From IMG/VR virus record IMGVR_UViG_3300037245_002282: a DNA stretch of 34,050 nucleotides, one strand, 5' to 3'. Both the position numbers and the translations under genes were made by a program. The notes beneath the pieces are model-generated. The model was not told the DNA's origin. It saw only the letters and a program-made list of their open reading frames with translations, and ran no database searches. The DNA comes from an uncultured virus (IMG/VR IMGVR_UViG_3300037245_002282). Its lineage: Duplodnaviria > Heunggongvirae > Uroviricota > Caudoviricetes. Below are positions 1-34,050 of the stretch, piece by piece. Numbering within the stretch: the first letter of the stretch is position 1; the number at the start of each line of letters is the position of its first letter.

Positions 1-2518
1 CGCCACCAGCAAGGCCCTGTAAAAGAACTCTTGCACCACGAATAGTAACCCAACGCATTCCACGAGCTTTCACTTCATCGGCTGAATAGTATTTCTTACC
101 GTTACCATTCGATTTTCGAAGTTCACCCAGCCAGTAAAACTTAATCGGTTTACCTTTCTCAAGAAGATACCATTGTCCAGTGGTTTTACTCTTAACCATA
201 CTACCGTCCGGGATAGATTTCCGTACTCCAAACCTGTCTACCAGATTTGTGATTCTTTGTTCCATAATTCGCCTCAGTTTCGGGTCTTCAATACCCGCCA
301 AAATAACACCTTTCTTAGCTAATACGTTTGTCAGTTGATCTTGAATATCAACATCTGTTACGAGACCGAACACCGAGGAAGCCGAGCGAGAGGGATCACG
401 TAGACTCTCTACCTCCGTAACGTCGCTGTTAAATGCGGCACCTTTTGGTTTCCCCTGTGCGCGGTATCTCAATGATCCACCATTATCTATTCGCCATATC
501 TTTGAACCATCCCATATCACATTATCATTATCCATACCGAGTACATCCCAGTTACTTACCAACGCATCGGCTACAAATCCATCTCGAATCTGGTCTCTTG
601 CTTCAGCCTGTTCATCGCCATGAAGTTCTGATAATGGAACACCCTCAATAAAATCGGCAACCTGTACAAGCTTCCCTTCTTTATCATGAGAGAGCTGAAC
701 ATCAGGCACATTGATACCTAATATTTTATAGATTCTATTTGCTGTATATTCATCCTTAAGATGGCCTTCACTTGTGGATCGCTTCAAAACTTTTTCTTCA
801 CCGTTGACGAATCTAACTTTAATTGCTCCGCCAGTGGTCCCGCCCAGATTCTTAAGGCTGGCATATGATCCCATACTTTTCGGGCGTTTGCTCCCATTCT
901 GGGGATAGATATAATTCCAGCGACCATTCTTAAAATACTTTTTAACATATTTTTTACCTACTGCTTTCTGTAGATTGGAAGACATAGATTCTTTGACTTC
1001 ATCAGATCCAAATAAGTACATAGCATATTTCAATGAAAGTTTTGTGAAAGCCTCGTTTGTATTATTGGAAGATTTACTCTTCTGAATCAAAGAAACATTC
1101 AATTTCATAAAATTGATATTAGGCCGTCCGTGAGTTTCATAATCCCAATTATCAGGAGCATACTGATCATCCCATTTAATAGATTCAGTTATTTCAAAGC
1201 CATACTTAGAATATATCTTCGGCAGAACATCACCGAAACAATCCAATTTCTTTGCACCATTTTTAATCGATGTCTTCATAATTAAAGAACCTTCACGGGC
1301 ACCCGGTTCAGAGAAAACAGAGATAAGATCTCCATCCCCTGTAATAACAAAACCGCTCTTACCGGTAGCGGATACAAATGTCTTAGCTCCTTTCTTTTCA
1401 TAATCTTCTGCACTATACGCTGTAACAAAGGCTTCAAACTCTTTGGGAGTCTTCGCGTTTCTGATAGGTATAAACTCAGCCAGTGGAACAGAAGAATAAT
1501 CCACGACCGGCGGTGCTGCTTTCTTCGCTGTGAACTCAGCTATAGGTTTCTTTTTAATCTGTTTAGGGTCACGGATATCAACCCATTTACCTTCCGAGAC
1601 TTTTCTACGACCACGGGAAACTGTACCAATCGGCATACGTTTAGCTTTCTGCATATTTGCTTTATCCCATAATTCGGTTATATATTTTCTATCTGTAAAA
1701 TCAAGTTGAGTTCCAAATAAAACGCTAATATACTTAGCACCCTTTTGTTTTAGATTAAAATACCTATGATTACCATCTTCAATATTTATATTTCCTTTAT
1801 AATCAACACTCACCCTTATCGGTTCATTGGGATTTCTAGGTTTATGTTTACCTATCGTAGTTTCTTTAGTATGCCCTTTTGTAGGCTGTATTTCAGATAT
1901 TAAGAGTCGCATTGGTTTTCTATTATTCATAAAATCAGAAGCACTAGTGTATGCTTTCGCTTCTTCGTTAATAGAATGTCCTTTTAAAGAATGCTTAAAA
2001 TCAGTATACGTATATACTGGCTTCCCATTAACTATTTTTTTAGAGATATACTTATGACTTAAAGCTTTTTTCAGCTTCATACCACGCTTTTCCTTCAGCA
2101 TGATTTTAAAAGTCGCCATGTCCACAATGGTCATGTCCTGATAAAACTTAGGATTATCGTACTGATTGATATACGCGGTTTTCGCTTCAACAGCGCTGTT
2201 AAATCCTAAAAGAACCTTATCTTCATCATAAGCGCCTGTCTCCGGGACCTGTTGATGAATGATGAATACTTTATCACTGAACTTATTATTTCCCAGATAC
2301 ACATCGACATGATCACCATCTGTACCTTCTGTAGCCCGCACGTAGCCGTATTGGAAATGCATGAAATTCCGCCATGGTATCCCGGTTAACGGATTCATAC
2401 CCTGACGATAACTACCTCTCTCATTTTCTATAGAGATAGGAAGACCCTGAAACTTACATTTTCCTTGTAGTTTATGACTGCGCCAGTCGACTGCATTAGT
2501 GATTATACCGCGTTTCAC
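1..2518 (-). CDS. Large multidomain (polyvalent-type) protein, >839 aa, truncated at the window edge: inorganic pyrophosphatase-like, ParB/Srx-like, GNAT-like and HipA/PI3K-like kinase domains
   Basis: Not in the ORF track. Manual translation from GTG at 2518 (directly after the upstream TAA) stays open to position 2. Motifs: YGYVRATEGTDGDHVDVYLG...DEDKVLLGF (~2090-2500); IEDGNHRY (~1760-1785); GAKKLDCFGDVLPKIYSKYGF...WDDQYAP (~1110-1500); LGGTTGGA..VLK..E..NWDVLGMDNDN..RIDNGGSL (~260-860). Confidence 0.85.
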   Translation of the reverse strand, partial: MKRGIITNAVDWRSHKLQGKCKFQGLPISIENERGSYRQGMNPLTGIPWRNFMHFQYGYVRATEGTDGDHVDVYLGNNKFSDKVFIIHQQVPETGAYDEDKVLLGFNSAVEAKTAYINQYDNPKFYQDMTIVDMATFKIMLKEKRGMKLKKALSHKYISKKIVNGKPVYTYTDFKHSLKGHSINEEAKAYTSASDFMNNRKPMRLLISEIQPTKGHTKETTIGKHKPRNPNEPIRVSVDYKGNINIEDGNHRYFNLKQKGAKYISVLFGTQLDFTDRKYITELWDKANMQKAKRMPIGTVSRGRRKVSEGKWVDIRDPKQIKKKPIAEFTAKKAAPPVVDYSSVPLAEFIPIRNAKTPKEFEAFVTAYSAEDYEKKGAKTFVSATGKSGFVITGDGDLISVFSEPGAREGSLIMKTSIKNGAKKLDCFGDVLPKIYSKYGFEITESIKWDDQYAPDNWDYETHGRPNINFMKLNVSLIQKSKSSNNTNEAFTKLSLKYAMYLFGSDEVKESMSSNLQKAVGKKYVKKYFKNGRWNYIYPQNGSKRPKSMGSYASLKNLGGTTGGAIKVRFVNGEEKVLKRSTSEGHLKDEYTANRIYKILGINVPDVQLSHDKEGKLVQVADFIEGVPLSELHGDEQAEARDQIRDGFVADALVSNWDVLGMDNDNVIWDGSKIWRIDNGGSLRYRAQGKPKGAAFNSDVTEVESLRDPSRSASSVFGLVTDVDIQDQLTNVLAKKGVILAGIEDPKLRRIMEQRITNLVDRFGVRKSIPDGSMVKSKTTGQWYLLEKGKPIKFYWLGELRKSNGNGKKYYSADEVKARGMRWVTIRGARVLLQGLAGG

Positions 2519-3010
2519 TTACGATCTCACTTTATGTTTAACTTTTGAAAGATCTACTTTACTAATATGTGCACCACCACCCTTAATAGCTACCTTAAAA
2601 CCACCAATGGGCGTTTTAAAATACATGCTATGCCGATCTTCACCGGTACCTAGAAATACCATGTGAGATTTATCCCCTTTATTACGTATAATATCTGCCA
2701 AACGAAGCATAGTATTTCGATCTGTCGGTTGACCGCCAGCATTCTTTAACGCCAAGGATACCACTCTCTGTATACCTTTCGGTAGACTAGTCATAAACTT
2801 ATCCCCATCACCCGACGATACTGTATTATCAGAATCTTTTTTTGCATATATCTTTTCAGGTTCTATTTTCTTCGCGATACGCTTTTGACCACCTTTGGGA
2901 CCGTATTCATACTTATAGTTCCCCGGCGATCCAGTCCGTTTGGTATATCGCGCTTTACGAAGTTCCTGAGCATACTCTCTAGCACTAAAAATTATAATTT
3001 CTCGTTCCAT
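2519..3010 (-). CDS. Hypothetical basic protein with LRKA-tag N-terminus (likely head-associated)
   Basis: ORF 2519..3109; the better start is ATG at 3010 (MEREIII...), after AAGGA and abutting the upstream stop. Contains ELRKARYTKRTGSPGNYKYEY. Confidence 0.7.
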   Translation of the reverse strand: MEREIIIFSAREYAQELRKARYTKRTGSPGNYKYEYGPKGGQKRIAKKIEPEKIYAKKDSDNTVSSGDGDKFMTSLPKGIQRVVSLALKNAGGQPTDRNTMLRLADIIRNKGDKSHMVFLGTGEDRHSMYFKTPIGGFKVAIKGGGAHISKVDLSKVKHKVRS

Positions 3011-3011
3011 A

Positions 3012-3242
3012 TCATTCCTTCTTTTTAAATGCGGGGCATTCGAATATAGCTGACGAAGTACCATACTTAAGATTAAATGCCAGTAATTCCGTAGCGATAT
3101 GACATCCATAAATACCCTTCATCATATAAAACTTACAATCAGGACAGAGCATATGATCGTGATAATCCCACCCGTCATTTTTCTTAACAGCTTCATAGCC
3201 GTGTCCGTGAACAGATTTTATTTTACCATTATTTGTACCCAT
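3012..3242 (-). CDS. Small Cys-rich hypothetical protein
   Basis: 76 aa, CPDC...C...C pattern, AGGT upstream, fits tightly between its neighbours. Confidence 0.6.
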   Translation of the reverse strand: MGTNNGKIKSVHGHGYEAVKKNDGWDYHDHMLCPDCKFYMMKGIYGCHIATELLAFNLKYGTSSAIFECPAFKKKE

Positions 3243-3248
3243 GGGGAC

Positions 3249-3917
3249 CTACTTTTTAGGAGTACGTACCTTCGGAGGTTGATGTTTACTTGCGCTCTCA
3301 GGTGCACTTGATCCAATTTCTTCAGGACGTACAATAATGGTCCTTCGACCAAAATTGTTATATGCTTGACTACCAGAACCAGAAACAGAAGTAGAATAAT
3401 TTGTATAGGGTTTCTTTTCCCCCTTTACTCTACCCTTTCCATCCACGCGTTTATTATCCACATGATCCCCTTCATCTTCAGGAATACTTGAGCCGATCAT
3501 TCTTTTAGTGGCCATCTGAGCAAACTTAATTCTCTCAGCGTGACCCTCGTAAGGAATCTTGCTTTTTATCTTACCCCCCGGAGCCGATAAGCTCGCCGGA
3601 TGCTGCGCTTTTTCCAGAGGTTCAATTTCTCCGGGAATTATAATCAATGCAAATCTTGTTTTCATATCACCCTCCACAAGCGATTTTTCCACCTTTGAAA
3701 GATGGGTATAATATTTTGAATCTTCATGCAAGTGATCCAGCGCAATCTCCCGCGCTACAGACTTACTTGAAGTATGTTCCATTTCCACTTTAATTCCACG
3801 GGCTAATTCTTTAGGATCTACATTCATTGAATGACCTTCCTTATGAAGACCTTCTTTTTTTAAATGAGCCACAGCGGCTTTACTCATTATTATTATCCTC
3901 CGCCGGATCAAATCCAA
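3249..3917 (-). CDS. DUF5661-like protein
   Basis: ELARGIKVEMEHT...AREIALDHLHEDSKYYTHL matches the DUF5661 motif as recalled. The start is uncertain. Confidence 0.7.
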   Translation of the reverse strand: MDLIRRRIIIMSKAAVAHLKKEGLHKEGHSMNVDPKELARGIKVEMEHTSSKSVAREIALDHLHEDSKYYTHLSKVEKSLVEGDMKTRFALIIIPGEIEPLEKAQHPASLSAPGGKIKSKIPYEGHAERIKFAQMATKRMIGSSIPEDEGDHVDNKRVDGKGRVKGEKKPYTNYSTSVSGSGSQAYNNFGRRTIIVRPEEIGSSAPESASKHQPPKVRTPKK

Positions 3918-4015
3918 GTATCTGTATAACGGCTTTCGGGGTTGATTCTAACTTATCATTATCAGAATCAGTATCAGATATCCATTTAATCTCATCGGCT
4001 GTACCAATATACACA

Positions 4016-4906
4016 TCAGGGTCTTTCAATCTTCCGCCTCCACTTCTCAAAAATAGCAGGGTTTACATAACTACCCAGAGCTACTGCCCTTGTATTACCC
4101 AGTTGATGTGCTACAGCGTCCCCAACTGCCTTAACCCGCTTTTTATATTCAGCCATAGTTGCTGGGGTTTTTCCCCTCATGGCTTTCATAGCCACTTCCG
4201 TTCCAAGATGTGTTCGGAAATCTTTACTTTGAAATCCGGCATTATTATCTAATCTATGGGTATATCTTAAAAGACCATCTCCGGTAACTCCGAATAACCG
4301 CCTATTTTTTCCAGCTTTACTCTTTCGCTTCAATAACATCTTAGCTACATCCGCATCCTTTACAGGAATCTCAAGATCAACTCCTTTTTTTCCGATGAAC
4401 TTGAGGGATACACCTGACTCGGTTCGCATCACGTGTCTGCCTTCCAGCGTTGTGGCTCCGAATGCGTCCACGCTGCCTCTGGTATTCTTTTCGCTTCCCG
4501 GTCTTATCCCCGTACTCATTATCAGCCATAACACCGTAGCGGCCTCGTTTTTTCCCTTTACGTCGGCTGCCACTTCCCTGCTGATTTCCTCGAACACCTT
4601 GTTCAGGGATTTGATCCTCGCAAACTTCTCTTTGCTCGCAGCGTCTACATGTGCCGGATTGTAAATGTATTGCACACGCCCTTTCGCGTCTTCGCCTTTC
4701 ACCCACAGCTTCGATTTCGGATCGTTGAAGTACTGAAGATTCTTCCATGCAGGCGGAACTTTGAACTTGTTCTGTATACGAGCCGGTAGTTCTCTCCGAT
4801 GCTTCACCGGTACCCACCTGCCCTCTGCTACTTTCACGTACTTTCCGCTCTTGCTCTTCGCACCTATAGCTACGCGTTTCGCTTTGGTAAAAATAACCAG
4901 TACCAT
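4016..4906 (-). CDS. DNA topoisomerase IB (bacterial/viral type)
   Basis: VPPAW, GEDAKGRVQYIY, GIRPGSE (Arg), FIGKKG (Lys), KDFRT (Arg) and LGNTRAVALGSYVNP (catalytic Tyr). Confidence 0.9.
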   Translation of the reverse strand: MVLVIFTKAKRVAIGAKSKSGKYVKVAEGRWVPVKHRRELPARIQNKFKVPPAWKNLQYFNDPKSKLWVKGEDAKGRVQYIYNPAHVDAASKEKFARIKSLNKVFEEISREVAADVKGKNEAATVLWLIMSTGIRPGSEKNTRGSVDAFGATTLEGRHVMRTESGVSLKFIGKKGVDLEIPVKDADVAKMLLKRKSKAGKNRRLFGVTGDGLLRYTHRLDNNAGFQSKDFRTHLGTEVAMKAMRGKTPATMAEYKKRVKAVGDAVAHQLGNTRAVALGSYVNPAIFEKWRRKIERP

Positions 4907-4909
4907 TTA

Positions 4910-6481
4910 TCATTCCACCACTATCCGCAACGTTCGCTCTTTTGATTTAGTCAAAGAACGTAACTCTTTTAAAGACTTTTCAGCCCTAACTTCATCTTTT
5001 TCCGTTCTAGTAGAATTGACCTCTTTTTCACCCGCATCTTCCTCATCGGCATTTGATGATTCAGAATACTGGCCCTCTCCGAGATCACCATAATCACCCA
5101 TACCCTGTTCTTGCATAGCTGCTTGTTGTTCCTGAGCTTTACCTGCGAGGAATATCTGTACAGCCTGAGCATTCATAGGCATCTTTGACCAGTCTTCATT
5201 ATACGGTTCATCCCCATCTTCAACACGAACTTCATCAATAGACCGCCATCCCATAATTTGTTTATTACGGACTTCAGCTTTCTTCTGTTCATCCTCACGC
5301 TCAAGACCAACAAACTTAAATCTATATTTTTTGGTTACTTTTCTAATAACTTTATTAACATGCTGTTCAGCAAATCCCAGCATGGAAGCAAGTCCCCTAT
5401 CTTTAGAAGACTGAATTCTCGGTTCCGCATTCTCACTTATAATTGATGTACTATCGTCTGTTTTAATTCCCAGCTCGGCAAGATCCATTGAGAAAACAGC
5501 ACCAACAAGAGAGGATATAAACATCATTGTCTTATGATATTCCATATCTTTATTGTTTGATGATAAGTTTTTGAAATCGATCCCCACACCATCTTTACCA
5601 CTCGGGAGAATTGGAATATTAAATTGAGCACCTGCACCTGTCATAGCTGCATACCAATAATTTCTAATACTATCGAGCTGAGGTTTTGCCACATCACCCA
5701 TAACTGATATAAAACCTTTCGGCACACGATCCTTGATCAACTGATCTCTGATATAATTGTAACCGAATAAAAGTGTGGTTATGATATTGATACACATTTC
5801 AACAGGACTGTATCCATAACCTCTATATTTAACGTCAGATCTTTTAAATTTATAATCAAATATAAGATTTTCACTCTTATACTCTTCATAAATCTTATCA
5901 TCAATTTTCTGAACAAATCGAATATCCTTACCCCACCGCTTTTCATCAGTAACACGTGATATAGTTGCGCCGTCTAATGCCCAGAATGCCACCGGCTCGC
6001 CCATTCTATTGTATTGAATCTCCGTAGCAATCTGATCAATTTCATAAGTGTCCCTAACAAGCATGGATATATAATCCATAAAGTCATCCTCACGTTCCCC
6101 GTCAAATACAAAACCGGTCTGTTCTATGAAATTAGTTAATTGGATTATTTCACTTTCATTTTCCTTTTCACCCCTGAACTCTTCTGTCCGATTTTCAATC
6201 TCAAAACGAAAACCACGGTCATTCTGTTCCGTGGCATATTTTAAAAAGGGGAGAATCTGATCCTGTCGAGTATTGATAATCCCATTGATTAACGGCAACT
6301 GACCAACAGAGCGTCTGAGTGTTTCAAAATTAAGCTGAAGAATACGTTCACGTACTCCCTGCGCCCCGCCCCATAACCAATTTTGGACTCTTGGATCTAC
6401 GAGCTGACTAGTTAATTTTTTAATCGTGGCATCTTCATTAAAGCTGACTGCTGTGTTATTATTTTTCTTTCTTCTTGCCAT
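4910..6481 (-). CDS. Phage portal protein
   Basis: ~523 aa with YGYSPVE, VPKGFISV, IPILP, DMEY and WRSIDEVRVEDGDEP segments typical of large-phage portals, plus an acidic C-terminal tail. Probable start ATG 6481 (MARRKK) with GAGGT upstream. Confidence 0.88.
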   Translation of the reverse strand: MARRKKNNNTAVSFNEDATIKKLTSQLVDPRVQNWLWGGAQGVRERILQLNFETLRRSVGQLPLINGIINTRQDQILPFLKYATEQNDRGFRFEIENRTEEFRGEKENESEIIQLTNFIEQTGFVFDGEREDDFMDYISMLVRDTYEIDQIATEIQYNRMGEPVAFWALDGATISRVTDEKRWGKDIRFVQKIDDKIYEEYKSENLIFDYKFKRSDVKYRGYGYSPVEMCINIITTLLFGYNYIRDQLIKDRVPKGFISVMGDVAKPQLDSIRNYWYAAMTGAGAQFNIPILPSGKDGVGIDFKNLSSNNKDMEYHKTMMFISSLVGAVFSMDLAELGIKTDDSTSIISENAEPRIQSSKDRGLASMLGFAEQHVNKVIRKVTKKYRFKFVGLEREDEQKKAEVRNKQIMGWRSIDEVRVEDGDEPYNEDWSKMPMNAQAVQIFLAGKAQEQQAAMQEQGMGDYGDLGEGQYSESSNADEEDAGEKEVNSTRTEKDEVRAEKSLKELRSLTKSKERTLRIVVE

Positions 6482-6509
6482 GGATATCTGGTACCTCACT
6501 ATTAAGTTG

Positions 6510-6518
6510 ATTATACCA
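6510..6518 (-). promoter_or_regulatory. Candidate extended -10 promoter (TGGTATAAT) upstream of portal
   Basis: Minus strand reads TGGTATAAT (TGnTATAAT) between the terminator and the portal RBS. Confidence 0.45.
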
Positions 6519-6544
6519 CGCTATAGTGGAATGAAGAAAGAGCC

Positions 6545-6581
6545 AAAAAAAAGGAAACACGCGGTATTCATGCTCCCTTTT
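6545..6581 (-). terminator. Intrinsic terminator closing the accessory region
   Basis: Minus strand AAAAGGGAGCATG-loop-CGTGTTTCCTTTT, with G-U pairs and an 8-nt U-tract. Confidence 0.75.
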
Positions 6582-6796
6582 GGATTTAACATATAAGTTA
6601 TTTCAAGCAGACTTATAAGCCTACTATTATATTTTTGTTTGTCCCTTTTAATAATCTCCGTAGTATTAGATCAGGGTTTGCCCATACAGGACCTTAAACA
6701 GGATACTTCAATTTCATCACTCCTCCCTTCAACACAACCGAGACATTTTCGGCTATTGATACGTTATACATCCTTCTGCCTTTCTTGCGTGATTTT

Positions 6797-7066
6797 TCAT
6801 TTATTCTTAAAATCACGTATCCGTATTTGTCCTTTAAAAATATATACATCATACTTACTTGTTTGCAAAATCTCTCTAACAAATAATATTGGTTTATCTT
6901 TCGGTAGTATAGGTTTAAGCATTTTAACTTGATTACAATCACCCTTTAATACCTGACCGTACGAACTATAAACATTTATCTTCGAAGGATACGCAGTATG
7001 CCATGCACTATCAAACAACCTGATTAAAACTCCATTATCATCCGCCCATAATCCATCAAGTATCAT
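6797..7066 (-). CDS. GLW-family paralog, hypothetical
   Basis: N-terminus ILDGLWADDNGVLIRLFD; overlaps the upstream gene. Confidence 0.7.
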   Translation of the reverse strand: MILDGLWADDNGVLIRLFDSAWHTAYPSKINVYSSYGQVLKGDCNQVKMLKPILPKDKPILFVREILQTSKYDVYIFKGQIRIRDFKNK

Positions 7067-7382
7067 TAAACATAATCCCCTCTATAATAACTGAATCCTC
7101 AGATAACAATTCTAAATGTATAATTGTTAAAGAAGATCTATTCTTCTTTGGAAATACAGGATCAAGCATACTTGAATAATTGGCATTTCCCTTTAAAAGT
7201 ACACCTTTAACTTTAAATCTAAGTCTACCCCGCCAAAGCTGATTATTGAATCCCCTGTAATTACTAAAAGTAGCATCGAATAATCTAACTAAAAATTGAT
7301 TTTCAGTATCTTTCCATAAACCATCAAGACTCTTACTTGCATCATAAATGATTGTGCATTTGATATCCTGTATATTTGTCAT
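7056..7382 (-). CDS. GLW-family paralog, hypothetical
   Basis: SLDGLWKDTENQFLVRLFD...PVFPKKNR. Confidence 0.7.
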   Translation of the reverse strand: MTNIQDIKCTIIYDASKSLDGLWKDTENQFLVRLFDATFSNYRGFNNQLWRGRLRFKVKGVLLKGNANYSSMLDPVFPKKNRSSLTIIHLELLSEDSVIIEGIMFNDT

Positions 7383-7388
7383 AAATGA

Positions 7389-7649
7389 TCACTCGGGTGA
7401 ACATTTGAGCTTTATTAAAACAGCACAATCAGGATCACCGGGGCACTTCTCAGGATTATTTCCTGAACAGCCGATCAGATTACATATATCTTTAAGTGAT
7501 TTCTTATCCTTTCTTAATACAGTACCACACCATGGACATATTCTGAAGACCGGCGCAGTATACGGATACCCGTGTAATTTTGCAATCTCCTGAGCTGCTG
7601 ATATCTGCTCTATACTCAGTTTCCATTCTTCACAATCACATATCAGCAT
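7389..7649 (-). CDS. Cys-rich hypothetical protein
   Basis: CDC, CPWC and four further Cys; start overlaps the upstream stop. Confidence 0.65.
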   Translation of the reverse strand: MLICDCEEWKLSIEQISAAQEIAKLHGYPYTAPVFRICPWCGTVLRKDKKSLKDICNLIGCSGNNPEKCPGDPDCAVLIKLKCSPE

Positions 7650-7975
7650 CAGACAATCTCCTTAACTGTAACGTATTCACTTAATTTGATCATTTTAAAA
7701 ATCTCTCTTGACATACCAACACTATACCCGCACTCTTCACAGAAATGATCTCGCTCATCGTCATTAAGTTTTTTAAAGAATGAAATATTGTTCAAAACAA
7801 ATAACTGGAAATGAATCATTGTGGTATTATCTCGTCTCGCAGTCCGGCGTATATGTTTTAATTCCTCAACCATAGGCTGTACATCAGCATCAGGTATATC
7901 ATAATGGAATCCTGTAAAGCTTCTAAATCCACTCATGATTGCCTCCTTATATTCTTTTAAAATTACCCGTATCAT
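7649..7975 (-). CDS. Hypothetical protein
   Basis: Fits the operon; a GGAGG before the internal Met (MSGFRS) suggests a later start. Confidence 0.6.
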   Translation of the reverse strand: MIRVILKEYKEAIMSGFRSFTGFHYDIPDADVQPMVEELKHIRRTARRDNTTMIHFQLFVLNNISFFKKLNDDERDHFCEECGYSVGMSREIFKMIKLSEYVTVKEIV

Positions 7976-8288
7976 TTAAGTCTAAATCAAACAAATAACG
8001 ACTCGTAATTGAATATCCTGTAAAAATATATATGTTAGATACCTTTGTAGATGATAACCGCTTAATATATAAATTCGGTCTATTCTTTGGCATAATTGGT
8101 TTAATTGTAGTAAATTGTGCCCAAAGTGAATATGCACTAAACTCAATTAAGTTTAATATATCACCATATGCACTGAAATTAAACATATCAGTATTCATAC
8201 TAGTAATAAAGGAATGCTCACCGAATGTGCAATCATACAATCTAACCAAACCGCCCTTGTCACTACCCCACAAACCATCAATCGTCAT
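7947..8288 (-). CDS. GLW-family paralog, hypothetical
   Basis: MTIDGLWGSDKGGLVRLYD...PIMPKNRP; ATGA overlap with the upstream stop. Confidence 0.7.
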   Translation of the reverse strand: MTIDGLWGSDKGGLVRLYDCTFGEHSFITSMNTDMFNFSAYGDILNLIEFSAYSLWAQFTTIKPIMPKNRPNLYIKRLSSTKVSNIYIFTGYSITSRYLFDLDLNDTGNFKRI

Positions 8289-8800
8289 AACGTCCTGAAA
8301 TCCTCACCCACCGGCAGCGGACAATTCTTAAGCCAGTGAATCTCTTTTTTATCCCAGTTACACACGGGAACATAATCCATATCAAAATGATCAAACTTAT
8401 TCAACCTTAATGACAACGGCTTTTTCCTGTATTGGGTCTCTATGGCAATCAGTCTATCGAGTCTTTGAAACTCATGAATATGCTGCGGCTCATGTATCGT
8501 AAATGTGATACCTGATAATTTGTAATCACAGATCAAAGATGACCAGTTAGACATATCCCTGATAGTACAAGCTGAACTATAAATAAATACATTGACTTTC
8601 ATCTCAGTAAAGAAAGCAGTCAATGCTTTTACAGTCATAATTTCCATCATCGGTTCACCGCCTGTCAGATACACTTCCCTATATTTAAAGGCAGTCCTGA
8701 AATCAAACTTCTGGACATCGGGAAAATCTTTATTACAGCATCCCGAACAATTTCTCTGACATATATCGGTTATCTTTAATCGTAATCTATCGTTCATCAT
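8285..8800 (-). CDS. Small radical SAM protein
   Basis: CQRNCSGC (CxxxCxxC) and LTGGEP motifs. Confidence 0.85.
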   Translation of the reverse strand: MMNDRLRLKITDICQRNCSGCCNKDFPDVQKFDFRTAFKYREVYLTGGEPMMEIMTVKALTAFFTEMKVNVFIYSSACTIRDMSNWSSLICDYKLSGITFTIHEPQHIHEFQRLDRLIAIETQYRKKPLSLRLNKFDHFDMDYVPVCNWDKKEIHWLKNCPLPVGEDFRTL

Positions 8801-9078
8801 GACTCCTTGAACTTAGTCAGTCTATTTATTATATGAGTTACTGCTTTATCTATAGCGTCGGGTAATTGATCTTTAATTGCTTTACGTACTTTCAAAGATT
8901 GTGATATTTCAATCTGCATAAGCTTTTCAATTCGTCCCACGGTAACATAGCTTAATAAAGTATCATGAACCAAGCCTGTGATATCCTCTTTTACTATCTG
9001 ACTAATCTGTTCGTGAATCATCTCTCTAATTTCATCCCGTAGCTCTTTATCCTGTTTAATATCTATCGTCAGATTCAT
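8797..9078 (-). CDS. Hypothetical protein
   Basis: 93 aa, GAGGG RBS, first gene after a sigma28-like motif. Confidence 0.65.
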   Translation of the reverse strand: MNLTIDIKQDKELRDEIREMIHEQISQIVKEDITGLVHDTLLSYVTVGRIEKLMQIEISQSLKVRKAIKDQLPDAIDKAVTHIINRLTKFKES

Positions 9079-9093
9079 TATACCCTCTTATTG

Positions 9094-9125
9094 TATAAGT
9101 ATCGTAATAACTTGAATAACCTTAC
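9094..9125 (-). promoter_or_regulatory. Sigma28-like promoter motif, copy 1
   Basis: Minus strand GTAAGGTTATTCAAGTTATTA-CGATACTTATA. Confidence 0.55.
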
Positions 9126-9622
9126 TTAGTATCTATGATCTGTTTAGTGAGTTTTTCCTGAAGACTAATAAAGTTTTTGATATTTCGTTTATCGGTTAAA
9201 TACCATGATTTATCTGATTTCCGAATCATCTTTATATATAGTTTTAATCTCTGATTTACTTTTTTCAAAGCGGCTAATTCACTCTTAGACCATTCGTCAA
9301 TATTATTTACTTCTATTTTTACATTAGTTTTATAATGACTGGCATTATTAAAATTTCCTATAGGTTCCCGCCAATTTTTAAGATTTACAGCATTGTAATG
9401 TTTAATTCGCTTGTCTTTTGACCATGATTTATCCCAATAGGATTTTTTTGTAATTGTAACTTTAGTTAAAACTAATTTTTTAGATTGCATAAGACATTTT
9501 TTATAATTGATACAATCATTACCATGTTCATCTTTACAGTTTAAATTATCGTTACAATAATCCTTATCCGATCTATCCTTCCAATCGTATCTATATAAAA
9601 TATCAGCCTTTTTAACTATCAT
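9122..9622 (-). CDS. Hypothetical Lys-rich protein
   Basis: ORF 9122..9685; likely start MIVKKAD after GAGGT, which avoids a long overlap. Confidence 0.6.
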   Translation of the reverse strand: MIVKKADILYRYDWKDRSDKDYCNDNLNCKDEHGNDCINYKKCLMQSKKLVLTKVTITKKSYWDKSWSKDKRIKHYNAVNLKNWREPIGNFNNASHYKTNVKIEVNNIDEWSKSELAALKKVNQRLKLYIKMIRKSDKSWYLTDKRNIKNFISLQEKLTKQIIDTK

Positions 9623-9629
9623 TAGTACC

Positions 9630-10526
9630 TCACAAATTATCAGCAATGTTCTGAAGTGTCTGTTTCGAAGCAGCTTCCAAATCAACAGCTTTATCCCACA
9701 GCGCGTGATCTACATGAGCTTCCACTGCGTCATCAACCACTTGCTCAAGCACTGAAGGCTGCAAGGCATCTAGTTCCCATGAAGCATCTCCGTACTGATC
9801 GGCATAAACTTCAAATCTTGAGTCAGTCTGTTTAGCGGGATTCTCCGGGGGATTGTATAATTTGATCTGAGGCATATTAAGAGCTATACGATCCACTACA
9901 ATCGGAATATCCTCTTCAGCCTCTTCCCGGTATCCAAGGAACAAGTTCATCCTGTCTTCAACATCTCGTGTCATATCCATCCCAGACGGATCGTGGTCTC
10001 CCAAATAAATCAGATGTAAATACTTCCCTTCGAAATGTGCTGCCTCAAATCTCTTCCCGGCTTCGTACAATGCACTCTGACTTGAATATCCACGATTAGC
10101 CATAAAGATTACATCCCACTTCGAACAGACCGGCTGAATGATATTTGATACGGCGTCTTTTTCACACCACACCTCAACATATTCATTTTGATACTTCCAG
10201 CGACTTTCATAATATCCATTGACTGCTGCATCAAGAATATGTTTCGGATTTCTCCAATGAGTATTCTCTTTAGGATTTCTCACCCTGTCCTCAATCATAT
10301 TCCAGTCAATGAATCCGGCCAACCTGCCCTTATTCACAACATTCCCGATCTTCTTATATTCCCTTTGATTATTCGGGATATGATCTCCCGCTACCAACTG
10401 ATAATACAATTGTCTCAATGTCAGTTTATATCCTTGACTTCTATAATCCTCAAGGATATCATTTATGATATCAATCAATTCCATAGATCTAGCAGACGGT
10501 CGCCATGGTGTAAACTCTTCTTTCAT
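9630..10526 (-). CDS. TOPRIM-domain protein of the Topo VI-A/Spo11/DUF2399-like group
   Basis: TLRQLYYQLV (winged-helix Tyr region), VEVWCEKDA (Glu) and YLGDHDPSG (DxD). Confidence 0.75.
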   Translation of the reverse strand: MKEEFTPWRPSARSMELIDIINDILEDYRSQGYKLTLRQLYYQLVAGDHIPNNQREYKKIGNVVNKGRLAGFIDWNMIEDRVRNPKENTHWRNPKHILDAAVNGYYESRWKYQNEYVEVWCEKDAVSNIIQPVCSKWDVIFMANRGYSSQSALYEAGKRFEAAHFEGKYLHLIYLGDHDPSGMDMTRDVEDRMNLFLGYREEAEEDIPIVVDRIALNMPQIKLYNPPENPAKQTDSRFEVYADQYGDASWELDALQPSVLEQVVDDAVEAHVDHALWDKAVDLEAASKQTLQNIADNL

Positions 10527-10924
10527 ATTAACCCCTTCATAAAACGTTCCTTATATTTCACTTGAGCAGCTTTAATTTCTTCTATAGTAACACCAGAAGG
10601 TCTATACATCTCAAGTTGTTGATCAGACATACCTATTGACGCTGGAATAGACATACCTGCATAAAAGGGTGGATTATATTGATACGCTATCTTGGGAATA
10701 ATAAGCACATCAGCTACAGATGTAAGTGGAGTAACCGACGACTCATTTTGTAATTGAATAATAAACGTCTGCTTAGGTATTACAGAATATAACTTTATCC
10801 CGCTAAGACAGCCTGTAAAATTGCCTTTAAGTATTTTAATAGAACAACTGAGGTTTGCTGTTCCGCGATTATGCAGTCTAAATAACATCGTACTATCGTT
10901 ATCCCGCCATAAACCATCTAACAT
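10523..10924 (-). CDS. GLW-family paralog, hypothetical
   Basis: MLDGLWRDNDSTMLFRL...ILKG...LYSVIPK. Confidence 0.75.
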   Translation of the reverse strand: MLDGLWRDNDSTMLFRLHNRGTANLSCSIKILKGNFTGCLSGIKLYSVIPKQTFIIQLQNESSVTPLTSVADVLIIPKIAYQYNPPFYAGMSIPASIGMSDQQLEMYRPSGVTIEEIKAAQVKYKERFMKGLI

Positions 10925-10943
10925 ATTATCCCTCTACTTACAA

Positions 10944-11363
10944 TTATCGTACAGCATCCACACTTCTAACCCCATTCCATATCAGAAGACGTGGCGGTGT
11001 ACTTATATAATGAATATTCGCATACTCGGCTATTAACTCTTTTCGTTTTATAGCGTTCCACGCATGATAACGTAAGCCGATAGCTTCCTTGTTATACCGG
11101 TTTACGTAAAGCTTAACGGCATCGGGTACTATCAATTCAGCATCTGGATAACAACCTACATGTATTTTTTCTGAGATCCAACCCATATACGTCGTCCTAA
11201 CATAATAATCGCCTTTCTGAACTTGAAAATATAACTTGGTACCTATGACCGGTCGTTTAAATATTATACTATTACAGCTCCTAATCTCAACCAGACATGG
11301 AGCTGTTAAAAATGATGTTGGAAATATGAGGGATAACAGTCCCTCTCTAGGTTTTTGGTTCAT
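10944..11363 (-). CDS. Hypothetical protein
   Basis: 139-aa ORF filling the gap in the minus-strand operon. Confidence 0.55.
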   Translation of the reverse strand: MNQKPREGLLSLIFPTSFLTAPCLVEIRSCNSIIFKRPVIGTKLYFQVQKGDYYVRTTYMGWISEKIHVGCYPDAELIVPDAVKLYVNRYNKEAIGLRYHAWNAIKRKELIAEYANIHYISTPPRLLIWNGVRSVDAVR

Positions 11364-11829
11364 TTATATCCCACGCTTTTATTGGAAATAGAAGATTCCA
11401 TGTCCTATACCATATACTGCCTCTTGCAGTTCTTCTAGTTTTAAATAACTCAACAGACATCGGTTCAGGTACAAGCGGTGTAGGATGTTTAAGGTCCAAT
11501 AATAATTCGTTAGCTAGATCTTGACGCCAATCCGTATAAGGTATTCCCATGAAATTTTTATTAAAATCAGGTATAACAATCGGTGGCAGTAATATAATAA
11601 CCTTAGCTACTGATGTCTTCTGAGTCAGGGGAAACCATTCCTGTAATTTAATATCATAATCCTTTCTCGGCATTACTGAGTATAATTTCAACCCATCAGT
11701 ATACAGATCAATACTGCCTTTAAGTATCGTAAGATGACTCCTAGTTTCTGACTCACTTATCGGCGCAACCTCACGAATCCGAACAAGCAGCGTCTTATCC
11801 TCATTGCGCCATAACCCGGCTACTGACAT
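11347..11829 (-). CDS. GLW-family paralog, hypothetical
   Basis: MSVAGLWRNEDKTLLVRI...ILKG...LYSVMPRKDY. Confidence 0.75.
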   Translation of the reverse strand: MSVAGLWRNEDKTLLVRIREVAPISESETRSHLTILKGSIDLYTDGLKLYSVMPRKDYDIKLQEWFPLTQKTSVAKVIILLPPIVIPDFNKNFMGIPYTDWRQDLANELLLDLKHPTPLVPEPMSVELFKTRRTARGSIWYRTWNLLFPIKAWDINEPKT

Positions 11830-12242
11830 TCCATAGCTCCTTTAAACTCTTCCATAGCTCCTTTAAACTTTTCCATAGTAACTCCCGCGGGTCTATACCT
11901 ATCAAGCTCTTTATCAGACATACCAACCATAAGCGCCTGTGTTAACATTGGTGAATACCTTGGATTTACGAACTTCGACTCTGGTATTTCAACTACCTGT
12001 AATAAGAACTCGCGTCCCATAGACTTAAAAGTTTTTACTGTAATCTTAAAATCCCTCTTAGGTATTACTGATATTAGTATAGGTATTCGATAGGATATAT
12101 TAAGATCACGCGAATCACCTTTAAGTACATCAGCATGGCAACCATATACAGGAAATAATCCTTTATCATTCAATTGCACACCGGCATGAATCCTGATAAG
12201 TAAATCCTCTGTTTCATCGCGCCATAATCCTTCTACTGACAT
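11820..12242 (-). CDS. GLW-family paralog, hypothetical
   Basis: MSVEGLWRDETEDLLIRI...VLKG...SVIPKRDF. Confidence 0.75.
   Translation of the reverse strand: MSVEGLWRDETEDLLIRIHAGVQLNDKGLFPVYGCHADVLKGDSRDLNISYRIPILISVIPKRDFKITVKTFKSMGREFLLQVVEIPESKFVNPRYSPMLTQALMVGMSDKELDRYRPAGVTMEKFKGAMEEFKGAMECQ
11829..11878. repeat. 21-bp tandem repeat (2.4 copies) spanning a gene end and RBS
   Basis: ttccatagctcctttaaact(c/t) twice, then ttccatag; encodes MEKFKGA-MEEFKGA-ME. Confidence 0.9.
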
Positions 12243-12532
12243 TGCACACCAGCCTTATATGCATTAGGATCATAACGCCAATTAACCCAATCATCCACAA
12301 TAGGAACAATAAGTACTTCAGCTACAGATGAGAATCTACCGACGAGAAACCAATTTTGTAATCGGATATTAAAATCCTTCTTAGGCATTACAGGGTATAA
12401 TTTCAAATTATCAAGATTCGGATGAGCATCTGTACTCTTAAGTATTTTAATAACACAGTTAGATGTAGAACCCATATCCCGCAGCCTGACAAGTATGGTA
12501 CTCTCTTCATTGCGCCATAAACCGTTCATCAC
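12233..12532 (-). CDS. GLW-family paralog, hypothetical
   Basis: MNGLWRNEESTILVRL...ILKS...LYPVMPKKDF. Confidence 0.75.
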   Translation of the reverse strand: MMNGLWRNEESTILVRLRDMGSTSNCVIKILKSTDAHPNLDNLKLYPVMPKKDFNIRLQNWFLVGRFSSVAEVLIVPIVDDWVNWRYDPNAYKAGVQCQ

Positions 12533-12554
12533 TTACTTCATCCCCTCATATATA

Positions 12555-12590
12555 TATATATAATCGTACAAAGACCCGAAAACCTAACAG
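12555..12590 (-). promoter_or_regulatory. Sigma28-like promoter motif, copy 2
   Basis: Minus strand CTGTTAGGTTTTCGGGTCTTTGTA-CGATTATATA, directly after a terminator and before a GAGGGG RBS. Confidence 0.65.
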
Positions 12591-12592
12591 AT

Positions 12593-12625
12593 AAATAAAA
12601 AGCCCCCATCATCGTAGAGGGCTTT
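12593..12625 (-). terminator. Intrinsic terminator
   Basis: Minus strand AAAGCCCTC-loop-GGGGCTTT followed by TTATTT. Confidence 0.75.
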
Positions 12626-12670
12626 AATATAATACAAATAGTCTTTATATAATTTACGATTTCAATATGG

Positions 12671-12976
12671 TCAATGTCTGCCGGATTCAATCCGACTGCC
12701 ACCTCCTACATAATTTGTATTTGATCGTCGTGAATGATCTACATTATGAGTGCCATTCACAGGTACATAAGTATATTTAAATTGGTAAGTTTCTTTCGCA
12801 CCAACAGCAAGAACAGCGATATTACTATCAAACAATTCTTGCTGTGAAAAAGTTACCCCCTGTCTATTTATAGTACCTCTTCTTAGAAAATATGTACCGG
12901 CGTCAACCTGTACAGATGCTGCCATTAGCGGAATGGTAAAAACTAAGATCAACATCATCATTAAAAATATCTGCAT
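12671..12976 (-). CDS. Putative exported protein with signal peptide
   Basis: Hydrophobic N-terminus ending in LMA-A; has its own promoter motif and terminator (monocistronic). Confidence 0.65.
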   Translation of the reverse strand: MQIFLMMMLILVFTIPLMAASVQVDAGTYFLRRGTINRQGVTFSQQELFDSNIAVLAVGAKETYQFKYTYVPVNGTHNVDHSRRSNTNYVGGGSRIESGRH

Positions 12977-12990
12977 ACGATCCCCTTCAC

Positions 12991-13026
12991 TATATAATAA
13001 TCGGACATAAGGGAAAAACCTTACAA
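12991..13026 (-). promoter_or_regulatory. Sigma28-like promoter motif, copy 3
   Basis: Minus strand TTGTAAGGTTTTTCCCTTATGTC-CGATTATTATATA. Confidence 0.7.
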
Positions 13027-13040
13027 TGGCGCCCCCTTAA

Positions 13041-13156
13041 GTTAATGCTTCTTATCTTCGGTCGGTCACCAAATGACTGTGACGATTACACATCTTTAAA
13101 TCCTTTCCCGCGAGTATGAATAGATTATGTAATTACAGGTAACAAAAAGCATTAAC
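13041..13156 (-). ncRNA. Candidate structured RNA element
   Basis: 16-bp closing stem GTTAATGCTTTTTGTT/GATAAGAAGCATTAAC (G-U pairs on the minus strand) enclosing two inner hairpins. Confidence 0.45.
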
Positions 13157-13163
13157 AATATAC

Positions 13164-13787
13164 TCATGCCCCTGTCCCTAGTTGAAGTTTCAGAGACAAT
13201 TTTATCTGATTTATTATCCGTATGTTTTTAATCCCCCGGTACACTGAGTTCAACATCGGTATCTTTTCTATATTAAATACTTTATCTTTAAATACCGCTT
13301 TAAATCTATATAAATATAAAGGCTGTAGGGGAAAATAATACCTTGTGTCGTACACGTTATATACTACCTCATTATAGGAAACCATTGCATGATATTTATA
13401 TCCGTTCGCACCTAAATATACACTGGTATCAATTATTGCTAAATCTAATTCTACATCAAATACCACTTTAGCAATATTCATAAACATTATAGGAAAATCG
13501 TTTCTTGTCCCAGATTTATTTTTATATATCGTCTCTGGATCATTGAAATCAGTTCCCGGTATAATAGTCATATGGGTTAATATCAGCGCTGATATTTCCT
13601 GTATATTCGACACCTCAAAATCACCATAATATAAATCAAAACCTAATTGAGGCTCTGTAAAAATTTCTTCCGGTAGTTTCAATTCATCTACCTCCGCTGT
13701 TTGAACAATGTCAACTGTTGCACATCCGACTATTAGAGATGTTACAAGCAGTGTTAAGAACATTAGCATTAAAATTAACCATTTCAT
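13164..13787 (-). CDS. Lipoprotein, transglutaminase-like fold, catalytic Cys absent; paralog of 24577..25107
   Basis: Start MKWLIL... after GGAGGGGAG; lipobox LIVGC; LYYGDF, FMNIAKVVF and HAMV align with the paralog; GTRND replaces GDCDD. Confidence 0.7.
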   Translation of the reverse strand: MKWLILMLMFLTLLVTSLIVGCATVDIVQTAEVDELKLPEEIFTEPQLGFDLYYGDFEVSNIQEISALILTHMTIIPGTDFNDPETIYKNKSGTRNDFPIMFMNIAKVVFDVELDLAIIDTSVYLGANGYKYHAMVSYNEVVYNVYDTRYYFPLQPLYLYRFKAVFKDKVFNIEKIPMLNSVYRGIKNIRIINQIKLSLKLQLGTGA

Positions 13788-13912
13788 ATTCTCCCCTCCA
13801 CGGTTTACATTTCTTATAGTATACACCCGTATATTGCTTTACTAATACATCCCACCCCGCAATAATATCCAACAATGGTTTTAAGATACCCGACTCTACA
13901 TCCACGCCACTG

Positions 13913-14218
13913 TTATACAATTCCGGCTTTCTGATGAGCAACATCTATTATGATCTGCTTTAATTCAGTTATCTGTTTAAGATCATTAACTCTGTCTCGA
14001 AGTGCATCACCCACATCCGATTGTCGCAGCCTTAGATCTTTCAGACACTTAAAATACCCTTTCACGTATTCATGATAGGCCACCGTCATCATAACATAAA
14101 CCTGACCATTTTTATCTGTATATCTATCTCTCTGAAAATCATAATTATATCCAGATGGAAGCGTATATTGCCTTTCAAATCCATCTCGAATCTTTAATTT
14201 CAGTTTACTATCGTCCAT
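13913..14218 (-). CDS. Hypothetical protein
   Basis: 101 aa, GGGGG RBS, overlaps the upstream gene. Confidence 0.6.
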   Translation of the reverse strand: MDDSKLKLKIRDGFERQYTLPSGYNYDFQRDRYTDKNGQVYVMMTVAYHEYVKGYFKCLKDLRLRQSDVGDALRDRVNDLKQITELKQIIIDVAHQKAGIV

Positions 14219-14676
14219 AACGCCCCCAGTCTATTAGCATAATATATTTTGAACATTGTCTCACATTCTTCAATAGTGCCGAAAGGACCATTCCAATCAA
14301 AAGTTTCATCCATAAAATACCAACCTGCATAAAGTTTGGGATTATTTTCCATTACACATCTGATATGTGGGTGAACAGTTCCATCTGCGTCAATATAATC
14401 ACCCATCGGATTTTCCTTTTTATCCCGATCCGATTTTATACGTATAATTAACTCTGTAAGGTCGAGCGCTAATTTAGAATTATCAACCTTTACGAAATCT
14501 ATATACGTCTCAATTGCTTTTAAAGCATGCGGGTCCTTATCCAATCGCAATACAAAAAACTTAGCTTCAGAATCTATTGGTTTTCCACTCTTCTTAGTTA
14601 TACGATATTTCTCATCGAATCCACCGTGCTTGTAATTACTCATCACTGCTTCCTTTACTTTATATTTTAACATCAC
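14200..14676 (-). CDS. Two-domain hypothetical protein (FFVLRLDKDPHA N-domain; GWYFxDET C-domain)
   Basis: The C-terminal domain is shared with 21305..21835; the RBS-start is duplicated. Confidence 0.7.
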   Translation of the reverse strand: MMLKYKVKEAVMSNYKHGGFDEKYRITKKSGKPIDSEAKFFVLRLDKDPHALKAIETYIDFVKVDNSKLALDLTELIIRIKSDRDKKENPMGDYIDADGTVHPHIRCVMENNPKLYAGWYFMDETFDWNGPFGTIEECETMFKIYYANRLGALWTIVN

Positions 14677-14819
14677 TGCTTCCTAGCACAAAACCACTCG
14701 CGACCATCAAATAAATATTTGATACCCTTGATTAGGACTACATCCTCATTAATGAAAATAACCTCATCAAAACTTATTGTCACTTCTGTAACCTTACGCC
14801 TTTTCTTTTTCCATTTCAT
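14673..14819 (-). CDS. Small 48-aa protein (below the ORF-track cutoff)
   Basis: MKWKKKRRKVTEVTISFDEVIFINEDVVLIKGIKYLFDGREWFCARKQ; fills the gap, with a GTGA overlap with the next gene. Confidence 0.6.
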   Translation of the reverse strand: MKWKKKRRKVTEVTISFDEVIFINEDVVLIKGIKYLFDGREWFCARKQ

Positions 14820-14828
14820 ACCTATAAA

Positions 14829-15794
14829 TTATCGACGTACTCGCGTATTACTTACATCATCTATTATATCTGAAAACAACGCAGGAAGAATCTGTTTTAA
14901 CTCAGCCAATAAAGTCAACATCAATTCCTGAATCTGTGGATGGGCTGCTTTTGCTGTTCTCAACTTAAATATATAACGCCACTCTCTAATATTTACAGTA
15001 ACAACAATTTCAGCTTTCAAACTATTGGGAAGAACGGATCTTGCTTCCTGAGCTGAACAACCTTGCTCTCTCAATAACTTATAACTCATTTCAGCCTCAT
15101 GCATTGCAATAGACCACAATCTAAACTTTGTAGTAGAACCTGCTGATAAATTACGTGCCCAGTCAAAAACAGGTCGAATAAACTCGGTATCACCATCATA
15201 TTTCACATAACGGGTTGACTCCTGAGCAAATGAAGCAGGTCTATGTCTAACGAGTTCATGAGTAACACCGCGATCTGTAATAAATCGTACAGAAATCCGT
15301 TGATGAATAACCCTTTCTTCTGAAGTGAGATCTTCATTGTTTAATACTTTAAAGATATCACTGTTTTGATATACAGATTTACAATTTAAATCAAAAAACA
15401 AATCATTTAAAAAACGATTGAAGTAAGCAATAACACTTCTTATATTTGTTGATATTAAAGTTGCTTTTTGTAAATCTCTCCATGCCCTAACGCTCCCTGA
15501 TAGTATATACCTTGATTTATAGGATGTCATTTCTAAATACTTTGTAGTATTATGTTGTAAATTAAATATTTCATCATAAAATCTGGAAGATACTTCAAGA
15601 ATAATATTGGAATGCTCAATCATAGCGTCATGACCACATTTAATAAGCCTTCTACAAAAATCATTTGCAGAATCATCTGTAATTTTATCCTCAGACTTGT
15701 AACAGGTTCTCCCCGCAATCTCAATCATCTTTGGAATCGTCACAAGTTCGAATGTACTCGTAAGTATCTTATGACTTTGATTTATAACTATCAT
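14829..15794 (-). CDS. thyX: FAD-dependent thymidylate synthase
   Basis: GRTCYKS, GHDAMIEH, THELVRHRPASFAQESTRY (RHRx7SxR) and ARSVLPN. Confidence 0.95.
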   Translation of the reverse strand: MIVINQSHKILTSTFELVTIPKMIEIAGRTCYKSEDKITDDSANDFCRRLIKCGHDAMIEHSNIILEVSSRFYDEIFNLQHNTTKYLEMTSYKSRYILSGSVRAWRDLQKATLISTNIRSVIAYFNRFLNDLFFDLNCKSVYQNSDIFKVLNNEDLTSEERVIHQRISVRFITDRGVTHELVRHRPASFAQESTRYVKYDGDTEFIRPVFDWARNLSAGSTTKFRLWSIAMHEAEMSYKLLREQGCSAQEARSVLPNSLKAEIVVTVNIREWRYIFKLRTAKAAHPQIQELMLTLLAELKQILPALFSDIIDDVSNTRVRR

Positions 15795-15797
15795 CCT

Positions 15798-17072
15798 TCA
15801 CTCCTTATCTTTAAATAATAAATCTGTATACCGTGCCGGATCACCTTTCGATCCAAGAAGAGCACTGTTTAAATTACACCCTATAGTATCTGTAAATATT
15901 ATACCGTCAAAACTATACTCTGGAAATATATATTCAGAATACTCCTTTACAGCAACAGCTGGAATATCTCTAAACTCTATTATATGATCAACACGTCCCT
16001 TTCGATAAAGAGCAGGGTCAATCTTATCGAGATGATTCGTTGTCAGAAATATTATCACATTATGTATATTTTCTATCCCGTCCAACCCGTTTAATAAGCC
16101 GGATAAAGTTGTAAAGGTAAAGTCACACTCTTCTATTTTTGATAACGGATGTTTATCACCATTAGAATCTTCAGATCTCTCTGTTCTTCTTTTCCTTGCG
16201 GCCTTAGTAGAATCAAAATCCTCTATAACCACAAAGGAGTTGGGAGGTGTTTGAGATAAAGCTCTCTGAAAAGAAGTATCTGAAACAGATCCGATATTCA
16301 ATATACATAAGTTTTTATCATAATAAGATGCAAGAGTTTTTATAGTGCTGGTCTTCCCTGTACCGGGTATTCCATGAAGAATATACGTAAGCTTATACGG
16401 CAGGCCTTTTGATACAAACCAGTCTTCATTTGAATTAAAATGTTTTATATCATTCAATAACCGCTGTTTTATTTCGTAATCAAGAGCCAATGACTCAATC
16501 GGACGTTTTTTCATAGGTGCATTTTTTCGCCAACTATCGTTGTAATGATATGAGAATATTTCATTCTTTTTCTCTTTCGGAGCAAACTCTTTTATGAAGC
16601 TATCTAATATCGATTTATTTCTACCGAAATACTTTAATAATATTGATCGTTTTTGAAGCTCTGATCCAGATGATTCAATAGCCGATAAAACCATCCACAT
16701 AATTTTACCTTTGTATATAAACCAGTGTGTTCCATATCCGGGACCTAATATAACGCTTTCTATCTCCCGCTTTAAGTCATCGTCCCACCCCTCATAGGTA
16801 TAAATAGAAAGAAATCTTGAGAACCTTAAAAATCCTTTATTTTCAGACAACCACTGCATACACGAATAATAAATCTTTTGATGGTAATATCCCTGCGCGT
16901 TATCAAACTCAAGGGAAGTAATCAACTGAGTTTTTATCTTTGAAAATATTTTTGCAGGAATAGTTCTTATCAGAAATGTTATTACAGTTAAACCCCATAA
17001 AGATATAACCCCGGCAAGTATAGGTGACGTCGATGCAAGTTCCGTTAATCTTAAATATATATCCGTTAACAT
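15798..17072 (-). CDS. BCS1-like membrane-anchored AAA+ ATPase
   Basis: N-terminal TM helix, PGYGTHWFIYKG (BCS1-N-like), Walker A GIPGTGKT, Walker B VVIEDFD, TLSGLLNGLDG and TTNHLDKIDPALYRKGRVD. Confidence 0.88.
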   Translation of the reverse strand: MLTDIYLRLTELASTSPILAGVISLWGLTVITFLIRTIPAKIFSKIKTQLITSLEFDNAQGYYHQKIYYSCMQWLSENKGFLRFSRFLSIYTYEGWDDDLKREIESVILGPGYGTHWFIYKGKIMWMVLSAIESSGSELQKRSILLKYFGRNKSILDSFIKEFAPKEKKNEIFSYHYNDSWRKNAPMKKRPIESLALDYEIKQRLLNDIKHFNSNEDWFVSKGLPYKLTYILHGIPGTGKTSTIKTLASYYDKNLCILNIGSVSDTSFQRALSQTPPNSFVVIEDFDSTKAARKRRTERSEDSNGDKHPLSKIEECDFTFTTLSGLLNGLDGIENIHNVIIFLTTNHLDKIDPALYRKGRVDHIIEFRDIPAVAVKEYSEYIFPEYSFDGIIFTDTIGCNLNSALLGSKGDPARYTDLLFKDKE

Positions 17073-17088
17073 ATTAAAATCCCCGCCT

Positions 17089-17310
17089 TTAAATCGCGTC
17101 CTTTCTTATCCAATCACGTCCATTATATAAATAGATCGTACCATCCACAATAATCTTACAGTTACTCACCCATTTTACATGTGACTCGGGCTTGTCGGTT
17201 TTCACCCTCCGAACAGCTTTTAATATCATACCAAATAATATAACTTGAATCTGTAAAGATACCATAATCGCAGTACCAAATAAAATAATTATTAAATCTA
17301 TATCACTCAT
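17089..17310 (-). CDS. Small membrane protein
   Basis: N-terminal hydrophobic helix; the C-terminal IVDGTIYLYNGRDW resembles 14673..14819. Confidence 0.6.
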   Translation of the reverse strand: MSDIDLIIILFGTAIMVSLQIQVILFGMILKAVRRVKTDKPESHVKWVSNCKIIVDGTIYLYNGRDWIRKDAI

Positions 17311-17391
17311 AAAATCCCCCTTTTCCCCTACCGTCTAAATCGGGTCGATCATCGGCATTTTTCATATTTACCATCCCGTTTTCAGGATATA

Positions 17392-17697
17392 CTAGGACTC
17401 AGTCTCACTGAGTACCTTAAGGAACTGATCATTCATAAGATAAAGCGCCTCGGCCTCATCTTTATGCTCCATATCTACCTCACCCGGTAACCATAAATCT
17501 TTAATTCTCAAAGCACCTTTAATTGCTTCTCTCAGCGCCGTCACCTTAGCTTCGACCTTAGACTCTAACCTATTCCATTTTTGAGTTGCATTATTAAAAA
17601 TATTATTACAACCCCTACAATTAAAAATACTATTTCCCGAATAATCAGAATACACACTTCCGCACACAGGGCACGGATTAGCATTACTTAATCCCAT
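17392..17697 (-). CDS. Zn-ribbon hypothetical protein
   Basis: CPVC...CRGC; GGGAG RBS. Confidence 0.65.
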   Translation of the reverse strand: MGLSNANPCPVCGSVYSDYSGNSIFNCRGCNNIFNNATQKWNRLESKVEAKVTALREAIKGALRIKDLWLPGEVDMEHKDEAEALYLMNDQFLKVLSETES

Positions 17698-17715
17698 AAT
17701 AGTTCTCCCTCTATA

Positions 17716-18048
17716 TCACAGTCCCACAAGCCGCCTAGCACAACTACCAGAACAAACCGAATAATTCCCCATCAGTATCATATCGTCTTCAGATACTGTC
17801 TTCCCGCATTCCTCACACTCGACCGTCCCGTCAAACTCCCTGTAGAACTCTTTCACACCACCACTGGGGAACTGCTTTACCGTCGGATCATGAATATTCC
17901 CGTCATCATCCACACACCACCAGTGCGGCTCTTCTTTATTCCATAACGGTTCATAATAATATCCCCGGACAAGTCTGTATCCATTCTCTTCTGCGAGCTT
18001 TTCAGACTCCTCTTTACACTTCCCCCGATATTTTAAATAATCGCTCAT
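17716..18048 (-). CDS. Hypothetical protein with C-terminal zinc-binding motif
   Basis: Likely start MSDYLK via ATGA overlap; PHWWC..DPT, CEEC...CSGSC. Confidence 0.65.
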   Translation of the reverse strand: MSDYLKYRGKCKEESEKLAEENGYRLVRGYYYEPLWNKEEPHWWCVDDDGNIHDPTVKQFPSGGVKEFYREFDGTVECEECGKTVSEDDMILMGNYSVCSGSCARRLVGL

Positions 18049-18362
18049 ATATCTGCTTCCAATAAATCTGTAGGTTTCATTAACTCCCACGCTTCGAGTG
18101 CAGTTTCCAGCATCTCTTCCTTAGTGACATGCTCTAAGTATTTCTTTATCTGATACTTCCCGCGATCAGGTATACTCATCGCTCTCCACTTATAATTATA
18201 TCCAAAGTTCTCTACCGGTTTCCATGTCCGCTTTTTCGGTTCACAGAGTCTCACCAAATATCTGTACACAGGCTTTTCACTACGTGACCACGTGATTGTC
18301 ACAACAACCTCAATCTTTACCCTTGAACCGTCTTCTCTTTTAAATATCTTTTCATGTAGCAT
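18045..18362 (-). CDS. Hypothetical protein, paralog of 19001..19315
   Basis: Shared HEKIFKREDGSRVK, LCEP, WKPVE and VTxxEML. Confidence 0.75.
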   Translation of the reverse strand: MLHEKIFKREDGSRVKIEVVVTITWSRSEKPVYRYLVRLCEPKKRTWKPVENFGYNYKWRAMSIPDRGKYQIKKYLEHVTKEEMLETALEAWELMKPTDLLEADI

Positions 18363-18374
18363 ACTTGAATTCTT

Positions 18375-18623
18375 TTAAAAAAATAATATAGGATAACGAT
18401 AATTCCTAGAATCCCCTTCCAAGCTATCAAAGAATAGTTTAAACTCTTTTCCCCAATCCTCCCGGTACTCCTCCGGTTTAAGAAGTTGTATATCTATTAT
18501 TTCAGATTTACAATTAAATACAGGACACCTGCAACACATATCTCCTTGAAACATAGCTTTTCCCGTAAACGGACAATTCACCGGGCAACTATCCGGTATT
18601 TCAATATTTCCTGTTATTATCAT
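18375..18623 (-). CDS. Cys-rich hypothetical protein
   Basis: CPVNCPF...CCRCPVFNC; GGGAG RBS. Confidence 0.6.
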   Translation of the reverse strand: MIITGNIEIPDSCPVNCPFTGKAMFQGDMCCRCPVFNCKSEIIDIQLLKPEEYREDWGKEFKLFFDSLEGDSRNYRYPILFF

Positions 18624-18625
18624 AA

Positions 18626-18850
18626 CTACTCCCGTCTCTTTAAATCAACATTTAAATTAGAATGACAGATACATCCATTATCATATAATTCTTTTGCAAA
18701 TCCAGTAGGTTCAACACACCTATCACGTAATCTCGCAAATCCAGTTTCTGCTGGAATCCAATGACTACATCCGGGACACCCGCCTATTTGACCTAACAAT
18801 TTATTCCTTTCTTCAACAGTCATATTAAACCATTCTTTTTTACGCATCAT
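18626..18850 (-). CDS. Cys-rich hypothetical protein
   Basis: CPGC...C...CIC; overlaps the upstream gene. Confidence 0.55.
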   Translation of the reverse strand: MMRKKEWFNMTVEERNKLLGQIGGCPGCSHWIPAETGFARLRDRCVEPTGFAKELYDNGCICHSNLNVDLKRRE

Positions 18851-19000
18851 ATCCCCACCTGCCGCGAGCTTTCCACGCAGCCATAAATGCTGATCGGTAT
18901 GCCCTTATATATGACGGTTTAACATTCTCTCTCCAATCCTTACCACTCCTTGAAACCATATACTTATTCCAAGCCTGCTGTCTGGTCATCTCAACTACTC

Positions 19001-19315
19001 CTATCGCCGGGAAGTAAACAACATATCCGGCTTCATCTTCTCCCACAGCTCCAACCCTGTCTGTAGCATCTCATCCTCGGTCACATACTTTAGAAATATC
19101 CATATCTTATAGCTTGGTCGTTTTTTAACACTTATAGCTTTCCAGTGATGATCGAACAGTTCTACCGGTTTCCATTTTACCTTTCCCGGTTCGCATAAAC
19201 ACACATCATACAGGTATACGGGTGATTGACTATTATCTCCCAGAGCCATAACGATCTCTACCTTGAGCTTTACTCTTGAACCGTCTTCCCGTTTAAATAT
19301 CTTTTCGTGTCGCAT
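19001..19315 (-). CDS. Hypothetical protein, paralog of 18045..18362
   Basis: See paralog; GGGAG RBS. Confidence 0.75.
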   Translation of the reverse strand: MRHEKIFKREDGSRVKLKVEIVMALGDNSQSPVYLYDVCLCEPGKVKWKPVELFDHHWKAISVKKRPSYKIWIFLKYVTEDEMLQTGLELWEKMKPDMLFTSRR

Positions 19316-19730
19316 TTAATCTCCCTCTCTTACCGGTCCGATTGAATACCTTAGATCTGGCAGAGGATCTGGCCTGTGCCTTGATGACATCCTGTCTATA
19401 TCCGCACTTGGGAGGAAAACCATCCACACATAATGCATTAAAAGACTTCCCGTATAGCGGGAAATCACTGCACACCTTCGGCCTGTGCCCATACCACGTA
19501 CATTTCTTCTTTTCCGCATCATAACAGTCACATCTGAAGAATGTAGCTGTGAACGGCTTCCACTGAGTCATCCATGGTGCTCTCTTCCTACCCTCTTCAT
19601 CTGAAATCACATACCAGTGTCTAAGAATAAACCACCGGTTATATCCAAATGTTTTTCGCCTGACATCATCTACAGTCTTACCCTGTAGATACAATCCGCT
19701 ACAGCACTGTCCACAATTCACACAAGGCAT
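19293..19730 (-). CDS. YkgJ-family (CxxCxxCC) zinc/iron-chelating protein
   Basis: CVNCGQCC...C...CTWYGHRPKVCSDFP. Confidence 0.85.
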   Translation of the reverse strand: MPCVNCGQCCSGLYLQGKTVDDVRRKTFGYNRWFILRHWYVISDEEGRKRAPWMTQWKPFTATFFRCDCYDAEKKKCTWYGHRPKVCSDFPLYGKSFNALCVDGFPPKCGYRQDVIKAQARSSARSKVFNRTGKRGRLNATRKDI

Positions 19731-20434
19731 TATTCGCGCCTTTTCCAGTTATCAGTTGTCTTAACCTCTGGAAATGAATTATAAATACTGCGACTACACG
19801 TAGTACAGGGTTTCTTTGTTGCCGGGAATCTTACATAATCACAATTTTCACAACATTCCATATCGTTTATACAGCTAATAGCCTCAGTTAATGCATTTTC
19901 AGTGTCTAATATCTGTTGTTCTAGTTCTTCGATACTGGATTGTGATTGATCAAATCTTTCCTGTAAATCTTTCATAAGTTCTTCAATCTTCCAAAAGTCT
20001 TTATTAACTTCTTCACTGTCTTTTTTCAACTCTTCAATCTCTGCCTGTGTTTTTTGTTGGGCTGTTATGTAGATTCCATAAAAATTATCAATAATATCAT
20101 TATCTTCATTAGCTAGATTAAAATCATTTTCTGTCATTGTTCCACACGACCACGCAACCCATACACGATTACAAGTATATAAACCGGTTAAACATTTTTC
20201 TATTTCAGATCTTATCTCATCATCGGTAGATTCGATTTGCTTTACTCCTGTCCATTTACCATCTTTCAGAATCGCTTCTGAAAAGTCTTGCCCATTGATA
20301 TTTTTTATAGCTATAGATTGCTGTTCTGAATCTTTTATTCCTTTACAGGTCTTCTGAGCCATACATTCACCAGTAGGACTATCCAAATACGGACAATCAT
20401 AAGCCTTCAAGGATGTTCCATCACATTTCTTCAT
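19730..20434 (-). CDS. Hypothetical coiled-coil protein with Cys clusters at both ends
   Basis: GAGG RBS; central coiled-coil-like segment; CENC..CTTC. Confidence 0.65.
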   Translation of the reverse strand: MKKCDGTSLKAYDCPYLDSPTGECMAQKTCKGIKDSEQQSIAIKNINGQDFSEAILKDGKWTGVKQIESTDDEIRSEIEKCLTGLYTCNRVWVAWSCGTMTENDFNLANEDNDIIDNFYGIYITAQQKTQAEIEELKKDSEEVNKDFWKIEELMKDLQERFDQSQSSIEELEQQILDTENALTEAISCINDMECCENCDYVRFPATKKPCTTCSRSIYNSFPEVKTTDNWKRRE

Positions 20435-20446
20435 CCTCTACCCCCC

Positions 20447-20530
20447 TCACAGCATTACGGCAATCAAAATACTGAAAATCAGCAATATACAAAAATTAAG
20501 ATACACCCATGGTTTCATGTGATCTTTCAT
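20447..20530 (-). CDS. 27-aa single-helix membrane peptide
   Basis: MKDHMKPWVYLNFCILLIFSILIAVML; ATGA overlap with the upstream stop; fills the gap. Confidence 0.45.
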   Translation of the reverse strand: MKDHMKPWVYLNFCILLIFSILIAVML

Positions 20531-20937
20531 TCCGTAATCCATAACAAACCATTTAATACGTTATGTATTGTAGATTTTGATACATTATACTCTTTTGCAA
20601 GAAGACAGCGCGATACGCCGTCTGCGGATTTCATACGGATTTCTTCTGCCAGATCCATATTTAATTTACACCACCCTGATTTTTGATTAAGCTCTAATCT
20701 GTCTACCCACTTACTGTTTTCCGGGGTATAATTTTTAGACTTGTCAATTCTCATAAGATGCGGTTTACCGGTAGGTCGAAGTCCCATGTCGGCATAAAAG
20801 TTATTAAAGTCATATCTCCATCTGCCGCACACTATGATACCTTTACCGCCTGTCCATTGGTATCCGCTGCTGAATGCATTGTGACAACGCTGTATCATAT
20901 CCTGCCATGAATTATATTCTGGTTTTCTATCTGCCAT
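20527..20937 (-). CDS. HNH-related phage protein with C-terminal HTH (active site looks degenerate)
   Basis: WQDMIQRC, GIIVCGRW, FYADMGLRP, LMRIDKSKNYTPENSKW and LAKEYNVSKSTIHNV. Confidence 0.75.
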   Translation of the reverse strand: MADRKPEYNSWQDMIQRCHNAFSSGYQWTGGKGIIVCGRWRYDFNNFYADMGLRPTGKPHLMRIDKSKNYTPENSKWVDRLELNQKSGWCKLNMDLAEEIRMKSADGVSRCLLAKEYNVSKSTIHNVLNGLLWITE

Positions 20938-21304
20938 TGATTACTTCTGTATCATTTCTGTTCTCTAATAGTTCCAGCTTCTTTTCAAGCTCTGCAATCT
21001 TTTGAAACAACACACCCATATTCCATCTTCTCCATATTGAATGCGCACTTTCTTTTAAAAACCCTGTCATTTCAACATAGCAATGTGAACATTTTAATAC
21101 TGGATATCTTTCACACGGTGATTTAGTCAAGTTCATATAATTTCCACATATTGGACAGCTTTTATATCCGACAAAATATTTTGATTTAGTACAAGCCTTG
21201 CAGATTATTGAAGATTCATCTTTTTCGGTGCATTCTTCTGTACCGTAATATTTACAATTTCTATCTATTATTGATATTGTCGCTATTGGCTTTCTATCTT
21301 TCAT
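20927..21304 (-). CDS. Zn-finger hypothetical protein
   Basis: CPIC...CSHC...WN, Lar-like arrangement. Confidence 0.6.
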   Translation of the reverse strand: MKDRKPIATISIIDRNCKYYGTEECTEKDESSIICKACTKSKYFVGYKSCPICGNYMNLTKSPCERYPVLKCSHCYVEMTGFLKESAHSIWRRWNMGVLFQKIAELEKKLELLENRNDTEVINGR

Positions 21305-21835
21305 TCAATACCTCGCATATAAGTCATCACAATACTCTTTAAACGAAGATTCACATTTTTCAATAGTCTCAAAAGGTCCATTTAGCCGTTCAGTCTCATC
21401 CCCGAAGTACCACCCTTTTAAATACGTCTGCGTATCTACCATATTCAAATAAATATGAACATGCTTCACACCAGCATTATCTACATACTCATTCATCACG
21501 CACTCGCTTACTGATTCTACGTCTTTTTTTACTTTAGCGAACTTCAACTCAGATATACGGGCATTGATACTCATCGACATACTCTCAGGTGTTCCATCTG
21601 TAGCCCATCCCGGACACACTGTTATAAACACATCCAATAATGCCTGTGAATACTCTGTTTGAGATTTCCGTATACTTAGGATCTCTTTAACCGTAGCCAC
21701 CAACAGTTTAATATCATCAGCATCGTGTGGAGAATCTAATGAACTAATTGAAAGTGAAGCGCTCTTTAATTTGAAACTACCTTTCGCCACATCTATTTCT
21801 ACCTTAAATATTCCTGATTTACTATATATCGTCAT
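21305..21835 (-). CDS. Hypothetical protein with C-terminal GWYFxDET domain
   Basis: The C-terminal ~55 aa align with 14200..14676. Confidence 0.7.
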   Translation of the reverse strand: MTIYSKSGIFKVEIDVAKGSFKLKSASLSISSLDSPHDADDIKLLVATVKEILSIRKSQTEYSQALLDVFITVCPGWATDGTPESMSMSINARISELKFAKVKKDVESVSECVMNEYVDNAGVKHVHIYLNMVDTQTYLKGWYFGDETERLNGPFETIEKCESSFKEYCDDLYARY

Positions 21836-21840
21836 AACTT

Positions 21841-22032
21841 CTAATTTCCTTTTCTAATAAATAAAAACCAAACAGCATAACCAAATGTAAACGGCCATAT
21901 TATTGACAAAATTGAAATAGTGGAAATATACCCGAATCTGCTTAATTTCTTTTTAGCAGCTTTCTGCCACCACTGATAAAACTTGGCAAGAATTATAGAG
22001 AAAACCAAAACACCGATTAAATAGATATTCAT
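21841..22032 (-). CDS. Small two-helix membrane protein
   Basis: Two hydrophobic segments with a WP motif; ATGA overlap. Confidence 0.6.
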   Translation of the reverse strand: MNIYLIGVLVFSIILAKFYQWWQKAAKKKLSRFGYISTISILSIIWPFTFGYAVWFLFIRKGN

Positions 22033-22343
22033 GACTTCCCCTCTCTGGATTCGCTTAGTGCTGAATTAAATGCTACACGTTGTTCATCAGTGAAATGCGG
22101 GAGATAAAACTTGATAGGCCCCTCCTGAGCATTTTTAACACCGGGAAGATTGATATATCGTTTATGCGGTTTATAAGTAGCCCCTATGATACCCGCACCG
22201 AAATCTTTAACCGCCTGAATTGCTTCATCAGGATGTATACTTCCGCAATGTGTACACCGATGATAATCACCTGCCTTTTCCCAATGTGCCTTTCCATATT
22301 GAGTTCTTCCATCCATCATAGGACAATTAAAATCTTCTTCCAT
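22029..22343 (-). CDS. Hypothetical protein
   Basis: CTHCGSIHP...IKFYLPHF. Confidence 0.65.
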   Translation of the reverse strand: MEEDFNCPMMDGRTQYGKAHWEKAGDYHRCTHCGSIHPDEAIQAVKDFGAGIIGATYKPHKRYINLPGVKNAQEGPIKFYLPHFTDEQRVAFNSALSESREGKS

Positions 22344-22344
22344 A

Positions 22345-22572
22345 TCATTTCCCTTTCAATATTCCTTTTTCAGATAAACAAGAATGCACTGCGAACCAGC
22401 TCCTTGATCCTTTTTGCAGATTAGTCGCACCTCGCATTGGGTCACCGGTATTCACTACCTTTAATAACTCTGAACGATCTTCAAAGTCAATTACAGTAGC
22501 TTCATATTGCGTAGCTGTACTTCCATCTTTCCCACGTAAAATATAAAAAGTTACTTTTCCAAGATCAAACAT
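22345..22572 (-). CDS. Hypothetical protein
   Basis: Likely start MFDLGK after GAAGGT. Confidence 0.55.
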   Translation of the reverse strand: MFDLGKVTFYILRGKDGSTATQYEATVIDFEDRSELLKVVNTGDPMRGATNLQKGSRSWFAVHSCLSEKGILKGK

Positions 22573-22909
22573 AAGTAACCTTCGGTAAAACCACACATTG
22601 ACTACCCTGAACAGATACATTACTTACATATAGCCCATCTTTCAAAAGCGCTATCTGATCTTCAACAGTAATCAATCTACCACTTCTACTCACTGACAGT
22701 ATTCTCAAAAGTATCGGTCGATTAACTTGAGGTAATTTAGGTATCAGATACAAACCCTGTATGTCATCTTGTGAAGGAAAAAAGCCTTTCGATGTACTAA
22801 GTATAGTGGCTTCGAATACCCATCTAGCAGGGTATTCAGTTCGAGTTCGTTCTTTAAGGACCCATAACTCTTTATCAGTCGTAAACCATAAGCCTGTAAC
22901 TGTCATCAT
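22565..22909 (-). CDS. Divergent GLW-family paralog
   Basis: MTVTGLWFTTDKELWVL...LIPKLPQVNRPILL. Confidence 0.6.
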   Translation of the reverse strand: MMTVTGLWFTTDKELWVLKERTRTEYPARWVFEATILSTSKGFFPSQDDIQGLYLIPKLPQVNRPILLRILSVSRSGRLITVEDQIALLKDGLYVSNVSVQGSQCVVLPKVTYV

Positions 22910-23283
22910 CCACTGCACCCCATAACCTCGGTTCGAACAAGTCTTCCCCGAATAACTACACTTCGACTTCCCCCGAATTTACTCCGACCGAACTTGACCT
23001 GTACATATCTAATATATGTATCCCTATTAGGTAAATGCATTTTCAGGATTTTAGGGAACGATCCCACGTCATTCGATCCTAAGATCCTTTCAAACTTCAC
23101 AAGGTCACCAAATAAACTAACCATGTTATCAACACCGTTATAGTATTCCCCGGTAACTGCCCGACGAACCCTGATCAGTACGCGGTCACTGTCATCCGAA
23201 GATTTCCAAAGTCCGAGTAACTGGTCAACATCTCGCAGGTTATTTTCCTGACGTTCCCGCACCGCTCTTCGCCTTAAGCTCAT
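22906..23283 (-). CDS. Divergent GLW-family paralog
   Basis: LLGLWKSSDDSDRVLIRVR...ILG...MHLPNRD. Confidence 0.6.
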   Translation of the reverse strand: MSLRRRAVRERQENNLRDVDQLLGLWKSSDDSDRVLIRVRRAVTGEYYNGVDNMVSLFGDLVKFERILGSNDVGSFPKILKMHLPNRDTYIRYVQVKFGRSKFGGSRSVVIRGRLVRTEVMGCSG

Positions 23284-23405
23284 TATATTCCCTTCCTCTC
23301 TGTCTAGCTCTAACCCTCTGGCTTCTCCACAACTTCACTTTTTCAGGGTAACTTATTTGAGAACCATAACGACCCTTCATTTCGGTGTATATTCCCTGCT
23401 TCCCT

Positions 23406-23882
23406 TTACTCGCTTGAGTTCCCATCAATTATCTCCTTTGAATTAGTTATCGGTAAAATCCTCCCGATTGCGTTTTTAAGAGATTCCGTATCACTAGCAT
23501 CCTGACCTTCGGTTCTACCTTCCAACTCTATACCATTTACACGTACAGTAGTTCCACTTACATAAAAACCGTTAACCAGTTGAATTAACGTAGATCTGAT
23601 ATCCTCTGAAGTTGTGCCTTTCCCGTAGGTTTTCTCAATCTTATCACTGGCATCAATCACGAATACATCACCATCTTTCTTTATGAATCCGTCTTTATAC
23701 AGTTTGGATACAAGAGTCTGCAACAAAATCGCTTTCGAAGCGCTATTGATCTTTCGTTGACGTATCGGCTTCTCGTCCGGTCCATATAGTTTCCTTTGAA
23801 TCTTATGTCCATTCTCAGCCTGAAGCTGTCTACGATGAATCGCATCAAGTTCAGCTTTAGATATTCTATTACCCAATTTCAT
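23406..23882 (-). CDS. Hypothetical protein
   Basis: ~158 aa, GGGGGA RBS. Confidence 0.65.
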   Translation of the reverse strand: MKLGNRISKAELDAIHRRQLQAENGHKIQRKLYGPDEKPIRQRKINSASKAILLQTLVSKLYKDGFIKKDGDVFVIDASDKIEKTYGKGTTSEDIRSTLIQLVNGFYVSGTTVRVNGIELEGRTEGQDASDTESLKNAIGRILPITNSKEIIDGNSSE

Positions 23883-23911
23883 CTTCAATCCCCCTGATCA
23901 TATTTTCAAGA

Positions 23912-24235
23912 TCATCTACCTATCCGTTTCAACCCGGTCTTAAATGGGTTACCCTCAACAGGCATGGTAGGAGCCTCCGCGTGAATCACTTCCATACGCT
24001 CAGGATTCACACCATCTTCAATCAACAGCAGTCCGCGAAACTTATTCACAGTAATCTCTTTAGTCAATTTCTGACCCATCACTTTCTGACAGGCATCGCT
24101 CAAATGTCTTCGAGCTACAGTACCTATTATAATACCTGTAGACGTGTGACCTATAGCGGTTATCTCATCGAGTTTCGTATCCAGATATGCAATCAGATCC
24201 ATACCATCAGTTATAATTCTTCCTTCTAACAGCAT
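23912..24235 (-). CDS. Hypothetical protein
   Basis: 107 aa, poly-G RBS, first gene after a sigma28-like motif. Confidence 0.7.
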   Translation of the reverse strand: MLLEGRIITDGMDLIAYLDTKLDEITAIGHTSTGIIIGTVARRHLSDACQKVMGQKLTKEITVNKFRGLLLIEDGVNPERMEVIHAEAPTMPVEGNPFKTGLKRIGR

Positions 24236-24258
24236 TACTGCCCCCCCTGTTCTTCACC

Positions 24259-24293
24259 TATAAATAATCGGGATATTCATAAAAACCTTACAG
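24259..24293 (-). promoter_or_regulatory. Sigma28-like promoter motif, copy 4
   Basis: Minus strand CTGTAAGGTTTTTATGAATATCC-CGATTATTTATA. Confidence 0.7.
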
Positions 24294-24305
24294 ACATAAA
24301 AGATC

Positions 24306-24445
24306 AAAGAGGGAGGAACACCATACGTTACCATATGGCATTTCCCGCAAAACCAAATCGCCAGTCGATCGTTCGCTACCCAATGTTCTGCTCTTTTCAT
24401 TACACCAAATAGGGGTTCTGCGGTCCGGCACTCCCGCCCTGACCA
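24306..24445 (-). ncRNA. Candidate structured RNA element
   Basis: Outer stem AAAGAG..GAACA/TGTTC..CTCTTT; hairpin CCATATG-GTAA-CGTATGG (GNRA loop); GGTC..GACC hairpin upstream. Confidence 0.4.
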
Positions 24446-24462
24446 AAATATTAAAATCTAAA

Positions 24463-24546
24463 ATGTAGAGAATGAACGATTCTTAAGGAGGTTTGCCTGT
24501 TGAACCGCAATGCGAATCAAATATCAGAACCGCCCATTCCCTACAT
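24463..24546 (-). ncRNA. Candidate small RNA with anti-Shine-Dalgarno loop
   Basis: 21-bp uninterrupted stem with 4 G-U pairs on the minus strand; starts a few nt after promoter copy 5; unpaired GCAAACCTCCTT. Confidence 0.6.
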
Positions 24547-24549
24547 ACC

Positions 24550-24582
24550 TTAATAATCGTAGTATACACCGAAACCTTACAA
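24550..24582 (-). promoter_or_regulatory. Sigma28-like promoter motif, copy 5
   Basis: Minus strand TTGTAAGGTTTCGGTGTATACTA-CGATTATTAA; no ORF follows. Confidence 0.7.
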
Positions 24583-25107
24583 ATTAAGTACCTCATCAAA
24601 CGGATAAATGTATTCTATAGCTATATTCACAGGCTCGGTTAAATTACGCTGTGCTTCATATACTTTTCCATTTCTATAAATCATAGCGTGATTAACACTT
24701 CCACCGCCTACAGAAGATCTCGAATAATCATGAAACGGACAAACGTGACCCGTAATACTTCTGACATCTAACGTATTCACTAAAACTAAATCAAACTTGA
24801 TCCCAAACACAACATAGGCAATATTCATAGCTAGAATTACTATATCATCACAGTCACCATAACCACGTTCAACAGTGGTTCTAGGACTGGACCAAACATC
24901 AATTACTTCAACAGCATATCTCACAAATGTCCATATCCAAGGAACCACATAATCCAATGCTTTAACTGTATCGAAATTACCATAATACAAATTATGATTG
25001 CTTGCATATTCGGAATATACAATGTCTTTCCAATCACCATCCCATAATAGACCCTTACAGCCTAAGAAACCCCAAATTGCTATAAAAATTATCAATAACT
25101 TTTTCAT
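24577..25107 (-). CDS. Lipoprotein with transglutaminase-like cysteine peptidase domain
   Basis: MKKLLIIFIAIWGFLGC lipobox; WSSPRTTVERGYGDCDD and NHAMI. Confidence 0.78.
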   Translation of the reverse strand: MKKLLIIFIAIWGFLGCKGLLWDGDWKDIVYSEYASNHNLYYGNFDTVKALDYVVPWIWTFVRYAVEVIDVWSSPRTTVERGYGDCDDIVILAMNIAYVVFGIKFDLVLVNTLDVRSITGHVCPFHDYSRSSVGGGSVNHAMIYRNGKVYEAQRNLTEPVNIAIEYIYPFDEVLNL

Positions 25108-25117
25108 AGATCCCCCT

Positions 25118-25408
25118 TTATGAGCGCGGACTATAGTCATCATTATACATCGGTCCAAGTTCCAGCTCATCCCGATCCTCTGCTTTCTCTACAGCTTCAC
25201 GTACTGCACGCTCTCCATAATTTCTTAAACTCCTGATATCTTTCAGATTGTCCAGTGTAAACATCCACGGAGTCCCCGGACCACCCGGCTGGAAACCACA
25301 ACCATATTTCAAAGCATAATGCTTCAAAGTATCCTGCTTAACTCCCAACACTCGGGCACCGGACTTCGTAGTGTAAATCTTCACAGGACCTTCATTTGTG
25401 TTTTCCAT
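25118..25408 (-). CDS. MerR/excisionase-like HTH DNA-binding protein
   Basis: IYTTKSGARVLGVKQDTLKHYA...WMFTLDNL. Confidence 0.7.
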   Translation of the reverse strand: MENTNEGPVKIYTTKSGARVLGVKQDTLKHYALKYGCGFQPGGPGTPWMFTLDNLKDIRSLRNYGERAVREAVEKAEDRDELELGPMYNDDYSPRS

Positions 25409-25422
25409 AACCGCTCTCCCTT

Positions 25423-25800
25423 TTAGGTTGTTTCACTTTCTGTTAACTCCCTTAAATAAGCATCAGTAGCCTCGCTAATACACGCCCCCGTATCAGAACT
25501 TACAGCGGGATAATCATTTTCTATCGTTTCTTTTAATTCGTATCCATGATCATCATAATTTTCGAATCTCTCACCAAACTCCGATTCTACAGCCCCCCAG
25601 ACCTCCTGCAATAAATCTTCATTTTCATCATTATCAAAATCAGTTTTTGAATCAATTTTCACTATCCAGAATAAAGGGCGATCATTCATTGTTTCAAATA
25701 TAGCTATTTTCCCGCCGTCACCGAAAACTTTACTTAATAAGACCGGTGTAAATGTATATTCTGAATCCCATTGTTTTAGTGTTATCTCTCTTATATTCAT
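25423..25800 (-). CDS. Acidic hypothetical protein
   Basis: GGGGGT RBS before MNIREI. Confidence 0.65.
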   Translation of the reverse strand: MNIREITLKQWDSEYTFTPVLLSKVFGDGGKIAIFETMNDRPLFWIVKIDSKTDFDNDENEDLLQEVWGAVESEFGERFENYDDHGYELKETIENDYPAVSSDTGACISEATDAYLRELTESETT

Positions 25801-25884
25801 ATAAACCCCCATCAGACTAATCGTCCGCGTTACACTTCAAATGATCACTCGGGAAATCATTTGAAGTGTCCCATAGATAATTAC

Positions 25885-26238
25885 TCACCCCCCTTTCAAC
25901 CCCATCTGAAACTTCTTCAGACTTTTCTCAAGAATATCAGCAATCATAGTCCGCAGCATTTCATCAGCATATTCCTGCGCATCAGATATCTTGTCAAATA
26001 TCCAAGCAGTTTTCATCTTTTCACAGTTGTCATGGTCACACTTACACATAACTTTTGCTGCAAACCATCCATCTTTTTCTTCTGTAGTAGTCATATATGA
26101 ATCGCGAACCCTCTGTGCTACAGCAGCTTCCAACGATAACCCCGAACCTACACCAAATATAACATCCAGCGGATTACTATCTTCACTAGTTAACGACTTA
26201 AACAATTCCTCAATTCGATGTTTATCTGCATCATCCAT
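25885..26238 (-). CDS. Hypothetical protein
   Basis: 117 aa, overlaps the upstream stop. Confidence 0.6.
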   Translation of the reverse strand: MDDADKHRIEELFKSLTSEDSNPLDVIFGVGSGLSLEAAVAQRVRDSYMTTTEEKDGWFAAKVMCKCDHDNCEKMKTAWIFDKISDAQEYADEMLRTMIADILEKSLKKFQMGLKGG

Positions 26239-26941
26239 TTTCGACCACCCGTGTCGGCATCACAACTACATGTTTCAAATCTTCAGCCCCTTTCGCAGCA
26301 CAATTCTCATATCGACAAGCCTCACTTGAAAGTTTTCCCATACAAATACGTCCCGGTTTCAATACAAATAGATACGCAGCATCCAGAACTATATTAAGTT
26401 TCATCCCGGAAGTATCAGCACCGCCATAATCAAGAGTCATTCCAATAATGGAAGCATCTCTCACATGTATACCCGCTTTTCGTACAAACACAAACGCAGC
26501 TTCCCTATTCTTAGGATCAAAAGATTTCAGACATCTGTAAAACTCTTCAGGTATATCCACGACATCACCATCAATTTTTAAAGAAGTCACCTTCGTAATG
26601 TTCGGATAACCTACTTTACCTAAATCTTTTAAAGTATCCAGATTCACGACATTCGGATTTTTAGTGACCGAATCAGCTTCGCTCAACAGAATATGCCCGT
26701 TTGTAAACGCTCTTTTCCCTTTCGGACTAAACGCTATCTGAAATCCTAGATGTTGATTATTATGTATCTTTCCCAATTTCCGGCATAACAGAATAAACGG
26801 ATCTTTAGTTTTAACGGCACTACGAAACCCGTCCTTATAGTTCTCTTTAACCAGAGTTATACAGCTAAAGCACAAAGTATTTCCAAACTTATCAGTAGCT
26901 CTAAAACTTCCTGTCTCCTTACCACATTTATCACAGCACAT
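26231..26941 (-). CDS. Hypothetical protein with N-terminal Zn ribbon; C-terminal part possibly sliding-clamp-like
   Basis: AGGAGGT RBS; CDKC..CFSC; AFTNGHIL, GYPNITKV and terminal VVMP are reminiscent of beta-clamp-fold fragments. Confidence 0.6.
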   Translation of the reverse strand: MCCDKCGKETGSFRATDKFGNTLCFSCITLVKENYKDGFRSAVKTKDPFILLCRKLGKIHNNQHLGFQIAFSPKGKRAFTNGHILLSEADSVTKNPNVVNLDTLKDLGKVGYPNITKVTSLKIDGDVVDIPEEFYRCLKSFDPKNREAAFVFVRKAGIHVRDASIIGMTLDYGGADTSGMKLNIVLDAAYLFVLKPGRICMGKLSSEACRYENCAAKGAEDLKHVVVMPTRVVENG

Positions 26942-27017
26942 AAGCACCTCCCTAATATTCGAACGTTAATCGTCCACGTCCGCTGTAGTAGTTCCCCACT
27001 AAAGCGACCGTAGATGA

Positions 27018-27398
27018 TCAATTTAACTTTCCCAATTTCCGACATAACAAAATAAGTGAGTCCTTAATTTTAACAGCTTTACGAAACCCCGCCATTACTT
27101 CCCATACATCATGCAATTGTTCCCTACGATAATCAGAACAGAGATATTCCATCTTCGACTTGAAGTTCGGGTAATCGATCTCCAAAGCACATTTAGCCAG
27201 ATACGCTGACCATGTAGTCTTAAGACAAATAAGTCTATACAGATAATCAGCCTTCGGTGTACGTCGATATTTCTTTACCTGTATAACTCGACCTAATCGA
27301 ACGATATCTCCTTTCGACCTTGCCCGAACCATAACACAATCCGGTTGATCTATGTGACTGACGGCACTGAAAAATCCGTCTACAGTGAATACCCACAT
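27018..27398 (-). CDS. Phage-type hypothetical protein
   Basis: MWVFTVDGFFSAV...VRARS...ADYLYR...IDYPNFK; GGAGG RBS. Confidence 0.75.
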   Translation of the reverse strand: MWVFTVDGFFSAVSHIDQPDCVMVRARSKGDIVRLGRVIQVKKYRRTPKADYLYRLICLKTTWSAYLAKCALEIDYPNFKSKMEYLCSDYRREQLHDVWEVMAGFRKAVKIKDSLILLCRKLGKLN

Positions 27399-27586
27399 TA
27401 TTTGCCTCCTTTATGTAACGGTTCATCGAAAGTCCGTTCCATTTCTTCCACAACCTTATGATCAACCATACGCTTGATCATATCTTCAGTATTTCCGCAT
27501 ATTTCAACCCCGTTTTGCGTTCCGACCCACCTTCCGGTAACAGGATTCCGAAGAACCTCATAAATCCGCCAACCTCTGTATTCCAT
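27398..27586 (-). CDS. Small hypothetical protein
   Basis: MEYRGWRI; GGGGAG RBS; abuts both neighbours. Confidence 0.65.
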   Translation of the reverse strand: MEYRGWRIYEVLRNPVTGRWVGTQNGVEICGNTEDMIKRMVDHKVVEEMERTFDEPLHKGGK

Positions 27587-27871
27587 CTACTCCCCTTTCG
27601 TGATTTTATCAATCGCAACTTTTCTTGCTTCTAATATAATACTCGCTACATTACCACCTTTCTGATTTACAAGTTCTATCAACTCGTCTTTAGTTTGAAC
27701 CATAAACAGATGTGCTGGTAAATAACCTTCAGTATCTTTTACAGCAGTATTACGAAGCCATCGTCTTAACATAATCCGCTCAATCGCTTGTACTCTTTCG
27801 GCTAGAAATCTCGCATGTTCCATTCCTACCATTTCAAAACCCCCAATAGAGGCCAGACCGAAGTCTGGCAT
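27587..27871 (-). CDS. Hypothetical protein
   Basis: Fills the gap; the start may be MVGME after GGGGGT. Confidence 0.55.
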   Translation of the reverse strand: MPDFGLASIGGFEMVGMEHARFLAERVQAIERIMLRRWLRNTAVKDTEGYLPAHLFMVQTKDELIELVNQKGGNVASIILEARKVAIDKITKGE

Positions 27872-27883
27872 CCGTGTGGGCTA

Positions 27884-29062
27884 CTATCGCAGTTCCAGCA
27901 CTTCCCCGAAAGGAGGCGTGAAGTCCCACTCACCCGCGTAGTACTTCTTCTGGACCCATAGCACAGGGAATGCCGGGGCAACCGGAAACTGATTACACTC
28001 ACCATCGGTAAAGTAAAGCATACAGACCGGAAGTTTCCCCTGATCATCAATCAGATCGAAAGGCGGTCTAAAGTCCGTTCCACCTCCACCATGTACTTTC
28101 AATACTACGGTATCACCGGCTGGAAACTCATCTACTTTATTTACCTGAGTATCACAATAGATCACGGTACAATCTGCCTGATAGTCCTGTAGGATCGCAT
28201 TGATCTCACCTGCGAACTGATCAAGCTGTTCCTGTCCGATACTTCCACTGGTATCCACAGCAGCTACCACACTGCCCAGCTCATTACTGGATAATGCCGG
28301 GAGATAAATCCCACGACCGATCCAACGCCTGTTCGGACGGCCCCATGAATAATCATTCTTAGAACACGTATCCACAAACCTGCGTAAAATCTCTCTCCAA
28401 TCAAGCTTCGGTTCAAGGATATTCTCGATAACACGCGCCATCGATCCCGGAAGATTACCGGAAGCCCTTGCCTGTTGCGCGGCCTGAGCCATTGCAACTT
28501 TCCAATCCTGAGACGCCTTGCTTTTATCCGCTTCACCTGCCGGAGACTTTCCATCTTCAGCTTTAGCATCACGGACTTCCCCGCATTTCCCCGGATCATG
28601 ACTCTTCTTCTTACCATCCCCGTTTCCCTTACCACTTCCACCGTCCTGCGGATCCTTCGGTTCAGGCGCAGGTAACAAAGAATAAACCTGTTCAGCCGTT
28701 TTATCTCTAAACCTATCATCCAGCGCTCCGCCTTCCGGTAATTTCATACCTGAGTCTACAATCAAAGGATTGATCACATAATCCCCAGCCATGTTCCATC
28801 TCTCAGGATCACGGTCCCCACGTCTCGTATGATGCTGCAATCCACAGTGCATGACTTCATGACATATTAAACCTTTCAATTCATCAAGGCTTAACGAGTC
28901 GATGAACTCAGGATTAAATCCCAAAGTCGTACCATCAACCCACGCGGTCTCACACGTCGGATCTTCTTCGGTCTTAAGTCTCAATGCCAATGATCCAAAG
29001 AAAGGTTGATCGAGAATCAACCCGGCTCGACCCTTCGCAAACTTCTTACTCATATCACTCAT
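27884..29062 (-). CDS. DUF2201-type metallopeptidase-like plus VWA domain protein
   Basis: TAWVDG, HEVMH (HExxH), WNMAGDYVIN, MIDAS DTSGS, GGGGTDF and FTDG. Confidence 0.9.
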   Translation of the reverse strand: MSDMSKKFAKGRAGLILDQPFFGSLALRLKTEEDPTCETAWVDGTTLGFNPEFIDSLSLDELKGLICHEVMHCGLQHHTRRGDRDPERWNMAGDYVINPLIVDSGMKLPEGGALDDRFRDKTAEQVYSLLPAPEPKDPQDGGSGKGNGDGKKKSHDPGKCGEVRDAKAEDGKSPAGEADKSKASQDWKVAMAQAAQQARASGNLPGSMARVIENILEPKLDWREILRRFVDTCSKNDYSWGRPNRRWIGRGIYLPALSSNELGSVVAAVDTSGSIGQEQLDQFAGEINAILQDYQADCTVIYCDTQVNKVDEFPAGDTVVLKVHGGGGTDFRPPFDLIDDQGKLPVCMLYFTDGECNQFPVAPAFPVLWVQKKYYAGEWDFTPPFGEVLELR

Positions 29063-29133
29063 AAGCAAACCTCCATGACTTTCGTCAGGTCACGGTACTA
29101 GTTCTATCTAATACCGTCCCCCGACGCCTGCGC

Positions 29134-29979
29134 TTAGGTCCCTAAATAACTGCTCATTTTATCAAGGATCGCCTGCGCATCATCAGCGACCTTGGCTCTG
29201 ACCTCCGGTGCATTCCGAAGATTATCAGCACTTTGACTGGCTAATTTTTTAGCTACTTCCTTTCGGATCTTTTCCAGTTCAGGATCATTAGCCACATTAA
29301 GTTTAGGTAACAGATTGACAAGATCCACGGCGTTTTCCACTAAAGTATCTCTGAATATTGCATCAGGATTCGATAGCGTTTCTGCAAACCGTTTTGTGAC
29401 TTCGACAACTCTTCTAAACAAGTCATCAGTAGCAACCTTCATTCTACGCTCAACACTTTCTTCCAAAGCGGTTGCCAATCGTTCCTGATCTAATTTTTGT
29501 AGATTGATCCTGAAATCGGCAGCGTGAGGTACTGGTTCAATGTCAGTTCCAAAATCGAACTTTCGTTCAATCTCATGTCCGCTGGGATAATCTGCCGAAT
29601 TAAACATTCCGGCTAATCTTGTTTCAGCTTCTTCCCTGTATGTCGGATAATTCGTGATGAACTCCCTAACAGCCTGTTCAAACTTTTCCTTCAAAGTCCG
29701 CATCTTTTTTGTGTACGACATAAAGTTCTTAGTCGGAAGTATCCGACCTCCCGCGTCATCCCACGGCAGCGTTTGCTCGTAATGGAATGCTCGGGCAGCA
29801 GTAGCCGCTCTGGTGATTATCTGAATTGACTCTTTGGCAATCAGTATTTTATTGTACCGTCCCGCCTCATCATTAACAGAATACACCGCTGCGATCTTTT
29901 TACTGATTCCAGCATCAAATTTTCGTGCCACCCAGCTAGATATGTGCAATCTAACTATCATCGCATTTTCATGTATCAT
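29134..29979 (-). CDS. DUF3150-like helical protein associated with MoxR/VWA
   Basis: TLPWDDAGGRILP, FNSADYPS and IFRDTLVEN; GGAGG RBS before MIHENA; position in the cluster. Confidence 0.65.
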   Translation of the reverse strand: MIHENAMIVRLHISSWVARKFDAGISKKIAAVYSVNDEAGRYNKILIAKESIQIITRAATAARAFHYEQTLPWDDAGGRILPTKNFMSYTKKMRTLKEKFEQAVREFITNYPTYREEAETRLAGMFNSADYPSGHEIERKFDFGTDIEPVPHAADFRINLQKLDQERLATALEESVERRMKVATDDLFRRVVEVTKRFAETLSNPDAIFRDTLVENAVDLVNLLPKLNVANDPELEKIRKEVAKKLASQSADNLRNAPEVRAKVADDAQAILDKMSSYLGT

Positions 29980-30065
29980 TTTAAAACCTCCATGTGAGGA
30001 TGATTTAATATAGTTGATCATCCCCCTCCCGGTCCTCGTTAGAAGGCCGGGTAGGTGAGTAACAA

Positions 30066-30371
30066 CTAAACATCACTTTTACTAGATTTAAACTCTATAT
30101 GTTCAGCAAAAATAACGATGTTTTTTGTTTCTGGATACTGTCTTAATCTTCCAACTACTCTAACACACCTACCTTTTTTGATAGTGGTCAAACAAATATC
30201 TGCAAACTTCCCAAATGTTTCAATCGCATAAATTGAAACCTCTTGCACCGGCGTACCCTCTACTTTATAGAATCTAGTTGATTTAATATTAAAATTACAA
30301 CCAGAATTACCTATTCTAACAGGATCGTCAATTAAAACACCTTCCAATAAAACACTATTTAAATCATTCAT
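30066..30371 (-). CDS. ssb: Single-stranded DNA-binding protein (short, no acidic tail)
   Basis: MNDLNSVLLEGVLIDDP...KKGRCVRVVGRLRQ...AEHIEFK OB-fold; AAGGAG RBS. Confidence 0.85.
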   Translation of the reverse strand: MNDLNSVLLEGVLIDDPVRIGNSGCNFNIKSTRFYKVEGTPVQEVSIYAIETFGKFADICLTTIKKGRCVRVVGRLRQYPETKNIVIFAEHIEFKSSKSDV

Positions 30372-30437
30372 ATACACTCCTTAATACTTAACTTAATGAA
30401 TGCCACCTGTAAAGATGACACTCTTAAATTAGTAACC

Positions 30438-31421
30438 CTAAATCAAAACGTCACTATTCTCAGCACTCCAAGAAATAAAGGCCCTCGTAGAAACAAGTGT
30501 TTCATCCCTCTCAATTGCATCCCGGATTAATAATACTGAAAACTCAACAGGTAAGCGCAAGGCATACTTGACGATATTCTCAAAGTTCTGATCACTGGCT
30601 TTATATGCAAGCGCTCCGCAGATTGCATATAGGGTAGCTGGTTCAGTTGGAATCGCTACCTTATCCGGTGACATTATCACTAAATCGGGATCAGGTAAGT
30701 TCCTGTAAATATTCAGAAACCCGATCAATTCCGACGCTGCACCTTCACCCACTATACCGGCTACCAGATCATATTCGATATTTCTACCGGCCACTTTTAA
30801 AATCTGACTGGTAAACTCCCATGACCTTGGAGTCGGGAAAGCTTTCTCGTTTTTCTGAGGGTCGAACTTATGAAGCAATTCAGGTCGGAATCGCAGAAAT
30901 GCGATAATCTCTGTCTGTACTTCATTAGTCAAGGCCCATTTGATCCAGTCAGCCATATCCACATCAAAGTTAATATGTACGAACCGGTTCGCGAGTGGTG
31001 AAGGCATCCTTGAAGTAACGGCCCGATCCGTCTCACGATTACCGGCGGCAATTATGATACAGTCTTTAGGCAGTGTATACTCGCCAACCTTTCTGTCCAG
31101 AATTAACTGGTAGCAGGCAGCCTGAACAAGCGGCGGTGCCGCATTCAGTTCATCAAGAAATAGAATGTATTTTTTATTCCCTTTAGGCAGGAAACTGGGC
31201 GGACACCATCGTGTATCACCTTCCTCGGTTATCGTAGGAATCCCACGAAGATCAACCGGATCAAGCAACAGCGCCCTTACATCTATCAGCGTTCTTTTCA
31301 ATACCTTAGCGAGCAGCCTTAATATGTCGGACTTTCCAACACCCGGTGCGCCCCATAAAAATACAGGTCGTCCCGCAGCTACACACACTTTTAACGCTTC
31401 TAATACTCTACTTGGTTTCAT
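30438..31421 (-). CDS. MoxR-like AAA+ ATPase
   Basis: GAPGVGKS, ILFLDELN, AAGNR and PLANRF; GGAGG RBS before MKPS. Confidence 0.9.
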   Translation of the reverse strand: MKPSRVLEALKVCVAAGRPVFLWGAPGVGKSDILRLLAKVLKRTLIDVRALLLDPVDLRGIPTITEEGDTRWCPPSFLPKGNKKYILFLDELNAAPPLVQAACYQLILDRKVGEYTLPKDCIIIAAGNRETDRAVTSRMPSPLANRFVHINFDVDMADWIKWALTNEVQTEIIAFLRFRPELLHKFDPQKNEKAFPTPRSWEFTSQILKVAGRNIEYDLVAGIVGEGAASELIGFLNIYRNLPDPDLVIMSPDKVAIPTEPATLYAICGALAYKASDQNFENIVKYALRLPVEFSVLLIRDAIERDETLVSTRAFISWSAENSDVLI

Positions 31422-31505
31422 GCAAACCTCCATGCATGGAACGGATTGGATTTTTTAATAACCGTTCCCCTCTGTGCTCTCATATGAAAGCGCAGTAGGT
31501 AAAAG

Positions 31506-31694
31506 TCATTTACTTTTCTTCAGATCAGCGGGAGATTTCCCGAACATCAACTGAGCGATATTCTTATACCCGATCATCTTATTCACTTTTATGACTGATA
31601 CGATTTCAGTGAATGCATCCGGGTATCTCTTCTTAAATACCTTCAGTTCCACATCCGCTTTCTTCAGGTCTTCAATACTTGCAATTGCTGGCAT
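31506..31694 (-). CDS. Small hypothetical protein
   Basis: 62 aa, GGAGGT RBS; first gene after the non-coding leader. Confidence 0.7.
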   Translation of the reverse strand: MPAIASIEDLKKADVELKVFKKRYPDAFTEIVSVIKVNKMIGYKNIAQLMFGKSPADLKKSK

Positions 31695-31723
31695 ATTGCC
31701 ACCTCCATAAAATATTCTTAATA

Positions 31724-31822
31724 TAGCACCGATAGGAGTTGGACCTACCCATCCCCTGATCTCTCAGGATGGAACCGATTCACTCTTCCCCGGTTAAGAG
31801 GATCTTCCAGAGCTTCGGTGCC
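31724..31822 (-). ncRNA. tRNA-like element (acceptor stem and T-arm, non-canonical body, no encoded CCA)
   Basis: GGCACCG/CGGTGCT 7-bp stem; GTAGG-TCCAACT-CCTAT T-arm; long GAGA-capped hairpin in the variable-arm position. Confidence 0.55.
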
Positions 31823-31834
31823 GTGTATTTTATC

Positions 31835-32040
31835 ATCTCTTTTCAGGGAGTCGACAATGGAACACACAAGCCGGAGGTTGCTTTTCTGCAAAGTCCATTA
31901 TACGAACTCCGCATAACTTATGTGCTCTATCGTGGACTCCCATCCACGAAGAGGTATTTTTTTATTTCCCTTCTCTTATCCGGTACTTTCATCCATGGTT
32001 ACAATCCCCACTCCGATTTTCCTTCAGTCTGTCAAAGATC
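31835..32040 (-). ncRNA. Candidate structured leader RNA
   Basis: No convincing minus-strand ORF; TCGTGGAT-GGGA-GTCCACGA hairpin; CACATAAGTT/GGCTTGTGTG stem. Confidence 0.4.
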
Positions 32041-32060
32041 CCTTCCCTTTCTATACTTTA

Positions 32061-32089
32061 ATTATATCACGTTAGCGGGATTATGTCAA
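32061..32089 (-). promoter_or_regulatory. Perfect sigma70 consensus promoter
   Basis: TTGACA-taatcccgctaacgtga (17 nt)-TATAAT. Confidence 0.9.
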
Positions 32090-32127
32090 CTAATTGATTT
32101 TCGGGAGATAATGTGTTATTCAGTTGA

Positions 32128-32631
32128 TCAACCAAACCTCGCACCTTCTTCAGTGAAAGTATATTCATTTGATAATATTGTCTTATCAATAGCCGCATTT
32201 GAATTAAGGTGATGATACTCGTCCCCTAGTATGGTTAAATAAGCAGTTAAAAGATTAGTCTCAAATGTACTGCTCAGACTTTTATACATTTCATTCTCTT
32301 TATAATCAGCGCCTAAAAGAATCCGTTTAGCAGTGGCACAGGTTATAAAGTCTACAGCTAGCTTATACGTATCACACTTCACACTATGTTTCTTAATAAT
32401 TTGCTTTGCAACATCAACTGCATCAGAATGTAATTCTCCTGAAATCGCCATTTTATACAGATCAAAACTATCAATTTCTAATCCAATATACCCAGCTTCA
32501 GTATATGTATCGTGCCACCATTCATAGTCTAAGCCTAAACCATCTCGCTTAAACCAATCCCTCGCTTTTTCTTTGGCCGAACCTTTCAGTTCATCCAATG
32601 TGTAAACCTTTGTAATAATAATTTTTGTCAT
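32128..32631 (-). CDS. Phage-type hypothetical protein
   Basis: TKVYTLDEL..AKEKARDW...NEYTFTEEG; AAGGAGGT RBS before MTKII. Confidence 0.75.
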   Translation of the reverse strand: MTKIIITKVYTLDELKGSAKEKARDWFKRDGLGLDYEWWHDTYTEAGYIGLEIDSFDLYKMAISGELHSDAVDVAKQIIKKHSVKCDTYKLAVDFITCATAKRILLGADYKENEMYKSLSSTFETNLLTAYLTILGDEYHHLNSNAAIDKTILSNEYTFTEEGARFG

Positions 32632-32695
32632 TGCAAACCTCCTTGCAAACTTCAAACATTGATCATCCGCAAATCGATAACTTTCGCCTTACCTA

Positions 32696-32724
32696 ACTAT
32701 ATCACGTTAGCGGGATAATGTCAA
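32696..32724 (-). promoter_or_regulatory. Sigma70 promoter, duplicate of 32061..32089
   Basis: TTGACA-ttatcccgctaacgtga (17 nt)-TATAGT. Confidence 0.85.
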
Positions 32725-32754
32725 CTAATCGATTTTCGAGAGATAGTTTAATAT

Positions 32755-33228
32755 TTAGAAACGTATTTTACAGTGACAACTGGTACATAGCCAGATCACA
32801 TCAAGCGGATAATAATACCCTCTATGATGGTGACCCTCAATCTTACATGCCGTGACACCGCATTTAGAACATTTAGTAGGTTTTATTATACGGCCTTTCC
32901 TCACAGCATAATTTAGTTTATTTCTTGCACTTACGCCGTCTTTATTATTAAACGAATACTCTTTATGATATTGTCTCTCACGTTCAGCATATCCAGGATT
33001 AAGTCTAAGGCGTTTCGCTGACTCCCGAGCCACTTCAGCCGCATGATCAGGATCATTAGCTTTCCATACCTTTTGGCGTTCTGACATCAGCGCTCGATAC
33101 TCAGGATCATTAGCATATTTATCATTATGCCACTTAAGATTATCGGCCCTGACCTTCTCTTTATTCTTTTCCTTCCAGCGTTTCTGCGCTAGTCGCTTAC
33201 TCTCTATTCTCTGTTCTTCTGTTTTCAT
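32755..33228 (-). CDS. HNH-family zinc-binding protein, probably leaderless
   Basis: Basic helical N-terminus; CSKC...IEGHH..Y..PLDVIWLCTSCH. Confidence 0.75.
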   Translation of the reverse strand: MKTEEQRIESKRLAQKRWKEKNKEKVRADNLKWHNDKYANDPEYRALMSERQKVWKANDPDHAAEVARESAKRLRLNPGYAERERQYHKEYSFNNKDGVSARNKLNYAVRKGRIIKPTKCSKCGVTACKIEGHHHRGYYYPLDVIWLCTSCHCKIRF

Positions 33229-33234
33229 ACTTTA

Positions 33235-33263
33235 ATGATATTGAGTTTATGGAGATAAGTCAA
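33235..33263 (-). promoter_or_regulatory. Sigma70-type promoter
   Basis: TTGACT-17 nt-TATCAT, 6 nt before the ATG at 33228. Confidence 0.7.
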
Positions 33264-33268
33264 GAAAT

Positions 33269-33312
33269 AAAAAACCGGCGCTCAATATTGAGGAAATAAA
33301 CCCGAGCACCGG
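33269..33312 (-). terminator. Terminator-like hairpin
   Basis: CCGGTGCTCGG/TTGAGCGCCGG followed by TTTTTT; a second hairpin lies at 33320..33352. Confidence 0.65.
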
Positions 33313-33376
33313 AAAGTACCTAATCAGAAAGCCGCCGTGCCTTCCTGATTAAAGAATAACACGGAAACTGATTGAC

Positions 33377-33991
33377 TCAAACCCTGTAAATGATTCGGTA
33401 CGGTTCAACATTCGCCTGAAGTTCAATCTTATTCATAAAACGATTATGACCTCCTTTACCGTCGCTATACTGCGAACCCCAAGAATCATTATAGACTAAA
33501 AACCCGCCATCATCCAAAGTATATGCCACAACTGCGATATAATGCCCCGGATCAGTCAGACATATTTGAACCGCCCGACCTCGATCCAACTCCGTAATAA
33601 TATGATCCCACGTGGCACCCCATTCAAACTTTGCACTGACCCCGAAAACAGCCCGCACAGCTACCGGATAATATTGAGGCACCCTATTCTCCGGTATACT
33701 GTCCCCGGCAACCCCTAGATCCCTGACGGCCTTCAGCGTAGAAGAATTGCGCGGGTCATTAAAGTAATCCATCAAAACTTCTTCAGGTTGAGGTTTAAAC
33801 ACGCCCGGACAGGTAATTTCAACATTTTTGCCCATTGCAGCCAGACAATTCACAGCAGATGTTGGTCCGCAGGATTCAAGCCAGCCTCCGCGATCATTCA
33901 CACGTGTTTTATTATATGCCTCAGTCGGATTATTTTCCTGTGAGTAATAATGATTTTTCGACTGCCACTGTTGTACACCTTTATATTTCAT
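33377..33991 (-). CDS. Peptidase C39-like cysteine peptidase
   Basis: Q...SCGPTSA, GHYIAVVAY and YNDSWG (Cys-His-Asp); AGGAGGT RBS. Confidence 0.8.
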   Translation of the reverse strand: MKYKGVQQWQSKNHYYSQENNPTEAYNKTRVNDRGGWLESCGPTSAVNCLAAMGKNVEITCPGVFKPQPEEVLMDYFNDPRNSSTLKAVRDLGVAGDSIPENRVPQYYPVAVRAVFGVSAKFEWGATWDHIITELDRGRAVQICLTDPGHYIAVVAYTLDDGGFLVYNDSWGSQYSDGKGGHNRFMNKIELQANVEPYRIIYRV

Positions 33992-34050
33992 CAGTCATAC
34001 CTCCTAGTACACATTTTTATAGCCGACCGTCTCGTAGTAGCCAGCCGGTC

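Follow-up and report, generated by a model that had tools for sequence, protein, structure and literature searches.

A probable head-protease site followed by a portable basic hairpin at the junctions of phage cargo proteins

The internal proteins of T4, with their capsid targeting sequence, and the head proteins of phiKZ and SPN3US undergo gp21-type processing. Such T4 and phiKZ cargo carries a short N-terminal address ending in a prohead protease motif, and is loaded, trimmed and ejected with the DNA; T4 gp21 and phiKZ gp175 cut after Glu (L/I-x-E or A/S/G-x-E). In P1, the first 30 residues of DarB are enough for packaging, and the prohead protease trims DarA; the capsid protein is cut at E120/S121, DarB is not reported as cut into domains (PMC9024508, PMC12810830), and the Dar N-termini have no consensus in common (PMC9024508). 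Iyer, Burroughs, Anand, de Souza and Aravind (2017, J Bacteriol; PMC5512222) predicted that phage polyvalent proteins are packaged and injected, proposed that built-in zincin metallopeptidase (MPTase) domains release their domains, and placed InPase among the phage-only domains. In HK97, the published cut of gp5 lies at K103/S104 (PMC10275583).

The window, that is the whole stretch of 34,050 nucleotides analysed here, comes from an uncultured phage of myovirus type and has that phage's head "cargo" block at its left end. The portal gene is followed by genes for a topoisomerase of type IB, a DUF5661 protein, a protein of 164 aa and a DarB-like polyvalent protein of 1783 aa. The locus resembles phage polyvalent proteins in its effector chain (InPase, ParB-like, helicase) beside portal and head genes (PMC5512222), and the P1 Dar system (DarB, DarA, Hdf), in which the proteins are packaged, in its DarB-like, helicase-bearing giant with small partners among head genes. 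The genes and their terminal elements are as follows (a slash in a sequence marks the presumed cut).

4910..6499, minus strand: portal protein (PF04860)
4913-4984, minus strand: portal C-terminal tail, AEKS..LTKS/KERTLRIVVE, within the portal gene
4016..4906, minus strand: type IB topoisomerase (PF01028)
4796-4906, minus strand: N-terminal topoisomerase leader MVLVIFTKA with type A tag
3249..3917, minus strand: DUF5661 cargo protein (PF18905)
3876-3917, minus strand: N-terminal leader of the DUF5661 protein, (M)DLIRRRIIIMSKA
2519..3010, minus strand: 164-aa cargo protein, N-terminus LRKA with type B-like tag at 2894-2962
2..2518, minus strand: polyvalent (DarB-like) cargo protein, first 839 residues (phrog_10089 DarB-like; PF18823 InPase, E 1.6e-37)

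All motif and tag strings quoted in the original prediction were found again, on the minus strand. Contig L001, from the same phage, adds two further leader-bearing proteins beyond the window. In relatives, whose genes were called simply as longest ORFs, the cargo block is followed by the genes for protease, scaffold and capsid, which by sequence are of the SPO1/Mecenats66 kind. Because the protease, scaffold and capsid genes of the window phage itself were not recovered, the evidence on these three comes from relatives, and the argument leans on a relative with about 75% identity in the polyvalent protein.

The ORF at 2..2518 is only the beginning of the polyvalent protein, whose full length was read from the identical contig L001. 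Its parts follow in the order InPase, tag B, ParB-like, tag A, GNAT-like, tag B, kinase-like and two hairpin junctions; outside the window come a coiled-coil region and then an SNF2 helicase (PF00176, PF04851, PF00271; residues 1327-1721 of the full protein). The parts in the window are:

2096..2467, minus strand: InPase domain, residues 18-141 (PF18823; AF2 pLDDT >90 over 20-140)
1994..2080, minus strand: Junction 1, LKKA (149-152) and type B hairpin tag (to 175); HMM i-E 1.8e-9, copy in training set
1664..1993, minus strand: ParB-like segment, about residues 176-285; DGNHR motif seen in the sequence, putative identity
1562..1663, minus strand: Junction 2, MQKA (289-292) and type A hairpin tag (to 319); HMM i-E 5.8e-17, copy in training set
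1088..1531, minus strand: GNAT-like segment, about residues 330-477 (phrog_2563), putative identity
1076..1087, minus strand: IQKS site, residues 478-481, ending the GNAT-like segment, no tag after it; VMKS in the relative P0002
893..973, minus strand: Junction 3, LQKA (516-519) and type B hairpin tag (to 542); HMM i-E 5.6e-12, copy in training set
230..865, minus strand: protein-kinase-like domain, residues 552-763 (AF2 pLDDT >90)
134..226, minus strand: Junction 4, VRKS (765) and MVKS (774), then hairpin 783-795; VNKS and LLKS in P0002
17..121, minus strand: Junction 5, LRKS (800-803), then hairpin MRWVTIRGARVLL (821-834); LMKA in P0002

The end of the InPase domain, GMKLKK[SA], is kept across 28 aligned relatives. 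Neither the ParB-like nor the GNAT-like segment has a Pfam or PDB sequence match; AF2 gave no fold for the former, and the latter matched Streptomyces phage genes annotated acetyltransferase in tblastn (E 4e-9). For the kinase-like domain, the best Foldseek matches were H. pylori CtkA, RIO kinases and actin-fragmin kinase (E about 1e-6), and the tag of Junction 3 also precedes it in six relatives of differing architecture. The hairpin of Junction 5 opens the helicase module; the cultured phage Mecenats66 encodes the homologous module as a protein of its own, which begins MKRLMIKA/SIPAGAKWITV. The polyvalent protein contains no HEXXH metallopeptidase motif and no autoprocessing metallopeptidase domain; unlike the phage polyvalent proteins described earlier, it has a head-protease motif at its junctions instead.

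That the motifs lie in linkers was borne out in so far as the junction sites fall outside the confident AF2 cores. Low-confidence coil leads to hairpin 161-168 at Junction 1, a helix terminates at the site before hairpin 304-314 (pLDDT 77-89) at Junction 2, Junction 3 forms hairpin 526-537, and Junction 4 is coil followed by hairpin. Yet MQKA and LQKA are set where helices end and not in free coil, IQKS falls within low-confidence helices, and the surroundings of the type B tags were modelled with low confidence (pLDDT 50-66). Comparison with P0002, which lacks the ParB-like segment, supports the view that cassettes exchange exactly at the junctions: tag B, ParB-like segment and tag A are replaced by a short segment and tag B, and junction sites are kept while the x residue and the Ala/Ser choice vary.

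The tags are basic beta-hairpins of about 25 residues (charge +6.1 over 29 residues), with consensus PIGTVSxGRKKVAEGKWVxV for type A and KYIRRYxxxGKWxYxY for type B; other hairpins occur too. Type B spans residues 147-175 and 516-542 of the polyvalent protein, and type A residues 286-319 of the same protein and 6-37 of the topoisomerase. A tag had been expected ahead of each enzyme domain; this holds at three junctions and not for every domain, IQKS leading to low-confidence helices and MVKS and LRKS to other hairpins. The proposed match between the type A tag before the GNAT-like segment and the topoisomerase N-terminus was recovered by an HMM trained without any topoisomerase (i-E 3.6e-6). 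Among 120 homologues of the topoisomerase IB, 32 have leader and tag, and these include 31 of the 32 sequences nearest to the query; the rest have different N-termini. Type B stands before the ParB-like and kinase-like parts as proposed; the 164-aa protein matches its HMM weakly (E 0.057) and belongs to a Y..R.G.PG.Y.Y.Y subtype, a relative's copy reading MRIIIVDPIELLKS up to the site and NYTKRTGTPGNYKYYY after it. The DUF5661 protein begins with its leader, and at the same point a relative's copy is joined, at SLSKS/KAAVDHLKKEG, to a further N-terminal domain of about 85 aa. In the window's protein, VEKS closes the domain and LEKA lies further along.

Among the 150 best relatives, regex and HMM found type A in 24 and type B in 19; the tag HMMs were trained on those same hits, and the topoisomerase match is independent of them. 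A search with type A only led to 31 viral loci. Once the window's own contig is set aside, 30 loci remain; of their 578 ORFs, 77 carry tags, 93 in all, and type B tags outside the query are among them. Tagged genes lie downstream of the portal gene in 49/49 cases and upstream of the protease gene in 22/24, and when the window, L001 and an 81-kb relative were scanned in all six frames, no tag match with E <0.5 fell outside cargo genes. By sequence, the tags are conserved portable modules, confined in the viral loci examined to the portal-to-protease block. Pfam has no model for the hairpin tags or for the hydrophobic N-terminal leader, and the excerpts of PMC5512222 contain no description of either. 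The leader, which is conserved (M-K/R-L-hydrophobic x3..K-[AS]), was absent from the original prediction. PHI-x-K-[ASG] occurs within 12 residues upstream of 77 of 82 non-redundant tags (background 9.7%), and for 31 of the 44 internal tags another site follows in the next 25 residues upstream (background 18.8%). At these 77 tag-proximal sites, P3 is Leu 51, Ile 10, Met 8, Phe 7 and Val 1 times, and P1' is Ala 44, Ser 19 and Gly 14 times (Gly about 1/6).

The motif had been given as K[AS]. It is real and enriched in relatives, and a specificity scan of 9 scaffolds (2393 aa) refined it to [LM]-x-K-[AS]. At P1, Lys was observed 74 times against 12.0 expected, every other residue being at most 2.1-fold enriched; at P1', Ala (49 vs 6.7) and Ser (25 vs 5.8) prevailed, with Gly enriched 2.1-fold; at P3, Leu (46 vs 3.6) and Met (22 vs 2.0) stood out, with Ile, Val and Phe about 1-fold. 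These position-specific enrichments span 6-fold to 12-fold; the reversed motif was found 15 times against 12.3 expected, and shifted controls were likewise flat. Against shuffles keeping composition only, [LM].K[AS] totals in relatives were 67 vs 6.0 in scaffolds (about 11-fold), 48 vs 5.3 in proteases (9-fold), 14 vs 4.3 in capsid proteins, 176 vs 59.5 in tagged ORFs and 129 vs 88.2 in other plus-strand ORFs. All nine scaffold-position ORFs hold 7-11 sites for 1.0-1.7 expected. The cultured phages SPO1 (5 vs 0.43) and Mecenats66 (6 vs 0.66) show the same in their scaffolds. The window's own polyvalent protein has 12 PHI-x-K-[AS] sites vs 7.2 expected (p 0.06), and 7 vs 2.6 (p 0.02) for the strict motif, so that the excess over composition is modest in the window and its significance comes from relatives. 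As a negative control, the untagged polyvalent protein of Bacteroides phage BKO1-TP3 has 6 sites for 5.65 expected and no tag, and its InPase domain ends without a site.

In 10/10 capsid proteins, [LM]-x-K-A-L is found at residues 23-37, ahead of the N-arm, at the propeptide boundary (LNKA/LEAG in SPO1). HK97 reads FNK/S at K103/S104, a PHI-x-K-S context that likewise directly precedes the capsid N-arm; unlike this phage group, HK97 lacks a separate scaffold and has no known cargo. A His and a Ser are kept in every sequence of the protease alignment, and in hhalign both align with the catalytic pair of HK97 gp4 (E 1.3e-4, probability 54%); the SPO1 homologue passes Pfam S78, while the relative's own protease is below the Pfam threshold. 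Assignment of the relatives' head protease to S78 (HK97-type) is thus moderately supported, and the data support the view that K-[AS] behaves as the phage's own head-protease signal.

The junction signal is probably a head-protease cut site that would separate enzymes for delivery with the DNA. Most likely, and here our confidence is moderate, the junctions are the points at which a head protease of HK97 type cuts the cargo, and the hairpin then retains the enzymes for ejection. Most cargo units, standing alone or embedded as domains in the polyprotein, start with a junction module made of an optional short hydrophobic leader strand, the [Leu/Met]-x-Lys-[Ala/Ser] site and the basic beta-hairpin. 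Inside the prohead, the serine protease would cut after Lys. It would thereby degrade the scaffold, separate the cargo enzymes and trim the protease itself, the capsid protein and the tail of the portal; each freed enzyme would keep the hairpin as its new N-terminus, which would hold it in the prohead core or on DNA until ejection with the genome. The tag may serve in packaging, DNA binding or protease docking. The modular system of tagged, cleaved and injected enzymes proposed originally is in this way partly supported, through the K-[AS] signal, the portable tags and the junction-exact exchange of cassettes. Its model proteases, T4 gp21 and phiKZ gp175, do not fit: the relevant enzyme is HK97/S78- and SPO1-like, and would cut after Lys. 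Compared with T4 and phiKZ, the conserved element also flanks the site on both sides, leader before and hairpin after, and is found internally between polyprotein domains; compared with P1, one leader, site and tag are common to many unrelated cargo proteins. We found no publication describing such a cut-and-tag signal at junctions.

The site is itself a conserved column of the tag alignment, and could therefore be structural. The modules would then be structural or adaptor minidomains (leader strand and hairpin) with K-[AS] as a turn, the polyvalent protein and its neighbours being packaged and injected uncut and processing being limited to the scaffold, capsid protein and protease. The helix-end positions of MQKA and LQKA, the Gly at P1' of 14/77 tag-proximal sites, and P1 DarB and N4 vRNAP, large cargo packaged uncut according to PMC5512222 and PMC9024508, all agree with this. 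We nevertheless regard it as rather unlikely: the tag-proximal P3, P1 and P1' preferences resemble the scaffold motif, with more Ile, Phe and Gly, the second site at 31/44 internal junctions lies upstream of the leader-like strand and outside the minidomain, sites occur without a tag (IQKS, VRKS, InPase end), and the untagged BKO1-TP3 protein lacks the motif.

The cassette swap in P0002, the domain added at the DUF5661 site, the independent helicase gene of Mecenats66 and the patchy presence of the tag in topoisomerase IB homologues would also suit shared linkers at which recombination reassorts effector domains among phages and which take no part in processing or packaging. This is improbable as a full account, as it leaves unexplained the basic charge of the tags and the same tripartite motif in scaffolds, beside proteases and at the capsid propeptide; moreover, what is conserved is the protein sequence, in which x varies and Ala and Ser replace each other. 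Such shuffling is compatible with cleavage at the junctions, as its consequence rather than an alternative. That the motifs arise by chance from Lys-rich composition and both tags are fortuitous resemblances draws on the near-expected PHI-x-K-[AS] count of the window, and is hardly credible given the independent topoisomerase match, the 93 tags across 30 unrelated loci, the position-specific enrichments with flat controls and the ten capsid sites out of ten.

At the portal C-terminus, where AEKS and LTKS had been listed as sites, AEKS lacks Leu/Met at the first position of the motif, but occupies the same place as the MEKS/MRKS-type sites found about 20 residues from the end in 6/14 relatives. 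In 11/14 relatives' portals, and in that of G003, the 45 C-terminal residues include a PHI-x-K-[AS] site, and a hydrophobic strand forms the very end.

The left-end genes of the window, all carried on the minus strand, include the following.

4910-6499, minus strand: portal protein (PF04860)
4016-4906, minus strand: type IB topoisomerase (PF01028)
3249-3917, minus strand: DUF5661 protein (Pfam)
2-2518, minus strand: large open reading frame (ORF), starting with an InPase domain (PF18823, E 7e-38)

The large ORF extends past the window's edge and was read at its full length of 1783 residues, with an SNF2-type helicase last, on the identical contig L001 (24 kb), which comes from the same phage, extends the sequence by 6.2 kb only and ends before the protease. 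At least two unrelated effector domains are joined in this one chain, InPase (PF18823) and SNF2/helicase being found with Pfam and a kinase-like fold with AF2 and Foldseek. The InPase region falls into the 'DarB-like antirestriction' and 'minor head protein' families of PHROGs, and the gene sits among head genes, with the portal three genes upstream in the window. From the domain chain and the PHROG families we therefore concluded that this is a phage-type polyvalent protein, as the term is used by Iyer et al. 2017 (PMC5512222). Proteins of that type frequently, if not obligatorily, carry an MPTase self-processing domain, whereas the window's protein has none: the HEXXH peptidase motif is absent from all 1783 residues, and no peptidase match was found in Pfam. 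As HEXXH is missing, the self-processing proposed by Iyer et al. is unavailable to this protein.

The polyvalent protein is mosaic, its domains finding piecemeal matches in 662 phage records, and no near-identical DNA was found for the window among GenBank phages. Two of its segments bear candidate names of the original prediction, ParB-like from a DGNHR motif, which we take to be a ParB family signature, and GNAT-like from a tblastn match to genes annotated acetyltransferase. They are kept as candidate names because neither segment had a Pfam match at E up to 5 or a match in a PDB sequence search, and because AF2 left the ParB-like part unfolded. Read-through from portal to topoisomerase was considered and rejected: the two are in frame, but two stop codons, a tandem TGA TAA (window 4904-4915), end the portal, and the topoisomerase ATG comes directly next.

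The enzyme domains had been predicted to be preceded by two types of basic tag. Every string quoted in support is present, and both tags are real, forming two aligned families with the consensus L-E-K-A-K-R-M-P-I-G-T-V-S-x-G-R-K-K-V-A-E-G-K-W-V-x-V (type A) and L-E-K-[AS]-K-Y-I-R-R-Y-x(3-5)-G-K-W-x-Y-x-Y (type B). The assignment of the 164-aa protein to type B was less well borne out, as it matches weakly (E 0.057); its tag is of a subtype Y..R.G.PG.Y.Y.Y. The likeness of the topoisomerase N-terminus to type A was recovered by an HMM with no topoisomerase in its training set (i-E 3.6e-6). Over 29 residues, the net charge of the tags averages +6.1. No tag match with E < 0.5 was found outside cargo genes in an HMM six-frame scan of the window, L001 and the 81-kb relative G003, and no Pfam model matched either type at E up to 5.

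Simple patterns gave 38 further tag copies among the best 150 of 17,488 relatives of the 839-residue query; the two families were aligned from these copies, and the HMMs were built on them. When IMG/VR was searched with ten type A tags, 31 loci were found, including the contig of the window itself; the other 30 contained 93 tag domains (i-E < 0.01) in 77 of 578 called ORFs, type B, which was not searched for, included. Tagged ORFs lay after the portal in 49 of 49 cases (loci with a recognisable portal) and before the protease in 22 of 24 (loci with a recognisable protease). The same type A query retrieved only 3 loci from prokaryotes (185,579 species, one genome each), all on short MAG contigs. 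No cultured phage was found to carry tags of the canonical A or B type, Mecenats66 having only leader, site and other hairpins; a tblastn search of GenBank phages with a 35-residue tag gave no match, and is uninformative with so short a query.

Among 120 homologues of topoisomerase IB, 32 had leader and type A tag, 31 of them among the 32 nearest to the query; the rest had other N-termini. In many of the more distant homologues (P0186-P0222), the type A tag is replaced by [DE]-x-[DE]-H-P-R-x(3-5)-G-[KQ]-F-x(2-4)-G-G-G, which may be another portable phage tag. In cellular topoisomerase IB, the first hairpin of the N-terminal domain occupies positions that match type A by eye; homology between the two was rejected, as a profile comparison gave a probability of 0.1%.

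The tags stand next to a short site. Of 82 non-redundant tags, 77 had PHI-x-K-[ASG] (PHI, hydrophobic residue) at most 12 residues upstream, against a background of 9.7% of windows; 53 of these 77 sites follow the strict motif [LM]-x-K-[AS], and 14 have Gly at P1'. In 33 of the 77 the site lies within 25 residues of the ORF start, many after a leader that reads M-[KR]-L-hydrophobic(3)..K-[AS]. For internal tags, a second site was found at most 25 residues further upstream in 31 of 44 (background 18.8%), and a hydrophobic strand like that of the leaders often separated the two sites. Thus, in this phage and at many loci, cargo proteins share a short N-terminal sequence closing in the protease motif: MVLVIFTKA (topoisomerase) and RIIIMSKA (DUF5661 protein) in the window, MRLFIKA and MILILKA beyond it on L001, and MKLLLKAK, MRLVILHKAK and similar at many other loci. 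At the C-termini of cargo ORFs, a site plus hydrophobic strand was not clearly commoner in tagged ORFs (5 of 77) than in untagged ones (18 of 455). The InPase-bearing relatives P0027, P0028, P0043 and P0141 do have such C-termini (e.g. ..NMRKSKLVLRLK), which read as if split inside a junction.

Comparison of relatives indicated that exchange takes place at these junctions. The window protein and that of a relative are 83% identical from residue 323 on and 69% over residues 1-150; between the conserved stretches, a cassette of tag B, ParB-like segment and tag A corresponds to a short segment and tag B in the relative. Five downstream sites are kept, with variation at x and at Ala/Ser (IQKS/VMKS, LQKA/LQKS, VRKS/VNKS, MVKS/LLKS, LRKS/LMKA). 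The DUF5661 protein of G003 has an extra domain, joined at SLSKS followed by KAAVDHL, the position of the window's leader. In Mecenats66 the helicase module is a separate protein starting MKRLMIKA, which aligns from residue 820 of the window protein, just after LRKS. GMKLKK[SA] closes the InPase domain in the 28 relatives aligned. In Bacteroides phage BKO1-TP3 the domain ends without this sequence; the polyvalent protein of that phage, 5553 residues long, is untagged and shows no excess of the motif (6 observed vs 5.65 expected).

The sites had also been predicted to lie in linkers. Two stretches were folded with AF2, residues 1-345 from a 28-row alignment (mean pLDDT 66) and residues 470-839 from one of 27 rows (mean pLDDT 80). 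Confident cores were obtained for InPase (residues 20-140) and the kinase-like domain (residues 552-763), the latter with H. pylori CtkA and RIO kinases as best Foldseek matches. All seven sites of the first 839 residues fell outside the confident cores, in agreement with the prediction, but three were not in coil: LKKA, VRKS, MVKS and LRKS were modelled as coil, MQKA and LQKA at helix ends, and IQKS in low-confidence helices. A two-stranded hairpin was predicted after 5 of the 7 sites, with pLDDT 77-89 for type A and 50-71 for the others.

Protease, scaffold and capsid genes were read in relatives; the sequence of the window's phage stops before the protease. Three contigs (L002-L004) carry a polyvalent protein sharing about 75% identity with that of the window. 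One of these contigs, G003, spans 80.8 kb at an estimated completeness of 84%; there the genes run from portal through topoisomerase IB, DUF5661, the 164-aa protein, the polyvalent protein (1657 aa) and several unknowns to protease, scaffold and capsid, the last three being assigned as follows.

G003 head maturation protease: phrog_1028, E 1.1e-21
G003 scaffold: phrog_15087
G003 capsid protein: PF17236

The capsid proteins of SPO1-like phages and of Morganella phage Mecenats66 share about 28% identity with that of G003. In G003, PHI-x-K-[AS] occurred 8 times in the scaffold vs 0.89 expected, a count reached in 0 of 300 shuffles, and 4 times in the protease vs 0.88 expected. Over the 15 ORFs from capsid gene to portal, 45 were observed vs 18.9 expected; in the other 72 ORFs, 50 vs 41.8. 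At the loci found through the tags, the ORF after the protease homologue had 7-11 sites vs 1.0-1.7 expected in 9 of 9 cases, two of them from near-identical phages.

A position-by-position scan was then made on nine scaffolds (2393 aa), one of the two near-identical ones being left out. At P1, Lys was observed 74 times vs 12.0 expected, all other residues being at most 2.1-fold enriched and Glu not enriched at all (11 vs 11.7). At P1', Ala was found 49 times vs 6.7 expected and Ser 25 vs 5.8; at P3, Leu 46 vs 3.6 and Met 22 vs 2.0, while Ile, Val and Phe stayed at about 1-fold. Reversed and shifted motif controls gave 1-fold to 2-fold. These preferences define the motif as [LM]-x-K-[AS]. Its excess over composition, which the original prediction had expected, is weak in the window alone; in the relatives' scaffolds and proteases it is strong, as tabulated.

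Table. Occurrences of [LM]-x-K-[AS] by protein class
Scaffolds: 67 observed, 6.0 expected
Proteases: 48 observed, 5.3 expected
Capsid proteins: 14 observed, 4.3 expected
Tagged ORFs: 176 observed, 59.5 expected
Other plus-strand ORFs: 129 observed, 88.2 expected
Minus-strand ORFs: 2 observed, 4.4 expected

The motif also holds in two cultured phages, with 5 observed vs 0.43 expected in the SPO1 scaffold and 6 vs 0.66 in that of Mecenats66; their capsid sites are DALNKA followed by LEAG, and SMMKS followed by LTAG, respectively. In 10 of 10 capsid proteins, and in that of G003, [LM]-x-K-A-L is found at residues 23-37, which is 14-20 residues before the GG..SLE N-arm. Experimental N-termini of SPO1-like or Mecenats66 capsid proteins were not found in the searchable literature. 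In A511-like phages, about 23 residues are removed.

The protease family of the tagged phages, a candidate for the HK97-type family S78, has one invariant His and one invariant Ser. Its profile aligned with HK97 gp4 (hhalign E 1.3e-4, probability 54%) with His and Ser matched, and the SPO1 homologue passes Pfam Peptidase_S78 (PF04586; 23.7 bits vs cutoff 21); the G003 protease gave S78_2 only, at E 0.14. For HK97 gp5, PMC10275583 places the cut at K103/S104, where the sequence, TFNK followed by SLGSDADSAGSLIQP, has the form PHI-x-K/S just before the N-arm. By analogy with this cut, and given the motif statistics, cleavage after the motif Lys is proposed. The C-terminal region of the protease repeats the capsid N-terminal segment (in G003, L008:17650-18447 and L008:15548-16942); the shared K-A-L-x-A-G-x-G-V-D-A-S-x-F-x-G-G-R-A-L-x-P-E-S-L comes, in each copy, just after an [LF]-x-K-A site. 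It looks like the protease mimics the capsid N-arm to enter the prohead.

The simplest account of these patterns would be that [LM]-x-K/[AS] is the cut site of the head protease. Cargo would enter the prohead in precursor form, the head protease would cut it at the junctions, and each released unit would retain a basic hairpin at its new N-terminus. This hairpin may hold the unit on the acidic scaffold or on DNA, dock it to capsid or portal, or be an exosite for the protease. Head cargo of T4 and of phiKZ/SPN3US has an N-terminal address processed at a protease motif. The cargo of the window's phage resembles T4-type cargo in the shared short N-terminal sequence ending in a protease motif, but a T4 gp21-type protease cuts after Glu (L/I-x-E), whereas the relatives' scaffolds are enriched for Lys, not Glu, at P1. 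Large cargo can also be packaged uncut, as described for P1 DarB and N4 vRNAP in PMC5512222 and PMC9024508. According to PMC9024508, the N-terminal 30 residues of P1 DarB are sufficient for its packaging, and the Dar N-termini of P1 share no consensus. In the passages of Iyer et al. 2017 (PMC5512222) examined, the tags are not described, and our literature search found no paper linking polyvalent proteins with prohead-protease sites.

The portal may take part in loading. Its C-terminus (window 4913-4984, minus strand) consists of an acidic run, one or more PHI-x-K-[AS] sites and a terminal hydrophobic strand, ..LTKSKERTLRIVVE; portals of relatives end in strands such as ..MEKSLTDFRKSTDALERRVRIVIE (loci L016-L042). 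Of 14 portal homologues, 11 had the terminal strand together with a site within the last 45 residues, as did G003. The terminal strand resembles the cargo leaders, and because the portal tail ends in the same site and strand, it may be the docking point of the leaders, by strand pairing. Tentatively, and with the thought that it is somewhat likelier to fail than to hold, we propose that a portable code of leader, cut site and basic beta-hairpin addresses enzymes across a wide group of uncultured myoviruses with SPO1/Mecenats66-type heads, their leaders perhaps docking on the portal tail. Any enzyme furnished with this module, at its N-terminus or between domains, would then be taken into the prohead, released by head-protease cleavage and delivered together with the DNA.

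If true, this would explain how polyvalent proteins with no built-in peptidase are separated into working enzymes, and it would be the first shared, sequence-defined head cargo address outside the T4 and phiKZ groups. Injected proteins would become predictable from sequence alone; here they would be topoisomerase IB, the kinase-like enzyme, the pyrophosphatase and the SNF2 helicase, which would presumably serve counter-defence or take-over. Combined with its release site, such a short portable tag could also direct proteins of choice into phage capsids. As the proposed cut follows Lys, it is indistinguishable from a tryptic cut and ordinary tryptic digests are blind to it, which may be why it went unnoticed.

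The remainder of the window (6500-34050, minus strand) is a replication and nucleotide-metabolism block, with many small ORFs that matched no PHROG; upstream of the portal, the window showed no recognisable terminase. The block includes the following genes.

14829-15794, minus strand: thymidylate synthase-like gene
15798-17072 and 30438-31433, minus strand: two AAA/clamp-loader-like ATPases
20527-20937 and 27884-29068, minus strand: two HNH endonucleases
30066-30377, minus strand: SSB

A 298-aa protein at 9630-10526 (minus strand), assigned to phrog_6247 'DNA topoisomerase' (E 3e-107) and carrying neither leader nor tag, was considered as an untagged paralogue of the tagged topoisomerase; this was rejected, the two proteins being unrelated.

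Follow-up and report, generated by a model that had tools for sequence, protein, structure and literature searches.

A phage polyvalent protein with predicted pyrophosphatase-, ParB/sulfiredoxin-, GNAT- and atypical kinase-like domains encoded close to a portal gene

Nearly all that is known of polyvalent proteins, as a class, comes from sequence analysis. In the running text of Iyer, Burroughs, Anand, de Souza and Aravind (2017, J Bacteriol; PMC5512222), the class is described with InPase, ParB-like, GNAT, kinase and SWI2/SNF2 parts. The same text describes a polyvalent-kinase family that has lost its whole C-terminal subdomain and carries specific Glu/Gln features, and a conserved arginine in the ParB/sulfiredoxin superfamily. 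It also presents DarB of phage P1 as a large virion-type protein in which a SWI2/SNF2 ATPase is paired with an adenine methylase.

We analysed a 34,050 nt stretch of DNA from an uncultured Caudoviricetes virus (IMG/VR IMGVR_UViG_3300037245_002282), hereafter the window. The original prediction, made from the nucleotide sequence, was that an ORF running off the edge of the window encodes a protein of the polyvalent type. A minus-strand frame of 839 codons begins with GTG and is free of stops up to the window edge. The TAA of the upstream ORF directly adjoins this GTG, and the start is supported by relatives P0015 and P0004, in which query residue 1 aligns with target residue 1 and query residue 3 with target residue 2, respectively. 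A viral record (G001) encodes an identical stretch of 839 residues (100% identity) and completes the protein to 1783 aa without internal stops. An identical protein of 1731 aa (P0157), called from M53, is recorded from three contigs; the frame is therefore not an assembly accident of the window. Retrieval of the downstream sequence, which had been proposed as a check, also placed the fifth module that was thought to start at the window edge with MRWVTIRGARVLL (aa 821-833): this peptide leads into approximately 400 aa of no detectable family, followed by an SNF2 ATPase.

Sequence comparison and predicted structures support the proposed domain combination, and with it the identification of the window frame as the N-terminal half of a phage polyvalent protein. 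The order is InPase, ParB/Srx-like, GNAT, atypical CtkA/HipA-like kinase, the stretch of ~400 aa without a family, and SNF2 ATPase; thus five unrelated enzyme domains share one polypeptide, where the class is recognized by at least two disparate domains. The protein is phage-encoded, as its match to a viral record indicates; counting from the portal gene, its gene comes fourth on the same strand, and relatives of its kinase-like domain include proteins fused to MuF, portal or ADP-ribosyltransferase domains. Like the class as described in the text of PMC5512222, it is the product of a portal-side phage gene and has several unrelated enzyme domains of shared types. It differs from that description in three respects: the ParB-like module is not of the DdrB type, the kinase-like domain keeps a small helical C-lobe in the predicted model, and no MPTase processing peptidase was detected in the full protein (Pfam, E≤10). 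The exact domain order is not among the architectures described in the running text and is possibly new, while the protein itself belongs to a known kind. A long frame with five enzyme domains of known sort makes it a good and well-resolved example rather than a new kind, and it leaves the picture of the class as it is.

The four domains of the window lie in the order originally claimed, InPase being recognized by a curated profile and the other three by predicted structure and conserved residues. Profile searches, on which the domain calls had been staked, bore out the pyrophosphatase but gave no Pfam, NCBIfam or PDB sequence match for the remaining three. NCBIfam (E≤1) returned no match to the whole 839-aa protein; Pfam (E≤10, whole protein and three middle segments) returned only HipA_C, at E 0.27, for the ParB-, GNAT- and kinase-like domains; and PDB single-sequence searches with aa 160-510 and 510-839 gave chance-level rows only. 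The second stake, conservation of catalytic residues, held for InPase and the kinase-like domain, whose residues are invariant in relatives.

Table 1. Positions of the polyvalent-protein gene, its predicted parts and neighbouring genes in the window
Feature	Position (nt)	Strand	Basis or remark
N-terminal 839 codons of polyvalent-protein gene	2..2518	-	Remaining 944 of 1783 codons lie beyond window start (G001)
Start of next section (MRWVTIRGARVLL...)	2..58	-	aa 821-839
Atypical protein-kinase-like domain, aa ~545-765	224..886	-	Predicted structure and conserved residues
Motif a (YVKKYFKNGRWNYIY), aa 524-538	905..949	-	Regex scan
GNAT-fold acetyltransferase-like domain, aa ~337-477	1088..1510	-	Predicted structure
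Motif b (PIGTVSRGRRKVSEGKWVDI), aa 296-315	1574..1633	-	Regex scan
ParB/sulfiredoxin-like module, aa ~180-292	1643..1981	-	Predicted structure; invariant D248-G-N-H-R252
InPase (family I inorganic-pyrophosphatase-like), aa 18-141	2096..2467	-	Pfam PF18823
196-aa ORF with motif a (YTKRTGSPGNYKYEY)	2519..3109	-	Upstream of polyvalent gene
DUF5661 protein	3249..3917	-	Pfam PF18905, 3.6e-10; domain fused inside relative P0005
Type IB topoisomerase-like gene	4016..4906	-	Pfam Topoisom_I 2.6e-21; motif b at nt 4870, N-terminus
Portal protein gene	4910..6499	-	Pfam Phage_portal 1.4e-17; PHROG 12 portal 1e-35

The InPase match was far above the Pfam cut-off (E 7.1e-38; 130 bits against 26.8) and covered positions 11-134 of the 135-position profile. 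Residues E31, R38, Y57, D67, D69, D72, D98, E99, D100 and K101 were invariant in seven sequences; by analogy with family I pyrophosphatases we take these to be catalytic, the acidic ones presumably binding metal. The pyrophosphatase call was thereby confirmed. A conserved G-M-K-L-K-K site, conceivably one of processing, follows this domain. PHROG families matching this part of the protein were named 'minor head protein', 'virion structural protein' and 'DarB-like antirestriction'.

For the ParB-like module, the model of aa 175-300 matched essentially a single fold family, ParB/sulfiredoxin, with Z scores of 5.7 or below. The model, which was the one confident model of five and was built from a four-sequence alignment, carries moderate confidence and its scores are weak; at that level it agrees with the original call. 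In it, four strands and two helices make up an alpha+beta fold. R252 of the DGNHR motif is invariant in the four members and, by sequence and model position, lies after strand 3 at the start of model helix 76-84; it is a candidate for the superfamily's conserved arginine, which occupies that place. The module resembles the superfamily (ParB, Noc, KorB, Srx, SbnI, free serine kinase, Osa and GmrS) in its fold; it differs in a shortened strand 1-2 region, in having only four members and in its weak scores. Only three ParB-like relatives in all emerged when phage genomes, proteins of near length, and viral and metagenome contigs were searched. The Pfam models ParB_N and ddrB-ParB did not match the module (PF18763, the DdrB-like ParB, was absent at E≤10), and an ESM Atlas match to ParB_N (score 0.90-0.91) serves as a lead only. 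A transitive link to ddrB-ParB through relative P0158 was rejected, as the true PF18763 domain of that protein (aa 285-409) adjoins the module (aa 140-252) and does not overlie it.

The GNAT-like and kinase-like models were of high confidence (pLDDT 85.5), and the former showed the GNAT fold with canonical strand and helix order, in agreement with the acetyltransferase call. No Pfam GNAT model reached its cut-off for the window protein or for eight close homologues. Acetyltransf_7 appeared at E 0.023 in one of nine family members, three GNAT models matched P0024 at E 0.0016-0.095, all under cut-off, and the family profile (A2) found 0 matches in the PDB. GNAT domains usually carry the loop motif Q/R-x-x-G-x-G/A after strand 4. 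Compared with RimI-like N-acetyltransferases (PDB 5isv and others), the window domain, itself without a Pfam GNAT match above cut-off, has PGAREG in place of the usual motif, with P405...G410 invariant and only motif-like. A Streptomyces phage Ejemplo 'acetyltransferase' matching aa 289-482 at 28% identity was considered as support, but it has no Pfam match of its own and so lends the window domain none.

The predicted model of the kinase-like domain is bilobal, and beyond the catalytic strands it retains helices (model residues 385-446). K579, E590, D658, N666 and D678 were invariant across 40 relatives; they were assigned as the ATP-binding Lys, helix-C Glu, catalytic Asp and Asn and metal-binding Asp by their position in the motif pattern. 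Fold and residues together uphold the kinase call, with the refinement that the kinase is atypical: as modelled, it resembles CtkA, HipA and PI4KII and has a C-lobe that is small and helical. It is 12-19% identical to CtkA of Helicobacter pylori, HipA, CotH and PI4KII-alpha (3akj, 4pu3, 5jda and 4hnd) and, unlike them, forms part of a multi-domain phage protein. HipA_2, PI3_PI4_kinase and actin-fragmin kinase were ESM Atlas leads, and leads only (score 0.90-0.91). The sole PDB row obtained with the family profile (A6), C3larvin, came from extra columns contributed by other sequences. No polyvalent-specific Pfam kinase model matched the window protein or, among 25 of the 30 families listed, the 40 relatives. 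A literature search joining CtkA with phage and polyvalent proteins returned host-range papers only.

This kinase-like family is very large. A search seeded with aa 160-839 gave 4106 representative clusters at E≤1e-10, and Pfam has no curated model for the family as such. The 40 relatives scanned were for the most part phage proteins with a MuF, portal or ART fusion; their partner domains were ADPrib_exo_Tox (16), Phage_Mu_F (14), Portal_Mu (4), InPase (4), NUDIX (2) and 2H (2). The best BFVD structure match was a 1201-aa 'phage portal protein' (E 6.6e-19), and further matches bore the names ADP-ribosyltransferase or 'large polyvalent protein associated domain'. The kinase-like region is also shared by a Yersinia phage protein of 2146 aa, whose annotation reads 'phage particle associated protein'. 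What phages may phosphorylate on entry makes this family of clear biochemical interest.

The C-terminal half, read from G001 and outside the window, contains SNF2-rel_dom (PF00176, 2.1e-13, 50.5 bits against 24.9) and Helicase_C (PF00271, 6.2e-8) over aa 1338-1721, with PDB sequence matches to SsoRad54 (2.4e-9) and RapA (1.1e-5); aa 800-1240 had no match in the PDB. Two relatives keep the InPase-kinase-SNF2 frame with other contents: P0005 combines InPase, DUF5661 (aa 180-219), Zeta_toxin, kinase-like and SNF2 domains, and P0004 combines InPase, kinase-like, SAM lyase and SNF2 domains. By this comparison, the middle of the polyvalent protein is a swappable cassette region. The three cassettes (ParB/Srx with GNAT; Zeta toxin with DUF5661; SAM lyase) amount to a natural experiment on interchangeable payloads.

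DarB of phage P1 offers a partial parallel. The PHROG family 'DarB-like antirestriction' matched the InPase part at E 8.8e-20, with two matched stretches in the full-length protein. In contrast to DarB as described in the text of PMC5512222, the window protein has no detected methylase (no DNA methylase family in the full protein; Pfam, E≤10) and carries four other enzyme domains instead, and the analogy is partial for that reason.

Three genes separate the portal gene from the polyvalent-protein gene. The nearest, the 196-aa ORF, gave neither a Pfam match above cut-off nor a PHROG match at E≤0.01; it is probably a stand-alone module of the same set. Neither a terminase nor a recognizable capsid gene was found nearby, and no terminase was identified in the window. 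For the four ORFs downstream in G001, neither PHROG (E≤1e-5) nor Pfam (above cut-off) gave a family, so documentation of a late structural module is only partial. The rest of the window encodes, on the same strand, thymidylate-synthase-like and topoisomerase-like proteins, AAA ATPases and HNH endonucleases.

Gene position and relatives lead us to consider it likely that the polyvalent protein is a late product that enters the capsid and reaches the host along with the phage DNA, its parts acting in the first minutes of infection; injection and a role in counter-defence are what we infer beyond packaging. Once inside, the SNF2 motor could act on the incoming DNA, as is proposed for DarB in the text of PMC5512222. 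The kinase and GNAT domains may modify host proteins, InPase could remove pyrophosphate or a nucleotide-derived signal, and the ParB/Srx module might bind or hydrolyse a nucleotide, or nick DNA.

The same domains could instead belong to an unpackaged enzyme of host takeover or DNA metabolism that is produced following infection and works in trans in the cytoplasm, like the T7 protein kinase. The nucleotide and DNA metabolism genes that fill the rest of the window on this strand would suit such an enzyme, as would the lack of any MuF or portal domain fused to the polyvalent protein and of a recognized capsid or terminase gene nearby. We nevertheless think this unlikely given the close portal gene, the kinase-like relatives joined to MuF (14/40) or Portal_Mu (4/40) and the relative annotated as particle-associated.

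In relatives, the kinase-like domain occurs alongside ADP-ribosyltransferase and Zeta-toxin domains; this, and cassette swapping reminiscent of polymorphic toxin loci, would fit a phage-borne polymorphic toxin of the MuF type, directed against competing bacteria and not serving the phage's own infection. MuF toxins of temperate phages are reportedly the subject of a paper. Here this reading is very improbable: the protein lacks both a MuF domain and a variable C-terminal toxin, ending in a conserved SNF2 ATPase, no small immunity-like gene was evident, and the record, with its many genes of DNA metabolism, resembles a large phage of the lytic type. That the long frame is an artefact of mis-assembly, a missed stop or decayed, inactive domains, as the escape of three of the four window domains from all curated sequence profiles and the gene caller's start at M53 might hint, is hardly tenable and largely refuted by the identical frame in a separate viral record and on three contigs, the end-to-end architecture shared by P0004 and P0005, the invariant catalytic residues and the high-confidence GNAT and kinase models.

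Two short motifs open modules in this region: motif a, Y-x-[KR]...G-x-W-x-Y-x-Y, and motif b, PIG-x-x-S-x-G...K...G-x-W-V-x-V. Of 156 relatives, 11 carried motif a, as did 0 shuffled sequences; the motif opens the stand-alone GNAT-like homologues P0012, P0017 and P0153. Motif b lies N-terminally in the topoisomerase IB ORF and was seen in five other relatives, against 0 shuffled proteins. Across the six frames of the window, both were confined to the gene block after the portal gene, the polyvalent protein having them at two of its domain boundaries. We regard it as doubtful, though worth stating, that the motifs are a shared address or processing tag. If they did direct capsid loading or mark cleavage, the post-portal block would be one modular cargo system, and any enzyme, fused or free, could be packaged and injected, topoisomerase IB included. 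The motifs may also explain how polyvalent proteins are shuffled, processed or loaded. They mark module starts in the polyvalent protein and also in two of the three genes that separate it from the portal gene.

The original prediction described an ORF that runs off the window, encoding pyrophosphatase-, ParB-, GNAT- and kinase-like domains and the start of a fifth module, and assigned it to the phage/plasmid polyvalent proteins. The ORF proved genuine, and a complete copy of the gene exists in another record. Its stop-free codons continue to the window edge, and retrieval of the downstream sequence, proposed as a check, yielded a viral record (G001, with 56% of the window's sampled words in common) in which a stop-free frame of 1783 aa includes all 839 residues with 100% identity. 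The GTG start follows directly after the TAA of the upstream ORF, and the N-termini of relatives align at residues 1–3, backing the start at 2518. Three recorded contigs, the longest of 96,050 bases, encode a protein with the identical sequence from M53 to the end. With its start at M53, the database gene call (P0157, 1731 aa) loses part of the first domain, InPase, whose Pfam match extends back to aa 18; the affected stretch is 2363–2518 (minus strand).

Features of the polyvalent protein gene and of the genes between it and the portal gene (residues counted from the GTG start)
Feature	Position	Strand	Basis or remark
Polyvalent protein frame	2518 down to 2	minus	839 codons, no stop up to window edge
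InPase domain	aa 18-141	minus	Pfam PF18823, E 7.1e-38, 130 bits vs cut-off 26.8
ParB/sulfiredoxin-like module	aa ~180-292	minus	predicted fold, Foldseek
Motif b, PIG..S.G..K..G.WV.V	1574-1633 (aa 296-315, PIGTVSRGRRKVSEGKWVDI)	minus	between ParB-like module and GNAT domain
GNAT domain (predicted)	aa ~337-477	minus	AlphaFold2 model, canonical GNAT strand/helix order
Motif a, Y..[KR]..G.W.Y.Y	905-949 (aa 524-538, YVKKYFKNGRWNYIY)	minus	ahead of kinase-like domain
Kinase-like domain (predicted)	aa ~545-765	minus	AlphaFold2 model, Foldseek, invariant catalytic residues
196-aa ORF	2519-3109	minus	fourth in order, then polyvalent gene
Motif a	2903-2947	minus	in the 196-aa ORF
DUF5661 gene	3249-3917	minus	third in order
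Type IB topoisomerase-like gene	4016-4906	minus	Pfam Topoisom_I 2.6e-21; second, directly after portal gene
Motif b	4805-4870	minus	near N-terminus of topoisomerase IB ORF
Portal gene	4910-6499	minus	Pfam 1.4e-17, PHROG 1e-35; first in order

The proposed pyrophosphatase-like domain is a Pfam InPase domain. Alignment with six relatives revealed an invariant acidic cluster (E31, D67, D69, D72, D98, E99, D100), with R38, Y57 and K101 likewise invariant. The PHROG families matching this part carry the names 'minor head protein', 'virion structural protein' and 'DarB-like antirestriction'.

For the three middle domains, Pfam searches at E≤10 with the whole protein and each segment returned only HipA_C at E 0.27, and PDB sequence searches gave chance-level rows only; NCBIfam at E≤1 found no match to the whole protein. 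Because sequence profiles failed here, we turned to relatives and structure prediction. With aa 160–839 as query, a full HMMER search against 1.84 billion representatives gave 7251 matches at E≤0.001 (4106 at E≤1e-10), and nearly all of the best 150 cover aa ~545–770.

Structure prediction and residue conservation identify this last region as an atypical protein-kinase-like domain with a putatively intact active site, in agreement with the kinase originally proposed. An AlphaFold2 model of aa 318–800 (40-sequence alignment, mean pLDDT 85.5) gave at least 500 Foldseek matches in the PDB at E≤0.001, led by Helicobacter pylori CtkA (9.7e-7), with PknG, Rio kinases and actin-fragmin kinase next. 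The catalytic set expected of a kinase (glycine-rich-loop G560, K579, E590, D658, N666 and D678) is invariant across 40 diverse relatives. Unlike the polyvalent kinase family of Iyer et al., described as lacking the C-lobe, the model retains helices beyond the catalytic strands, so by that description the predicted domain does not look like a member. No curated profile exists for this large family. One relative, P0003 (3416 aa), carries five dispersed-tandem kinase-like copies and an ADP-ribosyltransferase domain; copies 1, 3 and 5 contain Pfam matches to HipA_2, HipA_C and APH.

In the same model, pLDDT exceeds 90 over most of the GNAT domain, and the canonical predicted fold upholds this call. 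Support at the sequence level is weak: one of nine family members touches Acetyltransf_7 (E 0.023), the relative P0024 touches three GNAT models (E 0.0016–0.095, all below cut-off), and the family profile found nothing in the PDB. There are few close homologs: eight are short proteins standing alone, and P0024, P0013, P0134 and P0138 combine GNAT with kinase.

The ParB-like domain is the weakest of the domain calls, and we accept a ParB/sulfiredoxin fold with moderate confidence. The model came from a four-sequence alignment (mean pLDDT 65.8, core 73–89; one of five models confident). Among the Foldseek matches listed, 28 of 30 are ParB, Noc, KorB, SbnI, sulfiredoxin, free serine kinase or PadC (best E 2.1e-3), and an invariant D248-G-N-H-R252 opens the helix that follows the third strand. 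This superfamily spans CTPases, ATP-dependent phosphotransferases, small-molecule kinases and nucleases. The module constitutes a very small unclassified family, with only three relatives found anywhere, each of them part of another large protein with several domains: P0156 (1083 aa), P0158 (1158 aa) and P0159 (1529 aa). Membership of the ddrB-ParB family is ruled out, since in P0158 the module (aa 140–252) adjoins a genuine Pfam ddrB-ParB domain (aa 285–409). P0156, encoded on an unrelated 81-kb viral contig (L006, 2266–5517, plus strand), has no Pfam match and ends with HEYAHMMD, an HExxH-type motif that by eye resembles a zincin peptidase.

The fifth module begins at MRWVTIRGARVLL and does continue beyond the edge, for ~400 residues; no family could be attached to this stretch in the PDB or Pfam. 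The C-terminus, outside the window, is an SNF2 ATPase (Pfam SNF2-rel_dom 2.1e-13, Helicase_C 6.2e-8; PDB SsoRad54 2.4e-9, RapA 1.1e-5). No methylase or processing peptidase was detected in the full-length protein.

InPase, ParB-like, GNAT, kinase and SWI2/SNF2 domains all appear among the polyvalent protein parts that Iyer et al. 2017 (PMC5512222) list, and the protein fits their phage-type class, in line with the original phage/plasmid assignment. Forty relatives of the kinase-like domain contain ADP-ribosyltransferase (16/40), MuF (14/40), Mu-type portal (4/40), InPase (4/40), NUDIX (2/40) and 2H (2/40) domains. Among viral structures the best match is a 1201-aa 'portal protein', and one relative, a 2146-aa Yersinia phage protein, bears the annotation particle-associated. 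Iyer et al. propose that polyvalent proteins are packaged in the head, injected with the DNA and act early against the host, and we adopt this mechanism as the most likely one, with reasonable though not high confidence. We infer that the protein would be packaged in the head, possibly processed, and injected together with the DNA, after which its putative enzymatic activities would act early against the host. The main rival, in which the same protein acts in the cytoplasm without packaging, seems rather improbable. The kind of protein is already known; its domain order may be new, and novelty also lies in the tiny ParB/sulfiredoxin-like family and the profile-less kinase-like family.

Just after the portal gene is an unusual site for a type IB topoisomerase. 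No terminase was seen in the context of the polyvalent gene, and the four ORFs downstream of it in G001 belong to no recognisable family. Two relatives, P0004 (InPase, kinase-like, SAM lyase, SNF2) and P0005 (InPase, DUF5661, Zeta toxin, kinase-like, SNF2), share the protein's frame and differ in the middle. DUF5661 is free-standing in the window, whereas P0005 carries it as a fused domain flanked by InPase and Zeta toxin, which suggests that the genes between portal and polyvalent gene are modules split off from the same set.

Two short motifs recur at module starts and, across the window's six frames, are confined to the block of genes that follows the portal gene. Motif a also starts stand-alone GNAT-like homologs and precedes cassettes in P0004 and P0005. 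It occurs in 11 of 156 relatives, and motif b in 6 of 157 proteins scanned (including the protein's own full-length form, P0002), with neither in shuffled proteins; these counts are descriptive and not a test, because the patterns were drawn up after the instances were known. The motifs might serve as linkers, as processing sites or as tags for loading.

Elsewhere in the window, a second topoisomerase-labelled gene (9630–10526, minus strand) matches PHROG 6247 'DNA topoisomerase' (3.4e-107) and no Pfam family. The phage also encodes a BCS1-like AAA ATPase of 424 aa (15798–17072, minus strand), with BCS1_N and AAA domains (Pfam 2.1e-14 and 4.4e-16).

Follow-up and report, generated by a model that had tools for sequence, protein, structure and literature searches.

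The temporal programmes of phages are generally attributed to transcription factors and sigma factors, together with a small number of RNA-binding proteins, and the phage antisense RNAs known to us mostly control single genes in temperate phages. In phage T4, RegA is a translational repressor and RegB is an endoribonuclease that cuts GGAG in early Shine-Dalgarno (SD) sequences. The C-rich-loop sRNAs of Firmicutes (RsaE/RoxS and the hairpins of RNAIII) carry unpaired C-rich loops on stable stems, which pair with the G-rich SDs of several mRNAs, and the lambda PR'-tR' 6S RNA and the nut/put sites are short structured RNAs located right after a phage promoter and before the controlled genes, with a U-rich tract. 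We know of no promoter-proximal phage leader RNA whose loop is complementary to the ribosome-binding sites (RBSs) of another gene class. Among described systems, the c4 antisense RNA of P1/P7 comes closest: it is a structured phage RNA whose loops pair with the ribosome-binding region of ant and block its translation (PMC12197685).

The hairpin described here lies in a stretch of 34,050 nucleotides from an uncultured virus of the Caudoviricetes (IMG/VR record IMGVR_UViG_3300037245_002282), the whole of which is called the window. It is predicted to be a trans-acting anti-SD RNA repressing the phage's own early regulon, a reading to which we give a probability of about 0.5. It would resemble T4 RegA/RegB in the proposed post-transcriptional shut-off of many early phage mRNAs at their RBSs, with the difference that the T4 effectors are proteins and the proposed effector here is an RNA loop. 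With RsaE/RoxS and RNAIII it shares a C-rich loop on a stable stem set against several SDs, whereas those RNAs are host-encoded and have other sequences and structures, and no Rfam family matches the hairpin. With the lambda elements it shares the U-rich tract and, putatively, the promoter-proximal position, but the lambda leaders act in cis on RNA polymerase, while the loop of the hairpin complements RBSs of another gene class. The likeness to c4 lies in a loop directed against the RBS of a phage mRNA encoded elsewhere; c4 serves one operon (icd/ant) and immunity in temperate phages, whereas a single seed here matches three to eight early genes through a shared SD extension. In a non-exhaustive search of the full-text literature, no description was found of a phage sRNA aimed at an SD extension that early genes of the same phage have in common.

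The only public sequencing run containing DNA of the window was a marine-sediment DNA metagenome, perhaps the sample of origin, and contigs encoding a protein identical to the product of the 107-aa gene of the window reached 96 kb. All long open reading frames of the window in the ORF list are on the minus strand, which is thus the gene strand. Pfam searches of the window returned a portal protein, a type IB topoisomerase, ThyX, a BCS1-like AAA protein, SSB, a MoxR-like AAA ATPase and a DUF2201/VWA protein. At about 27% identity, the portal is a distant relative of those of the Firmicute-infecting Herelleviridae. The region 23800-25300 had no blastn match among 50,697 phage records, and no tRNA or tmRNA was found in a scan of the whole window. 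A 65-nt repeat (32059-32123 and 32694-32758, 86% identical) precedes early genes, and within it lies a minus-strand promoter of sigma-70 type that is close to consensus (TTGACA-N17-TATAGT at 32724-32696). The coordinates of the features discussed below are collected in Table 1.

Table 1. Coordinates of the hairpin locus, the promoter-like motif and the predicted targets in the window, and of domain 2 in related phages.
Feature	Position	Strand	Evidence or remark
84-nt predicted hairpin RNA	24463..24546	-	21-bp stem (4 G-U), inner hairpin, open internal loop; fold and positional homologues in L002, L021, L022
Seed GCAAACCUCC in internal loop	24487..24496	-	9-mer CAAACCUCC invariant in 4/4 phages (alignment columns C91-C99)
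U-rich tract (UUUAGAUUUUAAUAUUUU) after stem	24445..24462	-	read from sequence
Second conserved structured RNA (domain 2), ends in U-run	24298..24444	-	RNAalifold; hairpin and U-rich tract precede it in the window
Promoter-like motif TAAGGTTT-N12-CGATTAT, directly 5' of hairpin	24553..24579	-	exact repeat copies
Second exact copy of the motif, before 107-aa gene 23912-24235	24264..24290	-	motif scan
Third exact copy of the motif	12997-13023	-	motif scan
2-mismatch copy of the motif	12560-12586	gene strand	motif scan
Predicted target 1: RBS AAGGAGGTTTGC, 167-aa gene, ATG 2 nt downstream	32633..32644	-	12 contiguous Watson-Crick pairs; -21.2 kcal/mol, rank 1
Predicted target 2: RBS GGAGGTTTGC, MoxR-like AAA ATPase (327 aa)	31422..31431	-	duplex energy -19.7, rank 5
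Predicted target 3: RBS GGAGGTTTGC, DUF2201/VWA protein (392 aa)	29065..29074	-	duplex energy -20.7, rank 3
Weaker predicted target: RBS GGAGGTTT, 281-aa gene	29984..29991	-	8-nt match
Domain 2 homologue, L002	2776-2935
Domain 2 homologue, L015	632-790
Domain 2 homologue, L021	3808-3965
Domain 2 homologue, L022	3772-3955

In the predicted minus-strand fold, the arms ATGTAGGGAATGGGCGGTTCT and AGAATCGTTCATTCTCTACAT form 21 consecutive pairs, four of them G-U, which enclose an inner hairpin (UUGA.UCGC-AUU-GCGG.UCAA) and a largely unpaired stretch, CAGGCAAACCUCCUUA, so that every structural element described in the sequence-only reading of this locus was recovered. The minimum free energy is -34.9 kcal/mol (z -5.61), a stability equalled in none of 200 shuffles, and the plus strand reaches just -22.7 kcal/mol, an asymmetry that favours the placement of the RNA on the minus strand made in that reading. 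The loop is accessible, with a mean unpaired probability of the 9-mer seed of 0.70 in the window and of 0.62-0.74 across the four phages compared below. The U-rich tract after the stem is a possible 3' end or leaky terminator; a terminator scan of 24000-25300 returned no terminator-like site and did not call the tract. The hairpin differs from a canonical intrinsic terminator (G+C-rich stem, loop of 3-8 nt, at least 5 U within 8 nt after the stem), with its loop of 42 nt and the tail UUUAGAUUUU. No Rfam 15 covariance model matched anywhere in the window at gathering thresholds, and at E values up to 10 nothing meaningful was found in 24100-24700, the only match on the hairpin being mir-2513 (15.6 bits against 89, E 4.9).

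The hairpin follows a repeated promoter-like motif, which had been reported from the sequence and of which three exact minus-strand copies were confirmed. With up to three mismatches, TAAGGTTT-N12-CGATTAT had 7 matches in the window against 2.03 +/- 1.51 expected, and 7 was reached in none of 100 shuffles. Behind the other copies, which are on the gene strand, a gene starts after about 20-30 nt, and these genes use G-rich RBSs without GGAGGT, none of which contains GGAGGTTTG; this agrees with the earlier observation that genes behind the motif have different RBSs. A search for sigma-70 region 2 (Sigma70_r2) in three related records (G001-G003) gave no match.

The complement of the loop seed, GGAGGTTTGC, had three exact minus-strand matches (29065-29074, 31422-31431 and 32633-32642) and one on the plus strand (24487-24496), which is the hairpin itself. 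With at most one mismatch there were 6 matches against 1.26 +/- 1.10 expected, and 6 was reached in none of 100 shuffles. An ATG follows each of the three minus-strand copies after 1-3 nt and opens a frame of 327 aa (MoxR-like AAA), 392 aa (DUF2201/VWA) or 167 aa. The exact complements at the MoxR and VWA RBSs, as well as the 12-nt and 8-nt matches that had been pointed out at two further genes, were therefore all found again, and the orthologues in L021 and L022 of the 281-aa gene, which has only the 8-nt match in the window, have the full GGAGGTTTG as their RBS.

In the duplex ranking, which covered the window, the contig of L002, G003 and G004, the three targets in the window had energies of -19.7 to -21.2, against a mean of -5.9 (sd 2.8) over all segments scored, and all 8 targets in G004 were within the 11 best sites. 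Equally good scores were reached by some sites that are not RBSs (those ranked 2 and 4 in the window and 1-3 in G003); these are chance sites inside genes. Since any loop with CCUCC ranks SD sequences highly, only the extension of 4-5 nt (CAAA) is informative, and the chance of a match of the loop extension is estimated at roughly 1 in 50 to 1 in 250. The claim that the match goes beyond the generic SD core held up. At RBS-like sites GGAGG is followed by TTTG more often than by any other 4-mer in all five stretches counted (3/16, 3/24, 8/22, 3/16 and 2/14).

Relatives were found through the proteins flanking the hairpin, with identities in the 107-aa protein of 85% (L002), 58% (L021) and 50% (L022). 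In all three relatives covering the region, a hairpin occupies the equivalent position, after the homologue of the 96-aa gene (window 25118-25408) and a promoter-like motif, with predicted folds of -33.4 kcal/mol (z -3.9) in L002, -35.0 kcal/mol (z -4.4) in L021 and -32.3 kcal/mol (z -5.2) in L022. The motif before the hairpin is the same in L002 as in the window, and L022 has a different, internally repeated motif (TAGGAAAA-N13-CCATWAT) at two equivalent places; in all four phages the hairpin begins about 6-9 nt from the motif. The long stems have 19-21 bp, and those of L021 and L022 are unalignable with the window in sequence, while the loop 9-mer CAAACCTCC is unchanged in all four phages and anchors the alignment. 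The fold advantage of the gene strand is about 12 kcal/mol in the window and L002 (-33.2 vs -21.8 in L002), 2.8 in L021 and 0.3 in L022.

In each of the three relatives an RBS and a gene lie 10-30 nt downstream of the hairpin. The gene encodes an M23 peptidase in L002, an SLT transglycosylase in L022 and a 115-aa predicted membrane protein in L021 (hydrophobic N-terminus judged by eye, no Pfam match), and L021 has U8 right after the stem, in the same place as the U-rich tract of the window. Unlike these relatives, the window has no gene behind the hairpin. The free-standing sRNA proposed from the window sequence is thus a candidate in the window, where the hairpin is alone, and not in L002, L021 and L022, where it is the 5' leader of a protein gene. 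Pairing in cis of the loop with the SD of the following gene was also considered (by eye, some 7 bp for L002 and for L021 but some 4 bp for L022; no gene in the window) and was judged weaker than pairing in trans. The slot beside the hairpin is a hot spot of gene replacement, in which the envelope-related gene differs from phage to phage. In L002 (2066-2758), L021 (3455-3802) and L022 (3128-3763) this gene is downstream of the hairpin; the slot gene of the window, upstream of the hairpin (24577-25170, minus strand), encodes a 197-aa protein with no Pfam match.

From a MAFFT alignment of the window and L002, RNAalifold derived another, weak consensus (14 pairs, 0 compensatory) in which the long stem was absent, because the 3' arms were out of register in the alignment. 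A covariance model built from the window hairpin as a single sequence scored 113.8 bits on the window, 31.9 on its reverse strand and 26.9 (E 1e-4) on the contig of L002; it missed the hairpins of L021 and L022 and found no extra copies. With the model finding the hairpin in two of the four phages, it is position and the individual folds that speak for structural homology in the distant pair. Among viral contigs, an exact 21-mer spanning promoter and stem occurred only in the contig of the window itself and in that of L002, and the exact 16-mer loop motif occurred in 8 stretches, 6 of which are unrelated (coding regions or ordinary RBS complements).

A metagenome scan with the 107-aa neighbour protein gave five loci, of which L014-L016 are true relatives that are too short to include the hairpin position, and L017 and L018 were rejected as relatives, being weak partial matches with nothing similar upstream. 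A scan with the 96-aa neighbour protein returned the same four phages and two weak matches (L046, L047), which were left out of the comparison. No relatives were found in the genome contig scan, and the hairpin region is absent from the nearest related record, G001 (24 kb).

The loop 9-mer and the extended SD GGAGGUUUG of early genes are co-conserved in all four phages. Counted over each entire record, GGAGGTTTG has 3 copies on the gene strand of the window (34 kb), 3 in G002 (53 kb), 5 in G003 (91 kb) and 8 in G004 (17.7 kb), with 1 copy on the other strand in each case, and the reversed-pattern control gave 0-1. All 19 gene-strand copies are located 1-4 nt before an ATG and in the early block, upstream of the hairpin in the order of transcription, and in every phage the sole copy on the other strand is the hairpin loop. 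Each of the 19 targets forms 9-12 contiguous Watson-Crick pairs with the loop of its own phage. The base after the 9-mer is able to pair in 11/11 targets that face a loop G (6 C, 5 U) and in 4/8 that face a loop A. The base 5' of GGAGG does not vary with the loop: the loops of the window and L002 expect A, yet T is present in 3/6 targets. Early RBSs without the motif occur as well, among them the orthologous RBSs of the VWA gene (GGAGGTTCG) and of the 281-aa gene (GGAGGTGTG) in L002 and a deviating orthologous RBS (GGAGGTTTT) in the window.

As an outgroup set, 80 loci were kept from a scan for VWA homologues, 3 from this clade and 77 others. Both the loop motif and the repeated RBS were present in 3/3 clade loci, and the 77 other loci with a VWA gene had neither CAAACCTCC on the gene strand nor a repeated GGAGGTTTG RBS. 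The four phages form one clade, so that the co-occurrence counts as one maintained evolutionary event and not as four. No compensatory change between seed and target was seen across the four phages, both being invariant, and because neither ever varies the evidence is co-conservation and not covariation (n=4). The seed-target covariation suggested as a check on the sequence-only reading thus came out as co-conservation: seed and target were conserved together in 4/4 phages while the stems turned over, and compensatory change was absent. Overall, the interpretation given in that reading is partly supported.

The most serious alternative, though an unlikely one, is that the hairpin is a cis-acting leader, working as an attenuator or leaky terminator, an antitermination site or a stabiliser of the 5' end, with a loop that is a site for a phage protein or RNA polymerase and matches the RBSs by coincidence. 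Stems that protect the 5' ends of mRNAs and promoter-proximal terminators with antitermination are established mechanisms, and the short distance to the promoter-like motif in all four phages, the RBS and gene that follow in 3/3 relatives and the U-rich tract after the stem (U8 in L021) are all in keeping with such a role. Left unexplained, however, is why in 4/4 phages the invariant loop should complement exactly the extended RBS that is most frequent among early genes, with both missing in 77/77 outgroups. The window also keeps the hairpin with no gene behind it, which argues for a function independent of that gene, and a region with no terminator-like site and a loop of 42 nt is far from a canonical terminator.

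It is quite improbable that the hairpin is a general SD sponge or host shut-off RNA, whose loop would mimic the anti-SD tail of 16S rRNA and titrate strong SDs of host and phage. The CCUCC core, as well as ACCUCCUUA in the loops of the window and L002, looks like the canonical 16S rRNA 3' end, and many GGAGG RBSs without TTTG score well in the duplex ranking, such as GGAGGTGTGCC at -21.7 in the contig of L002. The part that does not vary is, however, CAAA-CCUCC, and the 16S-like CCUCCUUA becomes CCUCCAAG in L021 and L022.

A DNA-level element, such as an origin, a hairpin for single-strand initiation or an asymmetric protein-binding site shared with early gene starts, would be compatible with a motif occurring in double-stranded DNA in both orientations and with a site at a module boundary where gene content varies among relatives; we consider it very improbable, as the fixed SD-like distance of 19/19 gene-strand copies from an ATG points to translation and the G-U pairs strongly favour a gene-strand RNA fold in the window and L002. 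Hardly tenable is an opposite-strand micro-ORF with the plus-strand AAGGAGG as its real RBS, which had been named as a reading that would overturn the sRNA: a TTG follows at a suitable distance in the window (8 nt, 17 codons, at about 24500-24553) and in L002 (7 nt, 7 codons), but the frame has 17, 7 and 1 codons in three phages and no start at usable spacing in L022 (0 codons), there is no peptide conservation, and the listed long ORFs of the region are all on the other strand.

Under the preferred reading, that of a trans-acting anti-SD RNA, a regulatory RNA would be made from the gene strand just downstream of a promoter-like motif that is not of the sigma-70 type, and the hairpin would mark the boundary between the early gene block and the genes that follow. 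The stem of 19-21 bp would hold the large loop open and present CAAACCUCC, that is the anti-SD core CCUCC with an extension of 4-5 nt, which would pair over 9-12 nt with the private extended SD GGAGGUUUG(C/U) of a subset of early genes (MoxR ATPase, VWA protein and others). The canonical 16S rRNA 3' end acts as the anti-SD and pairs over about 6 bp; taking it in place of the 3' end of the host, we infer that the loop would out-compete the rRNA tail and block 30S binding. Firing of the second promoter class would thereby end translation of the early regulon. The RNA would be made alone in the window, followed by the second structured RNA. In the relatives the hairpin is the leader of the mRNA of a cell-wall hydrolase or membrane protein and could act in that position or after processing; this leader position directly before a gene fits cis-acting roles too.

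A wider claim, which we hold somewhat more tentatively, is that this clade of phages of about 90-96 kb tags its early regulon with the private SD extension GGAGGUUUG, read by the one loop CAAACCUCC, which would out-compete the ribosome at all tagged genes and thus be the RNA equivalent of T4 RegA/RegB in timing the early-to-middle switch; domain 2 may be a second component. If this is true, one RNA seed and a regulon-wide SD tag would make a compact post-transcriptional off-switch for a whole gene class, SD extensions could serve as regulatory addresses, and the 9-nt tag with its hairpin would be a simple portable pair for synthetic translational control.

Domain 2 is about 150 nt long and is closed by a long helix; it also has a hairpin and a conserved GCCAGA/UCUGGC helix, and it ends in a U-run. 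RNAalifold on five sequences gave 32 consensus pairs, 14 of them with compensatory change, and no Rfam family matched it. ORFs of 48 and 52 aa over domain 2 are not conserved, the frame being switched in L002 relative to the window. Between the motif at 24579 and about position 24298, the window appears to contain a unit with no coding sequence, in which the hairpin and domain 2 are probably on the same transcript, and domain 2 may be the second component of the non-coding transcription unit of the hairpin. In L021 (3960-3995) the RBS of the 107-aa gene comes directly after the domain 2 U-run and leaves no space for the promoter-like motif that the window, L002 and L022 have there, so that domain 2 may be inside an operon there. 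In L015, a more distant relative, a tRNA-Tyr (GTA) lies at 545-630, immediately upstream of domain 2, which indicates that the locus collects RNA genes; Rfam searches of L014-L016 found only a tRNA and two sub-threshold matches to plastid families on the opposite strand of that tRNA.

Some further repeats were observed in the window. Short inverted repeats (such as GGAACGG...CCGTTCC) lie just 5' of early-gene GGAGGTTTG RBSs on the minus strand (about 31440-31470 and 29090-29125, by eye), with similar ones in the relatives (by eye), and may be processing or attenuation sites. Two gene starts (18307-18362 and 19260-19315) share 56 nt at 86% identity, which suggests a local duplication. Small paralogous genes are arranged in tandem at 10523-12532 on the minus strand, and also at 7056-7066 and 8288 (repeat families D1-D3, D5, D9 and D10); they have no Pfam match, and several share a similar N-terminal GLWR-like motif.
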